A stretch of 64,000 nucleotides of DNA from Squalus acanthias (lineage: Eukaryota): contig CM059432.1 in NCBI GenBank assembly GCA_030390025.1, forward strand, positions 24,058,001-24,122,000. Direction: 5' to 3'. A program made the translations under genes and the position numbers. Below, piece after piece: positions 1 through 64,000 of the stretch (position 1 is its first letter; each line of letters begins with the position of its first letter). Under the pieces are notes generated by a model. It was not told where the DNA came from. It saw only the letters and a list, made by a program, of their open reading frames with translations, and did not search any database.

Positions 1-58
1 CAGCCAGAGCCAAGGCCATGGCACCACAGGGGGGAGGAAGAAGAGTGGAAGAGCAATA

Positions 59-559
59 GTGATAGGGGATTCATTGGTTAGGGGAACAGATAGTCGTTTC
101 TGTGGACGCAGACGTGACTCCAGGATAGTATGTTGCCTCCCTGGTGCCAGGGTCAATGATGTCACTGAGCGGCTGCAGGACACTCTGAGCGGGGAGGGGG
201 AGCAGCCAGAGGTCGTTGTCCATATCGGTACCAATGACATAGGCAGAAAGAGGGATGAGGTCCTGCAGGCAGACTATAGGGAGCTAGGAAAGAGATTAAA
301 AAGCAGGACCTCAAAGGGAGTAATCTCCGGATTACTCCCGGTGCCACGTGCTAGTGCTTACAGGAATAGGAGGATAGAACAGATGAATGTGTGGCTGGAG
401 AGATGGTGCAGGAGGGAGGGTTTTAGATTCCTGAGGCATTGGGACCATTTCTGGGGAAGGTGGGAGCTGTACAAGCCGGACGGGTTACACCTCAATAGAG
501 CCGGGACCAATATTCTCGCGGGGAGGTTTGCTAGTGCTGTTGGGGAGGGTTTAAACTAG
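59..559 (+). pseudogene. CR1 ORF1 C-terminal SGNH/GDSL esterase-like domain
   Basis: Motifs GDS, PGA, HIGTND and DGLH; lies directly upstream of the APE domain. Confidence 0.85.
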
Positions 560-723
560 CTTGGCAGGGGGATGAGCACCAGCATGTAGGAGTGGAGGGG
601 AGGAATGGGGTGCATGGAAGAGTGCGTGTGTTGGATGGCACTGGAGGGCAAGGTAGTGCTGGTGGCGGAAGTAGTAGCAAATTAGATAGGTGCAGACTAA
701 GAAAGACTGCGAAAAATTCAAAA

Positions 724-3508
724 ATGAGTTTAGAATGCATGTACGTAAACGCACAAAGTGTGGCGAATAAGGTTGGTGAGCTACAAGCACAATTAGCCGT
801 GTGGCAATATGATGTTGCGGCAATAACGGAAACGTGGCTTAAAAACGGTGAGGACTGGGCACTTAATATTCAAGGGTACAAGGTGTTCAGAAAAGATAGG
901 GAAGGGAAAAAGGGAGGTGGAGTGGCAGTGCTGATTAAGGAAGACATTGTAGTGTTGGAAAGGGAGGATGTTCTTGAGGGGACAAGGACAGAATCCATTT
1001 GGTTAGAATTGTGGAGCAAAAAGGGTTTGATTACGCTATTGGGGGTATTCTACAGGCCTCCAAATAGTGAGAGGGAGGTAAAGGAGCAAATCTTCAGGGA
1101 AATCGCAGAGACATGCAGGAGCTATAGAGTGGTAATATTGGGGGACTTTAATTACCCAAATATCGATTGGGATAATGCTAGGGTAAAGGGAAAGGAGGAG
1201 GAGGAATTTCTGAAATGTGTTCAGGAGAATTTCCTTGACCGCTATGTTCTTGGTCCAACTAGGAAGGAGGCATTGCTGGATCTGGTGCCGGGGAATGAGG
1301 TGGGCCAGGTTGACCAAGTGTCTGTGGGAGAACACTTGGGTACGATTGATCATCGTATCATAAGGTTTAGATTAGCAATAGAGAGGAGCAAGGAACAATC
1401 TAGAGTGGAACTTCTAAACTGGAATAGGGCTAACTTCAATGGGATGCGAAAGGATCTAGCCAGGGTAAAATGGAACCAAAGACTGACAGGAAAAACTGTA
1501 ATGGAACAATCTTTAAGGAGGAGATGTTCCAAGTACAGGCTAGGTACAGTCCAACAAGAGAGAACCAAAGCAAAGGCTCCTTGGATGACGAGGGAGATAG
1601 AGAAGATGAAGAAACAAAAAAAGTTGGTGTATGATGAATGTCAAGTGAATTCTTTAAGGAAGAACCAGACCAAATACAATAAGTTGAGAGGGGAAATGAA
1701 GATGAAAATAAGACTGGCAAAGAGAGAATATGAGCGTAGAATGGCGGTTAACGTAAAAGGGAAACCAAAAATCTCTACCGGCATGTAAACAGTAAGCGGG
1801 TAGTAAGAGGCGGGGTAGGGCCGATTAGAGACAAAGAAGGTGATATTTGTGTAGAGGAGCAGGGCAAGGCTAGAATACTCAATGAGTACTTTGTATCAGT
1901 GTTTACTAAGTGTATGCTGACAAAATATCGATAGAAGTGGAAAAGGTAGAAGCAATGGAAGGGATGAAAATTGATAGACATGATGTACTAGAAAGGCTGG
2001 GTATGCTTAGAGTGGATAAGTCGCCTGGTCCAGATGGCTTGCATCCCAGGTTGCTAAGGGAATTGGGGGAGGAGACAGCAGGAGGGCTTGCCATAATTTT
2101 CCAATCTTCTCTAGATGCGGGGGAGGTGCCTGAGGATTGGAATTTGGCAAATGTGACACCATTGTTCAAGAAAGGGTGTAAGGACAATTCTAGTAACTAC
2201 AGGCTGGTCAGTTTAACATCAGTGGTGGGTAACGTTTTAGAAACAATAATCAAGGAAAAAATTAATGGACACTTGGAGAGGTTTAAGCTAATTAAGGAGC
2301 GCCAACATGGATTTGTAAAAGGCAGATTGTGTTTGACTAATCTAATTGAATTTTTTGATGAAGTAACAGGGATGATTGATGAAGGGAATGCAATGGATGT
2401 TGTCTACATGGATTTTAGGAAGGCGTTTGACATAGTACCACATAGAAGGCTGGTGAACAAAATTGAGGCTCATAGAATAGGTGGGTCAGTGGCAGCTTGG
2501 ATAAGGAATTGGCTTAAGGACAGAAAACAGCGAGTTGTGGTAAATGGCTGCTTTTCAGACTGGAGGATGGTAGACAGTGGTGTTCCCCAAGGGTCAGTGC
2601 TGGGGCCACTGCCGTTTTTGATATATATAAATGACCTGGATATTGGAATACAGGGTAGAATTTCTAAATTTGCCGATGACACCAAACTTGGGGGTGTGGC
2701 AAACAGTGAGGATGATACCAATCGACTGCAACAGGACATAGAAAGGCTAGTAGAATGGGCAGAAAAGTGGCAGATGGAATTTAATATAGAGAAGTGTGAG
2801 GTGATGCATTTTTGCAGAAGGAACAGGGAGAGGCAATATACACTTAATGGCACAGTTTTAAAGAGTGTGCAGGGACAGAGGGACCTGGGAGTTAATGTGC
2901 ATAGGTCCCTGACGGTGGCAGGACATATTGAGAGAGTGGTTAGCAAAGCTTATGGGATCTTGGGCTTCATAAATAGAGGTATTGAGTACAAAAGTAGAGA
3001 AGTTATGCTGAACCTTTACAAAGCACTGGTTAGGCCACAACTGGAGTATTGCGTCCAGTTCTGGTCACCACACTTTAGGAAGGAAGTGAAGGCACTTGAG
3101 AGGGTACAGAGGAGATTTACCAGAATGGTTCTGGGGATGGGTGATCTTAGCTACAAGGACAGGTTGGAGAAGTTGGATTTGTTTTCATTAGAGCAAAGGA
3201 GGTTGAGGGGTGATTTGATAGAGGTGTACAAGATTATGACGGGTTTGGATAGGCTAGACGGGGAAAGGCTGTTCCCACTAGTTGATGGTACAAGGACTAG
3301 GGGACACAGATTTATGGTATTGGGCAAGAGCTACAGGGGGGATGTGAGGAAAAACTTTTTTACGCAGCGAGTGGTGAGGACCTGGAACTCGCTGCCGACG
3401 GAAGTGGTGGAAATGGAGACACTCATTGTTTTCAAGGGGAGACTGGATAGGTACTTGAGGGAAATAAACTTGCAGGGCTACGGGGATAGAGCGGGGGAAT
3501 GGGACTGA
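724..3508 (+). pseudogene. CR1 ORF2 (APE endonuclease + reverse transcriptase), broken between about 1788 and 1910
   Basis: Two ORFs in different frames (592-1788, 1910-3508) carry consecutive APE and RT motifs. Confidence 0.9.
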
Positions 3509-3630
3509 CTGGATTGCTCTACAGAGAGCCGGAACTGTCTCGATGGGCCGAATGGCCGCCTCCTGTGTCGTTATGACTCTGTGACTATGACTCTATTTAA
3601 AATAAACAGTTGGTAAAATAGAATTACATC

Positions 3631-5421
3631 GGCCGGAATTTTGCGGGGGGTTGGGGGGTGGGGGTCAGCAGGCGTGATCGGTGGCGGGTCAGGTGGGAAA
3701 GTCACCTTTTTTCACAACGGGTTTGGAATCCGCTGTGAACCCGCCAGCACGCGCCTTTCCCAGTGTCGGGTCTGTCAGGGCTGAGCAGACCTGACACGCA
3801 GCGGCGGGGGACCCAATTAAGTTCATTATGACCTTGTTTAGACATCATTAAGAATACATTTTAGCTTACATTTTGACTTTACATGCTTGCCCACAGGGTC
3901 CTCGCTGCTCGGGGATCACGTCTGTTAAGCTGAGGCAGGTGATAAATGGCCATTGAATCAGCTGATTACTTGACAGCTTGAAATGTGCTGTAAAAACTCC
4001 CACCTCATAGCTGTTCACTTTCCAAGCTCAGAAGCTGTTGCTTACTGCATTTGGAACACAGATTGAGCTTTGTGCAGGTTGCAAGTGTTTGGAGCAAACT
4101 CTCTATGCAGTGTCACCTCATTGGAACAACCTCTCACACCAATGACAGAATGCTTCTGTCATCTCAACTTCACCTGCCACCTATTCCATCAACCTGGGTG
4201 CCCTTTATACTCTCTCACCTTGGTCCTCAGAATCCCACCATGCGCAGCCCCAACACCAGCAGCACCAGCAGCACCAACAACAACACCAACCTTCTCTGCA
4301 ATTAACTGATGCTGCACAGGACAGAAGGCATCAGCACCCGACCACATTGCTGCCCGGGAGGCCAGGGATAGCCTCACCATAGCCAGATTTACTTCACTTG
4401 GCGCTGTACACCCTGGCTGCCACATGACATGCCACGTTGGCACCACCCCACACCAACAACATAAAGCATCCCTACAATGCCCAAGCCATTCCTTTCACAC
4501 TCAGCACATTACGGAGGGTACTGTTATGTCTCACCATTCACTGCAACTCACTAAGCCACTTCCAAAGGTACACACAAATCTGTCCAAGAACGCAAAGTAT
4601 TGAAAATAAAGGTTTCAATATTTGACACCACTTAAACAGAAACTTTACATGAACATTGGATAAAACACCCAAGTGCCTACCCTTGTGTGTTGTTAGTTGT
4701 TATGATTGCACTAGGATGAGGGTGAATGTGAGGGGTGGCTCGTGAGATGGGGATGTGATAATGTAGATGGAGAGGGATGGGTGGAGGTGCAAGGTAGGTT
4801 GGTGTGAGTAAGGATGTGCAGGAGTAGGGTAGGGAAGGCAGAGTGATGGGGATGTGATGACAGGCACAGCAAGATGAGGTTGAGTGTGACTTTGTACTAA
4901 CATTTCGTGATCTACTGAGGTCATTGAAAGGTTTGCGGCACTGCACCCATATCCTCCTGAGCACATCCCTGCTTGTGCCCTCCTCTGCAATCTGCAACCA
5001 GGCTGTGTTGATCTCCTGGGAAGGTCTCTTCCACCCATGGGAAGGGAAGAGGACCTCAGTGCATGCTGTGACTCCCCCCATAAGCATATGGAGGGAGTCA
5101 TGGGAGAGCCTGGGTGCAGCCCAGTGCCTTTGTGCAGTGCTTGCCAGTGTTTGCAGCACCTCAATGCTGCAGAACACTGACACCACAAGTGTAAAAATAA
5201 AGTTGGCCATGGTCCCTTTAAGGAAACCGGCTGATGACACGTCATCAGATGATGTCACCAGACCCGCTTCCTCTAATTGGCCGGGAAACATGCTGGGCAC
5301 GCTTAACAAGCACTATCAAGGGAAATTCATTTCACAGAGCAGGATGGAGCCAGCAGCGGGGTTGGGACCCGCCACCGACATCGCCCACCACGGACTCGTC
5401 GAGGTAAGTAAAATCGAGACC
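3631..5421. mobile_element. Non-autonomous Harbinger derivative with decayed Myb/SANT remnant
   Basis: Ends GGCCGGAATTTT and AAAATCGAGACC; minus-strand remnant 'AWLQIAEE...WVQCRKPFNDLSR' resembles the Myb gene at 45329. Confidence 0.75.
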
Positions 5422-5885
5422 GTAGAATTTACAACACAGAAACTGGCCATTTGTCCCAACGATCTATACCAGTGTTTATGCTCCACACGAGCCTCCTCCC
5501 ACTCTACTTCCTCTAACCCTGTCAGCATATCTTTCTATTCCTATCTCCCTCATCTACTTATCTAGCTTCCCCTTAAGTGCATCTATGCTATTCGCTTCAA
5601 CTACTCCATGTGATAAAAAGTTCCACGTTCTAACAATTCCCTGGGTAAAGAAGTTTCTCCTGAATTCCTTACTGTATATATTAGTGACTATCTTATATTT
5701 ATGATCCCTAGTTTCGGACTGCCCCACAAATGGAAACATCTTCTACCCCACTTCTACCTTGTCAAACCCCATCATAATTTTAAATACCTCTATTAGGTCG
5801 GCCCCTCAGCCTTCTAGAGAAAAGAGCCCCAGCCGGTTTAGTCTTTTTCTGATAGTTATAACCTCTCAGATCTGGTATCATCCAA
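5422..5885 (-). mobile_element. CR1 3' fragment
   Basis: ORF 5554-5739 'FRRNFFTQGIVRTWN' matches the CR1 ORF2 C-terminus. Confidence 0.85.
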
Positions 5886-6590
5886 GGAATTTTATACTAA
5901 TATGTTAATTGCCTGTGCACTAATTTACCAACAGTAGTTCATAGGCTGTGATGATTTCCTCCTCCTTTCCAAATTAATGGTAAATCAAATGCTGAAGGAG
6001 AGACAGCACTTCATCTAGATCAAAAGAGGGCTTGGAGGTATCTAACCCACTAAATTTCCAGGGAGCTCAGGTAAAGGCATCTGACCAATTTGATTGCCAG
6101 GAAATTCCAATGTGTGAAAACATTTTAATTACAGTTAGGATAAGGAAGGACTCAGATAAAGAAGCAACTTTTTAACATAATTAATGCGGGTAGATTAACC
6201 TGCCAAAAGCCCATGATGGAAAGCTTCAAGATCACAAGACATCCATGGCTAACTTGGCCTGAGAACTGACAACTCATCTAGTGACTGAGGCAGATGGAGC
6301 AGGCAGCCTTGGACCTGAAGCTGAACCTATGCCATCTGGCCGAGAATCCAGTGTTAAAACGACCAAGCTAATGAACTGCGAGAGTCAAAAGTATTTGAAT
6401 AGTTGCCAGTTAGCTTGCTCTCAGTTCTCTAAAGCTGCAAAATTTCCCTGTTTACCTTTTCAGCGTATTAAGGAGGGGTCATTGAATAATCTGCATCATG
6501 ATATAATTTTGTGCCAACAAGCATGAATGCCTTGGGGTAATGTACAAAAATATTTTTAGCAATGTTATTTTCCTTTAAGATAAACGTTTT

Positions 6591-6762
6591 GGCGGTAATT
6601 TTGATTTTGGTTGATAGTGTAAAATGGGCGATATCGATTCTGCCGCTTGTTATTCATCTCTCCCGATTTTCATTTCCACAGTGGCAGTGAAAATCGGGAG
6701 TGGTATATAACGGGCCGCTGAATCGATATCACCCACTATCACCCAAAGTCAAAATTACACCA
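6591..6762. mobile_element. Palindromic MITE (fold-back hairpin)
   Basis: GGTAATTTTGA...GATAGTG pairs with CACTATC...TCAAAATTAC; inner pairs GATATCGATTC/GAATCGATATC and CTCCCGATTTTCA/TGAAAATCGGGAG. Confidence 0.75.
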
Positions 6763-7455
6763 CTTGCATTTTAGTTTCTTTCTTATTGATCAGACCAAAC
6801 CTTTACAGTACTAATGCTTCCATTAGATGGCTGGATCTTAGCTGGCATGATACTTCAGTGTCTGCAGCCAAACAATCGTGACATCCGCACATCTCACAGT
6901 TATCTAAAATGCACGATGCAATTCACACCTATATCAAGAGGATAAATGGCTATAAGGCAGGTAAATAATCTTGGAACAGCCATTTTAGATTTAAGAGTGG
7001 AAGCTAATTTAGATCCAGGTTACCAAAGCTTTTAAGCATGTATACAGGTCAGGCAGGGTAAAATTCCTGTATTTTTCACACTATCCCTGCGCTGATGTTC
7101 TTACACTAACAACGCTTATGAATAGATTCTCATTTTTAAAGAAATAATTGACAAAATACTGGTATGAACATTGCAGGCAATCATTGTATCAATGGACTAG
7201 ATCAAAATCATTCAAGATTTTGTTGTTTACCACAGATTATAAAATAATTCTTTAATGTGTCTCACTACTCAGCGACATCATACTAGCAGCTTTTTAATAA
7301 ACATATATTCTTCGTCTAAGAGCTCGTAAAATATTTTAACATTTTAGTTAACCCTATTCATTTGAGAATCTTCGGCCTCATGTTTGTACAGTTTATACAG
7401 AAAGAAGCACAATAATGCTTCATTGTAATTCAGGTGTATTTTTGTTAAACCTTTA

Positions 7456-7822
7456 GAAAGAAAGAAAGACTTGCATTTATATAGCGCCTTTCACGACTAC
7501 CGGAAATCTCAAACGCTTTACAGCCAATGAAGTACTTTTTGAAGTGTAATCACTGTTGTAATGTGGGAGACGCGGCAGCCAATTTGCACACAGCAAGCTC
7601 CCACAAACAGCAATGTGATAATGACCAGATAATCTGTGTTTTTGTTATGTTGGTTGAGGGATAAATATTGGCCAGGACACCGGGGATAACTCCCCTGCTC
7701 TTCTTCGAAATAGTGCCATGGGATCTTTTACATCCACCTGAGAGAGCAGACGATGCCTCGGTTTAACGTCTCATCCCAAAGACAGCATCTCCGACAGTGC
7801 AGCACTCCCTCAGCACTGTACA
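7456..7822 (-). mobile_element. DeuSINE/SacSINE1-like SINE, 5'-truncated
   Basis: L2-type tail with (TTTC)n on the minus strand; closely similar to the full copy at 62499-62951 but without the tRNA head. Confidence 0.8.
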
Positions 7823-8629
7823 CTTTAGATGGAAAAAGTAATGCGGAGGGGGCAGTGGGGTAAATGACGTTTTGTTTTTGTCAAGGTAAAGGATGGCTTG
7901 GGATGAGAGATACTTTTAGCACCCACTGTCTCGTACAGTGTCGTACAGATCGGATGCAGTAAAAAAGAAATCACTCCACTTTGCATGTTTTAAGTTCAAC
8001 CTGACTGCAACAATTTGACATTTCCGTTTCCCACCAGCTATCCTTTTAGTTTCTTGAAGTGAGACAAAGCACTTAATGCTACATTAGGAACCATTTACTG
8101 CTGTGAACTCAGGCCTCAGGAAGGGGGATGGACTGCACAAAATAACGTTATGTAGGATCCAGACAGCTGCGAGGGAAAAGAGACGATGAAGCATGGTACG
8201 ACTGATACAAAGTGAGTTCCAAACACATTTAATTTACATAAGCTTGTGCACAGGTGCGGCGGGGACCAATTACTTCCCCTGCGACTCGTACTCCTGCACC
8301 TATGTACCAGGGCTCTCTAAACTGTTACGGATTGGACATCTGTGACCTCTCAGCCCTTGCAATCCAGCCTATGAAGCCCAGGCAACTATTTGCACTTATA
8401 TTTTTTACTTGCTTATTTGTCCTTTTGTTTTTAGCTTAATGTGTTTAAAGGTTTATTCTCAGTTACCTCATTGATGGGTACATCTTTCATCAGAACATCA
8501 AGATTTGTCAGTATCAGCAACTTGAGTGACAAGGAACATTCATTATGGGGCTGATTTCATGGCCCATCTGCTCCAGTTCCCTGGCATTAGAGACAAGAAG
8601 TAAGACGGATTATATGTTCCACTGGGTCT

Positions 8630-8815
8630 CTGCCCCATTCATCGTCGCTGGGTCAAATTGCTGGAACTCCCTACCTAACAGCCTTGTGGGAGCACCATTA
8701 CCACACGAACTGCAGTGGTTCAAGAAGGTGGCTCACCACTGCCTTCTCAAGGGCAACTAGGAAAGGGCAATAAATGCCGGCCTTGCCAGCGACGCGCACA
8801 TCCCGTGAATGGATA
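8630..8815 (+). mobile_element. 3' fragment of the single-ORF CR1-group LINE
   Basis: 'FKKVAHHCLLKGN*' and the 3' UTR match 34600-34784. Confidence 0.85.
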
Positions 8816-9099
8816 TGCATTTCCCGATTGGGAAGCTCCTGCCTGAAATAGGTTGGAGCATTTAAATCCCATGCAAATGCCACATGAGTGATAAACAGTA
8901 GCTCCCACATTATTTTGCTGGGTGCACACCTGGAATGAAGAATGCTTGTGTAAACTGGGCATTTGAAGTCATGGGGATGCAACTTCGGATAACAGGAGCT
9001 GGAAAGGGGCAACCAGCAATTTGCTGTCACATCAGCAGGGCCTTCTTTGCTATTCTTCAGTGCAGCAAGGCTCCATTGCAGGGGTGGAGGTCATTTGGC

Positions 9100-10463
9100 T
9101 ACTAGATCCCTTCCCATGGGTGGAAAAGAACTCCTCAGGAGATCAACACAGCCTGGTTGCACATTGCAGAGGAGGGCACAAGCAGGGGTGTGCTAAGGAG
9201 GACCTGGGTGCAGTGCTGCAAACCTCTCAATGATCTCAGTAGATCATGAAACGTTAGTACAAAGCCACACTCAGCCTTATCCTGCTGTGCCACTCATCAC
9301 ATCCTCATCACTCTGCCTTCCCTACCCTACTCCTGCACATCCTTACTCACACCAACTTACCTTGCACCTCCACCCATCCCTTACTATCTGTATTATCACA
9401 TCTCCATCTCACTAGCCACCCCTCACACTCACCCTCATCCAAGTGCAATCATACCAACTAACAACACACAAGGGTAGGCACTTGGGTGTTTTATGCAATG
9501 TTCATGTAAAGTATCTGTTTAAGTGGTGTCAAACATTGAAAGCTTTATCTTCAACACTTTGCATTCTTGGACAGATTTGTGTGCACCTTTGGAAGTGTCT
9601 TAGTGAGATGCAGTGAATGGTGAGACATAACGGTACCCCCCGTAATGGTGATGAATGTGAAAGGAATGGCTTGGGCATTGTAGAGATGCTTTATGTTGTT
9701 GGTGTGGGGGTGGTGCCAACCTGGAGCATCATGTGGCAGCCAGGGTGTACAGCGTCAAGTGAAGTAAATCTGGCCATGGTGAGGTCATCCCTGGCCTCCT
9801 GAGCAGCAATGTGGTCGGGTGCTGATGCCCTCTGTTCTGTGCAGCATCAGTTTATTGCAGAGAAGGTTGGTGCTGCTGCTGTGCCTGGTGCTGCTGGTGT
9901 TGGGCTGATCATGGTGGGATTCTGAGGACCAAGATGAGAGAGTATAAAGGGCACCCATGCTGATGGAATAGATGGCAGGTGAAGTAGAGATGACAGAAGC
10001 GATCTGTCAATGGTGAGAGAGGTAATGAGGTCAGACTGGATGGATACTTGTGTAAAGACCTGTTGTGGAAATGCAGTGAGGAAGAGCTTGTGGCTGATGG
10101 AAGATATCTCTGTAAGGTGGGAGCTTTTACTTTACATCAACTCAACAGCTGATTCATGACCACTGAACTTCCGCCTCAGCTTGACAGACGTGGTCCACGA
10201 ACAGCGTGGCCCCCATGGGCGAGCTGTCAAATGCAAAAGGTAAGCTGAAAATTATTTTTAAGTGGCTCTAAACAAGCCATTAACTACCTGAATTGGGTCC
10301 CCCATGCTGCGTGTCGGGTCTGCTCAGCGCTGACAGACCCGACATTAGGAAAGGCGCGTGGCGGCAGGTTCACAGCGGGGTCCCAACCCTCTGTGAAAAA
10401 GAAACACTTTCCTACCCGATCCACCATCGATCACGCCCGCTGAGCCCCCGCAAAATTCCGGCC
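9100..10463. mobile_element. Second copy of the 3631-5421 Harbinger derivative, inverted
   Basis: Reverse-complement homology to about 3631-5040; ends CCCCCGCAAAATTCCGGCC. Left boundary approximate. Confidence 0.8.
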
Positions 10464-10569
10464 TTCAATGCCCGACTGACACTGGGTTGAGATGCTGAGG
10501 GAGGAAAATAATTTCCTATGTGTTGCCCATAGGCTACATTTCACAAAGCCAAAAAAGCTTGGACACTTC

Positions 10570-12395
10570 GCTAAAAAGTGCGAAGTGATACATTTTGGTA
10601 GGAAGAAACGAGGAGAGGCAATATAAACTGAAGGATACAATCCTAAAGGAGGTACATGAACAGAGAGACCTGGGGATATATGTGTACAAATCGTTGAAGG
10701 CGGCAGGGCAGGTTGAGAAAGTGGTTACAAAAGCATCCTGGGTTTCATAAATTGAGGAATAGGCCGCGATTTTGCCGGTGCTCAGAGGGCGGGTTTGGAG
10801 GCGGGTCAGAGGTTAAATTCATTTTGATTGACAGTGGGTCCCGAACCCGCCATCAACCCGCCTCCACACAACCTTCCCAAGTGTTGGATCCCCGATTTGC
10901 GAATGGACCCGACACCTAGAGGTGGGAAATGGATTAAAGGCAATTAACTACCTATTAACAGGTACTTGTGAGCAGTTTTCAGGGTCTTTTTCGATTTTCC
11001 AGCTTCTGGGTCGGGTTTCACGACAGTCCGGACAACACACCAGGTAAGTGTGGCGAGTTGTGAGTCTGGTGTGATGTTTGTGAAAAGATGACAGCTGCAG
11101 AAGTGGTGTCAAGGATGCCATGTTGCACATGGTGAGTTTCAGAGCAATGAAAATGTTGGTTACTGCGTTTTTAATACATATACAGATTTCTTTAGCTTAC
11201 GAGTTTTTAAATCCAACTGTATGTCCAGTGCTACCTCATTGGGAGAACCTCTCACCAGTGACAGATCGCTTCTGTCATCTCATCTGCAGCTGCCATCTAT
11301 TCCAGCAACATCAGAGCCAATGAAATAATGAGACCTAGTGAGATGGGGAAGTGATAAAGTAGATAGAGAGGGTTGAGTGGAGGTGCAAGGTAAGTTGGTG
11401 TCCTGGGGAGGTCTCTTCCGCCATTGAAAGGGGAGAGAACCTCCCTGCGTACTGTGACTCCCTCCATATGCATATGGTGGGAGTCATTGGAGAGTCTGGG
11501 TGCAAGAGCTCACCTTTGTGCAGTGATTGTCAGTGTTTTCAGCACCTCAATGCTGTCAAACACTGAGAAATCAACTGTCAAAATAAAATTGTGCGTGATC
11601 CCTTTAAGGAAACCGGCAGATGACGCGTCATCAAATGACGCCATCAGACCGGCTTCCTGTTAATTGGCCGGTAAACCCGCAGGGTGGGCTTAACAAGGCC
11701 AATCAAGGGAATATCCCGATTACAGAGCGGAGGCAGCTGGGGGCGGGACCGGAACCCGGAAACCACCTGACCCGCCCCCAACCCGACCATAGAGTACAAA
11801 AGCAAGAAAGTTATGATGAACTTTTATAAAACACTGGTTCAGCCTCAACTAGAGTATTTTGTCCAATTCTGGGCATCGCACTTTAGGAAGGATGTGAAGG
11901 CCTTAGAGAGGGTGCAGAAAAGATTTACAAGAATAGTTCCAGGGATGAGGGACTTCAGTTACGTGGATAGACTGGAGAAGCTGGGGTTGTTCTTCTTAGA
12001 GCAGAGAAGGTTGAGAGATTTATTAGAGTGTTCAAAATCATGAGGGGTCTGGACAGAGTAGATAGAGAGAAACTGTTCCCATTGGCGGAAGGGTTGAGAA
12101 ACAGAGGACACAGATTTAAGGTGATTGGCAGAGAACCAAAGGCGACATGAGGAAAAACTTTTTTACGCAGCGAGTGGTTAGGATCTGGAATGCACTACCT
12201 GAAAGGGTGGTGGAGGCAAATTCAATCGTAGCTTCAAAAGGGAGTTGGATAAGTACCTGAAGGAAAAAAAAATACTGGGCTACGGGGAAAGGGCGGGGGA
12301 GTGGGACTAGCTGAAGTGTTCTTGCAGAGAGCTGGCACGGGCTCAATGGGCTGAATGGCCTCCTTCTGTGCTGTAACCATTCTATGATTCTATAA
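10570..12395 (+). mobile_element. CR1 3' fragment interrupted by a Harbinger derivative
   Basis: RT C-terminal sequence at 10570-10761 resumes at 11789 ('YKTLVQPQLEYFVQFW'); TTCTATGA-type tail near 12380. Confidence 0.85.
10762..11788. mobile_element. Non-autonomous Harbinger derivative, 3-bp TSD ATA
   Basis: Left end GGCCGCGATTTT; ATA at 10759-10761 and 11789-11791 restores the host CR1; internal similarity to 4100-5330; right TIR degenerate. Confidence 0.75.
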
Positions 12396-12477
12396 TACTA
12401 TGACACTTTACTGTGTCAGACAGCAGCCATCAGGTCAAATTACATTGCATATTGATGCTGCTACAGGCCTTTAAGCA

Positions 12478-14052
12478 TGTAGAGTTTCGCAATTATCGCG
12501 ATTCAAAATTACATGAGAGAAGCAGATTCAATTTATCATTTTATTAAACGAAATGTTGTCCTGATAATAAAGGACACAGAAGCCTGTAAAATGGCCGCCG
12601 CACATCGTGGCAGAAGCTTCCAGAGACACAGTGGGCAGACAAGATGGAGTCGAATATACATTCAGTATGAGATTGGATCGTACTCGGTACACATTGATAA
12701 AGACAGGATGCAACCCGTTTGCATTTTTGAACAATAGCAATGATATAAGTGCTGGGCCATCGAGAACCCATCTAGACACATCAATACACAAATACCCCCC
12801 CGGCTCAACAATGAGAGAGACATTGGCGGGTGATTAAGCCAGTATTCGGGGGGCCCCAAAACCAGTCGAGGAGACGATTCATACACATCCTGGCTGGCTC
12901 AACAATGGAGAAGGTATTAACGGATAGTTGGCCAGTTTCAGGTGCTACCGAAACCCGTTAAGAAGATAATCGCCCCATGCTGGGAGTCTTGAGCGCCAAT
13001 ATCACACAAAGAATAACATTTAGATTTGAGCGGGAGATAAAGCGGACACAACAGTATAACTGTAGAGGACAAATGTCCATCGGTCTCTTCCTGAACTCTT
13101 CCTTGGGGCTGGACTTTTGGTCGCTTGATTTCTCTGGACTCTCTCGACTCTTGACTCTTAGCCGTACTGGTCGGTTATTCGAGTGTTGGGTGGAGCTCAA
13201 TCGGAACGAGCCGCCTCGACAAGGGCAAGTAACAGGGTACACCATCCCGAGTGTCGGTAAACGGTGTCTGGACCCGAAGGCTCGAGTGACGAGAAGAAAG
13301 ACGAGAAGAAAGACGAGAAGAAATTCCACGTGCCGCCACGGTCAGTAAACCCCGACCGCGCCCGAAAATATGCCGACAGAACTTTCCTTTGGGTTCTACC
13401 GACTTCTACATGTACCGTAACACAGGAAGATTCTTCTTTGAATTCTAAGACGGTTTGAGTCCATCGACTGCTTCATGACATCAGGGAGTCTGGCTTGCCT
13501 TTCACGGCAGTGAGAGTAAACAAGTGGGGTGCAGAAACCCTTCCAAACACGTGACAGTCAGACGCTGCAGCGAAACGAGCTGAGTGCCTCATTTTAAAAT
13601 CTCCGAAGTAAGCCGAGTGGTGAGCATGTTTTCCGATCCTACAAATCCAGACGTAGTTTAGGTATTGTTAAGGGAGGGTGCTTTTTATAAGGCTAAGGTA
13701 TAATGTGTTCCCCTTTTTACGATGTGCCGTGTGTTCTCCATTTCCATAGACCAAGCTTTATGAACGTGTGTATACTTGTACTCTCTTTGATTTGCGCCTA
13801 TGACATGTATTTCATGATTTTAGACGCCATGCAATAAAGATATTCATTTTGTGCTATTCGACCGGGTCTATTTGAGTTTTTCTCTGCATTACTGCTCCTT
13901 GCATCTAAGTCCAGGTGTCAGAACCGTAAGGGCGAGTGGGTCGAACCACTCACAGGTGCTTATTGCAAAAAGGCTGGCCGGAGACCAGAGCAAGCAATAG
14001 TATAGGCAACGAAGGCCTAACCTCGCACCAGTACCGTTTGAAACCCCTTACA
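12478..14052 (+). mobile_element. Solo LTR, 1575 bp, 4-bp TSD AGCA
   Basis: TGTAGAGTTTC...GAAACCCCTTACA; AGCA at 12474-12477 and 14053-14056; TATA-like TTTATAA near 13685; AATAAA near 13833. Confidence 0.85.
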
Positions 14053-14606
14053 AGCAGCATAGGGCTTCCTGCCCCCGATCTGGAGCAAGCGCTGCATCCG
14101 AGGTGGTAGTCCCACACGTCTGCAATGTTATTGCTGAAGTAGTTGATTCATTTACATCGACTATCAGAATGACATAACACACGTATCAGCATCATAGGCC
14201 ATTAATTCCTTGGAAAATGGCTGCAGCGCAATCCAATTTCTAGGTCACTATGTCCATGGAGTTTCCTTTATTCCCAATCTCTGATACCACCTCAGGATAT
14301 CATTTTTTTTCATCCTGCTCACAAGCATTTAATTTCCAGGACAGTCTTTTTGCCCCTTTAAGGATAGGTGTTATGTTCCCTTCTCTCCAATCATTTGGTG
14401 CTACACCCCGTTTCAATGGCTCCCAAAAGGATCCTGCGATAATCTGAAAATTTGGCCATTTCTTTAAGTAGCCGTAAGCTCTGGGTCCTCACCTTTTTTT
14501 CAATGTCTTCAAAGGAGACTAATGGCTTCTTCTGTGACTATTGATACAAAAGAAATTGTTCAGGGTGGTCCCATTCTACGTCCCCATCAATGGCCATTTA
14601 AAAACC

Positions 14607-15552
14607 TGTACGAAAGACTGGTATTAGAGATTCTTAGTATATGGGAATCATATATGTATAAATTCAAGTGTAGCCATTGACCAACTAATCTTACCCATGA
14701 TTCCCTGTGGGTATGGAAATGCGAAAGACTGTTCGAATGTAGCCACAAGACAGTTAAAAAGCAGTTTAGACTAAGCTCAGATAACAAACAGCCACAGGCT
14801 GCGAGTGAAGGTCAAATTGTTAAATAACATATTATAGTACTAATAACATATTATAATGCTAAGTAGGAATTAGAGTTCGCTTAACAAAACTAATTGCAAA
14901 GATATTTGAAAGATAATTAGTATAAAAGACATATATTGAGAGAGATCTTGGGAGTTAAAGTATCCACTTGGTAGATCAAAGTGAGATAGTCTGGACACCG
15001 TCAAGATAAGGGAGACAGCTCTGACATCGGCCCCTTGGTATCAGGCATGTAATGCTTGTACCAGGGAAGTTAGAATAAGAGAGATAAGATAAATTCCAAT
15101 AAGGTGAAGAAACGTATAAACAACATAACCACGAACAGGGTAGAATTGTTGGAAAATTACTGGAGCCAGGCGTGGCCAAGATGCTACCCTTAGTCTGAGC
15201 GATAATGGTATTTTGACCATTAGAACCTATGGAAAAAGGTGATTTTGTTAAAGACCATATATGGACACTGGCCAAATGAACTGTTGATAAAAAAAAGGGT
15301 TAAAACCCCAATACTAAATAAGTAACTTCACACAGAACTACTGCGAAAGCAAAGGAACAGACTGAAGATGACATCACCTGTGTCCGAGAGGCTCCAGAGA
15401 CCAAGGGCTGAGAGCTACTCGTTGAACTGTCGCCTATTGTTAAGTATATTACGCTGTAAGCTTAATAAATCTTGATCTATTGCTCAAATATACTGGCTGC
15501 TGCATATTTGTGTCTTGTCCTAGAACGCTGAGGGATCATTTAAGATCTTACA
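14607..15552 (+). mobile_element. Solo LTR, 946 bp, 4-bp TSD AACC
   Basis: TGTACGA...TCTTACA; AACC at 14603-14606 and 15553-15556; AATAAA near 15464. Confidence 0.8.
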
Positions 15553-15584
15553 AACCCTACTCCTTCCCCATCATGCTACTATTC

Positions 15585-16400
15585 AATAACAACAACTTGG
15601 ATTTATATAACTCCTTTAACATAGAAACAACTCTACAGGGCGCTTCACAGAAGTGTAATCAGACAAAAATTGACAGAGACAAAAAAGGAAATATTAGGAG
15701 GGACCTAAAAGCTCAGTCAAGGAGGTAGGTTTTAAGGATGGTCTTAAAGGAGGAGAGAGGTGGGGAGGTTTAGGGAGGGAATTTCAGAGCTTTGGGCCTA
15801 GATGGCTGAAAGCACAGCCACCAATGGTTGGGGCAAAGGGAGTGAGAGATGCACAAGAATCCAGAGTTGGAGGAAAGCAGAGTCTTGGAGTGTTGTACGG
15901 CTGGAGGAACTTACAGAGATAGGAAGAGGTGAGGCCATGAAGGAATTTTAAATTGGAGGCATTGGGGGATTGGAGCCAATGTAGATCAGCAAGCACAGGG
16001 GTGATGCGTAAGCAGGATTTGGTGGGGATTAGGACATGAGCAGCAGAGTTTTGGATGATCTGAAGTTCATGGAGGATGGAGGCTGGGAGGCCGGCCAAGA
16101 GAGCATTGGAATAGTCAAGTCTGAAGGTGAAAATGGCATGAGAGGAGATAGGAAACAAACTAGAGAAAGACGTCAGTTTAAGTCTATGGCCGGGGGTAAA
16201 CTTTGAAGAATTTTGGCTTGCTGGGTCAGAGGAAGCGAGATGCAACAGAGGCAGCTGAATGATCTCAGTTTTAGTGACAAAGAAGTCCATGAGTGCATAC
16301 TTGTTGTTGCAGGTGAGAACAAAGGGGCAGGGGAGAGAAGATTAAGCGATGGTTGGTAGTGGTTGGTAGTATTATAGTTGTTAAAAAAGAGCAATGCAGT
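15585..16400 (-). mobile_element. L2 LINE 3' fragment
   Basis: 'RLDYSNALLAGLP...LQIIQNSAAHVL...ITPVLADLHWL' and a (TTG)n tail. Confidence 0.85.
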
Positions 16401-16997
16401 GGTTTAAGGAGAAGGCCGACCTTCTTCTCAGGTTGCCAGTATTGCCAACGTCCTCAGAACACATAAAAAACCCCACAAAAGTAGCTGCCAAGATGGAATA
16501 AAAATAAAAAGTTTATGAAATGGCCCCATAATACTACCATAAAATCTTCATATAGTCTTTTTTAAATCCACTTTGGTCTCTAACAACCCTGAGCAGCCAT
16601 TGTATGTGGGAGAGCAGATGATCAATGATATCCCTGTGTGAACGTTGGGAATTGGCGTGAAGGATGCTATTATATCATTCTGCTGGGTGCTCCTCTTGCC
16701 ACTGTGAAACCCAACCAGAAAACTGGTTGTGGCACTAAATGGGTGGAGAACCGGCAAGACCAATCTCTGCCTCCTTTTCTCACTGAAAATTTGGCTTCCT
16801 TTGTCGATTGTGATGACCAGATATTAACTTTGCTCTCTTCCAATGCTGATGGGCAGGTTGTGTACTTCCAGAATGTTCTGCTTTTATTCCCAAGGCAATT
16901 AAAAAGGCTGCCTGTCATATTGCTGCCGTCTTTTAAACTTCGTTGGGTGGGTATTTATGATAGCCTGTCAGAAGGAAAAGAAAATGAAAGGCATTAA

Positions 16998-17662
16998 GTG
17001 GGCGAAATTCCCAGGTGCTAACGGGGCACAAATGGCTTTTCGCCCTCCCCCGAGGTGCTAACCGTGCCTCCCGCGAAATTCCGTGGGAGGTTAGTGGCAG
17101 CGCTACCAGGTATCGCCCCGATCTTCTGCACCCAGAGATCATGACGTCATCTCTGGCGCAGCGCCCCGTTAGAAAAATTCCCCCTCGTGCCCCGCAGCAG
17201 CGCCGGGCGATGTTACCGACTGCTGCAGAAAAAAATTATTTCGGAGCACCAGACATGGGCTGAGTGCCGCGATCGGTCAACCCGGCACTCAGCTTGAGTG
17301 CTGGGCTGATCGCGCGGCACTTCCGCCCCCCCACCCCCCCCGCCCCCTGGTGTTCCAGCAGATGCCAAAAAAAAAGCAGAGCTCGCAGCGGGGAGCCCTT
17401 CCCTTTAATTGAGGGAAGAGACTCTGCAACGCGGCAGCGCCATGCGTGGCCACAAGTGGCGCTGCTGAGCACATCACCCCAGATCGGGACATTCCCCACC
17501 TCTTGCGATCCAAGAGGCAAGTGGAGCGCTTGATTTAACGCCCCACTACCCTCTTGGAGCAAAAAATGGGAATTTCTCAAATGTTTGAAAAGGTTAGCGC
17601 CTAACTTTTCAAACATTTTTGACTTAGCGCCCCAAATGGCCCTCTAGGGGAATTTCTCCCCC
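16998..17662. mobile_element. Harbinger-type MITE, TSD TAA
   Basis: GTGGGCGAAATTC / GAATTTCTCCCCC termini, TAA on both sides, subterminal GC-rich motifs shared with 41544-45687. Confidence 0.85.
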
Positions 17663-18369
17663 TAAGTCTTGCCTTTTCTTAAGACTGATTAAGGAGATTC
17701 AAAATCCTGTACCAATGCAGGATCAAAAGCAACTACTTCTTTTGTTTAGCCCAAAGCTGTTCAGACAGGTTCAGGTTAGGTTAATGTAGAACAGGATTTT
17801 TGTTTGCCAAATGTTATCTTCCGCCCCAGTTTTTAATATTTCTTATCACCACAATATTTAAATGTGCTTGATTTATTCCAGGTTCTACTATCATATAATT
17901 TGGTTTACAAGCTTAAACCTGGAGTCTAATTGTAAACTGACCCATTTTATTTGACCTGAAATTGGCTTTGTTTAAATTATTCAAATTTTACTATCTACAG
18001 GGCCTGGTTGAAAATTAGCCTCAGTTAATTTAGTTATCTCTCACTGTCCAGTCACAAAACAATGTTACATCTTTTAAACCTTTACAAACTGAAACAATTA
18101 TGGTACATTTGCCATTGTTGGCTTTTTTGAAGCTGCAGCAGTCTTTGTGCCCACACGTCCTCTGCCCAGCCTGCTGTGCTGTGGCTTCGGGGAGGGCCCT
18201 TCTTTAATATTTGTGCTGGGCTCCCAGCCTTGATTGGGCTTCCTTGCTATCAGTTTGCTTAGTGGGAGGGGGGCTGGGGGGTGGAGGTGCTGCATTTCTG
18301 AAGCTGCTGCTGCTCTTAAAGGGGCTGTAGCAGCCATTTAAAAGGGAGCTTTATTTGTGGCAGCAAGAA

Positions 18370-18855
18370 TGGTCCCTGGTTGGAATTATCGTCGAAGAAT
18401 GGCAGGCAAGAAACCCATGACCCGCACTATGGAGCAGCTGCTTCAGCAAGTGAGTGAAAGGAGGTTTGCCCTGTTTGACAATCCAAGGCTGTCTACCCAG
18501 AAGAAGCCATGATGCGGAGATCACGGTGTTGGACTGGGGTGGACAAAAGTGAGAAGTCGCACAACACCAGGTTATAGTCCAACAGTTTTATTTGAAATCA
18601 CAAGCTTTCGGAGCGGCTGCTCCTTCGTCAGGTGAAGGACCTGACGAAGGAGCAGCCGCTCCGAAAGCTTGTGATTTCAAATAAAACTGTTGGACTATAA
18701 CCTGGTGTTGTGCGACTTCTCACTTTTACCCAGAAGAAAGCAGGTTAAAGTGCATGGGAGGCAGTGGCATCGAAAGCCGATGCTGTGCCTAATACTCAGA
18801 GGGCCTAGGTGAAGATGAGAAAGAAGTTTTCCAGCCTGAGAAAGTCTGCCAGGCT
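18370..18855 (+). pseudogene. Decayed Myb/SANT-like coding remnant (Harbinger-type), split by a Penelope-derived insertion
   Basis: Joining the flanks reads about 'MEQLLQQVSERRFALF...AWEAVASKADAVPNTQR..KMRKKFSSLRKSAR', with stops. Confidence 0.55.
18506..18727. mobile_element. Penelope-like element remnant with perfect 89-bp inverted repeat and minimal hammerhead motif
   Basis: Arms 18545-18633 and 18639-18727; CTGACGA-A-GGAGC(AGCC)GCTCC-GAAA-GCTT; direct repeat TACCCAGAAGAA at 18494-18505 and 18727-18738. Confidence 0.75.
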
Positions 18856-18931
18856 AATACGACCCACATTTACCTCTATCAATTAACTGGGCAAAAGTAT
18901 GCATGCCACAAAGTGTTTCCTCTCAACTCAT

Positions 18932-19799
18932 TGGGGAAAAATTCGGTTGCTTTGCGCCTCCTGTTAGCGCCCTAAGAGGGCGCTAATGGGGCGCAAAGCA
19001 ACTAGCGCCCGGGCACGGCGATGTTTGCGCTGCTCGCAAAATTGACCAGACATTTTGCGGCGGCGCTAAACACTACCGCCACGATCTCCTGCGCCCACAG
19101 ATCGTGACGTCAGTCAAGCGTGCAACGCCCCGGTAGCGCCCCAGACCAGATATTGAGTGGTGCCCTCTACCTTAACGTCTGCCGCTAGCAATGACAGGTT
19201 GAGGGGAGCGTTTTGCAGTCCGGAAGGGACTGGGGGAGCGCTATTTAAAGGCGACCGTTTCCTGCCTTTTTTTGTTGGTGACATTTTTGCACCATGCATT
19301 CTGAGAGAAAGAGAGAGAGACTTCTGGAGAGATTCAACGCTGTGTGAAGGAGTTTGAGGTACTGAGCAGCACTTTGCAAGTTCATTTTGATTTGACCTTA
19401 TGCATCGATTTAGAAGAGACTATGGGGTCTGCACTCCGAGCTCTTTCCTTGGGCCTCTCCATTATTCTTTCCAGCAGATTTGATGTACAGGTCTCTCCAG
19501 GCCGAGATTCAAGGCTGTATTGAGCAGGGTGCGGATGGAGAGCAAATCGACCCTCCCCTTTAAGAACTGGCTGGTGCCAGTGTGTCTATGTTCCATTGCT
19601 AACTGACATCACATGAGCTTCGCCAGCGCTCTGAGGTAGCACCTCGCTCCTCGGCGTTAGTCTGATTTAGCGCTCCAATCACCTCCAGGGGCGATAGAAG
19701 CCAAGTTTGCAGTCGGAAGCGATAATTAGCGCTAGGCGCTAAACTTTGCGCCCGGCCAATAATTGCGCCCTAAGCGGGGCGATACCAAATTTCTCCCCC
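18932..19799. mobile_element. Internally deleted derivative of the Harbinger family at 41544-45687
   Basis: Left part resembles 41544-42060 and right part resembles 45349-45687; GGGGAAAAATT / AATTTCTCCCC termini. Confidence 0.88.
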
Positions 19800-20239
19800 A
19801 TTATACTTTAACTGAGGCTACATGCAAAGCAGTCAGGCAACCATGCAGCTCTTTCCTAGCATCACATGTGTGCAGCAGGTAAACTTTCCTCGCTGTACTT
19901 ACATCTGTAAAGTTGTATTTAGAAAGCAAGCTTCCAGGAAGACCTAGTCACATTTAGTGATGGAAGATCACTCAGGCTGTGAATCGGGCCCACTAAATAT
20001 CTCACCCAAATTCCTGGATCCTATTACATGAAACTCTGAGCCAACAGCGCTAAATCATAAAATATCCTTTTATATCGATTGCCAACTCGCTCTGCGATCA
20101 TGAATCTGAGTAACTGTTGAAATTCCAGGAATACTCTGGCAGTACTAATCAGGATTTTGTTTTTCTTAAAAGGGGCTTACTCACCTTTGCAAATTGTTTG
20201 GGAAATTTTATCACCAATCTTACCAACTGACAACATTGA

Positions 20240-20377
20240 CATTGTTGCATAAACGTGGCTTGTATTCCCTTGTCTATAGAAGATTGAGGGGTGATCAGAT
20301 TGAGGTGTTTAAAATGTTAAAAGGATTCAATAGGGTTGATATAGAGAAATTATTTCCTCTGGTAGGGGAATCAAGAA
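20240..20377 (+). mobile_element. CR1 short fragment
   Basis: 'GLYSLVYRRLRGDQIEVFKMLKGF'. Confidence 0.75.
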
Positions 20378-21630
20378 CAACAATAACAACTTGTATTTAT
20401 ATAGCGCCTTTAACGTAGTCAAACATCCCAAGGCGCGTCACAGGAGTATTATAAGTCAAAAAATTGGACACCGAGCCACATAAGGAGAAATTAGGGTAGA
20501 TGATAAAAGCTTGGTCAAAGAGACAGGTTTTAAGGATCGTCTTAAAGGAGGAAAGAGATGTAGAGAGGCGGAGAGATTTAGGGAAGGAATTCCAGAGCTT
20601 AGGGCCTAGGCAACAGAAGGCTCGGCCACCAAAGGTTGAGCGATTATAATCAGGGATGCTCAAGAGGGTAGAATTAGAGGAGCACAGATATCTCGGGGGG
20701 TTGTGGGGCTGAAGGAGATTACAGAGATAGGGAGGGGCGAGGCCATGGAGGGATTTGAAAACAAGGATGAGAATTTTGAAATCGAGACATTGCTTAACCG
20801 GGAGCCAATGTAGATCAGCGAGTACAAGGGTGATGGGTGAACAGGACTTGGTGCGAGTTAGGACACGGGCAGCCGAGTTTTGGATGACCTCAAGTTTACA
20901 TAGGGTGGAACGTGGGAGGCCAGCCAGGAGTGTGTTGGAATAGTCAAGTCTAGAGGTAACAAAGGCATGGATGAGGGTTTCAGCAGCGGATGAGCTGAGG
21001 CAAGGGCGGAGACAGATGGAGGTGGAAATAGGCGGTCTTAGTTATGCTGTGGATATGTGGTCGGAAGCTCATTTCAGTGTCAAATGTGACACCAAGGTTG
21101 CGAACAGTGTGGTTCAGCCTCAGACAGATTTTAGGGAGAGGGATGGAGTCAGTGGCTAGGGAACAGAGTTTGTGGCGGGGACCAAAAACAATGGCTTTGG
21201 TCTTCCCAATATTTAATTGGAGAAAAATTCTGCTCATCCAAAACTGGATGTCGGACAAGCAGTCTGACAATTTAGAGACCGTGAGGGGTCGAGAGAAATG
21301 TTGGTGAGGTAGAGCTGGGTGTCATCAGCATACATGTGGAAACTGACACTGTGTTTTCGGATGATGTCGCCAAGGGGCAACATGTAGATGAGAAATAGGA
21401 AGAAGCCAAGGATAGATCCAGAGATAATGATGCAGGAGCGGGCAGGCAAGCCATTGCAGATGATTCACTGGCTATGATTAGATAGATAAGAATGGAACCA
21501 GGCGAGTGCAGTCCCACTGAGCTGGACGACAGTGGAGAGGCGTTGGAGGCGGATGGAGTGGTCAACCATGTCAAAGGCTGCAGGCAAGTCAAGAAGGACG
21601 AGAAGGGATAGTTTACCTTTGTCACAGTCA
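20378..21630 (-). mobile_element. L2 LINE fragment (decayed RT and 3' end)
   Basis: '[13 protein letters not shown]', 'HMYADDTQLY', 'GGRAFCCLGPKLWNS'; (TTG)n tail. Confidence 0.9.
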
Positions 21631-21642
21631 CAAAGGAGACAT

Positions 21643-21972
21643 GGGCCTAGAAATTCGGTACCTGTGCGCCAGCCGTTACCGTTGATTTGCTGCAAAAAAA
21701 ATGGCAGCTGCCTCACTTTCAGCCGCCTCCGGCAGGGGATATGACAGCTGCCATTTTGGTAAAGGTCATAGTGCTGCAGTTGACAGCGCTGTCCCCTGAA
21801 ATGTAAATGAGCAGATCGTGACGTCAGTCAGCATGCAACACCAACTTGATGCCATGTCTGCAAACTTCGACGATCTCGCTCTGTTTAACACTGGGTCCTA
21901 AGGATGCTTAGAAAAGCGATCGTGAAGCAGCCCTGCAGAGATGCTGTCAGCGCTTCTTAAAGGGACACACAC
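21643..21972. mobile_element. Harbinger left-end fragment
   Basis: GGGCCTAGAAATTCGGTACC resembles the 46959 terminus; GTGACGTCAG motif; cut off by a CR1. Confidence 0.6.
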
Positions 21973-24900
21973 AAAAGAACATAAGAACATAAGAAATAAG
22001 AGCAGGAGTAGGTCATATGGCCCCTCGAACCTGCTCAGCCATTCAATAAGATCATGGCTGATCATTGACCTCAACTCCACTTTCCCGCCCGATCTCCATA
22101 TCCCTTGATTCCCCTAGAGTCCAAAAATCTATCTATCTCAGCCTTGAATATACTCAAAGACTCAGCATCCACAGCCCTCTGGGGCAGAGAATTCCAAAGA
22201 TTCACAACCCTCTGAGTGAAGACATTCCTCCTCATCTCGGTCTTAAATGGCCGACCCCTTATCCTGAGACTATGCCCCCTAGTTCTAGACACTCCAGCCA
22301 GGGGAAACAATCTCTCAGCATCTATCCTGTCAATCCCCCTCAGAATCTTGTGTGTTTCAATGAGATCACCTCTCAATCTTCTAAACCCCAGAGAGTATAG
22401 GCCTAATCTACACAATCTCTCATCATACGACAGCCCTCTCATCAAAGGAATCAATCTAGTGAACCTTCATTGCACCGCCTCCAAGGCAAGTATACCCTTC
22501 CTTAGATAAGGTGACCAAAACTGTGCACAGTACTCCAGGTGTGGTCTCACCAAGGCCCTAAACAATTGTAGCAAGACTTCCTTACTCTTATACTCCAACC
22601 CCCTTGCAATAAAGGCCATCATGCCATTTGCCTTCCTTATTGCATGCTGTACCTGCATGCTAGCTCTCTGTGTTTCTTGCACAAGAACACCCAAATCTCT
22701 CTGAACACCAACATTTAAAAGTTTCTCACCATTTAAAAAATATTCTGTTTTCTATTCTTCCTACCAAAGTGAATAACCTCACATTTCCTTACATTTATAT
22801 TCCATCTGCCACCTTACTGCCCACTCACTTAGTTTATCTATATCCCTTTGCAGACTCTTTGTGTTCTCCTCACAGCTTACTGTTCCACCTAACTTTGTAT
22901 TGTCAGCAAACTTGGATATATTACACTCGGTCCCTTCATCTAGGTCATTAATATAGATTGTAAATAGCTGAGGCCCCAGCACTGATCCTTGCGGCACCCC
23001 ACTAGTTACAGCTTTCCAACCTGAAAAATATCCGTTTATCCCTACTTACTGTTTCTGTCTGTTAACAAATCCTCTATCCATGATATTATATTACCCCCAA
23101 CCCCATGAACCCTTATCTTGTGTAATAACCTTTTATGTGGTAACTTATCGAATGCCTTTTGTGAATCCAGATATACTACATCCACTGGTTCTCCTTTATC
23201 TACCCTGCTAGTTACATCCTCAAAAAACTCTAATAAATTTGTCAAACGCGATTTCCCTTTCATAAAACCATGTTGACTCTGCCTAATCATGTTATGATTT
23301 TCTAAGTGCCCTGATACCACCTCCTTAACAATGGATTCCAGCATTTTCCCAATGACTGATGTCAGGCTAACTGGCCTGTAGTTCCCTGCTTTCTTCCTCT
23401 TGAATAGCGGTGTTACATTTGCTACCTTCCAATCTGCTGAGACTGTTCTAGAATCTAGGAAATTTTGGAAGATCAAAACCAATGCATCCACTATCTCTGC
23501 AGCCACCTCTTTTTGAACCCTAGGATGTAGGTCATCAGATCCAGGGGATTTGTCAGCTTTTAGTCCCATTAGTTTCTCCAGTACTTTTTCTCTACTTATA
23601 TTAATTAGACCCTTTGTTCCCTACCATTTTTGGTATGCTTTTTGTGAACTCTACTCTGAAGACAGATACAAAATATTTGTTTAACATTTCCTTATTCCCC
23701 ATAATAACTTCTCCTGTCCCAGCCTCTAAGGGACCAACCTTTACTTTTGCTACGCTCTTCCTTTGTACATACTTATAGAAGCTCTAACAATCTGTTTTTA
23801 TATTTCTTGCTAGTTTTCTCTCATATTCTATTTTTTCCCTTTTTATCAATTTTTTGGTCATCCTTTGCTGGTTTCTGAAACTCTCCCAATCCTCAGGCTT
23901 ACTATTATTCTTCACAACATTATAAGCTTCTTCTTTCAATCTAATGCTATCCTTAACTTCTTTAGTTAGCCACGGATGGATCACTTTTCCCGTGGAGTTT
24001 TTGTTTCTCAATGGAATGTATTTTTGTTGAGAATTATGAAATAATTATTTAAATGCTAGCCACTGCTTATCTACTGCCATACCTTTTAATCTATTTTTCC
24101 AATCTACCTTAGCCAACTCACCCTTCATACCTATGTAATTGGCTTCATTTAAGTTTAAGACTCTAGTTTCAGACTTAGGCAAGTCACTCTCAAACTTAAT
24201 GTGAAATTCTATCATATTGTGATCACTCTGCCCCAAAGGATCCTTTACTATGGGATTGCTAATTAATCCTGTTTCATTACACAATATAAGATCTAAAATA
24301 GCCTGTTCCTGAGTTAGTTCCATGATGTATTGTTTTAGGAAACTGTCCCGAATGCATTCCATGAACTCGTCCTCCAGACTACCTTTGCCAATTTGATTTG
24401 TCCAGTCTATATGAAGGTTAAAGTCCCCCATGATTATTGCATTACCTTTGTTGCAAGCTCCTACTATTTCTTTATTAATATTCTGTCCAATGGTATAGTT
24501 ACTGTAAGGTGGCCTATATACTACTCCCACCAATCTTTTCTGCCCCTTGTTATTCCTTATCTCCACCCATACTCAATCTCCTTCCTGATCTTCCGAGCCA
24601 AGCTCCTTTCTACTGTCCTTATATCATCCTTTATTATCAGGGCTACCCCTCCTCCTTTTCCACTCTGCCTGGCTTTTCAAAATATCAAGTACCCTGGAAC
24701 ATTTAGTTCCCACGTCTCAGTAATGGCTATTAGATCAAACACATTTATCTCTATTTGTGCCAGTAGTTCATCTATCTTGTTATGAATGCTTTGTGCATTC
24801 AGATAAAGAGCCTTTAATTTAAATTTTTTACCATTATTCCCTGCTTTAACCTTATTTACTGCTACCGTTAAGCTCTCTGTCCCTTCCTGTCACATTCTGC

Positions 24901-25260
24901 TTATTTTTACCCAAATCGCTACACTGCTCTATTGCCTTGACTTTTCTCTTTAGATTTCTAAATTTCCCCTCACCTGACCCCTCCCTCCTTTTTTAGTTTA
25001 AAGCCCTATCTACAGCCCTCATTATTTGATTTGCCAGGACGCTGGTCTCAGCCTGGTTTAAGTGGGGTCTGTCCCGATGGAACAGCTCCCTCTTTCCCCA
25101 GTACTGGTGCCAGTGCCCCATTAATTGAAACCCCTTCTTCCCACATCACTCTTTGAGCCATGCATTTAACTCTCTGATCTGCTTGACCCTATGCCAATTT
25201 GTGCGTGGCTCAGGTAGTAATCCAGAGATTATTACCCTTGAGGTTCTGCTTATTAATTTA
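21973..25260 (-). mobile_element. CR1 LINE, decayed (end of ORF1 + ORF2)
   Basis: Fragmented APE (24045-24566) and RT (23042-23569, 22779-22997 with FADN, 22071-22454); TTCTTATG-type tail. Confidence 0.92.
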
Positions 25261-26073
25261 AGAACATAAGAACATAAGAAATAGGATCAGGAGTAGGCCA
25301 TTTGGCCCTTCAAGCCTGCTCTGCCATTCAATAAGATCATGGCTGATCTTCTATCTCATCTCCACTTTCCTGCACTATCCCCATATCCCTTGATTCCCTT
25401 AATATTCAAAAATCTATCGATCTCTGTCTTGAATATACTCAATGACTGAGTCTCCACAGCCCTCTGGGGTAGAGAATTCCAAAGATTCACCACCCTCTGA
25501 GTGAAGAAATTTCTCCTCATCTCAGTCCTAAATGGCTGACCCCTTATTCTGAGACTGTGACCCCTGGTTCTAGACTCCCCAGCCAGGGGAAACATCCTCC
25601 CTGCATCTACCCTGTCAAGCCCTGTAAGAATTTTGTATGTTTCAATGAGATCACCTCTCATTCTTCTAAACTCTAGAGAATATTGGCCTAGTCTACTCAA
25701 TCTGTCCTCATAGGACAATCCCCCCATCCCAGGAACCAGTCTGGTGAACCTTCATTGCACTCCCTCTGTGAGAAGTATATCCTTCCTTCGGTAAGGAGAC
25801 CAAAACTGTACACAATACTCCAGGTGTGGTCTCACCAGGGCCCTATGTAATTGCAGTAAAGACATCTTTACCCTTATATTCAAATCTTCTTGTAATAAAG
25901 GCCAACATATCATTTGCTTTCTTAATTGCTTTCTGTACCTGCATGTTAACTTTCAGTGATTTGTATACAAGTACACCCAGGTCCCTCTGAACACCAACAT
26001 TTCCCAATCTCTCACCATTTAAAAAATACTCTGCTTTTCTATTTTTCCTACCAAAGTGGATAACTTCACATTT
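25261..26073 (-). mobile_element. CR1 3' fragment
   Basis: ORFs 25356-25727 and part of 25843-26139; TTCTTATG-type tail. Confidence 0.9.
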
Positions 26074-26370
26074 CTGGTTGTGCCAGTCAGATCCAATGTC
26101 ATTGTGAGGAAATTGGGCTCTTGTAGGTTCTTTCTTCACTCAAAATGGTGCTAATCTACCATCATTGTTTTATATATTTGGTGAATCATTTTCTTGTGTG
26201 TCAATGCAAGTATTCAAGGGGAGGATGTCCATGCTGGAGAATGGAGCATTTTTCACTTTTGACATCCAATGTTAACCTCAAACACTAAATACATTGAAGG
26301 CAAATATAATATGGGCAGAATAAAGTTCCATGTATTCTGACGGAGCAGTAATATCTCTTATTCACTTGTG

Positions 26371-26455
26371 CCCACATTACTACAGTGACCACAATCAAAA
26401 GTACTTCATTGGCTATGAAGTGCTTTGGGAGGTGCTGAGGCAGTGAAAGGTGTTG
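26371..26455 (+). mobile_element. SINE 3' fragment of the 62499-62951 family
   Basis: AAAAGTACTTCATTGGCT motif is the reverse complement of the sequence near 7523-7540. Confidence 0.55.
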
Positions 26456-27984
26456 GTTAGAAGCACAGTTCATTCCTTCTTCTATCCTTCTCAACCTCAC
26501 AAGAGTACTTCCATGCTAGTGCGTATTGCATTTCCATTTCTACTTAGTTTTACAATTCCACTTCTCAGGCCAGTCACCAATATAACTTCACTGAGTCAAT
26601 TTCCTTTCTTCCTCTCCTGAAGCTATTGACTCTTGCTGGAGTACAGTCAATAGGTGCCAGGTTTCCTTCAGTATCTTACCCAAGTGGCTTCTCTTCATGT
26701 GTGAGCCTAGACTGTGAGTATTGGCAAGCTATTCTAACAGCTGGCAAAGGCTGCTCATCGGCTGTGATGGATTCAATCGCAGATCCCAGAAGAGTTTATA
26801 GGACTGCGTGTTAACTCACTACCTCACCGAGGTCTTATTCCAGTCTTCATTATTCTAGGCATGTACAACCCTGTTGTCAGAAACAGTCCGAGTAGTTTTC
26901 TTACATTTGCAAAGTGCACTATGATGCACGGATTATCTTTACAAAGAAAAGTCATGGCATCAGCAGAAATATTCATGTTGTTACTTTTGTTGTCCACATC
27001 CTGGCTTTTCACAGCAATTCAACACTGAGTGCAATGTCCATTGCTGCCTACCATAATATAAGGCTATGGAGTGGAATGCATTCACCTTTTTTTTGTGTGT
27101 GCCTTTGTTCAATAGATAATACAAATCAATAAACGTTCTTTGCTTCTCTACACTTCTCAAACGTTATTTTATGAGATTCAGCATTAGGGATAGAGAGAAT
27201 GTCAGTTTGATAGATGATGCATGAAATAGAAATTGTGGTTGTAGCTTGAAAACTGAAAACACCTTTCAGAACTCCAAGGCTTTTGGACATCTAAACTGTC
27301 ACCTTGAGTGCTTCTAAACAGCTCTGAAGAATGACCCTGAACAATCGATCTGTTCTTCATGGTTGTCACAGAGTTCCACGAGAACAAAGATCTGAAAAAA
27401 GATATGTGTTAAGTCTGGTAATATCTAGAATGGCCAAGGTTACCCGTGGCTTCAGGGATTGTGACCATGCAGAATTATCTCCCGATCTGGGCTTGAATGA
27501 AGTGGCAATATTTTTAGTATCTTGCATGTGTTGTGATGTCATGAATTTGTAGAATCAGGTGATATTTAAATATTTGTCAAGATTTAGTATTCTTCCCAAC
27601 ACAAATAAAGCTTTTTAACCTGAAGGGATGATTTTAATTATTCTTGACAAGCACTTCCTGTTTGTAACATGATTTTCATGTCAAGGAGTGACTTGGTTGC
27701 ACTTATAAGATCATGTTAGTCTATAGAAATGGAACTTTCGATGGCTGCAAAACCGGCATTTAAAATCTGGTTCTTAGTTAAAATAAACTTTTTTTGAAAA
27801 AAATGTATTTCCTTCCTCCTCCAAGACGAACTTTGGGAATAGGCATTGCCTTGAACCCGTCAGAGGCCAGGAGTTAAAATACAGGCAATAAATTAACCCT
27901 TGATGTTAACTTGCCCCATTTGGGGATGGGGGCAGTTAAAATGGGGCAGGGGGGTGTATCCACTCCTTTCTTGCCCTGATAACT

Positions 27985-28580
27985 GACTCCAATTTTAAAT
28001 TACAGGTGGCAAGGACACCCAGCCCAAGCTGGCAGGGTCCTCCTTGAATATGCAGGTCAGGCTCCAATGACATCATCAGGGCCCAATCTGCCATTTTCAT
28101 CTGAGGCCTAAGCGGGGAAGCAATGGTGGTGACCCACTAGGCCAAACATGCTGCGAACAATAGCCAGGGCCAGAAGTCTCACAGCGAGTTTAAATTTTTT
28201 TATTTTAGTTTCCTTGTGGGCCAGGAGGAGCAGGAGTGATCTTCCAGGCCCCACAATGAAACCTTGGGCTACCGTTGCCACGGGCTTCCCCCCTCCCCCC
28301 TGACGGGGCTGCCCCTACTGGAGCTTTTCGATGGATTTCTCTTGAGAGGGTGACCGTTCTCACTGCTCCCCGGCACCGGCCTCCTGTCACCCGAATTCCT
28401 GCTCCCGCCCACTGGCCAGGCAGTGATTCCTGCCGGGTTCGGGCGGGAATCTGAGCTTGCATATTTAAATGAGATCTGGGAGCTAAAATCTCTTCGGACC
28501 TCAGCATGCGAGCTTGTCACTCGCCCTGGCACCCACCCACCCGACCATGTACCAATCCCACCTCGAAATAAGATCAGGGC
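27985..28580. mobile_element. Probable MITE / non-autonomous DNA transposon
   Basis: GC-rich island ending AAGATCAGGGCC, resembling other TIRs here; left end uncertain. Confidence 0.35.
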
Positions 28581-28989
28581 CTTTATCTTAGGAAAGTGCT
28601 GCAGTGTTGGAGTTGCTGTATTTTTGGATAGCATGTTAAACCAGTCTGTTTTAAGTCGATGTAAATGACCTCATTGCACCATTGGAAGAAATTCATAAAA
28701 GTTATAAGTTACAACAGGGAAACAGGTCATTCAGTCCAACTACACTCCACTTCAACAAATATTCATAATCACATTTACTCACCCTGTTCCCATCTTGCTA
28801 CATCTCCTTCATCCACCTATTCAACTTAGTCTTGAATATTGACATAATTTCTGCCTCAACTCTTAACCCTAGTATGTGAACCCTGTGCCACTGTAAACTT
28901 TGTATTGGATCAACTTTTTAATTCGCTTCACAATCTTGAAAACTTTAATGAGGTTGCCTAGAAAATGCCTCCTCAGCAGTGCAAAGTAG

Positions 28990-31900
28990 GAATGGTAGCA
29001 TAGAGGTAATGTCACTGGGCTAGTAATCCATAAGACTCTGACCTAATGATCCAGTCGACGTGAGTTCAAATCCCACCATGGCAGTTAATTCAGTTAATTA
29101 AATAAATCTGGAATTAAAAAGCTAGTATCAGTAATGGTGGTCATGAAACTATCGGGTTGTCATAAAAACCCATCTGGTTCACTAATGTCCTTTAGGGAAG
29201 GAAATCTGTTGTCTGGTCTATATGTGACTCCAGACCCACAACTCTTAACTGCCCTCTGAAATGGCCTAGCAAGCCACTCAGTTATAACAAACCACTACAA
29301 AACATGATAATACGAATGAAACTGGACGGATCCTCGACACCGGCTATGGACACGGCAACGGCATACCCAGCCCAGTCGACACTGCAAAGTCCTCCTCACC
29401 AACATCTGGGGAATTGGGAGAGCTGTCCCACAGACTGACATGGTCATACTCATAGAATCATACTTTTCAGACAATGTCCCAAACTCCTCCATCACCATCC
29501 CTGGTTATGTCCTGTCCCACCGGCAGGACAGACCTACTAGGGGGTGGCGGCACAGTGGCATACAGTCGCCAAGGAGTGGCCCTCGGAGTCCTCAACATTG
29601 ACTCCAGACCCCGTTAAGTCTCATGGCTTCAGGTCAAGCATGGGCAAGGAAACCTCCTGCTGATTACCACCTACTGCCCTCCCTCAGCTGATGAATCAAT
29701 ACTCCGCCATGTTGAACACCACTTGGAAGAAGCACTGAGAGTAGCAAGGGCACAGAATGTACTCTGGGGTGGGGGGACTTCAATGTCCATCACCAAGAGT
29801 GGCTTGGTAGCACCAGAGCTGGCTGAGTCCTGAAGGACATAGCTACCAGTCTAGGCCTGCGAGAGAACCAACAAGAGGGAAAAACCTACTTGACCTCATC
29901 CTCACCAACCTACCTGTCGCAGATGCAACTGTCCATGACAGTATTGGTAGCAGTGACCACCGCACAGTCATTGTGGAGACAAAATCCCATCTTCACACTG
30001 AGGTCATCCTCCATTGTGTTGTGTGGCACTACCACCATGATAAATGGGATAGATTCATAATTTGCTCAAAGCTGGGCATCCATGAGGCGCTGTGGGCCAA
30101 CAGCAGCAGCAGAATTGTATTTCACCACAATCTGTAACCTCATGGCCCGGCATATCCCTCACTCTACCATTACCATCAAGTCAGGGGACCAACTCTGGTT
30201 CAATAAGGAGTGTAGAAGAGCATGCCAGGAGCAGCACCAGGCGTACCTAAAAATGAGGTGCCAACCTGGGGAAGTTGCAACACCCGAATACATGCATGCT
30301 AAAGAGCGGAAGCAGCATGCTATAGACAGGGCTAAGGGATCCCACTATCAACGGATCAGATCAAAGCTCTGCAGTCCTGCCACATCCAGTCGTGAATGGT
30401 GGTGGATCATTAAACAACTAACGGGAGGAGGAGGCTCCATGAATATCCCCATCCTCAATGATGGTGGAGCCCAGCACGTGAGTGCAAAAGACAAGGCTGA
30501 AGCGTTTGCAACCATCTTCAGCCAGAAGTGCCGAGTGGATGATCCATATCGGCCTACTCCTGAGGACCTCACCATCACAGAAGCCAGTCTTCAGCCAATT
30601 CGATTCACGTGATATCAAGAAACAGCTGAGCGTACTGGATACAGCAAAGGCTATGGGCCCGGACAACATCCCAGCTAATCTGCTGAAGACTTGTGCTCCA
30701 GAACTAGCCGTGCCTCTAGCCAAGCTGTTCCAGTACAGCTACAACACTGGCATCTATCCAGCAATGTGGAAAACTGCCCAGGTATGTCCTGTCCACAAAA
30801 AGCAGGACAAATCCAATCCGACCAATTACCGCCCCATCAGTCTACTCTCAATCATCAGCAAAGTAATGGAAGGTGTCATCGACAGTGCTATCAAGCGGCA
30901 CTTACTCACCAATAACCTGCTCACTGATGCCCAGTTTGGGTTCCACCCAGTTTGGCTCCCGACCTCATTACAGCCTTGGACCAAACTTGGACAAAGGAAC
31001 TGAATTCCAGAGGTGAGGTGAGAGTGACTGCCCTTGACATCAAGGTAGCATTTGACCGAGTGTGGCATCAACTAGCCCCAGTAAAACTGAAGTCAATGGG
31101 AATCGGGGGCGGGGAAACTCTCCACTGGCTGGAGTCATACCTAGCACAAAGGAAGATGTTTGTGATGGTTGAAGGTTAATTGTCACAGCCCCAGGACATC
31201 GCTGCAGGAGTTCCTCAGGGCAATGTCCTAGGCCCAACCATCTTCAGCTGCTTCATCAATGACCTTCCCTCCATCATAAGGTCAGAAATGGGGATGTTCG
31301 CTGATGACTGCACAGTGTTCAGTGCCATTCACAACTCCTCAGATAGTGAAGCAGTCCATGCCTGCATGCAACAAGACCAAGACGATGTTCAGACTTGGGC
31401 TGATAAGTGTCAGGTAACATTTGCACCACACAAGTGCCAGGTAATGACTATCTCCAACAAGCGAGAGTCTAACCACCGCCCCTTGACATTCAACGGCATT
31501 ACCATCACTGATTCCCCCACCATCAACATCCTGGGGGTCACCATTGACCGGAAACTTAACTGGACCAGTCACATAAATACTGTGGGAACAAGAGCAGTTC
31601 AGAGGCTGGGTATTCTGCAGCGATTGTCGCACCTCCTGACTCCCCAAAGCCTTTCCACCATCTACAAGGCACAAGAAAGGAGTGTGATGGAATATTCTCC
31701 ACTTGCCTGGATGAGTGCAGCTCCAAAAACACTCAAGAAACTCGACACCATCCAGGACAAAGGAGGTATATAGGCCTCCAAATAGTAAAATAGAGGTTGG
31801 GGAGGGCATCACGAGGGAAATTAGAGAAGCGTGCAATAAGAGCACAGCTGTCATCATAGGTGACTTTAACTTACATATAGATTGGACTAGCCTAATCAGT

Positions 31901-34784
31901 AAAAATAATGAGGAGGAGGAATTCCTTGAGTGTTTAAGGGATGGTTATCTGGATCAATATGTCGAGGAACCAACTCAGGAACAGGCTATATTGGACTGGG
32001 TACTGTGCAATGAGAAGGGACTAATTAGTAATCTTGTTGTACGGGGACCCTTGGGTCAGAGCGATCATAACATGATCGATTTCTCACTCGAAATGGAGAG
32101 CGAAGAAATTGACTCAGAGACTAAGGTCCTGAATTTAAACAAGGGGAATTATGATGCCATTAGACGGGAACTGAGTAGGTCTGATTGGACAACGTTCCTG
32201 GGAGGACTGGAGGTAGATAAACAATGGCAAGCATTTAAAGATAGAATGACAAAATTGCAAAAATTGTTTATACCAATCTGGCATAAAAGGAAATCTAAAA
32301 AGGTGATTCAACCGTGGATAACAGGGGAAATTAGAGACAGCATAAAATCCAAAGATAGGGCGTATAAAATAGCCAAAGAAAGCGCCAGAGTGGAAGATTG
32401 GGAACAGTTTAAGATAGAGCAAAGGAGGACAAAGGGCTTAATCAAGAGGGGCAAAATAGCTTACGAAAGCAAGCTGGCGGAAAATATAAAAACTAACTCC
32501 AAAAGCTTTTATAAGTATATCAAGAGGAAAAGACTGGTGAAAACCAAAGTTGGTCCATTGCAGTCAGATACGGGGGAATATATAACGGGAAATAAGGAAA
32601 TGGCAGACCAACTAAATGCATACTTTGGGTCAGTCTTTACGAAGGAAGACACAAAAAACCTCCCTGGGATATCAGGAAAAATAGGGACATTGGCAAAGGA
32701 GGAACTGACGCAAATCAATATCTCTAAGGATATGGTGTTAAGGAAGCTAAAGGGATTGAAGGCGGACAAATCCCCAGGGCCTGATAACATGCATCCTAGG
32801 GTACTGAAGGAGGTGGCCCTAGAGATAGCGGATGCACTAAGTATGATTTTTCAGAATTCATTAGACTCGGGAACAGTGCCCATGGATTGGAGGGTAGCTA
32901 ACGTTACCCCACTATTCAAAAAGGGGGGTAGGGAAAAAGCAGGTAATTACAGACCTGTAAGCCTTACATCAGTTGTGGGCAAAATGCTGGAGTCCATCAT
33001 TAAGGATGAAATAGCGGAGCACTTAGCAAATGGGGACAGGATAGGACAGAGTCAACATGGATTTACAAAGGGTAAATCGTGCTTGACTAATCTATTGGAA
33101 TTTTTTGAGGGAGTAACTGGTAAAATAGATGGGGGAGAGCCAGTAGATGTGGTGTACCTGGACTTCCAAAAGGCCTTCGACAAGGTCCCACATAAAAGAT
33201 TAGCATGGAAAATTGAAGCTCATGGGATAAAGGGGAAAGTATTGACCTGGATAGAGAACTGGCTGTCAGATAGAAAACAGAGAGTTGGAATAAACGGCTC
33301 ATTTTCTGAATGGCAGGCAGTAACAAGTGGGGTACCACAGGGATCTGTCCTGGGTCCCCAGCTGTTCACAATTTACATTAATGACCTGGATCAGGGAGTC
33401 GGATGCAGCATTTCCAAATTTGCAGACGACACTAAACTAGGAGGGGGGGTGGGCTCAGAGGAGGAGACCAGGAAGCTCCAGAGCGATTTGGACAGACTGG
33501 GTGATTGGGCGGATAAATGGCAGATGCACTATAATGTGGACAAGTGCGAAGTTATCCACCTTGGGTGCAGGAACGGGAGGGCAAATTATTATTTAAATGG
33601 CAATAAATTGGGAGAGGGGGAAGTACAGAGAGACCTGGGTGTTCTTGTACACCAGTCACTGAAGGCGAGCATGCAGGTGCAACAGGCAGTCAAGAAGGCA
33701 AACGGTATGCTGGCCTTCATAGCAAAAGGGTTGGAATACAGGAACAGGGATACCTTGCTGCAGCTGTACAGGGCACTGGTGAGACCACACCTCGAGTACT
33801 GTGTACGGTTTTGGTCGCCTCATCTGAGGAAAGATGTTCTTGCCATGGAGGGGGTGCAGCGGCGATTCACCAGGCTGATACCAGGAATAGCGGGATTGAC
33901 CTATGAGGAGAGACTATGTAGTTTAGGGATGTACACACTGGAGTTTAGAAGATTGAGAGGGGACCTCATAGAAGTGTATAAAATTCTGACAGGTCTAGAC
34001 AGACTAGATGCAGAAGGAATGTTTCCCTTGGCGGGTGAGAACAGAACTAGAGGACATAATTTAAGGATAAGGGCTAAACCATTTAGGACAGAAATGAGGG
34101 GGAATTTCTTCACTCAGAGGGTGGTGAACCTGTGGAACTCATTGCCACAGAGGGCAGTGTACGCCAGCTCATTAAATGTATTTAAGAGGGAATTAGATAT
34201 ATTTCTACAGGCAAAAGGGGTTAAGGGTTACGGAGAGAAGGCGGGGACGGGATACTGAATTGGAGGATCAGCCATGATCTCATTAAATGGCGGAGCAGGC
34301 TCGAAGGGCCGGATGGCCTACTCCTGCTCCTATCTTCTATGTATCTATGTATCTATGTAACCCACTTGATTGGCACCCCATCCACCACCTTAAACATTCA
34401 CTCCTTCCACCACCGGCGTACCGTGGCTGCAGTGTGTACCATCTACAAGATGCACTGCAGCAACTCGCCAAGGCTTCCTCGGCAGCACCTCCCAAACCCG
34501 CGACCTCTTCCACCTAGAAGGACAAGGGCAGCAGGCGCATGGGAACACCATCACCTCCAAGTCACACACCATCCTGACTTAGAAGTATATCGCCGTTCCT
34601 TCATCATTGCTGGGTCAAAATCGTGGAACTCTCTCCATAACAGCACTGAGGGAATAGCTTCACCACACGGACTGCAGCGTTTCAAGAAGGTGGCTCACCA
34701 CCACCTTCTCAAGGGCAATTAGGGATGGGCAATAAATGTTGGCCTTGCCAGAGACGCCCACATCCCATAAACAAATAAAAAAAA
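28990..34784 (+). mobile_element. Near full-length single-ORF CR1-group LINE (clade tentative, Zenon/Daphne-like) with tRNA-like 5' head; interrupted by a CR1
   Basis: A-box-like 28996-29006 and B-box 29064-29073; decayed APE from about 29390; RT 'LDIKVAFDRVWH', 'GVPQGNVLGP', 'MFADD'; resumes at about 34358; A-rich tail at about 34774-34784. Confidence 0.85.
31762..34357 (+). mobile_element. 5'-truncated CR1 with uninterrupted ORF2
   Basis: Open frame from 'VYRPP' in APE through the whole RT to the stop at 34258; TATGTATC-type tail; host LINE continues on both sides. Confidence 0.95.
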
Positions 34785-35568
34785 GAGGGAGCTTCAAAAT
34801 CTAGCCTGTCGTTTTTCAAGAAAGCTCCCTTGCTAATACACAGCTTCAGCAAATTGAATTTCTCCCTCCCCCCACAAACGAACAAAAAATATTTTCTTTC
34901 TCAAAAAATAGATTGGATGAATTGTTATTCTTTTTTGCTGCTGTTTCCTTCAAACAATGAGGACAGCTTATTACTGTCTCTTTGTAGCGGCAGAGCAGCT
35001 CAGATTAAATATTGACTAGCTGATGACAGCCACACGCAGGCAAGTTAGCGATTGGGGGAATAAGGACTCTCATTGAAACAAAAGAAAACACCACAAAGCT
35101 ATGGACTACAATGTCAGGTGCTGGCTCCTACAGCAGCCAGTGACCTTGGTAGATAGATCCTTCCATCATCTTATATCAATTCTGTTTTAATTCTTTGCTT
35201 TCAACAAGCCTCCACTGCAGTGTTTTTTTTTTTCGTTATCTGTGTTTCGTTTCTTTTTCTGAATACCGAGGCTTCAGACTCTTATTTTAAGAGTCCAATT
35301 GTTCTGCACTCCAGCGGGAATGATTTATTCCATGAACTGTATGTAACAAAATCGTAAATGCGTTTAGAATTTCACTTCAGAGCACAGGCAAAGTGTTCCC
35401 ACACATATCCTGCAGAAGGCACAATAAAAATGGTTCCATTTTTCTCCCCGTTTCCTGCCTCCTCTATTTAAAAGTGCCAAGTTGCTGAGGTGCAGTCAAA
35501 CAAGCACTGGCAAACCTCTGTTACTTGTTTTTATTTGGTAAATGGATGTGTGCGAGGCTAAACAGTGA

Positions 35569-35907
35569 GGGGGTAATTTTAACCTAACTTCCCGAGCAGA
35601 AATCCCGTGGGTTCCCACCGCGCCCATTGACCTCAATGAAGAGTAAAATAGAGCGGGGTGTAAAACTAGCATTGCACCTGACAGACGAGTTGCCCCCAAA
35701 GCACCCGCATAACAACCCCTCGCCTCCCACCACACCCCCATCCCTGCACTTACCTTGAACCCAGCTGGGTGCCTCCTATCCTTCTGATTTCAAGAGCCAG
35801 GTAGCTGCTTCCCAGCAGTTTTGAATGCGAAAGTCATCTAATGAGCCTTCTAATGCTGCTGGCCGCTCTCTAGGTCTCTTTACTGCCCAGGAGTTAAAAT
35901 TTCCCCC
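35569..35907. mobile_element. MITE
   Basis: TIRs GGGGGTAATTTTAAC / GTTAAAATTTCCCCC. Confidence 0.7.
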
Positions 35908-35973
35908 TCTGTCTCTCTCCCTCCCTCAGCTTGACAAGTTCTCCCAATCTCCTGCCTAGATTCCCTTGCACAC

Positions 35974-35976
<3 letters not shown>

Positions 35977-36005
<29 letters not shown>
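35977..36005. repeat. (CA)n microsatellite
   Basis: Read directly. Confidence 0.95.
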
Positions 36006-36008
<3 letters not shown>

Positions 36009-36018
36009 CCAAACACTC

Positions 36019-36863
36019 TGGGGCGATTTTGCCAGCCCTGGGGAGGCAGGTTTGGAGGTGGGACTGCCAGGAAAATGGCAGAATCTGGGGGCGGGTGCCC
36101 AACCCGCCCCCAACCCACCTCCGTGCCATCTTCCCAGGAGGCGGGTACCCGATCCACGCTGGGAGCCGCCTCCCCGAGGCGGGAAGGGGATTAGTGCCAA
36201 TTAACTGCCTGTTAGCAGGTAGTTTACAGGCAGTTTTTTTGAGAATCCCTATTTTCAGCCCTGAAATGTGGGCTTCCCGACGGCTCCGAACCTTGCCAGG
36301 GTCAGCAAGGCGGGCCGTCGGTCTGCGGGGGTCGGAGGGGCCGATATGTCCGGTGTGCAGATGAGTGATGGGTGCAAGTGTGGAGAGGTGAGTGTGTGAG
36401 CTGAGTGTAAAGTGTTTTAATAAGTTTTACTTAACTTTACTTCTTCCTCCAGGCTTCCTCCCTTCAGGTCTCGGGAGTCCCTCAGCTCACTGGCACAGAA
36501 AGCAGAATGGCCGCTGAACTGTCAAAAGCTGCAGCCTCTGCTTTCTGCTCAGGAGAGATCTCTAACTGAGCCTGAGTGGAAGGGCTCAACTTAGAGGACA
36601 GACTGTCAGTGTTTGACAGTTTCACAGAGCCGTCAAACGATGTCAATTCATCTGTCAAAAACTCTTGACAGATGAAACGTCACTCGCTGACGTCACCTGC
36701 AACCGCTTTCCCTTAATTGGCCTGCTAAGCCCGCTGGGCAGGCTTAACAAGGTCCAAGCAAGGGAATATAGCGTGGGTTGGCCACAAGTCGATGGAGGCG
36801 GGACTAATACCCGACAAGTGGGAGTCCCGCCTCCAAAAGCTCCCCATTGAGAAAATCCAGCCC
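36019..36863. mobile_element. Harbinger-related non-autonomous element
   Basis: GGGGCGATTTT / AAAATCCAGCCC ends; block 36670-36760 resembles 5230-5320. Confidence 0.6.
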
Positions 36864-37139
36864 ATTTGGAAAAAAACACTTTATATAAAGTTTACTTGAA
36901 TATAGCTTTTGAAATTTGTGCTCTAACTTTTTTTTCCAAATTATTTCAAACAAGCAGCTAATCTGATACAGTTGGAGATTGAGGAGAAACATTTCTTCAG
37001 TGGGACTGGCAAAATGGCATTGATGAATCCTGGCAAATTTGCATACTGCACATGCTCAGACTGTGGAATCGACCTTCAGCAGAGTCACAGATCTTTTTCA
37101 TGTTACAAACCTTGATTTGGGCATCAGAAATTTCCGCTC

Positions 37140-38190
37140 TGAATCCTATTCCCACTGAACTGCTGACCATCCAACTTCTCTTCCTGGCCCACATGCTAGC
37201 TGACATTGCAAATTGTTCCCTCTCCTCCGCTACTGTCCTCCTCCCTTTCAAATCTGCCGTCATCACCCTCTCCTCAAAAACCCACCCTTGACCTCTATGT
37301 CCTTGCAAACTACCTCCAACCTCCCTTTCCCCTCCAATGTCCTTGAATGTGTTGTCATCTCCAAATTACGTGTCCATCTTTTCCACAACTTCATGTTTGA
37401 ATTTCTCCAATCAGGTTTGCGGCCCTGCCACGGTACTGAAATGGCCCGAATCAAAGTCCAAATGACATCCTCTGTGACTGTGACCATGGTACACTATCCC
37501 TCCTCATCTTTCTCGACCTCTCTGCAACCTTTGACAGGGTTGACCATACCATCCTCCTCCAATGTCTCTCCTCCGTTGTCCAGCTGAGTGGGACTGCCCT
37601 AGTTTGGTTCCATTCTTACCTATCCAGTCGTTGCCAGAGGATCTCATGCAATGGTTTCTCTTCCTGCCCCCACATCGTTATCTATCCTTGGCCCCATCCT
37701 ATTTCTCTTCTACACGCTGCTCCTCAGTGACATCATCTGAAGACATGTATGCTGACGACACTCAGCTGTACCTCATCACCACTTCTCTCAACCCCGCCAC
37801 TGCCTTGGTATTATCAGCCTGCTTGTCCAAAATCCAGCCCTAGATGCGCCAACATTACCTCTAATTAAACATTGGAAGACCGAAGCCATTGTTTTCGACC
37901 CCTGCGACAAACTCTGTTCCTTATTCACTGATTCCATCCCCTTTCTGGCCACTGTTTGCAACCTCGTCATCCTATTTGACCCTGAGCTGAGCCTCCAACC
38001 CCATATCCTCTCCATCACAAAGACCGCCTACTTCCACCTCCATAACATCGCCCATCTCCACCCCTACTTCAGTCCATCTGGTTCTTTGAGCTCATCCAAA
38101 TCTCTACTGCCCGAATCCTGACCCGCACCAAGACCCACTTACCCATCATCCCTGTGCTTATAGAGTTCCATTTGAAATTCTCATCTTTGT
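37140..38190 (+). mobile_element. L2 LINE fragment, decayed
   Basis: 'FLQSGLRPCHGTE' and 'MYADDTQLY'; similar to the reverse complement of 20378-21630. Confidence 0.85.
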
Positions 38191-39758
38191 GTCTCTGCAC
38201 TTATGGTCCAGATAGGTGAGAATGATTCCAAATGAGGAATTGACATCGGGTAATACACAACTCACAAGGAAGCCAGGGGATAAGCGGAGGCTTAGGAGAT
38301 GTCAGGCCTTAAAAGGTGAGCATTTAGACAATAATCTCAGGAAAAGACATGCCGAGCATCACAATCATATGGACACTCCAAACACCCTAAAAATGTGCAG
38401 CAGACGGTAGGGATGGCAGTAGAATCCAATACCATCTTTTGCGATACAATCAGTGAAGACTTCTCTGCAATGCATAGCATCCTGGGGTGAGCGGCAGCTC
38501 TAGAAACTTCAGAACCTTTCCCACAGAAAGCAGAGGCATCCTGACACATAACTCTGTGAATATATCAAGGAATGAGCTCTTGGGGCTATACACGGTATTT
38601 GGTTGGGTATTTGTAGACGGATTTGTTTTCCTGTGGTGCTGTCTTATAAGCCCAGCTTCCCAAGTTGCCTGCTGTTCCTTCTCCTCTCCCTCCTTCAACA
38701 ACTAAATCATAAAGAGAGGGATCTCCATTGGGAAAAACATTTCCCAGCTTTTCCCTTCATTTTAGGGAAGTTCTCTGCATAAAAAACAATCTCGAGTGAC
38801 TCCAAACGAAGCTCCGAGCCTCAAAAATAAATTGCAAAAGCAACCTTGACAAAAACCAAGCTAAAGCAAAGTTATGCGCCTCACTCTAACAGCACAATGA
38901 AAAACAACACACCTTTAAGATCCCAGCATCAGTCCTCCTCAAAAGCTGCCATAAGTTGGATCTCAGAAATGATGGAATTTAGGACTTATGATCTAAATCT
39001 GCAGTTTGCATAACAGCATCTTAGGCAGGACTGGCATACCTTACACCCTTCCTCAATTCCAGCAGAATTTAAGGCAGAATTGAGGTGGCATGTGCTTTCG
39101 AAGTCCAGAATTCTGACCCCCTTCCCAGACAGATCCACCGGTTTAAACCCTACAAAACCATTGGAATTTCGGGGTCTATATCTGTCACAAAGCACATGGG
39201 CAGGGGTTGAGTTGTGTGCATGTGTGTGTGCGTATTCGCGTGTGTGCTTGTGTGTGTGTGTGTGTGGGACGGGGATTAGATGTGCATTTTGGACCTTGAA
39301 TTGCTCTTCCTAATTCTTGATGCTTTCCAATTAGGATGCAGCTACACCGTTAGATGGAACATTCAAATTGTAAGTAATAAATAAAATCTGGACAAGGTGC
39401 AATAAATCTTGGCTGCCTCATGAACATGTTCCGAAAGCTTTGTCGATAATTTTATTTCAGTTGTTTGACTCTGTGTTTTTATTTCATCTGGCTGCTCAAA
39501 CCATTAGTAAAATGATATACCACAGGGGCCTGCAGAGAATATAATCATATTACAGCAAGTATAATGAGAAGGACTTGAAGTAGTTATCAACCAGTGTGAA
39601 GGCAGGTGGGATTATTCTAACTACATTCCCTAGACCCCATGATTAAGTGCTGTTGTACCTCAATTATTTAATACTTTGAATTCCACATTTACAAGCAGAG
39701 CGATTACACTTAAGTGTATCCTTCTTCACATTTAAAAATAAAAGAATTTAATATTCAT

Positions 39759-39780
39759 TATATATATATATATATATATA
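39759..39780. repeat. (TA)n microsatellite
   Basis: Read directly. Confidence 0.95.
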
Positions 39781-42054
39781 CTTCACTTAATTAATGAAAC
39801 CTTATTACTATTCATATATTATTAATTGCACCCAAATATATTCATATTGTACCATCAATTCACTGCTGCATGCTGCTTCATTGGGTATCCCATTATCATC
39901 ATCATATTTTTTAACATGAATAACAGTTTATTCATGAACGAGGCCTTCATCCAGCACCACCGTAATTACCTGTCCTGGATCATTGCTTCAGCTTCGTTGC
40001 ATTCTAATCTATTTTCCAGGCAGCCTTTTACTGGCACACTGAAGCACGGTTTTCTTGAGTTTTCTTGCTTGCCCTTTTATTCCGGTGAACAGGGTACAAT
40101 GGTGTCGCTCTGGATTAGACTGATGCAAGATACACGGTAATTTTAACTTCTGCCCATAGTGCAAGTCATTGGATTACGTTGAGTGACACTGTGAAAGTGC
40201 TCAGAGAGAACATGCTTACAGTGTCACTACACACGAGCCTTGATTTTACCCAGCATGCCTGATGAAGCATTCCCGGAACGTACCAGCTATGGGGAAGGAG
40301 CGAGGGAGTGGGAATAAATGAATGGCTCTTTCAAAGAGCCAGCACAGACACGATGGGCTGAATGGCCTCTTTCTGTACTGTATCATTCTATAATTCTAGA
40401 ATGATGGGTATGCATATCCATTCTTGGTGGTGTGATGTGTGTCTGGTCCCAGATGATCAAGGGAGGGTATAAAGTTCCACCATCCTTGCTCCATCTTCAT
40501 ATACTAAGATTCTCAAACTCATGATCTTCTCTGCTGTCAAATGCAACTTCCACATCTCCTTCACTATTTAAACTGCCTCTGAGAAGTTAATGCTTGGTAA
40601 CACTTCATTTCCCCTCAACAATGCTTGACTTTCCATAAAGTCCAAAAAAAGGAATGTTGTTTCCAGAGGGGGAAAATTTCGACCTACATTGACTCGTCAT
40701 TGAGTGTCCCGGAGTGGAAGTCAGCTTTAAGGTGAGCATGTATCTTTGCTAAAGCCCTTTACATGGATTACACATCGTATGATGGAGCATTGAGCAAGCC
40801 TATGAGAGCAGATGCTCATTATGTAGCCGATAAGGAAATTCTGAGACTTGACATATAACTACTGGAGAACATAGCACCTACTATGATTGGGTTGCAGAGA
40901 GTTGAGCAGCTGATGTTGAACGTAGGAACATAAGAACAGGAGTAGCCCATGCAGTACCTTGAGCATGCTTCACCATTCATTTAGATCAAGGTTGATCTTG
41001 AAGGTCCACACCTCCAACTAGTGGAACCACCATTCAATAAGGAAATTGTTGTGTCCATGCTGTGGTCAGGGAATGGCGGCAAAGTATTGACAAATCTCAT
41101 ACTCTGTTGTGCTGCTCACTATACAGCTCATGAGGAGATCCTGGAATCTGGTGTCCTTCTAGGGCTCAAACCCACACTTATCAGTTGTCTATAACTGTCC
41201 CCCTTGGGAAATCACCAGGCGGGCCTTCTTTATGGTCAAAGTGGCGAAAATAAATCACTCTTGATGTAACCCACTAAACTCTCTGTGGTAGAATTACTAA
41301 TCTGATACCTGAATCAGGAGGCCCACAGTATTACAGGGCGCTGTTTTGATTGACCAGCCAGCCTGGTGCACTACTGGAGCTGAGAGGAATAGACCTGTTG
41401 CTTGGAACTAGGATTCTTCTCAGTCAACCCTGCAAACCAATGACCCAACAGCTGCAGTGTCCTAGCTGGACAAGCTGAGGAAGAAGCTTTGGTAATCTAT
41501 GTGATTTTAACTTTACCCTTGCACACACTTGGGGGGACTCTAAGGGGTAAAAATTCACTTGGTTGCGCCTCCCGTTAGCGCCTTAAGAGGGCGCTAATGG
41601 GGCGTTAAGCCGCTAACGCCCGGGCGCAGCGATGTTTGCGCCGCTCGAGAACTTAACTTGAGATTGTGCGGCGGCGCTAAAACTTACCGCTGCGACCACC
41701 TGCGCGCGCAGATTGTGACGTCATTCCATGGTGCAACGCCCTTGGGGCGCCCCGGAGCAGAAATTGAGTGGCGCCCCCTGCCTTACCGCCTGGCGCTTCC
41801 AACGACTGGAAGACTGGAACGTTATCAATCGGTGTGGGGCTGGGGGGGGCGCTATTTAAAGGGGGCCTCTTCCTGTCTTTTTCTGTGGTCGACATTTATG
41901 CACCACTCGTTCTGAGAGAGAGAGAGAGATTCGGAGAGAGAGAGAGAGAGACTTCTACATTGACTCAACGCTTTGTGAGGTAGTTTTGCCTATTCATCCT
42001 AACTTTGTTGCTACTTTAGTTGCTGTACCTCATTACTTTTCTGGCAAAGAGAAT

Positions 42055-43215
42055 ATGGGGGCTGCAATGATTGGGGGCGTCGTCCTGCTCCAGCTGAATC
42101 GGAGGATACCAAGACGCAGACAGAGAGTGGCAATGATGGCCAGACAGAGGAGGGCCATCAGGCGCATGTACAGGAGAGCTTACCCTCCCAGGGTATATCG
42201 TGAACAGCTCTCCTACATCCATATGTCCGAGGAGCTGTGTTTGCGAAGGCTGCGATTCAGCAAGGAGGTGGTCACTGAGCTCTGCCACCTGCTGCAGCCA
42301 GATCTGCAGCCTCAGCTGAGGTCCAGGACGTCTCTGTCGGTGGCAGTGAAGGTCACAGTGGCTTTGAACTTCTACGCCACTGGCTCATTCCAAGCTGCTG
42401 TTGGGGACCTCGCCAATATCTCCCAGTTTGCGGTGCATCGCTGCATCCGGCAGGTCACCAATGCCCTCTTCAGAAGGAGACGAGACTTCATCTCTTTCCC
42501 TATGACCCCAGACAAGCAGCGTGACCGTGCTCTGGGCTTTGCAAGGGTAGCGGGCTTCCCCATGGTGCAGGGCGCCATTGACTGCACGCATGTGGCTTTG
42601 CGTGCACCGCGAGAGAATGCAGAGGAATTCGGGAACAGAAAGGGGTTCCATTCCTTGAATGTGCAGTTGGTCTGTGACCACAGACAGGTGATACTCGCTG
42701 TCAATGCCCACTATCCGGGCAGCTGCCACGATGCTTTCATCCTGCGCCAGACTACTGTGGCAGAAGTTTTCGAGGCACCGCATCAGCCAGTTGGTTGGCT
42801 TCTGGGGGACAAGGGGTACGCATTGAGCACCTGGCTGATGACACCGCTCCGTACGCCAAACACCCCTGCTGAGCTGCGGTTCAATGAAAGCCATCAAGCA
42901 ACCAGGAACATTATTGAGCGCACAATCGGCGTGCTGAAACAACGGTTCCGCTGTCTGGACCATTCCGGAGGAGCCCTGCAGTACTCGCCTGAGCAAGTTT
43001 CGAACTTCGTAGTCGTGTGCTGCATGTTGCACAACATGGCAATCCTCAGGACCCAGCCAATGCCACCAGGCCTTGTAGCACCACCAGAGGAGGAGGAGGA
43101 AGAGGAGGAAGAGGACGAGGACGATGATCATCAGCAGCACCAAGGCAGGAGGGCGGCCCACAATGGTCAAACTGCAAGGGCCGTCCGTCAACGACTAATA
43201 GCAAGCCGCTTCTAG
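42055..43215 (+). CDS. Harbinger DDE transposase (HARBI1-like family), 386 aa, intact frame
   Basis: ATG at 42055; catalytic motifs GAIDCTH, LLGDKGY, RNIIERTIGVLKQRFRCL; also NRKGFHSLNVQ and CCMLHN; acidic tail. Confidence 0.93.
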   Translation: MGAAMIGGVVLLQLNRRIPRRRQRVAMMARQRRAIRRMYRRAYPPRVYREQLSYIHMSEELCLRRLRFSKEVVTELCHLLQPDLQPQLRSRTSLSVAVKVTVALNFYATGSFQAAVGDLANISQFAVHRCIRQVTNALFRRRRDFISFPMTPDKQRDRALGFARVAGFPMVQGAIDCTHVALRAPRENAEEFGNRKGFHSLNVQLVCDHRQVILAVNAHYPGSCHDAFILRQTTVAEVFEAPHQPVGWLLGDKGYALSTWLMTPLRTPNTPAELRFNESHQATRNIIERTIGVLKQRFRCLDHSGGALQYSPEQVSNFVVVCCMLHNMAILRTQPMPPGLVAPPEEEEEEEEEDEDDDHQQHQGRRAAHNGQTARAVRQRLIASRF

Positions 43216-43509
43216 GGCCCCTGCCATTGCTACAAACACTAATCAACCCAGCACGCAACCCCTAAGCCGGCCAAGGCACCAATAATTCCAACCACCAGCC
43301 ATGTATATTTTGAATACAGAAACTTATTTATTTTACAAACTCTGTGTGTGTCAATTCCTCATGACAAACTCATAGAAATAAACACAAAAAAACAGTCAAT
43401 AACATAACTGGTTCTCACAACCTGGAGATAATGTCCAAAACACTAAACAAAAGTTGGACCATGAACCTCGGCCTTTAATAAAAAAATGACCAGCATTTTG
43501 TCACACCTC

Positions 43510-45329
43510 CTACTTTTTGCCCTTCGAGGGTGATCTCCTTCCCTTGCGCACTTCCCCCCTTCTAACCCTACTGCTCCTCCGTAATGGGACCTCAGTGGCT
43601 GCAGCAAGGCTGGTGGAAGGCTGCTGCTCGTCAGACCCTGACACTGCAGATGCCCCTGAAGGACGGCCTCGACCACTTCTGGGCCTGGAGGGCCCGGCTG
43701 CAGACTGCACCAACTCTGCATGGGCGGCAGCAGTCTATCCTACAGGCGGTGGCAAGTGCAGTGGAGAAGTGACAGTGTTGGCAGCATGAATGCTGTCATC
43801 GTGAGAGAGGCCAGCAACTCCCTGCTCGCCCGACACACTGGCACTCCCACGGGGCAGCTCTTCAGCATCCGGAGCAATCTGCCGGAGAACAGATTGCTGG
43901 CCTGCTGCGGCGCGGTGACAGCCCCGGGGACATGTGCACGAACCATCGAGGTTGGCAGCAGTCTGTGCTCGCGTGGCCTCCATCTGAGTCTGTATGAGAG
44001 CAGTCAGAGATGGAATCACGGCAGTCAGTGACTGAATTGCAGCACTAAGCGTTAGTGTGGCATCCGCCTGTGCTACAGCGAAGTGCTCCACACTCCTTGC
44101 CAGTGACTCAATGCATTCGGGCACCCTTCCCACTGCACCCATGAGCTCACTGTGCATGCCCACCGCCTGGGTGTTCATTTCTGCGATCAGCCGCTCCTCC
44201 TCTGCATCCATTGCAGTAGGAGTCGCTGGCATACTCTCCCTCTGGGGAGAAGGCCCCCGTTCTTCCCTACCCCCATGGCGTTGCTGCAGCCCGCTGGGTC
44301 CTGGAGCTTCACCCTCATCAGACCCTTCACCCCTGCTCCCCTCCAGGGAAGGCGTGTTCCCAGTGTGGGCATGGGCTTCCTTGGGAGAGGGTGGCACTGA
44401 TGCTCTGGCTTCCTCTTCCTCCTCAGCTGCAGCATCACTCCCAGTGGCAGCTTCAGGGCCCGTCTCCTCAGCTGGTGAATCACCATCTGAAAGCAGGGAG
44501 GTACAAGAGTGGCTTTAGCGTGAGGACAGGGTGGCAGTAAGGGAGGAATAAGTGCAGCGAGTTAGCAAGTTGGATTGAAAGTGTCAAAGGCTGGTGTTGT
44601 GAGGGACAAGTGGAAGGACAGAGGACAAAAAGGTGATGACCTTACCATTGCTGTCCAGAACGGGGTCGGCGTCTCCAGTGGCGACGGGACCGATCACCCG
44701 GCTTGCCACAATCCTGTGGAAGCGCTCCTCCAGATCGCTGAGGGGTTGCAGCTGAAGCCGCCCTCCACCTGTCCGTTGCTGCTGTCTCCTATTATGAGCC
44801 AGCTTAGCCTGCAAGAAAAAGGACAGCATCTGAGTAAATATGCAGCCATGGTCTTGCCTGATGTGCCTCCCATAGGTGAATAGCCCTTACAATATACAGC
44901 CATGGTCTTGCCTGATGTGCCTCCCATAGGTGAATAGCCCTTACTGTATGCAAAGTGTGGAATGTGTGTGTGTGTTTGATGAAAGGGCCATAGGTGTTGG
45001 ATGAGTGTTGTGCATTGGGGTTTTAAGACCCTCTGGCCATAGAGTGAGGTTGAGATGGAGGGATGGAGAGGTATTGAGAAAAAGCCACTCACCCTGACGA
45101 CCCGAGTGAGGTCGTTGAACTTTTTGCGGCATTGAGTATGGGTCCTGGGCACCATGCTCCTGGAGGAGACGCTCTGAGCCACCTCCCTCCACACTCTTCT
45201 GAACTCGCGTGGCAAAGGCCTCCTGCCACTCTCAGGGAACAGCATACATCGTCTGCGCTCCACTGCGTCAACCAGAGCATTCAAGTCCCGCTCGGTGAAG
45301 CGATGAGCGCGTTCTCTCACCCTCTCCAT
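43510..45329 (-). CDS. Harbinger Myb/SANT-like protein; exons 45329-45093, 44808-44646, 44486-43510; in-frame TAG at 43735-43737
   Basis: 'RFTERDLNALVDAV...WREVA...QCRKKFNDL'; GT-AG junctions with compatible phases (0 then 1); frame continues past the TAG to a basic C-terminus. Confidence 0.85.
44843..44944. repeat. Direct duplication, 54-bp period, in Myb intron 1
   Basis: CAGCCATGGTCTTGCCTGATGTGCCTCCCATAGGTGAATAGCCCTTAC occurs twice. Confidence 0.9.
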
Positions 45330-48269
45330 GCTTGGCAGCAAAATGGATTACAGGTCTCTCCAGGCTGAGATTCAAGGCTGCAATGAGCAGGGTGTGGCTG
45401 GGGAGCAAGTGGCCCCCCCCGCTTTAAGAAGTGTCCGGCGCCAGTGTGTCTGTGTTCCCTTCGCCAACTGGCAGCAGCTGCGCTGCGCTCGCGCGCTGAG
45501 TTAGCGCCTCACTCCTTGGCCTTTGCGCCTTAAGAGAGGTGTGCAGCGCCTGCTTTAGCGCTCCACTCACCTCCCGGGGTGGTAAAAGTGAAGTTTCCTG
45601 TCAGTGCCGATAATTAGCGCCAGGCGCTAATATTTGCGTCCGGACGATATTTGCGCCCCAAATGGGGCGCAACCTAATTTCTACCCCTAAGACTACCAAA
45701 CTGCACTTAAGCTCTCTGGACTTGAGTCCCGACAGGACTGAGTGTGCACTCTAGTGCACTCTATAGCAGTCGAACAGAAACTCTGCAGTTGGATGCAGAT
45801 TTTTCAGTATCTTAAACATTGCGATGGTATTCGTGCACATAAGACAACTGGCCTACCAAAAAGTTATTTTTCTTGCCTTTAAATGCCAGCGCTGTACTGT
45901 ACTACAAGTCCTGGGCCTTCACCTTAGTTTCTCAGTAAAATATACAAATTCCTGTCAGCATAATGGCATCCAAGTCCCTGGTAATTTAATAACACTTTTT
46001 CACATTTGGATACCAAAATATCAAATTGAAAACTTGTACCGAAATCAGAACTTGAATTCAAATTTTGGACTTTCCAAATATGAGTTCCAAATCCCAACTT
46101 ATCTCATTGCTCATCTGTATTTTCCTCCCTATTTCTGCTTATTCTGTTTGTCTTTCATAAGATCCCAGGAGCACCACACCAAGCCAGTGCTTCACTCTGC
46201 TGGGAATTTGTTGCTGTGTATTGGGTTAAAACAGTTTCCTGGACTTACTTTGTATAACAAAAAAGGTATTTAATCTTCATTCAACTTCATTGCCCTTATC
46301 TTATCTTCTAACACCATGCTTCTAAGGCTGACAAACACAGATACTGATCCCACAGTCTCATCTTTAATGATGAGATTGGTTGGTAGTTCAGCACTAACTT
46401 ACATTGTCTTGGTTGTCTCTAGTTTTGAATTCATTTCGTAGTGAAAAATGTGTGCTCATCACTGTTCATTCATGATAGCTTTTCAGGGCCGAAGTGGCTC
46501 ATACGAGAGATTTAATCTGTTGTGCAAGGTTATGAGACAATAGAGTCTGACTAAGCTGAATGAATGTAGAGGCTGCAGGCAAACGTCTTTATACTTAAAC
46601 AGTCTGGTCTCAAACAGAGAGGTCTTTATCACCATTATACTCCTTTCCTGAATAAAAATCAATAAATGCTTCCCAATGAAAGAAAATATGGGGAAGCTCT
46701 TCTGACACCTCAATCATGATTCTGAACAGGACAGAAGATAAAGCTTGTCATCCTTCTTTCACATCTATCGTTTAAACTATCTCTCTTCTCTCGCAATTTT
46801 ATTGAAACTGTTAAAATTACTGATTTGCCTCCACCTAGAGTATTATTTGCCATGGGGAATGAGGAGTGGGGGAGACATCCTGGCCTTCGAAGGAATATAA
46901 GGAAGGGCAGCTAAGTTGATAAATTGGAATGGACATCGTGGTAATGAGGAAAGACGAAGGGGGAAAAATTCGGTACCTTGGCAGCTCCCGTTAGCGCCAG
47001 CAGATGGTGCTAACCGCCCCCCCCCCACAACAGTGCCGCCGCTAACAGTTATCGTCGGGAGCCTCAACGCCAGGTGGATTGTGACTTCAGTGAGTGTGCA
47101 ACGCTCACTGACCGCCCGATCTGCTAAATTGATTGTCGCCACCTACCTTGGCACCTGGAGTAAACAGCGACAGGGAGAGCTGGCATAAAGCACCAGGAAG
47201 CTAACTCCAGGGACGTTATTTACAGGGATCATCAGTAATGAGTCGTAGCTGTAGGTTAGTGGAATTTCAGTGTTTTCTTGTCAGTTTCACATAGTTCAAC
47301 CGTCTCATTCTGTAATTTCAAGGTTATTTAGCATCAGCAGTGTTGTGGCAGTTAAAAAGTAGCTACATTTATTCTCAAAAAAATCAAACAGGTACACTTG
47401 GGTACATTAATGATAGCTATACTGGCAGTTGACCTTGCCCTCCAGGATCTATGGCAGAGGCAGTGAGAAAGACTGGAATATGTGGCCAGAGGGAGAAGGA
47501 GGGCCATCAGGGCTCTCAACAGGAGGCCTTAGCCTCTGAGGGTATTTCGAGAGGACTTCTCCTACCTCCAATTAAGCGAGGAGCAGAGCATTAGACGGCT
47601 CTGCTTCACCAAGGAGGTGGTCACAGAACGCTGCTGCATCCTGCAACCAGACCTCTAGCCTCATATCAGGGTGACCACAGCTCTCCCAGTGGCAGTCAAG
47701 GTCACCGTCACCCTCAATTTCTTCGCCAGCGGATCCTTCCAGTCTGCAACGGGAGACATAGCTAACATCTCTCAGATCGCCGTCCATCACTGCATCCAGG
47801 AGGTCACAGAGGCTCTCTACACAGGAGAAGGGACTACATTTCCTTCCCTACCACCAGAGAGAAGCAGGACGAGCATTGGTGTGACATTGCCAGGATAGTG
47901 GGATTCCCCATAGTGCAGGGCACCATTGACTGCACCCACGTGGCTTTGCGGGCACTGCACAACAATCCTGAGATCTACTGTAACTGCAAAGGCTACCATT
48001 CATGTGCAGTCGGTGTGCGATCACAGACAGCTAATCTTCAATGTCAATGCCCGCTATGCTGGCAGCAGCCACAATGCCTTCATCCTGCGCCAGACCAGTG
48101 TGCCAGCACTCTTCCAGCCACCATGTCCAGCTTGCGGCTGCCTGCTCAGAGACAAGGGCTACCCACTCTCCACCTGGCTCATGACTCCCCTCCACAACCC
48201 CAACACTCCCGCCCAGCACTCATATAACGAGAGTCATGCTGCCACCAGGAACATCATCGAGCAGACCAT

Positions 48270-49723
48270 TGAAGGGATAATTACAAGTCGTAGCCCTTCT
48301 CAGGCTAGCCCAGATCAGGCGTATTCCCCAGACGTTCCCCTTCAACTAAAGTTAGAGATAGCCGAATCCTATAAGACGCTTAATTGGGTCTAAAGGTCCA
48401 GACTATCTCTCCCGAAAGGAAAGAAACAACTTGAAGATATTACCGTCCTCCAGATAACACTTTTAATAAGTTTAACTAGACTGTAACCTTCCGGATATTA
48501 TGAGGGTCTGGAAAACCCTCCAGAATTCTGCAACTCCTCACAAAAGAGTGTACAGAGATTTGAGTTTGCGAGGTTGATACAGAAATACTCTGTGAGACAA
48601 TTCTAAAAATATATAGATTTATTAAGGAACCGACATTTAGTTAACAGCTGATGAGTCAATCGCGACTTTGACAGTTCAAAATACAAATAGCTTACAATTC
48701 TATTCTCAGAGATCCTTATTCTCAAATCTTAACTTCGTTACATTTTTACATTTCTAAGTCTTATTCTTAATCCAGAATATCCACCAAAATCAATTAAAGT
48801 ACCGTTTGATCCCGGAGACTCAAAGAGTTAAAAACTTACAGAGCCTGCCTCTGAAGCTGAGAATCGCCTGCCCTTTCCAGCGACTTCTGTTTTCCCATTT
48901 GAAAATCCCATATCTTATACTCTTTTTGCAGTGGTCTCTCCTTTGAAGTTTTCTGCTGATGTAAGCTAATTATCTCTAGTCAGTCTTTCTGTTGACTTCT
49001 TTCTATTCTTACTGTTAGTTCAGCTGCTAACTCTCAGAATCCTGTCTGCTGTATAGGTGTTTCATAACTTATCAAATATGGTTTAACAGATTTATCTATT
49101 TGATGCTATTCTTACGAGGTCTTCTATTGAATTCTTAATATCCCCTTAACTGGTTATAAGCAGACGTCATGTCTACTAACTGTTCCAAGTTCAATACAAA
49201 CACAATGTGATTGCTTGGTACATCTATCTTCAAAGTGTTCTGTAGGTATCATATTTACAATATGTAAATCAAAACCACTTCAACCAGGGTGTTCCATGCA
49301 TTTCTTAGCTACTTCAATTGGTTGTATATATAATTGTGTTCCCTGTTTCATTTGATATTACTTTTACAAAGGCACATGGTTTTTTAATGTTCTGTGTTTC
49401 TGTTTGATGTGTTAATTTTTAACACTTTAAACTGGGTATAGCATTGTGTTGGTTCCAAACTGCAGACTCCTTGGAAGCAAGCCTTTGCTTCTTCAATAGG
49501 GCCATTGTCTCTGTGTCAATAACCATTTCCCATTTCAAAAGCTTGTATGGTGTTTACAGCTTTGTGTTAACACTTCATCTTATCTCAGAAGCCTGTATTT
49601 CTGTTTACAGCTTGTGTCGTTGAGGCTTTTAGATTTTTAAACCCAGTTTGTCATATTTTAATAATGTCAGAATTCTGTTCATAGGATGGCGTGTTTTTCT
49701 GAAATATGGCTCATTGCATTACA
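48270..49723 (-). repeat. 3' LTR of the foamy-like ERV, 1454 bp
   Basis: Minus strand TGTAATG...CCCTTCA; TATAAGA 48919-48913; GTAAGT 48839-48834; AATAAA 48623-48618; highly similar to 56702-57600. Confidence 0.92.
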
Positions 49724-49733
49724 CCCCCCTCTT
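49724..49733 (-). promoter_or_regulatory. Polypurine tract
   Basis: AAGAGGGGGG immediately before the TG of the 3' LTR. Confidence 0.85.
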
Positions 49734-50345
49734 GACCAAAAGATGAGCTTAAAACATCAGGGCAGAGTTTGGTCAATGTTCCTCATAAGGTTACAATAGC
49801 ATATTAAGTTCACGAGATGCACAATCATGTGTTACATGAAAATTCCTTTTAAGTCATCCTAGGACAATGTTTTGCCTTATTTTAAATTGAACACAATTTA
49901 AAAGGATGATAGTACATAGTCATGCTATTAGTGAAACAACATGTACTTAGAATGTCCAATCGGCAGATGTACATTCCGTAGAGGTGAGTTATTCATATGA
50001 GTCAAGGAGACGTCATTCGAAAGTAGTTGAAGCTTGACACGCTGTTTCTTTGATCCGTTGTGTGTACAGATGCTTGTTGTCGTAAAGGCCTTGCCAGGCA
50101 CTCAGTTGATTCCTTCTTCATCCACGATGTCTTCCTCCTTCGCTGAAGTAACTCGTTGATCTTTCCTTGTTTTGGTTGTCGCTTCCCGCGAATCCAATTC
50201 CTGATGCGTTGCCAAGCAATGTGTAGAAGAGCCAGCGACACCTTCTGACTGACCATCGTCAGTAATTCGATCGCATCCATTTCCTGTGTCGTGCTCCAAA
50301 CTGGGTCTTGAAAGACAGTGTACAACTGCACCTTGTATTATTCCT

Positions 50346-50912
50346 TCATTTCAGTATCCCGCAGGACATCTCGTTATTGTCTATGGAGACAGTTTTAAGA
50401 ATATGCTTGCCATTCGGCTGGTTAATATGTATTTGAACTGTTCTTTCATTAATAACAGAATGTATTTGAAGAGGTTTTTTCCACTTCGGTCTTAAACCAG
50501 GTTTTTGCTCGAACTTCTTTTCCTGTACCCATTCTCCTACTGTGGGTTGCCATGCTTTGTTTGTCAATTTTTTCTGCCTATTTGCCTCCCTTATCCTCTA
50601 ATCAATTCGATGAATCTCCTCTGTTACTTCTTTTTTTAAATCTAACTGTCGCTGTCAGGTCAAGGACTCAGAGTGTGTAGAAGCAATAAAAGAACTATGG
50701 TTAAGCGGTGTATGCATCTCAACCCCATACATCAGATAATATGGAGTTTTAGGGGACACTATCCCTGATGCAGATGTGGGCACATTATTGAGTGAAAGCT
50801 GCACCTCCGGAATGATGGTGGTCCACTTATTCCCTCTGATTCTCAACAGTTTGACCAATAGCTTTTTTACTTCCTGGTTTTTACGTTCCACCAGCCCCGC
50901 TGATTGCGGATG
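50346..50912 (-). pseudogene. Foamy-like integrase, end of catalytic core + C-terminal domain, two in-frame stops
   Basis: HPQSAGLVERKN..VKKLLVKLL..KW..IPEVQLSLNN..TPYYLMYG..WQPTVGEWVQE..LRPKWKKP..NERTV..TVSIDN; ORFs 50655-50984 and 50346-50567 are in the same frame. Confidence 0.88.
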
Positions 50913-53900
50913 ACATAGAAACATAGAAACATAGAAGATAGGAGCAGGAGTAGGCCATTCGGCAGCTCGAGCCTTCTCTGCCATTCGATGAGATCATGGC
51001 TGATCATCCAAACTCAGTACCCTGTCCCTGCCTTCTCCCTATATCCCTTGATACCTTTAGCCTTAAGAAATATATCTAACTCCTTCTTGAATATAATTAC
51101 TGACTTGGCCTCAACTGCCTTCTGTGGTAGAGAATTCCACAGGTTCACCACTCTCAGGGTGAAGAAATTCCTACTCATCTCTGCCCTAAATGGCTTACCC
51201 CTTATCTTTAGACTGTGACCTCTTGTTCTGGACTCACCCGCCATCGGGAACATCCTTCCTGCATCCAGTCTGTCTAGCCCTGTTAGAATTTTATAAGTTT
51301 CAATGAGATCTCCTCTCATTCTTCTAAACTCCAGCGAGTATAAGCCCAATCGACCCCATCTCTCCTCGTACGTCATTCCTGCCATCCCAGGTATCAGTCT
51401 GGTGAATCTTCGCTGCACTCCCTCCATGGCAAGAACATCCTTCCTCAGATAAGGCGACCAAAACTGCACACAATACTCAAGGTGTGGTCTCACCAAGGCC
51501 CTGTACAGCGGCAGCAAGACATCCTTGTTCCTGTACTCAAACCATCTCGCTACGAAGGCCAACATACCATTTGCCTTCTTAACCGCCTGCTGTACCTGCA
51601 TGCTTACCTTCAGCGACTGGTGCACAAGGACACCCAGGTCTCATTGCACTTCCCCTTCTCCCAATCTATTGCCGTTCAGATAATAATCTGCCTTTCTGTT
51701 TTTAACACCAAAGTGGATAACCTCGCATTTATCCACATTATACTGCATCTTCCATGCTTCTGCCCAATCACCCAACCTGTCCAAATCATACTGGAGTTTA
51801 TCGGCACCCTCCTCGCAGCACACACGCCCACCCAGCTTTGTGTCATCTGCAAACTTGGAGATATTACATCTAGTTCCCTCGTCTAGATCATTAATATATA
51901 TAGTGAATAGCTGGGGTCCTAGGACAGATCCCTGCGGAACCCCACTAGTCACTGCCTGCCACTCGGAAAAAGACCCGTTTATTCCAACTCTTTGCTTCCT
52001 ATCTGCCAACCAGTTCTCTATCCAAGTCAGTACCTTGCCCCCAATCCCATGTGCCTTAACTTTACACACTAATCCCTTATTCGGAAGCCTTCTGAAAGTC
52101 CAAATACACCACATCCACTGGTTCTCCCTTATCTATTCTATCAGTTACATCCGCAAAAAATTCCAGTAGATTAGTCAAGCACGATTTACCTTTTGTAAAT
52201 CCATGTTGACTTTGTCCAATCCTGTCACTGTTTTCCAAGTGCTCTGCTATTACATCTTTTATAATGGACTCTAGCATTTTCCCCACAACCGATGTCAGGC
52301 TTACCGGTCTATAATTCCTCGTTTTTTCTTTACCACCTTTTTTGAACAGTGGGGTAACATTAGCTACCCTCCAATCCATGGGAACTGTTCCAGAGTCTAT
52401 AGAAATTTGGAAGATGACCAGCAATGCATTTACTATTTCTAGGGCCACTTCCTTAAGTACCCTAGGATGTAGATTATCAGGCCCTGGGGATTTATCGGCC
52501 TTTAATGCCATCAATTTCCCTAACACCATTTCCCTACAAATACCGATTTCATTCAGTTCCTCCCTCTCATTAGACCCTATGTTCCCCGACATCTCTGGGA
52601 GGTTATTTGTGTTCTCCTTTGTGAAGACAGAGCCAAAGTATGTATTTAATTGGTCCGCCATTTCTTTGTTCCCCATTATAAATTCCCCTGATTCTGACTG
52701 CAAGGGACCTGCGCTTGACTTCACCAATCTTTTTCTCTTCACATATTTATAAAAGCTTTTACAGTCAGTTTTTATGTTCCCTGCAAGCTTACGCTCGTAC
52801 TCTATTTCCCCCCTCTTAATTAATCCCTTTGTCCTCCTTTGCTGAATCCTAAACTGCTCCCAATCCTCAGGTTTACTGCTTTTTCTGTCCAATTTATATG
52901 TCCTCTCCTTGGATCTAATGCTATCCCTGATTTCCCTTGTCAGCCATGGTTGAGTCACCTTTTTTGTTTTATTTTTATGCCAGACAGGAATGAACAAATT
53001 CTGTAGTTCATCCATGCGATCTTTGAATGTTTGCCATTGCCTATCCACCGTCAACCCTTTGAGTAACATTCTCCAATCTATCCTACCCAACTCGCGCCTC
53101 ATACCATCATAGTTTCCTTTATTTAAATTCAGGACCCTAGTCTCTGAGTCAACTACTTCACTCTCCATCTTAATGAAGAATTCTATCATATTATGATCGC
53201 TCCGCCCAAGGGGCCCCACACAACAAGATTGCTCATTAATCCTTCCTCGTTACATCATACCCAGTCTAAGATGGCCTGGTCTCTAGTTGGTTCCTCGACA
53301 TATTGGTCCAGGAAACCATCCCGTATACACTCCAGGAATTCCTGCTTCACAGTATTGTTACTAATTTGGTTAGCCCAATCTATATGTAGATTAAAGTCAC
53401 CCATGATAACTGCTGTGCCCTTATTACACGCATCTCTAATTTCCTGTTTAATGCCATCCCCAACCTCTGCATTACTGTTTGGGGGTCTGAATACCACTCC
53501 CACTAACGTTTTCTGCCCCTTTGTATTTCTCAGTTCTACCCATATGGATTCCACATCATCAGAGCTAATATCCTTCCTTACAATTGTGTTAATCCCCTCT
53601 TTAACCAGCAATGCTACCCCACCTCCTTTTCCTTTTTGCCTGTCTTTCCTGAATATCAAATACCCCTGGATGTTGAATTCCCAGCCTTGGTCACCCTGGA
53701 GCCATGTCTCCGTAATCCCAATCATATCATATCCGTTTACCTCTATTAGCACAGCTAATTCATCCACCTTATTACGAATGCTCCTCGCATTAAGACATAA
53801 AGCCTTCAGGCTTGTTTTTTTAACAGTCTTAGACCTTTTAGAATTATTATTTACTGTGGCCATGTTTGATTTAAACTTTCTCTGACTGTCACCTTTGCTT

Positions 53901-54414
53901 TTCTCCTTCCTGTCTTTTGCTTCTATCCTTGTTTCCCTTTCTTCTGTCTTCCTGCTCAGGTTCCCAACCCCCTGCCATTTTAGTTTAAACCCTCCCCCAG
54001 AGCACTAGCAAACACTCCCCCTAGGACATCGGTCCCGGCCCTGCCCAGGTGCAAACCGTCCAGTTTATACTGGTCCCACCTCCCCCAGAACCGGTTCCAA
54101 TGTCCCAGGAATTTGAATCCCTCCCCCTTGCACCATTCTTCTAGCCATGTATTCATTTGAAATATCCTTCTATTTCTACTCTGACTAGCACGTGGCACTG
54201 GTAGCAATCCTGAGATTACTACCTTTAAGGTCCTATTTTTTAATTTACCTCCTAACTCCTTATATTCAGCTTTTAGGACCTCATCCCATTCATTACCTAT
54301 ATCGTTGTTACCTATATGCACCACGACAACTGGCTGTTCACCCTCCCCCTCCAAAATGCTCTGCAGCCGCTCCGAGACATCCTTGACCCTTGCACCAGGG
54401 AGGCAACATACCAT
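50913..54414 (-). mobile_element. CR1 LINE (partial ORF1 esterase + frameshifted ORF2) nested in the ERV
   Basis: ORFs 53980-54414, 53255-53863, 52077-53219, 51641-52114 (FADD), 51014-51625; TTCTATGT-type tail. Confidence 0.95.
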
Positions 54415-54418
54415 ACCA

Positions 54419-55717
54419 TGATGTGGCGTGCAGTGCTCTAAGCCAATCCCCCTTTGTTCGCAGTAGTCTTTGAAGACCTTGGATACTTAAAACACACTTA
54501 AATGCTTAAACACAGGTTGGGAATACACGGTACAGGCGAGGGAGAATCACAATATACAAAAACCGTTATCCCTCCCAATCCCAGTTCACTAGCTAGGTTG
54601 GACTCTGGAGAACCAGGGATAATGCTCACCAAACGAATCCTTGGCAGTTGAGAGTTAGGGTTTAGAGTCTTTTGAGTAAAAGGTTTTGTAAGGCCCTTGT
54701 TGCCGCGAGGTGTCCAATGGTCACTGAGGCGGTCGCTCTGGTCTCTTGAACTGCTGGCCTTCTTTGTTGTACTTCTTTCTGTTGAACTCTGCCTCTGTTT
54801 AAACTGTCTTCTTCCGAGCTGTGGAACTGCCTTCTTGCAGAACTGTGGAACTCCTTGCTGCTTCTCTCCTCCTCCTGCTCGTGTCGTGTGGCTCCTGTAG
54901 CGGTGAGTAACTTGCTGTGTCTTGCTGTAACTGCCTTTCTTGGGGGATTAGGCCCTCAATTATACTGTTCAGGCCCATTGTATTTTTCGCTCCACAACCC
55001 CTTTACTAAATCGGTTTTCTCGTTGAAGTGATTTAGGTTTCAGTTGAGGCCTGTTCATTCCATTGTCTTAGGTTTTGGCGGGCTCGTTAAGTTTTGATGA
55101 TTTTAACTTGGTGTTAATTGTCCCGATGGCTTCCGATATCTTCCATTTAGGCAGGGCCTTTATCTACGCGCCAAATCTTGCCCCTTTTGTCTTAGGTTTT
55201 TGGCGGGCTTGTTAATCTGTCCCTGTAGATACTTGGCTGATTGGTTTTTGATGGGGTAATGGGTGTACTGGATGTTTTATTGTTTTCAGGCTTCTAGCAT
55301 CCTGTTTGGGCCTAGGGATTTCAAAAGGGGTCTTGGATTATTCATATTTGGATATGTGTGTGAGGTCTTGGGTGAGGCTCTTCCTCCTTGGTTGGATTGC
55401 AGTGCAAACATCTCCCAGACAGCTTGGCTCGGTCCCAATACCCACAAGCTGTCCACTGCCTCACCACACCCTTTCCTGCAGCCTGTGGAGTTTCTGTGAC
55501 TGCAGGTTTTCCCAATGGCCCTTTTAAAAGGTGTCTTATCATCGAAAAGTCATTTTCCTCAGGGTTTTTCTTCCCTGATCCGTAAAAATGTCCAAAACTG
55601 AGGTTTTGACCTCAAATTCCTTTATTTAGGTCCCATCATTCCAAATTCGTATAAAAATCCCAAAATCACCCCCTTTAGGGTTCTGTTCGAGTTTCTGGGG
55701 AATTTTGCGAATCTACA
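54419..55717 (-). mobile_element. LTR related to 60040-61538, inserted in the ERV protease
   Basis: Right end GGGAATTTTGCGAATCTACA versus GGGAATTTTGAGAACCTTACA; shared ATGCTCACCAA..CGAATCCT motif; left end and TSD not resolved. Confidence 0.65.
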
Positions 55718-56406
55718 CAGTGTAATCAGCTCCCGTATCAAACAGGGCCTTCACTTGTGTGTTTGTGGGCAAGGTTGCCCATGCATAGGGGAATTCAAGA
55801 GGCCCTGGCTGGGTGCCAGGCCTCCAATCCTGGGATTGCTCATCCTCAGGATCCTGAGCTTCATTTGCTGCGTTGTCTTGAATTATTTTAACTGATTTTT
55901 TTTCCTCCCTCTTAAGGGTATTATGTTTTCCAGATCCCTTAGGGGGTTTGTCCGACTGCTTATTATAATGGATTCTAAGCTGTCTATAGTTTTCTCGAAG
56001 ATTGTGGTCATTTATTTCATCATGAGCTTGCCACCTTAACCGGAATTCATGGCCCCCAGGAGCATAGGCTGCTCGGGTCCTGCTATTCGACCATGATTGC
56101 CACCGCCTTGCTGGGCACCTTTCATTAGGCCTCCCAATTGTGCAGGTGTGCACCTTATCATTAAGAATTTATTGGATTTGGAGTATTTGTTTGATTATCC
56201 CACTGGATATTCTGTATCCCCTGGTTCTGGGGATCAACATTAATCGTGCCATGAGTTCTAACGGCTCCTTAGGCATCAAAACCTTCGATCTCAAAAATTA
56301 TCACTTGGTTTTGTGGAGGTACAGGGATAGAATTATTTCCCCTAATAAAGCAATCGTTTGAATTTCCTAATTAAAAGACTTGGCCAATTCCGACAGGGTT
56401 TGCCAT
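55718..56406 (-). pseudogene. ERV gag remnant and aspartic protease N-terminus
   Basis: 'VKALFDTGADYT' active-site motif; possible gag ATG at 56406 with internal stops; the region is too short for a full gag. Confidence 0.7.
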
Positions 56407-56685
56407 TTCTTTAGGACCTAACCTCGGTTAGGGTTTAATTGCGTCAGGACCTAACCTCGGTTAGGGTTTAATATGAACTTTATAAGAAATTTCTAGACCT
56501 CAATGGTATATTGAGGGAGTTCTGATTTAAGTTCTACAAGGCCTGATCAGGGACTTGTCGTCTCTAGAAACTTAAATCTGGGTCTTAGAACCACTGTCAG
56601 TAAACACTCCTTCTATACTTAACAATCTACAGGATATAAATAGATATAAATATAAGTATAGGTTCTGTATCAACTCATTAACACA

Positions 56686-56699
56686 CACGTTGGGTGCCA
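56686..56699 (-). promoter_or_regulatory. Primer binding site, tRNA-Lys1,2 type
   Basis: TGGCACCCAACGTG versus canonical TGGCGCCCAACGTG, 2 nt after the LTR-terminal CA. Confidence 0.85.
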
Positions 56700-56701
56700 A
56701 C

Positions 56702-57918
56702 TGAAAGGATTATTACTAGTCCTAGCCCTTCTCGGGCTACCCCAGATCAGGCGTATTCCCCAGACGTTACCCTTCAACTAAAGTTAGAGATAGACGAATC
56801 CTATAAGACGCTTAATTGTGTCTAAAGGTCCAGACTATCTCTCCCTAAAGGAAAGAAACAACTTGAAGATATTACTGTCCTCCAGATAACACTTTTAATA
56901 AGTTTAACTAGACTGTAACCTTCCGGATATTATGAGGGTCTGGAAAACCCTCCAGAATTCTGCAACTCCTCACAAAAGAGTGTACAGAGATTTGAGTTCG
57001 CGAGGTTGATACAGAAATACTCTGTGAGACAATTCTAAAAATATATAGATTTATTAAGGAACCGACATTTAGTTAACAGCTGATGAGTCAATCGGAACTT
57101 TGACAGTTCAAAATACAAATAGCTTACAATTCTATTCTCAGAGATCCTTATTCTCAAATCTTAACTTCGTTACATTTTTACATTTCTAAGTCTTATTCTT
57201 AATCCAGAATATCCAGCAAAATCAATTAAAGTACCGTTTGATCCCTGAGACTCAAAGAGTTAAAAACTTACAGAGCCTGCCTCTGAAGCTGAGAATCCCC
57301 TGCCCTTTCCAGCGATTTCTGTTTTCCCATTTGAAAATCCCATATCTTATACTCTTTTTGCAGTGGTCTCTCTTTTGAAGTTTTCTGCTGATGTAAGCTA
57401 ATTATCTCTAGTCAGTCTTTCTGTTGACTTCTTTCTATTCTTACTGTTAGTTCAGCTGCTAACTCTCAGAATCCTGTCTGCTGTAAAGCTGTTTCCTAAC
57501 TTATCAAATATGGTTTAACAGATTTATCTATTTGATGCCATTCTTACGAGGTCTTCTATTGAATTCTTAATATCCCCTTAACTCGTTATAAGCAGACGTC
57601 GGGCCAGAAATTCAGCTTTCCAGCTTCCTGCGGGTGCAAGCATCGCGCGCGTACTTGCCTACCGCGCCTGCTGTTGTGCTTTGGGCCCACGAGGACTTCG
57701 GCTCCTGGGACTCCTCCAGCTGCCGGCGCGCAGTGCTTGCGTATCCCAGGGGCGCAGTTAGTTTGAAGCGTCCCCTGGGATCACGTGGGCCATGGAGAGC
57801 CAATGCTAACAGGGCATTTTCATTCATAGATTTGACAGGAAGACCTACTAACTGTTCCAAGTTCAATATAAACACAATGTGATTGCTTGGTACATCTATT
57901 GATATTATATCTTCAAAG
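56702..57918 (-). repeat. 5' LTR of the foamy-like ERV, interrupted and truncated in U3
   Basis: Matches 48270 to about 49240; insertion at 57601-57845; distal U3 lost. Confidence 0.9.
57601..57845. mobile_element. One-ended Harbinger/MITE fragment inside the 5' LTR
   Basis: Begins GGGCCAGAAATTC; absent from the 3' LTR. Confidence 0.6.
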
Positions 57919-60039
57919 TGACCGCATGGGAGGAGCCCTCCAGTACTCGCCAGAGCGGGTGTCCCATTTCTTAGTGGTCTGCTGCATGCTCCACAACTTG
58001 GCCATCATGAGAGCCCAGCCCTTGCCACCAGGGATTGGGGGACCACCTCAGGAGGAGGAAGAGGGAGAGGGAGAGGAGGAGGAAGACAAGGAGGAAGAGG
58101 AAGATGAGGAGGATGATGAGGAGGACGAGGAGGAGGAGGAGGAACAGGAGCGAGGGAGGAGACATCCACTCAATCGGCCCTCCGGAAGTACGGTCCATGA
58201 CCTCCTCATCAGACTGCGGTTCGAATGAATTAAACCCCAGATCCCCATTGCTCACCACATCCCCATCATTCAATCCCTGTCGCAGGCCATATCACAGTGC
58301 AAAGCTGAAATGAGACACACCACAAACTAATTTAATAAATTTATCAAAAATCAGTGAACACATATTTACAACAAAAATATTAACTCTTCACCATTGTGCA
58401 ATTCCCTAGTGCCTCTCGTTACTGTGCCTTTGCCTACTCTGGTGCTCCTATGAAGTGTTGACCCAGTGGCTGCAGCAGGGCAGGTAGAAGGCTGCTGAGT
58501 GTCCGTGCAGGAGACTTCAGATGCCATGCAGGATGCCCTCGCCCAGCTCTGGGCCTGGAAGGCCCGGATGTAGACTGCACCACCTCAGCATGGGCGGCAG
58601 CAGTCTGGGCTGGCTGGATGTCAGGCAGCACAAGGGCAATGGCGGAGTGGCAGTGGTGGGATCAGGAATGCTGTCATCCTGAGAGAGGACAGCAGGTTCC
58701 TGCTCCACTGACCCACTGCCACTCCCCCGGGGCAGCACCTCAGCATTCCTAGCTATCTGCTGGAGCACAGATTGCTGGCCTGCTGCGACACCGTGAAAGC
58801 CCTGGTCGACGGTGGTAGACCCAGCCACGATGGCAGCAGTCAAAGCTTGCGTGGCATCAAGCTGAGGCTGCATGAGAGCAGTCTGAGATTAGATACCACC
58901 AAGCATCAACTGCATTACAGCACTAAGACGTTGCGTCGCTTCCGCCTGTTCTGCAATGGAAGCTGCCAGATCGCTCATCACACGTAGCATCAGGTCTGGG
59001 TCACCACGGTCTCTCTGGGAGTCTACCATCCTTTGCAGATTGCAAATGATGGGCTACATGATGTGCACAGAGCCTTGTGCAATGTTGGAGGTGGACTCCT
59101 CCATGCTCCTTATCATTGCCGAGAGGCTCTCGGGCACCCTTGCCATTGCACCTATCATCTCGGAGTGCATGCCCATCACCCTTCTTCTAAACACCTCCCC
59201 ATCGAGGTCCTCATCTGAGTCCTGTGCAGCCGAACTCGTGCGCGAACTCACCCTCCGGGGAGCTGGCCCCCGAGCTACATTTTCCCCCTGGCCTTGCTGC
59301 AGGCCACTCGTCCCCGGTGCCTCACCCTGTGCAGATCCAGCTACTATACTAGCCTCTAAAGAACACATAGTGCCAGTATCTGAGCTGGTGTCTGCAGTGA
59401 CGCGGTGTGTTCTACCTCCTCCTCTTCTCCTGCCTTTCTCTCTACCGTGCCCTCAGGGACAGGCTGCTCAGGTGCTTGCTGATTATCTGAAAGCATAAAG
59501 GCTCAAGAGTTGGGTTCAGGTGAGGGGAGGGGGGCAGGAAGGGAGAAATGCATGCATGTAGCATGATTAGCTGGAAAGTGCAAAACGCTTGTGGGGTGAG
59601 GGGAAGTGGGATGTGAGAAGAAGGAGTAGGGATGAACATACCGTTATTGCACCCAAGGGGTCAACGTCGCCGGTGGCCATGGCACCCACCACCTGGCACC
59701 CAATAATCTGCAGCACTCTATTCTGCAGGGCAGACTGTGGTTCAGTTTCGGCTTGTCCCCCGCTTGTGTGCTCCTGCTCCCTCCTGTGATGAGCCAACTT
59801 GGCCTGTAAGAGAAAGAAAAGTGCTTGAGTGAGTGTCGAGCAATGTCTTTGGGTGATGTGCCTGCCATAGTTGAATAGCTGTCATTGTGTGCAAGGTGTG
59901 AGATGTGGGTGTGAGTGTTGGTAGGTGGAGATTGTTGGTGGGTGAGTGCTGGGGGTGTGGTGCTTTGGGCAGTGTGTGAAGATTGTGTTACAGATGGTGG
60001 TATGTAACATTTGTTGACGCATTCGCTCACCCTCACCAG

Positions 60040-61538
60040 TGTAGGGGGTGGCGTGTGTGTAGTCAGCTCGCCTCTGACTGGGTTCCTGAGCGGTTTGAAT
60101 CGCTCCCACACCCCTGGGTTCTAGACACCGGACTTAGGTACAGACGGTGATACAGAATTGGAGTAGACGACTGGTTTGGTACAATAAAATCATATTTATT
60201 TTATGAACGATACAACACTGAAAAATTACTGGAATAGTTACAGGCTTCCTAAAATACACATAAATTGGAATGGGGAACACACGGCACATCGAGGGAGAAA
60301 AATCAGTCTTAATCCCCTTACCCATATCTAACTAAGTGTGCTGTGAGGGGCCAGGGATCATGCTCACCAATAAGGGTCGAATCCTGTCGATTAAGTCGGT
60401 TGTAGTTTTGGGATTCGCTCGATGTGTTGGATGGTGGCTGCCGTACCCCGTATGTGGCAGAAAACTTCAGCGGCTCTCCAGGCTCAGTCTTTGCGAATCT
60501 GCTGATATGGTCGGTTTCGTCCTTGCTTCGGTCGACTGCAGTCTGCTTGGCCTTGCTGTTCCGTGTTCTGTAGCTCCCTTGCTGTAATCTGCTAGTCTGC
60601 AAAACTGCCAATCTGTGCTCTGCCTTGCAATCTCTGTTCTCTGTAGAACTGGCTTGTTCCAGCCTCTCGTCTCTGTAGCCCTCTCTTGTTCCAGCACAGG
60701 TCTATAGTTATACGATAGCAAAATACTGCAGATGCTGGAAATCCGAAATAACAACAGAAAACGCTGGAAAAACTCAGCAGGCCAGGCAGCATCCGCGGAG
60801 AGAGAAACAGAGTTAACGTTTCAGGTCGGAGACCTTGGATTGTTCCTTATCTGCCCACCAAATCTTCCCAGTGCTTTGTTTAATTCTGGTGGGCTCGTTA
60901 AGGTCGTTAACTTTAATGGCAGGAGAATGGCCTTTAACCATATTAAATATTTGTTAAGTGGAGGATGATTGCTGGTCTGATGGTTGTTCATTTGTGTTGA
61001 GTTTCGGGCCATCGAAACTGGGCCTTGGTATGAATAGATTGGGCTTTTGGGCTTGTTTTATTCATGTTTTTCTGATATGCCTGGAGTTTTGGTGAGGACT
61101 CCATTCCTCTACTTCTTTGTATAAATGCTAAGCAGTTTGATGGGCTGGAGTGGGGTCATCTGGTTCCCCAGACAGGTCGACCACCTGTAATATACAACAT
61201 TGTCTCTGTAGAGGCCAGCCCCGCCTCCTTTGGCAGCCTGTACTGAGGTCTGCCCAGGCATGTTTTAAAATGTCCCTGGTCCAATATACTCAATTGGTTT
61301 TAAAATGTCCAAAGTCCCTTTTTCTTAGGGTCTCTCTCTTTTCCTCCGAGTCTTTTGGGGGTCTGGGAATTTTGCAACTCTCTTACAGACCCAGGCATGT
61401 CACCTGGCCTGCTGTTTTTGCAGGGCCCTGGTTTCTGTTCAATGTCGCAGGCTTCTGCCACGAGATCTAGAAGCCATTTTGTCTAGGGTACCCCTTATTA
61501 ATAACTCTGAGGAATGTGGGAATTTTGAGAACCTTACA
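60040..61538 (-). mobile_element. Solo LTR inserted in the Harbinger Myb exon 1, TSD CCAG/CCAC
   Basis: TGTAGGGG...CCTTACA; removing it restores 'NDLTWVVR' followed by a GTGAG donor; minus-strand AATAAA near 60195. Confidence 0.8.
60715..60836 (-). mobile_element. Probable Penelope-derived fragment with 3' half of a hammerhead motif
   Basis: Minus strand AGGTC-TCC-GACCT-GAAA-CGTT; CTGANGA half missing. Confidence 0.5.
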
Positions 61539-62270
61539 CCACCCAAGTGAGGTCATTAAATTTCTTCCTGCACTGTGGACCACAGTGCTGCCCGAGATGT
61601 GCTGCGCTACCTCCCTCTACATGGTGTGGAAGACTTGCGGCGAGGGCCTCCTGCCACTTGCCGGGTAGAGCCCCGTCCTCCGTCTCTCCACAGCGAACAC
61701 CAACACCTCTAATGCTTGATCGCAGAATCTGCGGGCTCTCTCCCTGGGACATGTATCTGCCATGAGTTCAGCTGTTTCAATCCTCCGGCTCCTTCTCCTT
61801 GTCCTGCTTCTGCTTGCTGAGGCAGCTTCGATGCTAGCAATGCTGACAATAAGGTCCTGCAGCATCAATGAATCTCCCCTTTAAGTAACGAAAAAAGCCT
61901 GTGGCAATCATGACTTACAATTAGACTGCACCCGATATTGGTCCACCCTTTGAGTGTAACGCCAATGAGCTTGGGCTTTAAGACTTGAATTAGGACATTT
62001 TTTTCAGCAGTGAGCACAAATTTTGCATGCAGTCTAAAGCATTAGCGCCTGGCACTAATTCTCCAACTTTTCTACTGATACTGCCCATTCCTGGGCTATA
62101 ATGAATTTCTAGCCCTAAGGGTACTAGGCATGTTTACATTGTTAAATATTACATCTTAGAGGTGACCTTATTGAGGTAGTTAATATCTTCAGGTGAACAG
62201 ATAAACTGGATTCCAGGGTGTTGTTCAATTTTAATATAAGTTCCAAGACAAAGGGACATGGATTTTATAT

Positions 62271-64000
62271 TTTATTCATTCATGTGATGTGGGCATTGCT
62301 GGCAAGGCCAGAATTTATTGCCCATTGCTAATTGCCCTTGAGAAGGTGGTAGTGAGCTGTTTTCTTGAACCGCTGCAGTCCATGTGGTGAAGGTACTCCC
62401 ATAGTGTTGTTAGGGAGGGAGTTCCAGTATTTTGACCCAGCGACGATGAAGGAAAAGCAATATATTTCCAAGTCAGGATGGTGTGTGACTTGAAAGGACA
62501 AAGAAAGAAAGACTTGCATTTATATAGCGCCTTTCACGACCACCGAACGTCTAAAAGCACTTTACAGCCAATGAAGTACTTTTGAAGTGGACTCATGTGG
62601 GAAACATGGCAGCCAATTTGTGCACAGCAAGGTCCCACAGTCATCAATGTGATAATAACCAGATAATCTGTTTTTGTTATGTTGGTTGAGGGATAAATAT
62701 TGGCCAGATAATTCCGTTACTCTTCTTCAAAATAGTTCCATGGGATCTTTTACATTCACCTGAGAGGGCAGACTGGGCCTCGGTTTAACGTCTCATCCAG
62801 AAGACGGCACCTCCGACAGTGCAGCACTCCCTCAGCACTGCACTGGAGTGTCAGCCTAGCTTTGTGTGCTCATAGTTCCTGGAGTGGGAACTGAACGCGC
62901 AATCTTCTGACTCAAAGGCTAGTGTGCTACTCACTAAGCCACAGCTGACACTTGGAGGGGAAGTTGCAGGTGGTGGTGTTCCCATGCGCCTGCTGCTCTT
63001 GTCTTTCCAGGTGGTAGAGGTCGCGGGTTTGGGAGGTGCTGCTGAAGAAGCCTTGGCGACTAGCTTGTAGTTGGAGCACACTGTAGCCATGGTGTGCCGA
63101 TGGTGGAGGAGTGAATGTTTAAGGTGATGGATGGGGTGGCAATCAAGCAGGCTGTTTTGTCCTGGATGGTGTCGAGCTTCTTGAGTGCTGTTGGAGCTGC
63201 ACTCATGCAGGCAAGTGGAGAGTATTCCATCACACACCTGACTTGTACCTTGTAGATAGTGGGATGGCTTTGGGGAGTCAGGAGGTGAGTCATTGGCCAC
63301 AGAATACACAGCCTCTGACCTGCTCTTGTAGCCACAGTATTGGCACAGTTGGTCCAGCTATGTTTCTGGTCAATGGTGACCATCAGGACGCTGATGGTTG
63401 GGGGATTCGGTGATGGTAACGCCTGGCACTTGTGTGGCGCCAATGTTACTTGCCACTTATCAGCCCAAGCCTGAATGTTTTCCAGGTCTTGCTGCATGCG
63501 GGCACAACCTGCTTCATTATCTGAGGAGTTGCTAATGGAACTGAACACTACTTCTTTTTTCCATGTGTGGACCAAGGTTGTAATGAGGTCTCTAGCCAAG
63601 TGGCCCTGACGGAACCCAAACTGAGCATCGGTGAGCAATTTATTGGTGAATAAGTGTCGCTTGATAGCACTGTCGACAACACCTTCCATCACTTTGCTGA
63701 TGATTGAGAATAGACTGATGGGGCGGTAATTGGCTGGATTGGATTTGTCCTGCTTTTTGTGGACAGAACATACCTGGGCAATTTTCCACATTGTCGGGTA
63801 GATGCCAGTGTTATAGCTGTACTGGAATAGCTTGGCTAGAGCTGTGGCTAGTTATGGAGCACAATTCTTCAGCACGGCGACCGGGATATTGTCGGGGCCC
63901 ACAACCTTTGTTGTATCCAGTGCACTGAGTCATTTCTTGATATCATGTGGTCTGAATTCAGTTGGCTGAAGACTAGATTCTGTGATGGTGGGGACATCGG
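62271..64000 (-). mobile_element. Second copy of the single-ORF CR1-group LINE, internally deleted, runs off window
   Basis: ORFs 63060-63791 and 62328-62519 are homologous to 30600-31760 and 34540-34784. Confidence 0.9.
62499..62951 (-). mobile_element. Full-length tRNA-derived DeuSINE/SacSINE1-like SINE
   Basis: Minus-strand head with A-box TGGCTTAGTGAG and B-box-like GTTCAGTTCC; L2-type tail; interrupts the LINE. Confidence 0.82.

What the first reader, a model, noticed from the sequence alone, without database searches (positions are those of the whole stretch)
48270..57918. Foamy-virus-like endogenous retrovirus in a probable shark genome
Seen: two LTRs, PBS, protease motif, integrase C-half and PPT on the minus strand. 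Known, recalled rather than searched: prototype foamy virus integrase has HPQSSGKVERKN, VQLALNN, WSPVVGQLVQE, LRPRWHKP, NPRTV and TVSIDN. The remnant here shows these motifs in the same order, a combination I do not associate with Gypsy integrases. Foamy-like ERVs are known from fishes, including a chimaera, but are sparsely sampled in cartilaginous fish. Inference: possibly an undescribed lineage relevant to early retrovirus evolution. RT-RNase H and env are not visible in this copy.
Basis: partly seen in the sequence, partly recalled or inferred. Interest (0 to 1): 0.85.

Follow-up and report, generated by a model that had tools for sequence, protein, structure and literature searches.

The report
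Env-less foamy provirus, in-frame gag-stop-pol
This is a dead, chopped-up copy of a foamy-type retrovirus in a likely shark or ray genome; most copies of its large family lack the envelope gene, and its gag and pol genes share one reading frame split by a stop codon, so it likely made its enzymes by reading through that stop rather than by the splicing that living foamy viruses use.

Summary
Confirmed. The window holds a two-LTR provirus with a foamy-type PBS, protease motif, integrase remnant (PFV integrase E 4e-23) and PPT. A CR1 LINE, a foreign LTR and deletions break it up. Other genome copies supply RT, RNase H, foamy capsid, protease and Env domains (Pol 38-40% identical to simian foamy viruses). 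Trees put the family with true foamy viruses, beside a Scyliorhinus torazame element, not with Gypsy or teleost foamy-like ERVs. The host is an elasmobranch by inference. About 7 loci keep env; 34 sampled copies share one env deletion; first-look candidates number 556 (integrase) and 4701 (LTR). Gag and pol lie in one frame with TGA (113 exact sites) or TGG (31) between them and no conserved pol ATG, unlike mammalian foamy viruses and the annotated newt and teleost elements. Readthrough is my best reading (about 0.5); it is untested. Shark endogenous foamy viruses are in print (CFEFV 2023, not readable here), so the lineage may be catalogued. The scan noted this family before on other DNA of this genome (e1-8040416, e1-7805515). 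New variant of a known kind.

The parts
47914..48269 (+). Host-side Harbinger-type DDE transposase gene, 5' part (insertion target)
   Evidence: Pfam DDE_Tnp_4 E 3.5e-14; continues at 57919 after about 30 nt lost, judged against other Harbinger copies
48270..49723 (-). 3' LTR, TG...CA, 1454 nt
49724..49733 (-). Polypurine tract abutting the LTR TG (GGGTG border)
   Evidence: border motif as in PMC5210030 section 3.4
49734..50340 (-). Env-deletion stub: start of the env ORF joined near 50070 to the region after env
   Evidence: its ORF matches the env N-terminus of env-bearing copies; same junction contiguous in 34 of 47 sequences examined
50102..50914 (-). Integrase C-half with SH3-like CTD and C-terminal tail (two stops, one frameshift near 50370)
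50915..54417 (-). CR1-type LINE (esterase ORF1 remnant, endonuclease, RT, microsatellite tail) inserted in integrase with a 4-nt duplication
   Evidence: Pfam Lipase_GDSL_2, Exo_endo_phos, RVT_1; ends; elasmobranch top hits
54418..54486 (-). Integrase core fragment (23 codons) upstream of the LINE
   Evidence: 88-97% to the same stretch in 20 of 20 copies
54487..55716 (-). Foreign LTR-like repeat (family about 1.41 kb), its 3' end deleted together with most of pol
   Evidence: 4864 first-look candidates; TG start, and other copies run about 175 nt further
55717..55823 (-). Protease N-part with DTGA at 55739-55728, in frame with gag, no ATG
55824..55826 (-). Gag/pol junction codon: TGG here, TGA in most copies
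55827..56406 (-). Gag remnant with the shared internal deletion of about 990 nt that removes the capsid domain (junction 55966/55962)
56682..56699 (-). Primer-binding site, foamy (tRNA-Lys) type, 2 nt after the LTR's CA
   Evidence: window 14 of 17 nt and family commonest form 15 of 17 nt to the human foamy virus PBS given in PMC3386198
56702..57918 (-). 5' LTR, truncated in U3, with a 245-nt non-autonomous repeat at 57846-57601
57919..58225 (+). Harbinger transposase, 3' part
   Evidence: BLAST to other Harbinger copies

Best explanation
The element is a dead copy of an endogenous foamy virus family in a likely elasmobranch host; the family likely lost env once and then multiplied inside germ-line cells, and it likely made Pol as a Gag-Pol protein by reading through a UGA that separates gag and pol in one frame. 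Steps. (1) Germ-line infection by an env-bearing foamy virus: env-bearing copies are shown, the infection is inferred. (2) One deletion of env: the shared junction is shown, a single origin is inferred. (3) Intracellular retrotransposition to hundreds of internal copies and thousands of LTRs: inferred from the counts and from known foamy biology, where release needs Env but producer cells re-integrate genomes (PMC3185757). (4) Template-switch deletions at short microhomologies gave capsid-less and RT-less subfamilies that were moved in trans and recombined: breakpoints are shown, the mechanism is inferred. (5) Gag ends at TGA and Pol follows in frame after 28 codons with no conserved ATG: shown. 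Readthrough is inferred, with TGG alleles as constitutive fusions. (6) This copy, a capsid-less TGG type, inserted into a Harbinger gene roughly 27-62 Myr ago (rate-dependent) and then took a LINE, a foreign LTR, a small repeat and two deletions.
For: Foamy membership: (38-40% identity over 99% of 872 aa, E to 5e-184); trees. 4-nt target duplications: 5 of 8 resolved copies match 4/4 and 3 of 8 match 3/4, with poorer 5- and 6-nt registers. Env: DNA search found 9 candidates at 7 loci against 556 for the integrase/3' part, 191 for capsid (46), 161 for RT (36) and 4701 for the LTR (48). Env-less copies form one clade (UFboot 92) when rooted on env-bearing ones. One frame: natural ORFs run Gag_FV_central into protease (669 aa) and on into RT (658 aa). 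Exact 20-mers: TGA 113, TGG 31, reversed-pattern controls 0. A Met between junction and catalytic Asp in only 4 of 36 readable copies of 71. Both env-bearing copies that keep the junction have the same spacing, one TGA and one TGG, so the layout predates env loss. Pol shows net purifying selection between groups that are TGA at both ends (full vs RT-less: integrase net pN/pS 0.30, 0 of 60 bootstraps at or above 1; protease 0.32, fraction 0.08). A related public protein, P0017 (1687 aa), is an uninterrupted Gag-Pol with a homologous junction and groups with the family. In-frame PFV Gag-Pol fusions replicate (PMC3196705 abstract).
Against: No expression data. The hairpin after the stop folds at z -2.7 in the window, but in a sliding control on another copy the junction windows scored only z -0.6 to -1.4 and none was in the top 10 of 123 (that copy has a variant in the upstream arm). 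The hairpin starts directly at the stop, closer than known readthrough signals (recalled), and UGA-A is not a classic leaky context (recalled). Recombination with TGG lineages could have supplied the purifying signal on pol in TGA copies. TGG is scattered over the trees: 5 env-less full copies share few private variants, and 2 RT-less copies carry it; readthrough alone does not predict this. Trees are quick searches with SH-aLRT only; the careful RT tree did not finish. The family's sister position has 83-91 support. Candidate counts come from a loose first look and are not copy numbers.
Confidence: 0.5

Rival explanations
1. No readthrough. The TGG allele (constitutive Gag-Pol fusion) was the only Pol source, and TGA copies were Gag-only passengers moved in trans, outnumbering their helpers. 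Foamy membership and env loss are unchanged.
For: P0017 is a stop-less Gag-Pol. In-frame PFV fusions are viable. One env-bearing copy has TGG. 7 of 31 TGG sites are in copies with both capsid and RT. Capsid-less copies, mostly TGG, keep RT under purifying selection (within-group pN/pS 0.25 vs 0.54 in full copies); RT-less copies keep capsid (0.43 vs 0.63) while their RNase H relaxes.
Against: TGA is the majority in full-length env-less copies (14 of 15 RT-selected hits without the capsid deletion have TGA and 1 has TGC), and these form the basal star of the env-less clade. A clean Gag-only/Pol-only split fails: RT loss is not tied to the codon (TGG 11 deleted/16 present; TGA 15/10; p 0.27), and 10 of 23 capsid-less TGG copies also lack RT. 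The TGG/capsid-deletion link (23:8 vs 9:27, p 8e-5) may be linkage over 140 nt in shared ancestors.
Confidence: 0.22
2. Pol was made from a spliced mRNA as in mammalian foamy viruses, with an acceptor just after the TGA and an AUG brought in from an upstream exon.
For: This is the rule for Spumaretrovirinae (PMC3185757, PMC7828637 passages). A few AG dinucleotides follow the stop (sequence).
Against: No conserved ATG in the pol frame before the active site. The shared deletions end in microhomology with AT..AG or TA..CT ends, not GT..AG. Annotated newt and teleost elements give pol its own frame, with an ATG in three of four (PMC5512871 supplement); this family does not.
Confidence: 0.13
3. 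The UGA was recoded at the RNA level: A-to-I editing of its third base in a hairpin where it faces a C gives UGG, and some edited genomes were fixed as TGG proviruses.
For: The third base faces a C at the foot of the predicted stem. A-to-G at this base recurs across clades. The neighbouring A changed in 1 site against 113 and never to G. Background A-to-G is about 0.5% per site per copy, against 5 TGG among an estimated 28-53 full env-less copies.
Against: A 5' G neighbour is poor for ADAR (recalled). The stem is weaker in env-bearing copies. TGC also occurs (5 sites) and positions 1-2 changed in 5 sites, so background is not negligible. A master polymorphism spread by recombination, or templated correction of an imperfect inverted repeat, explains the scatter as well (one other column has 11 of 29 G).
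Confidence: 0.1
4. The element is a Ty3/Gypsy or non-foamy class III retroelement with convergent integrase motifs.
For: Most copies lack env, and in-frame gag-stop-pol is typical of non-foamy retroviruses (recalled).
Against: Foamy-specific Pfam domains in Gag, protease, integrase CTD and Env; PDB hits to PFV Gag, integrase and Env; trees.
Confidence: 0.02

Closest known systems
Cartilaginous-fish endogenous foamy virus (CFEFV; Wang, Chen, Cui 2023, J Virol, PMC9972966; title seen in a reference list, content recalled, text not held)
   Same: True foamy-clade ERV in sharks or rays. The nearest named relative in my Pol tree is a Scyliorhinus torazame protein (P0032, SH 91), a species I recall from that paper.
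   Different: P0032 is only 40% identical, so it is not the same family. I could not check whether that paper covers this genome, the env-less expansion or the gag/pol layout.
Exogenous mammalian foamy viruses (PFV/SFV, FFV)
   Same: PR-RT-RH-IN order and spacing, foamy capsid and protease domains, SH3 CTD, Env family, Lys-type PBS, GGGTG PPT border, 4-nt TSD, no Cys-His box.
   Different: Gag and pol in one frame with a stop and no pol ATG, against a separate spliced pol mRNA. No central PPT duplicate and no clear tas/bet ORF found. Env lost in most copies; high copy number.
Newt and teleost foamy-like ERVs (NviFLERV, AciFLERV, AliFLERV; PMC5512871) and catshark ERV-Spuma.0-Sca (PMC10699275)
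   Same: Aquatic foamy-related ERVs with long LTRs and 4-nt TSD.
   Different: Their pol is in its own frame, with an ATG in three of four annotated genomes (supplement passages). Teleost-type sequences fall outside this family's clade. The catshark element was reported to group with teleost FLERVs.
P0017, an unnamed 1687-aa Gag-Pol protein from a public assembly (Logan)
   Same: Foamy-clade Pol (38%), single Gag-Pol ORF with a homologous junction, groups with the family.
   Different: No stop between gag and pol; Gag only 22% identical; genomic context not seen.
Env-less 'superspreader' ERVs such as MuERV-L (seen in search listing) and gammaretroviral gag-stop-pol readthrough (recalled)
   Same: Works like them: env loss followed by intracellular amplification; in-frame stop between gag and pol.
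   Different: Different clade; UGA rather than UAG; no spacer-plus-pseudoknot signal shown.

Membership tests
Spumaretrovirinae (foamy viruses, including endogenous forms) | Pol/RT/IN phylogeny inside the foamy clade | tested here: met
   Window IN in a 100* clade with mammalian and amphibian FVs; RT 91; long Pol 90-91. Quick trees, SH-aLRT only.
Spumaretrovirinae (foamy viruses, including endogenous forms) | Foamy Gag central (capsid) domain, no Cys-His box, Gly/Arg-rich C-terminus | tested here: met
   PF20672 E 2e-15 and PDB 5m1h E 5e-6 in family copies; no CCHC in the one Gag ORF scanned. Deleted in the window copy.
Spumaretrovirinae (foamy viruses, including endogenous forms) | Spumavirus protease A9 and SH3-type integrase CTD | tested here: met
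   PF03539 E 5e-7; PF18103 E 4e-9 in the window
Spumaretrovirinae (foamy viruses, including endogenous forms) | Foamy-type Env | tested here: met
   PF03408 up to E 3e-22 in G000, 0 of 14 control genomes; those loci are 84-93% identical to env-less copies in gag/pol; PDB gp130 E 8e-10. Only a stub in the window.
Spumaretrovirinae (foamy viruses, including endogenous forms) | tRNA-Lys PBS two nt from the LTR, PPT abutting TG, 4-nt TSD | tested here: met
   19 of 47 sequences gave a PBS match, all after CA+2 nt; TSD 4/4 in 5 of 8 and 3/4 in 3 of 8. The window's own TSD is lost with the 5' deletion.
Spumaretrovirinae (foamy viruses, including endogenous forms) | Pol has its own frame and AUG, independent of Gag (layout) | tested here: not met
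   One frame, TGA or TGG at the junction, Met in 4 of 36 readable copies. I therefore file it as foamy by descent, not as a canonical foamy virus.
Spumaretrovirinae (foamy viruses, including endogenous forms) | Spliced pol mRNA (transcript level) | not testable with these tools
   No RNA holder listed; only contigs could be laid
Spumaretrovirinae (foamy viruses, including endogenous forms) | Accessory genes (tas/bet) and internal promoter | tested here: inconclusive
   About 580 nt from env end to PPT and no clear ORF in 3 of 6 degraded env copies scanned; promoter not tested
Spumaretrovirinae (foamy viruses, including endogenous forms) | Central PPT duplicating the 3' PPT inside integrase | tested here: not met
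   No duplicate in 4 copies scanned by simple patterns
CFEFV (published cartilaginous-fish EFV) | Sequence identity or clade membership with published CFEFV elements | not testable with these tools
   Paper and its sequences not held
Ty3/Gypsy LTR retrotransposons | RT/IN in the Gypsy clade; no second RNase H; no retroviral Env | tested here: not met
Teleost foamy-like ERVs (FLERV) | Groups with ray-finned fish foamy-like Pol | tested here: not met
   Coilia and Zoarces proteins with their unnamed neighbours form a separate clade (96-100*). Calling these proteins FLERVs is my inference from host and position; published FLERV sequences were not in the tree.

The most novel reading that the evidence does not exclude
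A cartilaginous-fish branch of true foamy viruses expressed Pol the orthoretroviral way, as Gag-Pol by recoding a UGA (readthrough or A-to-I editing), already while it had env. It then became a natural env-less foamy retrotransposon with thousands of insertions. Gag-independent Pol, the hallmark of Spumaretrovirinae, is then not universal in the subfamily and switched at least once.
Probability: 0.5. Interest if true: 0.78.

Novelty: new variant of a known kind. Interest (0 to 1): 0.62.

Why it matters
Separate, spliced Pol expression is described as what sets foamy viruses apart from all other retroviruses (PMC3185757, PMC7828637). A natural foamy-clade family with gag-stop-pol in one frame, plus a stop-less relative, would show that this trait is labile. 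It matches a laboratory result that PFV tolerates Gag-Pol fusions (PMC3196705). Newt and teleost elements have separate pol frames, so the layout is more likely derived in this branch than ancestral, though sampling is thin. The family is also a large natural case of foamy retrotransposition without Env, where endogenous foamy viruses are usually described as rare. Shark foamy ERVs as such are not new, and the window copy itself is a wreck.

Tried and rejected
Clean two-part complementation (Gag-only plus Pol-only subfamilies): suggested by the first 40 copies and by dN/dS, but weakened by the less biased sample of all 31 TGG sites and 40 of 113 TGA sites; kept only inside a rival. Hairpin as a special recoding signal: not outstanding in the sliding control. 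TGC as a second hot spot: 5 sites, near the background at positions 1-2; dropped. Deletions as retro-copied spliced RNAs: the ends are not GT..AG. An 'SKGVVERK' stretch near 55010 that looked like a second integrase piece lies in the foreign LTR. Expression: no RNA holder listed; only contigs were laid, so nothing on transcription, splicing or editing. Search for longer fused relatives of the Gag-PR ORF: none at E 0.01, weak evidence, and it missed P0017. No tRNA gene in the window. IQ-TREE on the junction timed out; FastTree was used. The careful RT tree was unfinished. Seven literature searches showed no report of in-frame gag-stop-pol or env-less amplification in a foamy-clade ERV. The CFEFV paper and its supplements, and bioRxiv supplements, could not be seen and may bear on this.
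Full report
Observation. The provirus lies on the minus strand between 57918 and 48270. The 3' LTR (49723-48270) is whole. The 5' LTR lacks about 488 nt of U3 and holds a 245-nt repeat. The two match at 97.3% over 899 nt, K2P 0.027. The PBS follows CA+GT and the PPT abuts the 3' LTR. The integrase C-half, read with X at two stops, matches PFV integrase at E 4.2e-23 and Ty3 at E 0.31, and Pfam SH3_11. The element sits in a Harbinger transposase gene; about 30 nt of that gene, with the target duplication, were lost with the 5' end. A CR1 LINE split the integrase. A foreign LTR-like repeat entered the protease gene, and a deletion then removed its 3' end and about 2.8 kb of pol.

Host. The genome has 3.7 Gb. 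Among named hits the nested CR1 protein is 70-78% identical to Hypanus, Leucoraja and Pristiophorus proteins and about 40% to bird and reptile ones. An elasmobranch host is inferred; shark versus ray is open.

Family. First-look candidates in G000: 4701 for the LTR end, 556 for the integrase/3' part, 191 for capsid, 161 for RT, and 9 at 7 loci for env. These are not copy numbers. I fetched the 20 best integrase hits after the window itself, 20 of 40 RT hits and 6 env loci. Natural ORFs carry Gag_FV_central, Spuma_A9PTase, RT, two RNase H-like domains and integrase. An 872-aa RT-RH-IN ORF is 38-40% identical to simian foamy Pol over 99% of its length. Among 50%-cluster representatives the two best hits were feline foamy Pol and the unnamed P0017, both 38%. 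Env loci match PF03408 and foamy gp130 structures and are 84-93% identical to env-less copies in gag/pol. Target duplications are 4 nt: 5 of 8 resolved copies match 4/4 and 3 of 8 match 3/4.

Placement. In the integrase tree (43 rows, one left out) the window row lies in a 100% clade with mammalian and amphibian foamy viruses and P0017. The RT tree used the 70 closest of 153 candidate rows and only the quick search finished; the family with P0017 is sister to mammalian foamy viruses at 90-91. In the long Pol tree (28 rows) the family groups with P0017 and a Scyliorhinus torazame protein (91), sister to a frog element and mammalian viruses (91); newt, Callorhinchus and teleost rows lie further out. 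The order inside the foamy clade differs between trees, for example for the S. torazame row.

Env loss and subfamilies. One env-deletion junction is contiguous in 34 of 47 sequences; the other 13 are 6 env-bearing loci and 7 stretches with no match to that region. Env-less copies form one clade (UFboot 92) on an 830-nt integrase segment rooted on env-bearing copies (39 rows, 8 left out). Two more deletions recur at fixed breakpoints: about 990 nt of gag (capsid) and about 1270 nt of RT. Natural ORFs read across both. Contigs of public runs coded as organisms A, D and E join across the gag deletion, and A, C, D and E across the RT deletion. The window copy is capsid-less. LTR-pair distances run from 0.010 to 0.058 in 26 of 47 sequences with a pair. 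The window's 0.027 gives about 27 Myr at 0.5e-9 (rate used in PMC10699275) or about 62 Myr at 2.2e-10 (PMC4422223). The excess of transversions makes this rough.

Gag/pol layout. Natural ORFs run from foamy capsid into protease without a frame change. The junction codon is TGA at 113 exact 20-mer sites, TGG at 31 and TGC at 5. It lies 28 codons before the catalytic Asp, with a Met between in 4 of 36 readable copies out of 71. Two of six env-bearing loci keep the junction, one TGA and one TGG. P0017 is a stop-less Gag-Pol with a similar junction. Reviews state that foamy viruses make no Gag-Pol fusion and use a spliced pol mRNA. The four genomes annotated in the supplement of PMC5512871 give pol its own frame, three with an ATG.

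How Pol was made. Readthrough is my best reading (0.5). TGA dominates full-length env-less copies, they form the base of the env-less clade, and pol shows net purifying selection between TGA groups (integrase 0.30, protease 0.32). Against it: the hairpin after the stop (z -2.7) was not outstanding in a sliding control, recombination can carry the selection signal, and TGG is scattered across clades. Rivals are TGG-only autonomy with TGA passengers (0.22), splicing (0.13) and A-to-I editing (0.10). In all 31 TGG sites and 40 of 113 TGA sites, TGG goes with the capsid deletion (23:8 vs 9:27, 4 unclassified, p 8e-5, copies not independent) but not with RT presence (p 0.27). A neat Gag-only/Pol-only partnership is therefore not shown, although capsid-less copies keep RT and RT-less copies keep capsid under stronger constraint. 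Integrase looks neutral between the two deleted subfamilies (net ratio 1.76). That fits retention for cis-acting reasons, as an earlier scan note suggested (e1-7805515); I found no central PPT duplicate.

What is known. Foamy-related ERVs are reported from Callorhinchus (PMC5512871), catshark (PMC10699275; groups with teleost elements) and, as true foamy viruses, cartilaginous fish (PMC9972966). I could not test identity with the last. Seven searches showed no report of this layout or of env-less amplification in a foamy-clade ERV. The scan had noted the family on other DNA of this genome with a similar reading; my reading was recorded before I saw those notes, and they are not independent support.

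Papers seen. PMC10699275: parts 1-2 of 4. PMC5512871: passages and supplement passages. PMC5210030: passages and section 3.4. PMC4422223: part 1 of 2. PMC3196705: abstract. Passages only: PMC6001957, PMC10581153, PMC8227577, PMC12690878, PMC3386198, PMC3185757, PMC7828637, PMC6955096, bioRxiv 2020.12.18.423569 and 2021.11.23.469661. PMC9972966: title only, content recalled. PMC8223930: not held. Statements on ADAR preferences, readthrough contexts and gammaretroviral readthrough are recalled.

Verdict. A real endogenous foamy virus remnant, foamy by descent, failing the canonical separate-Pol layout. New variant of a known kind; interest 0.62.

Noticed in passing
window 54487-55716; L077-L079: A separate 1.41-kb LTR-like repeat family (TG start, AATAAA near the 3' end, 4864 first-look candidates) with a cluster of near-identical copies on contig C25 around 44.8-45.0 Mb; its parent element was not sought.
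   Followed up: partly
window 57601-57846: A 245-nt non-autonomous repeat in the 5' LTR, also seen at 83-91% in or beside four other fetched copies; family not identified.
   Followed up: no
window 55844-55857: A perfect 14-nt palindrome about 20-30 nt upstream of the gag stop, at the start of a second predicted hairpin; not conserved in all subfamilies.
   Followed up: partly
window 56405-56470: A 33-nt tandem duplication just before the gag ATG.
   Followed up: no
window LTR pair 48270-49235 and 56702-57918: More transversions (16) than transitions (10) between the LTRs, with differences clustered at the U5 end; could be assembly error, recombination or the host's mutation spectrum.
   Followed up: no
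P0017: An unnamed 1687-aa foamy-clade single-ORF Gag-Pol on a 10.9-kb public contig, a second lineage without a separate pol ORF.
   Followed up: partly
L060:2300-7800: Contigs from runs coded as organisms A, C, D and E cover the family's gag-pol region and join across one or both shared deletions; the codes may be related species or relabelled samples.
   Followed up: partly
L047:7893-9812: A second, distant LTR-retroelement pol (about 25% identical) next to an env-bearing locus on contig C20.
   Followed up: no
window 50915-54417: The nested CR1 keeps a GDSL/SGNH esterase ORF1 domain and a (TTCTATG)n tail.
   Followed up: partly
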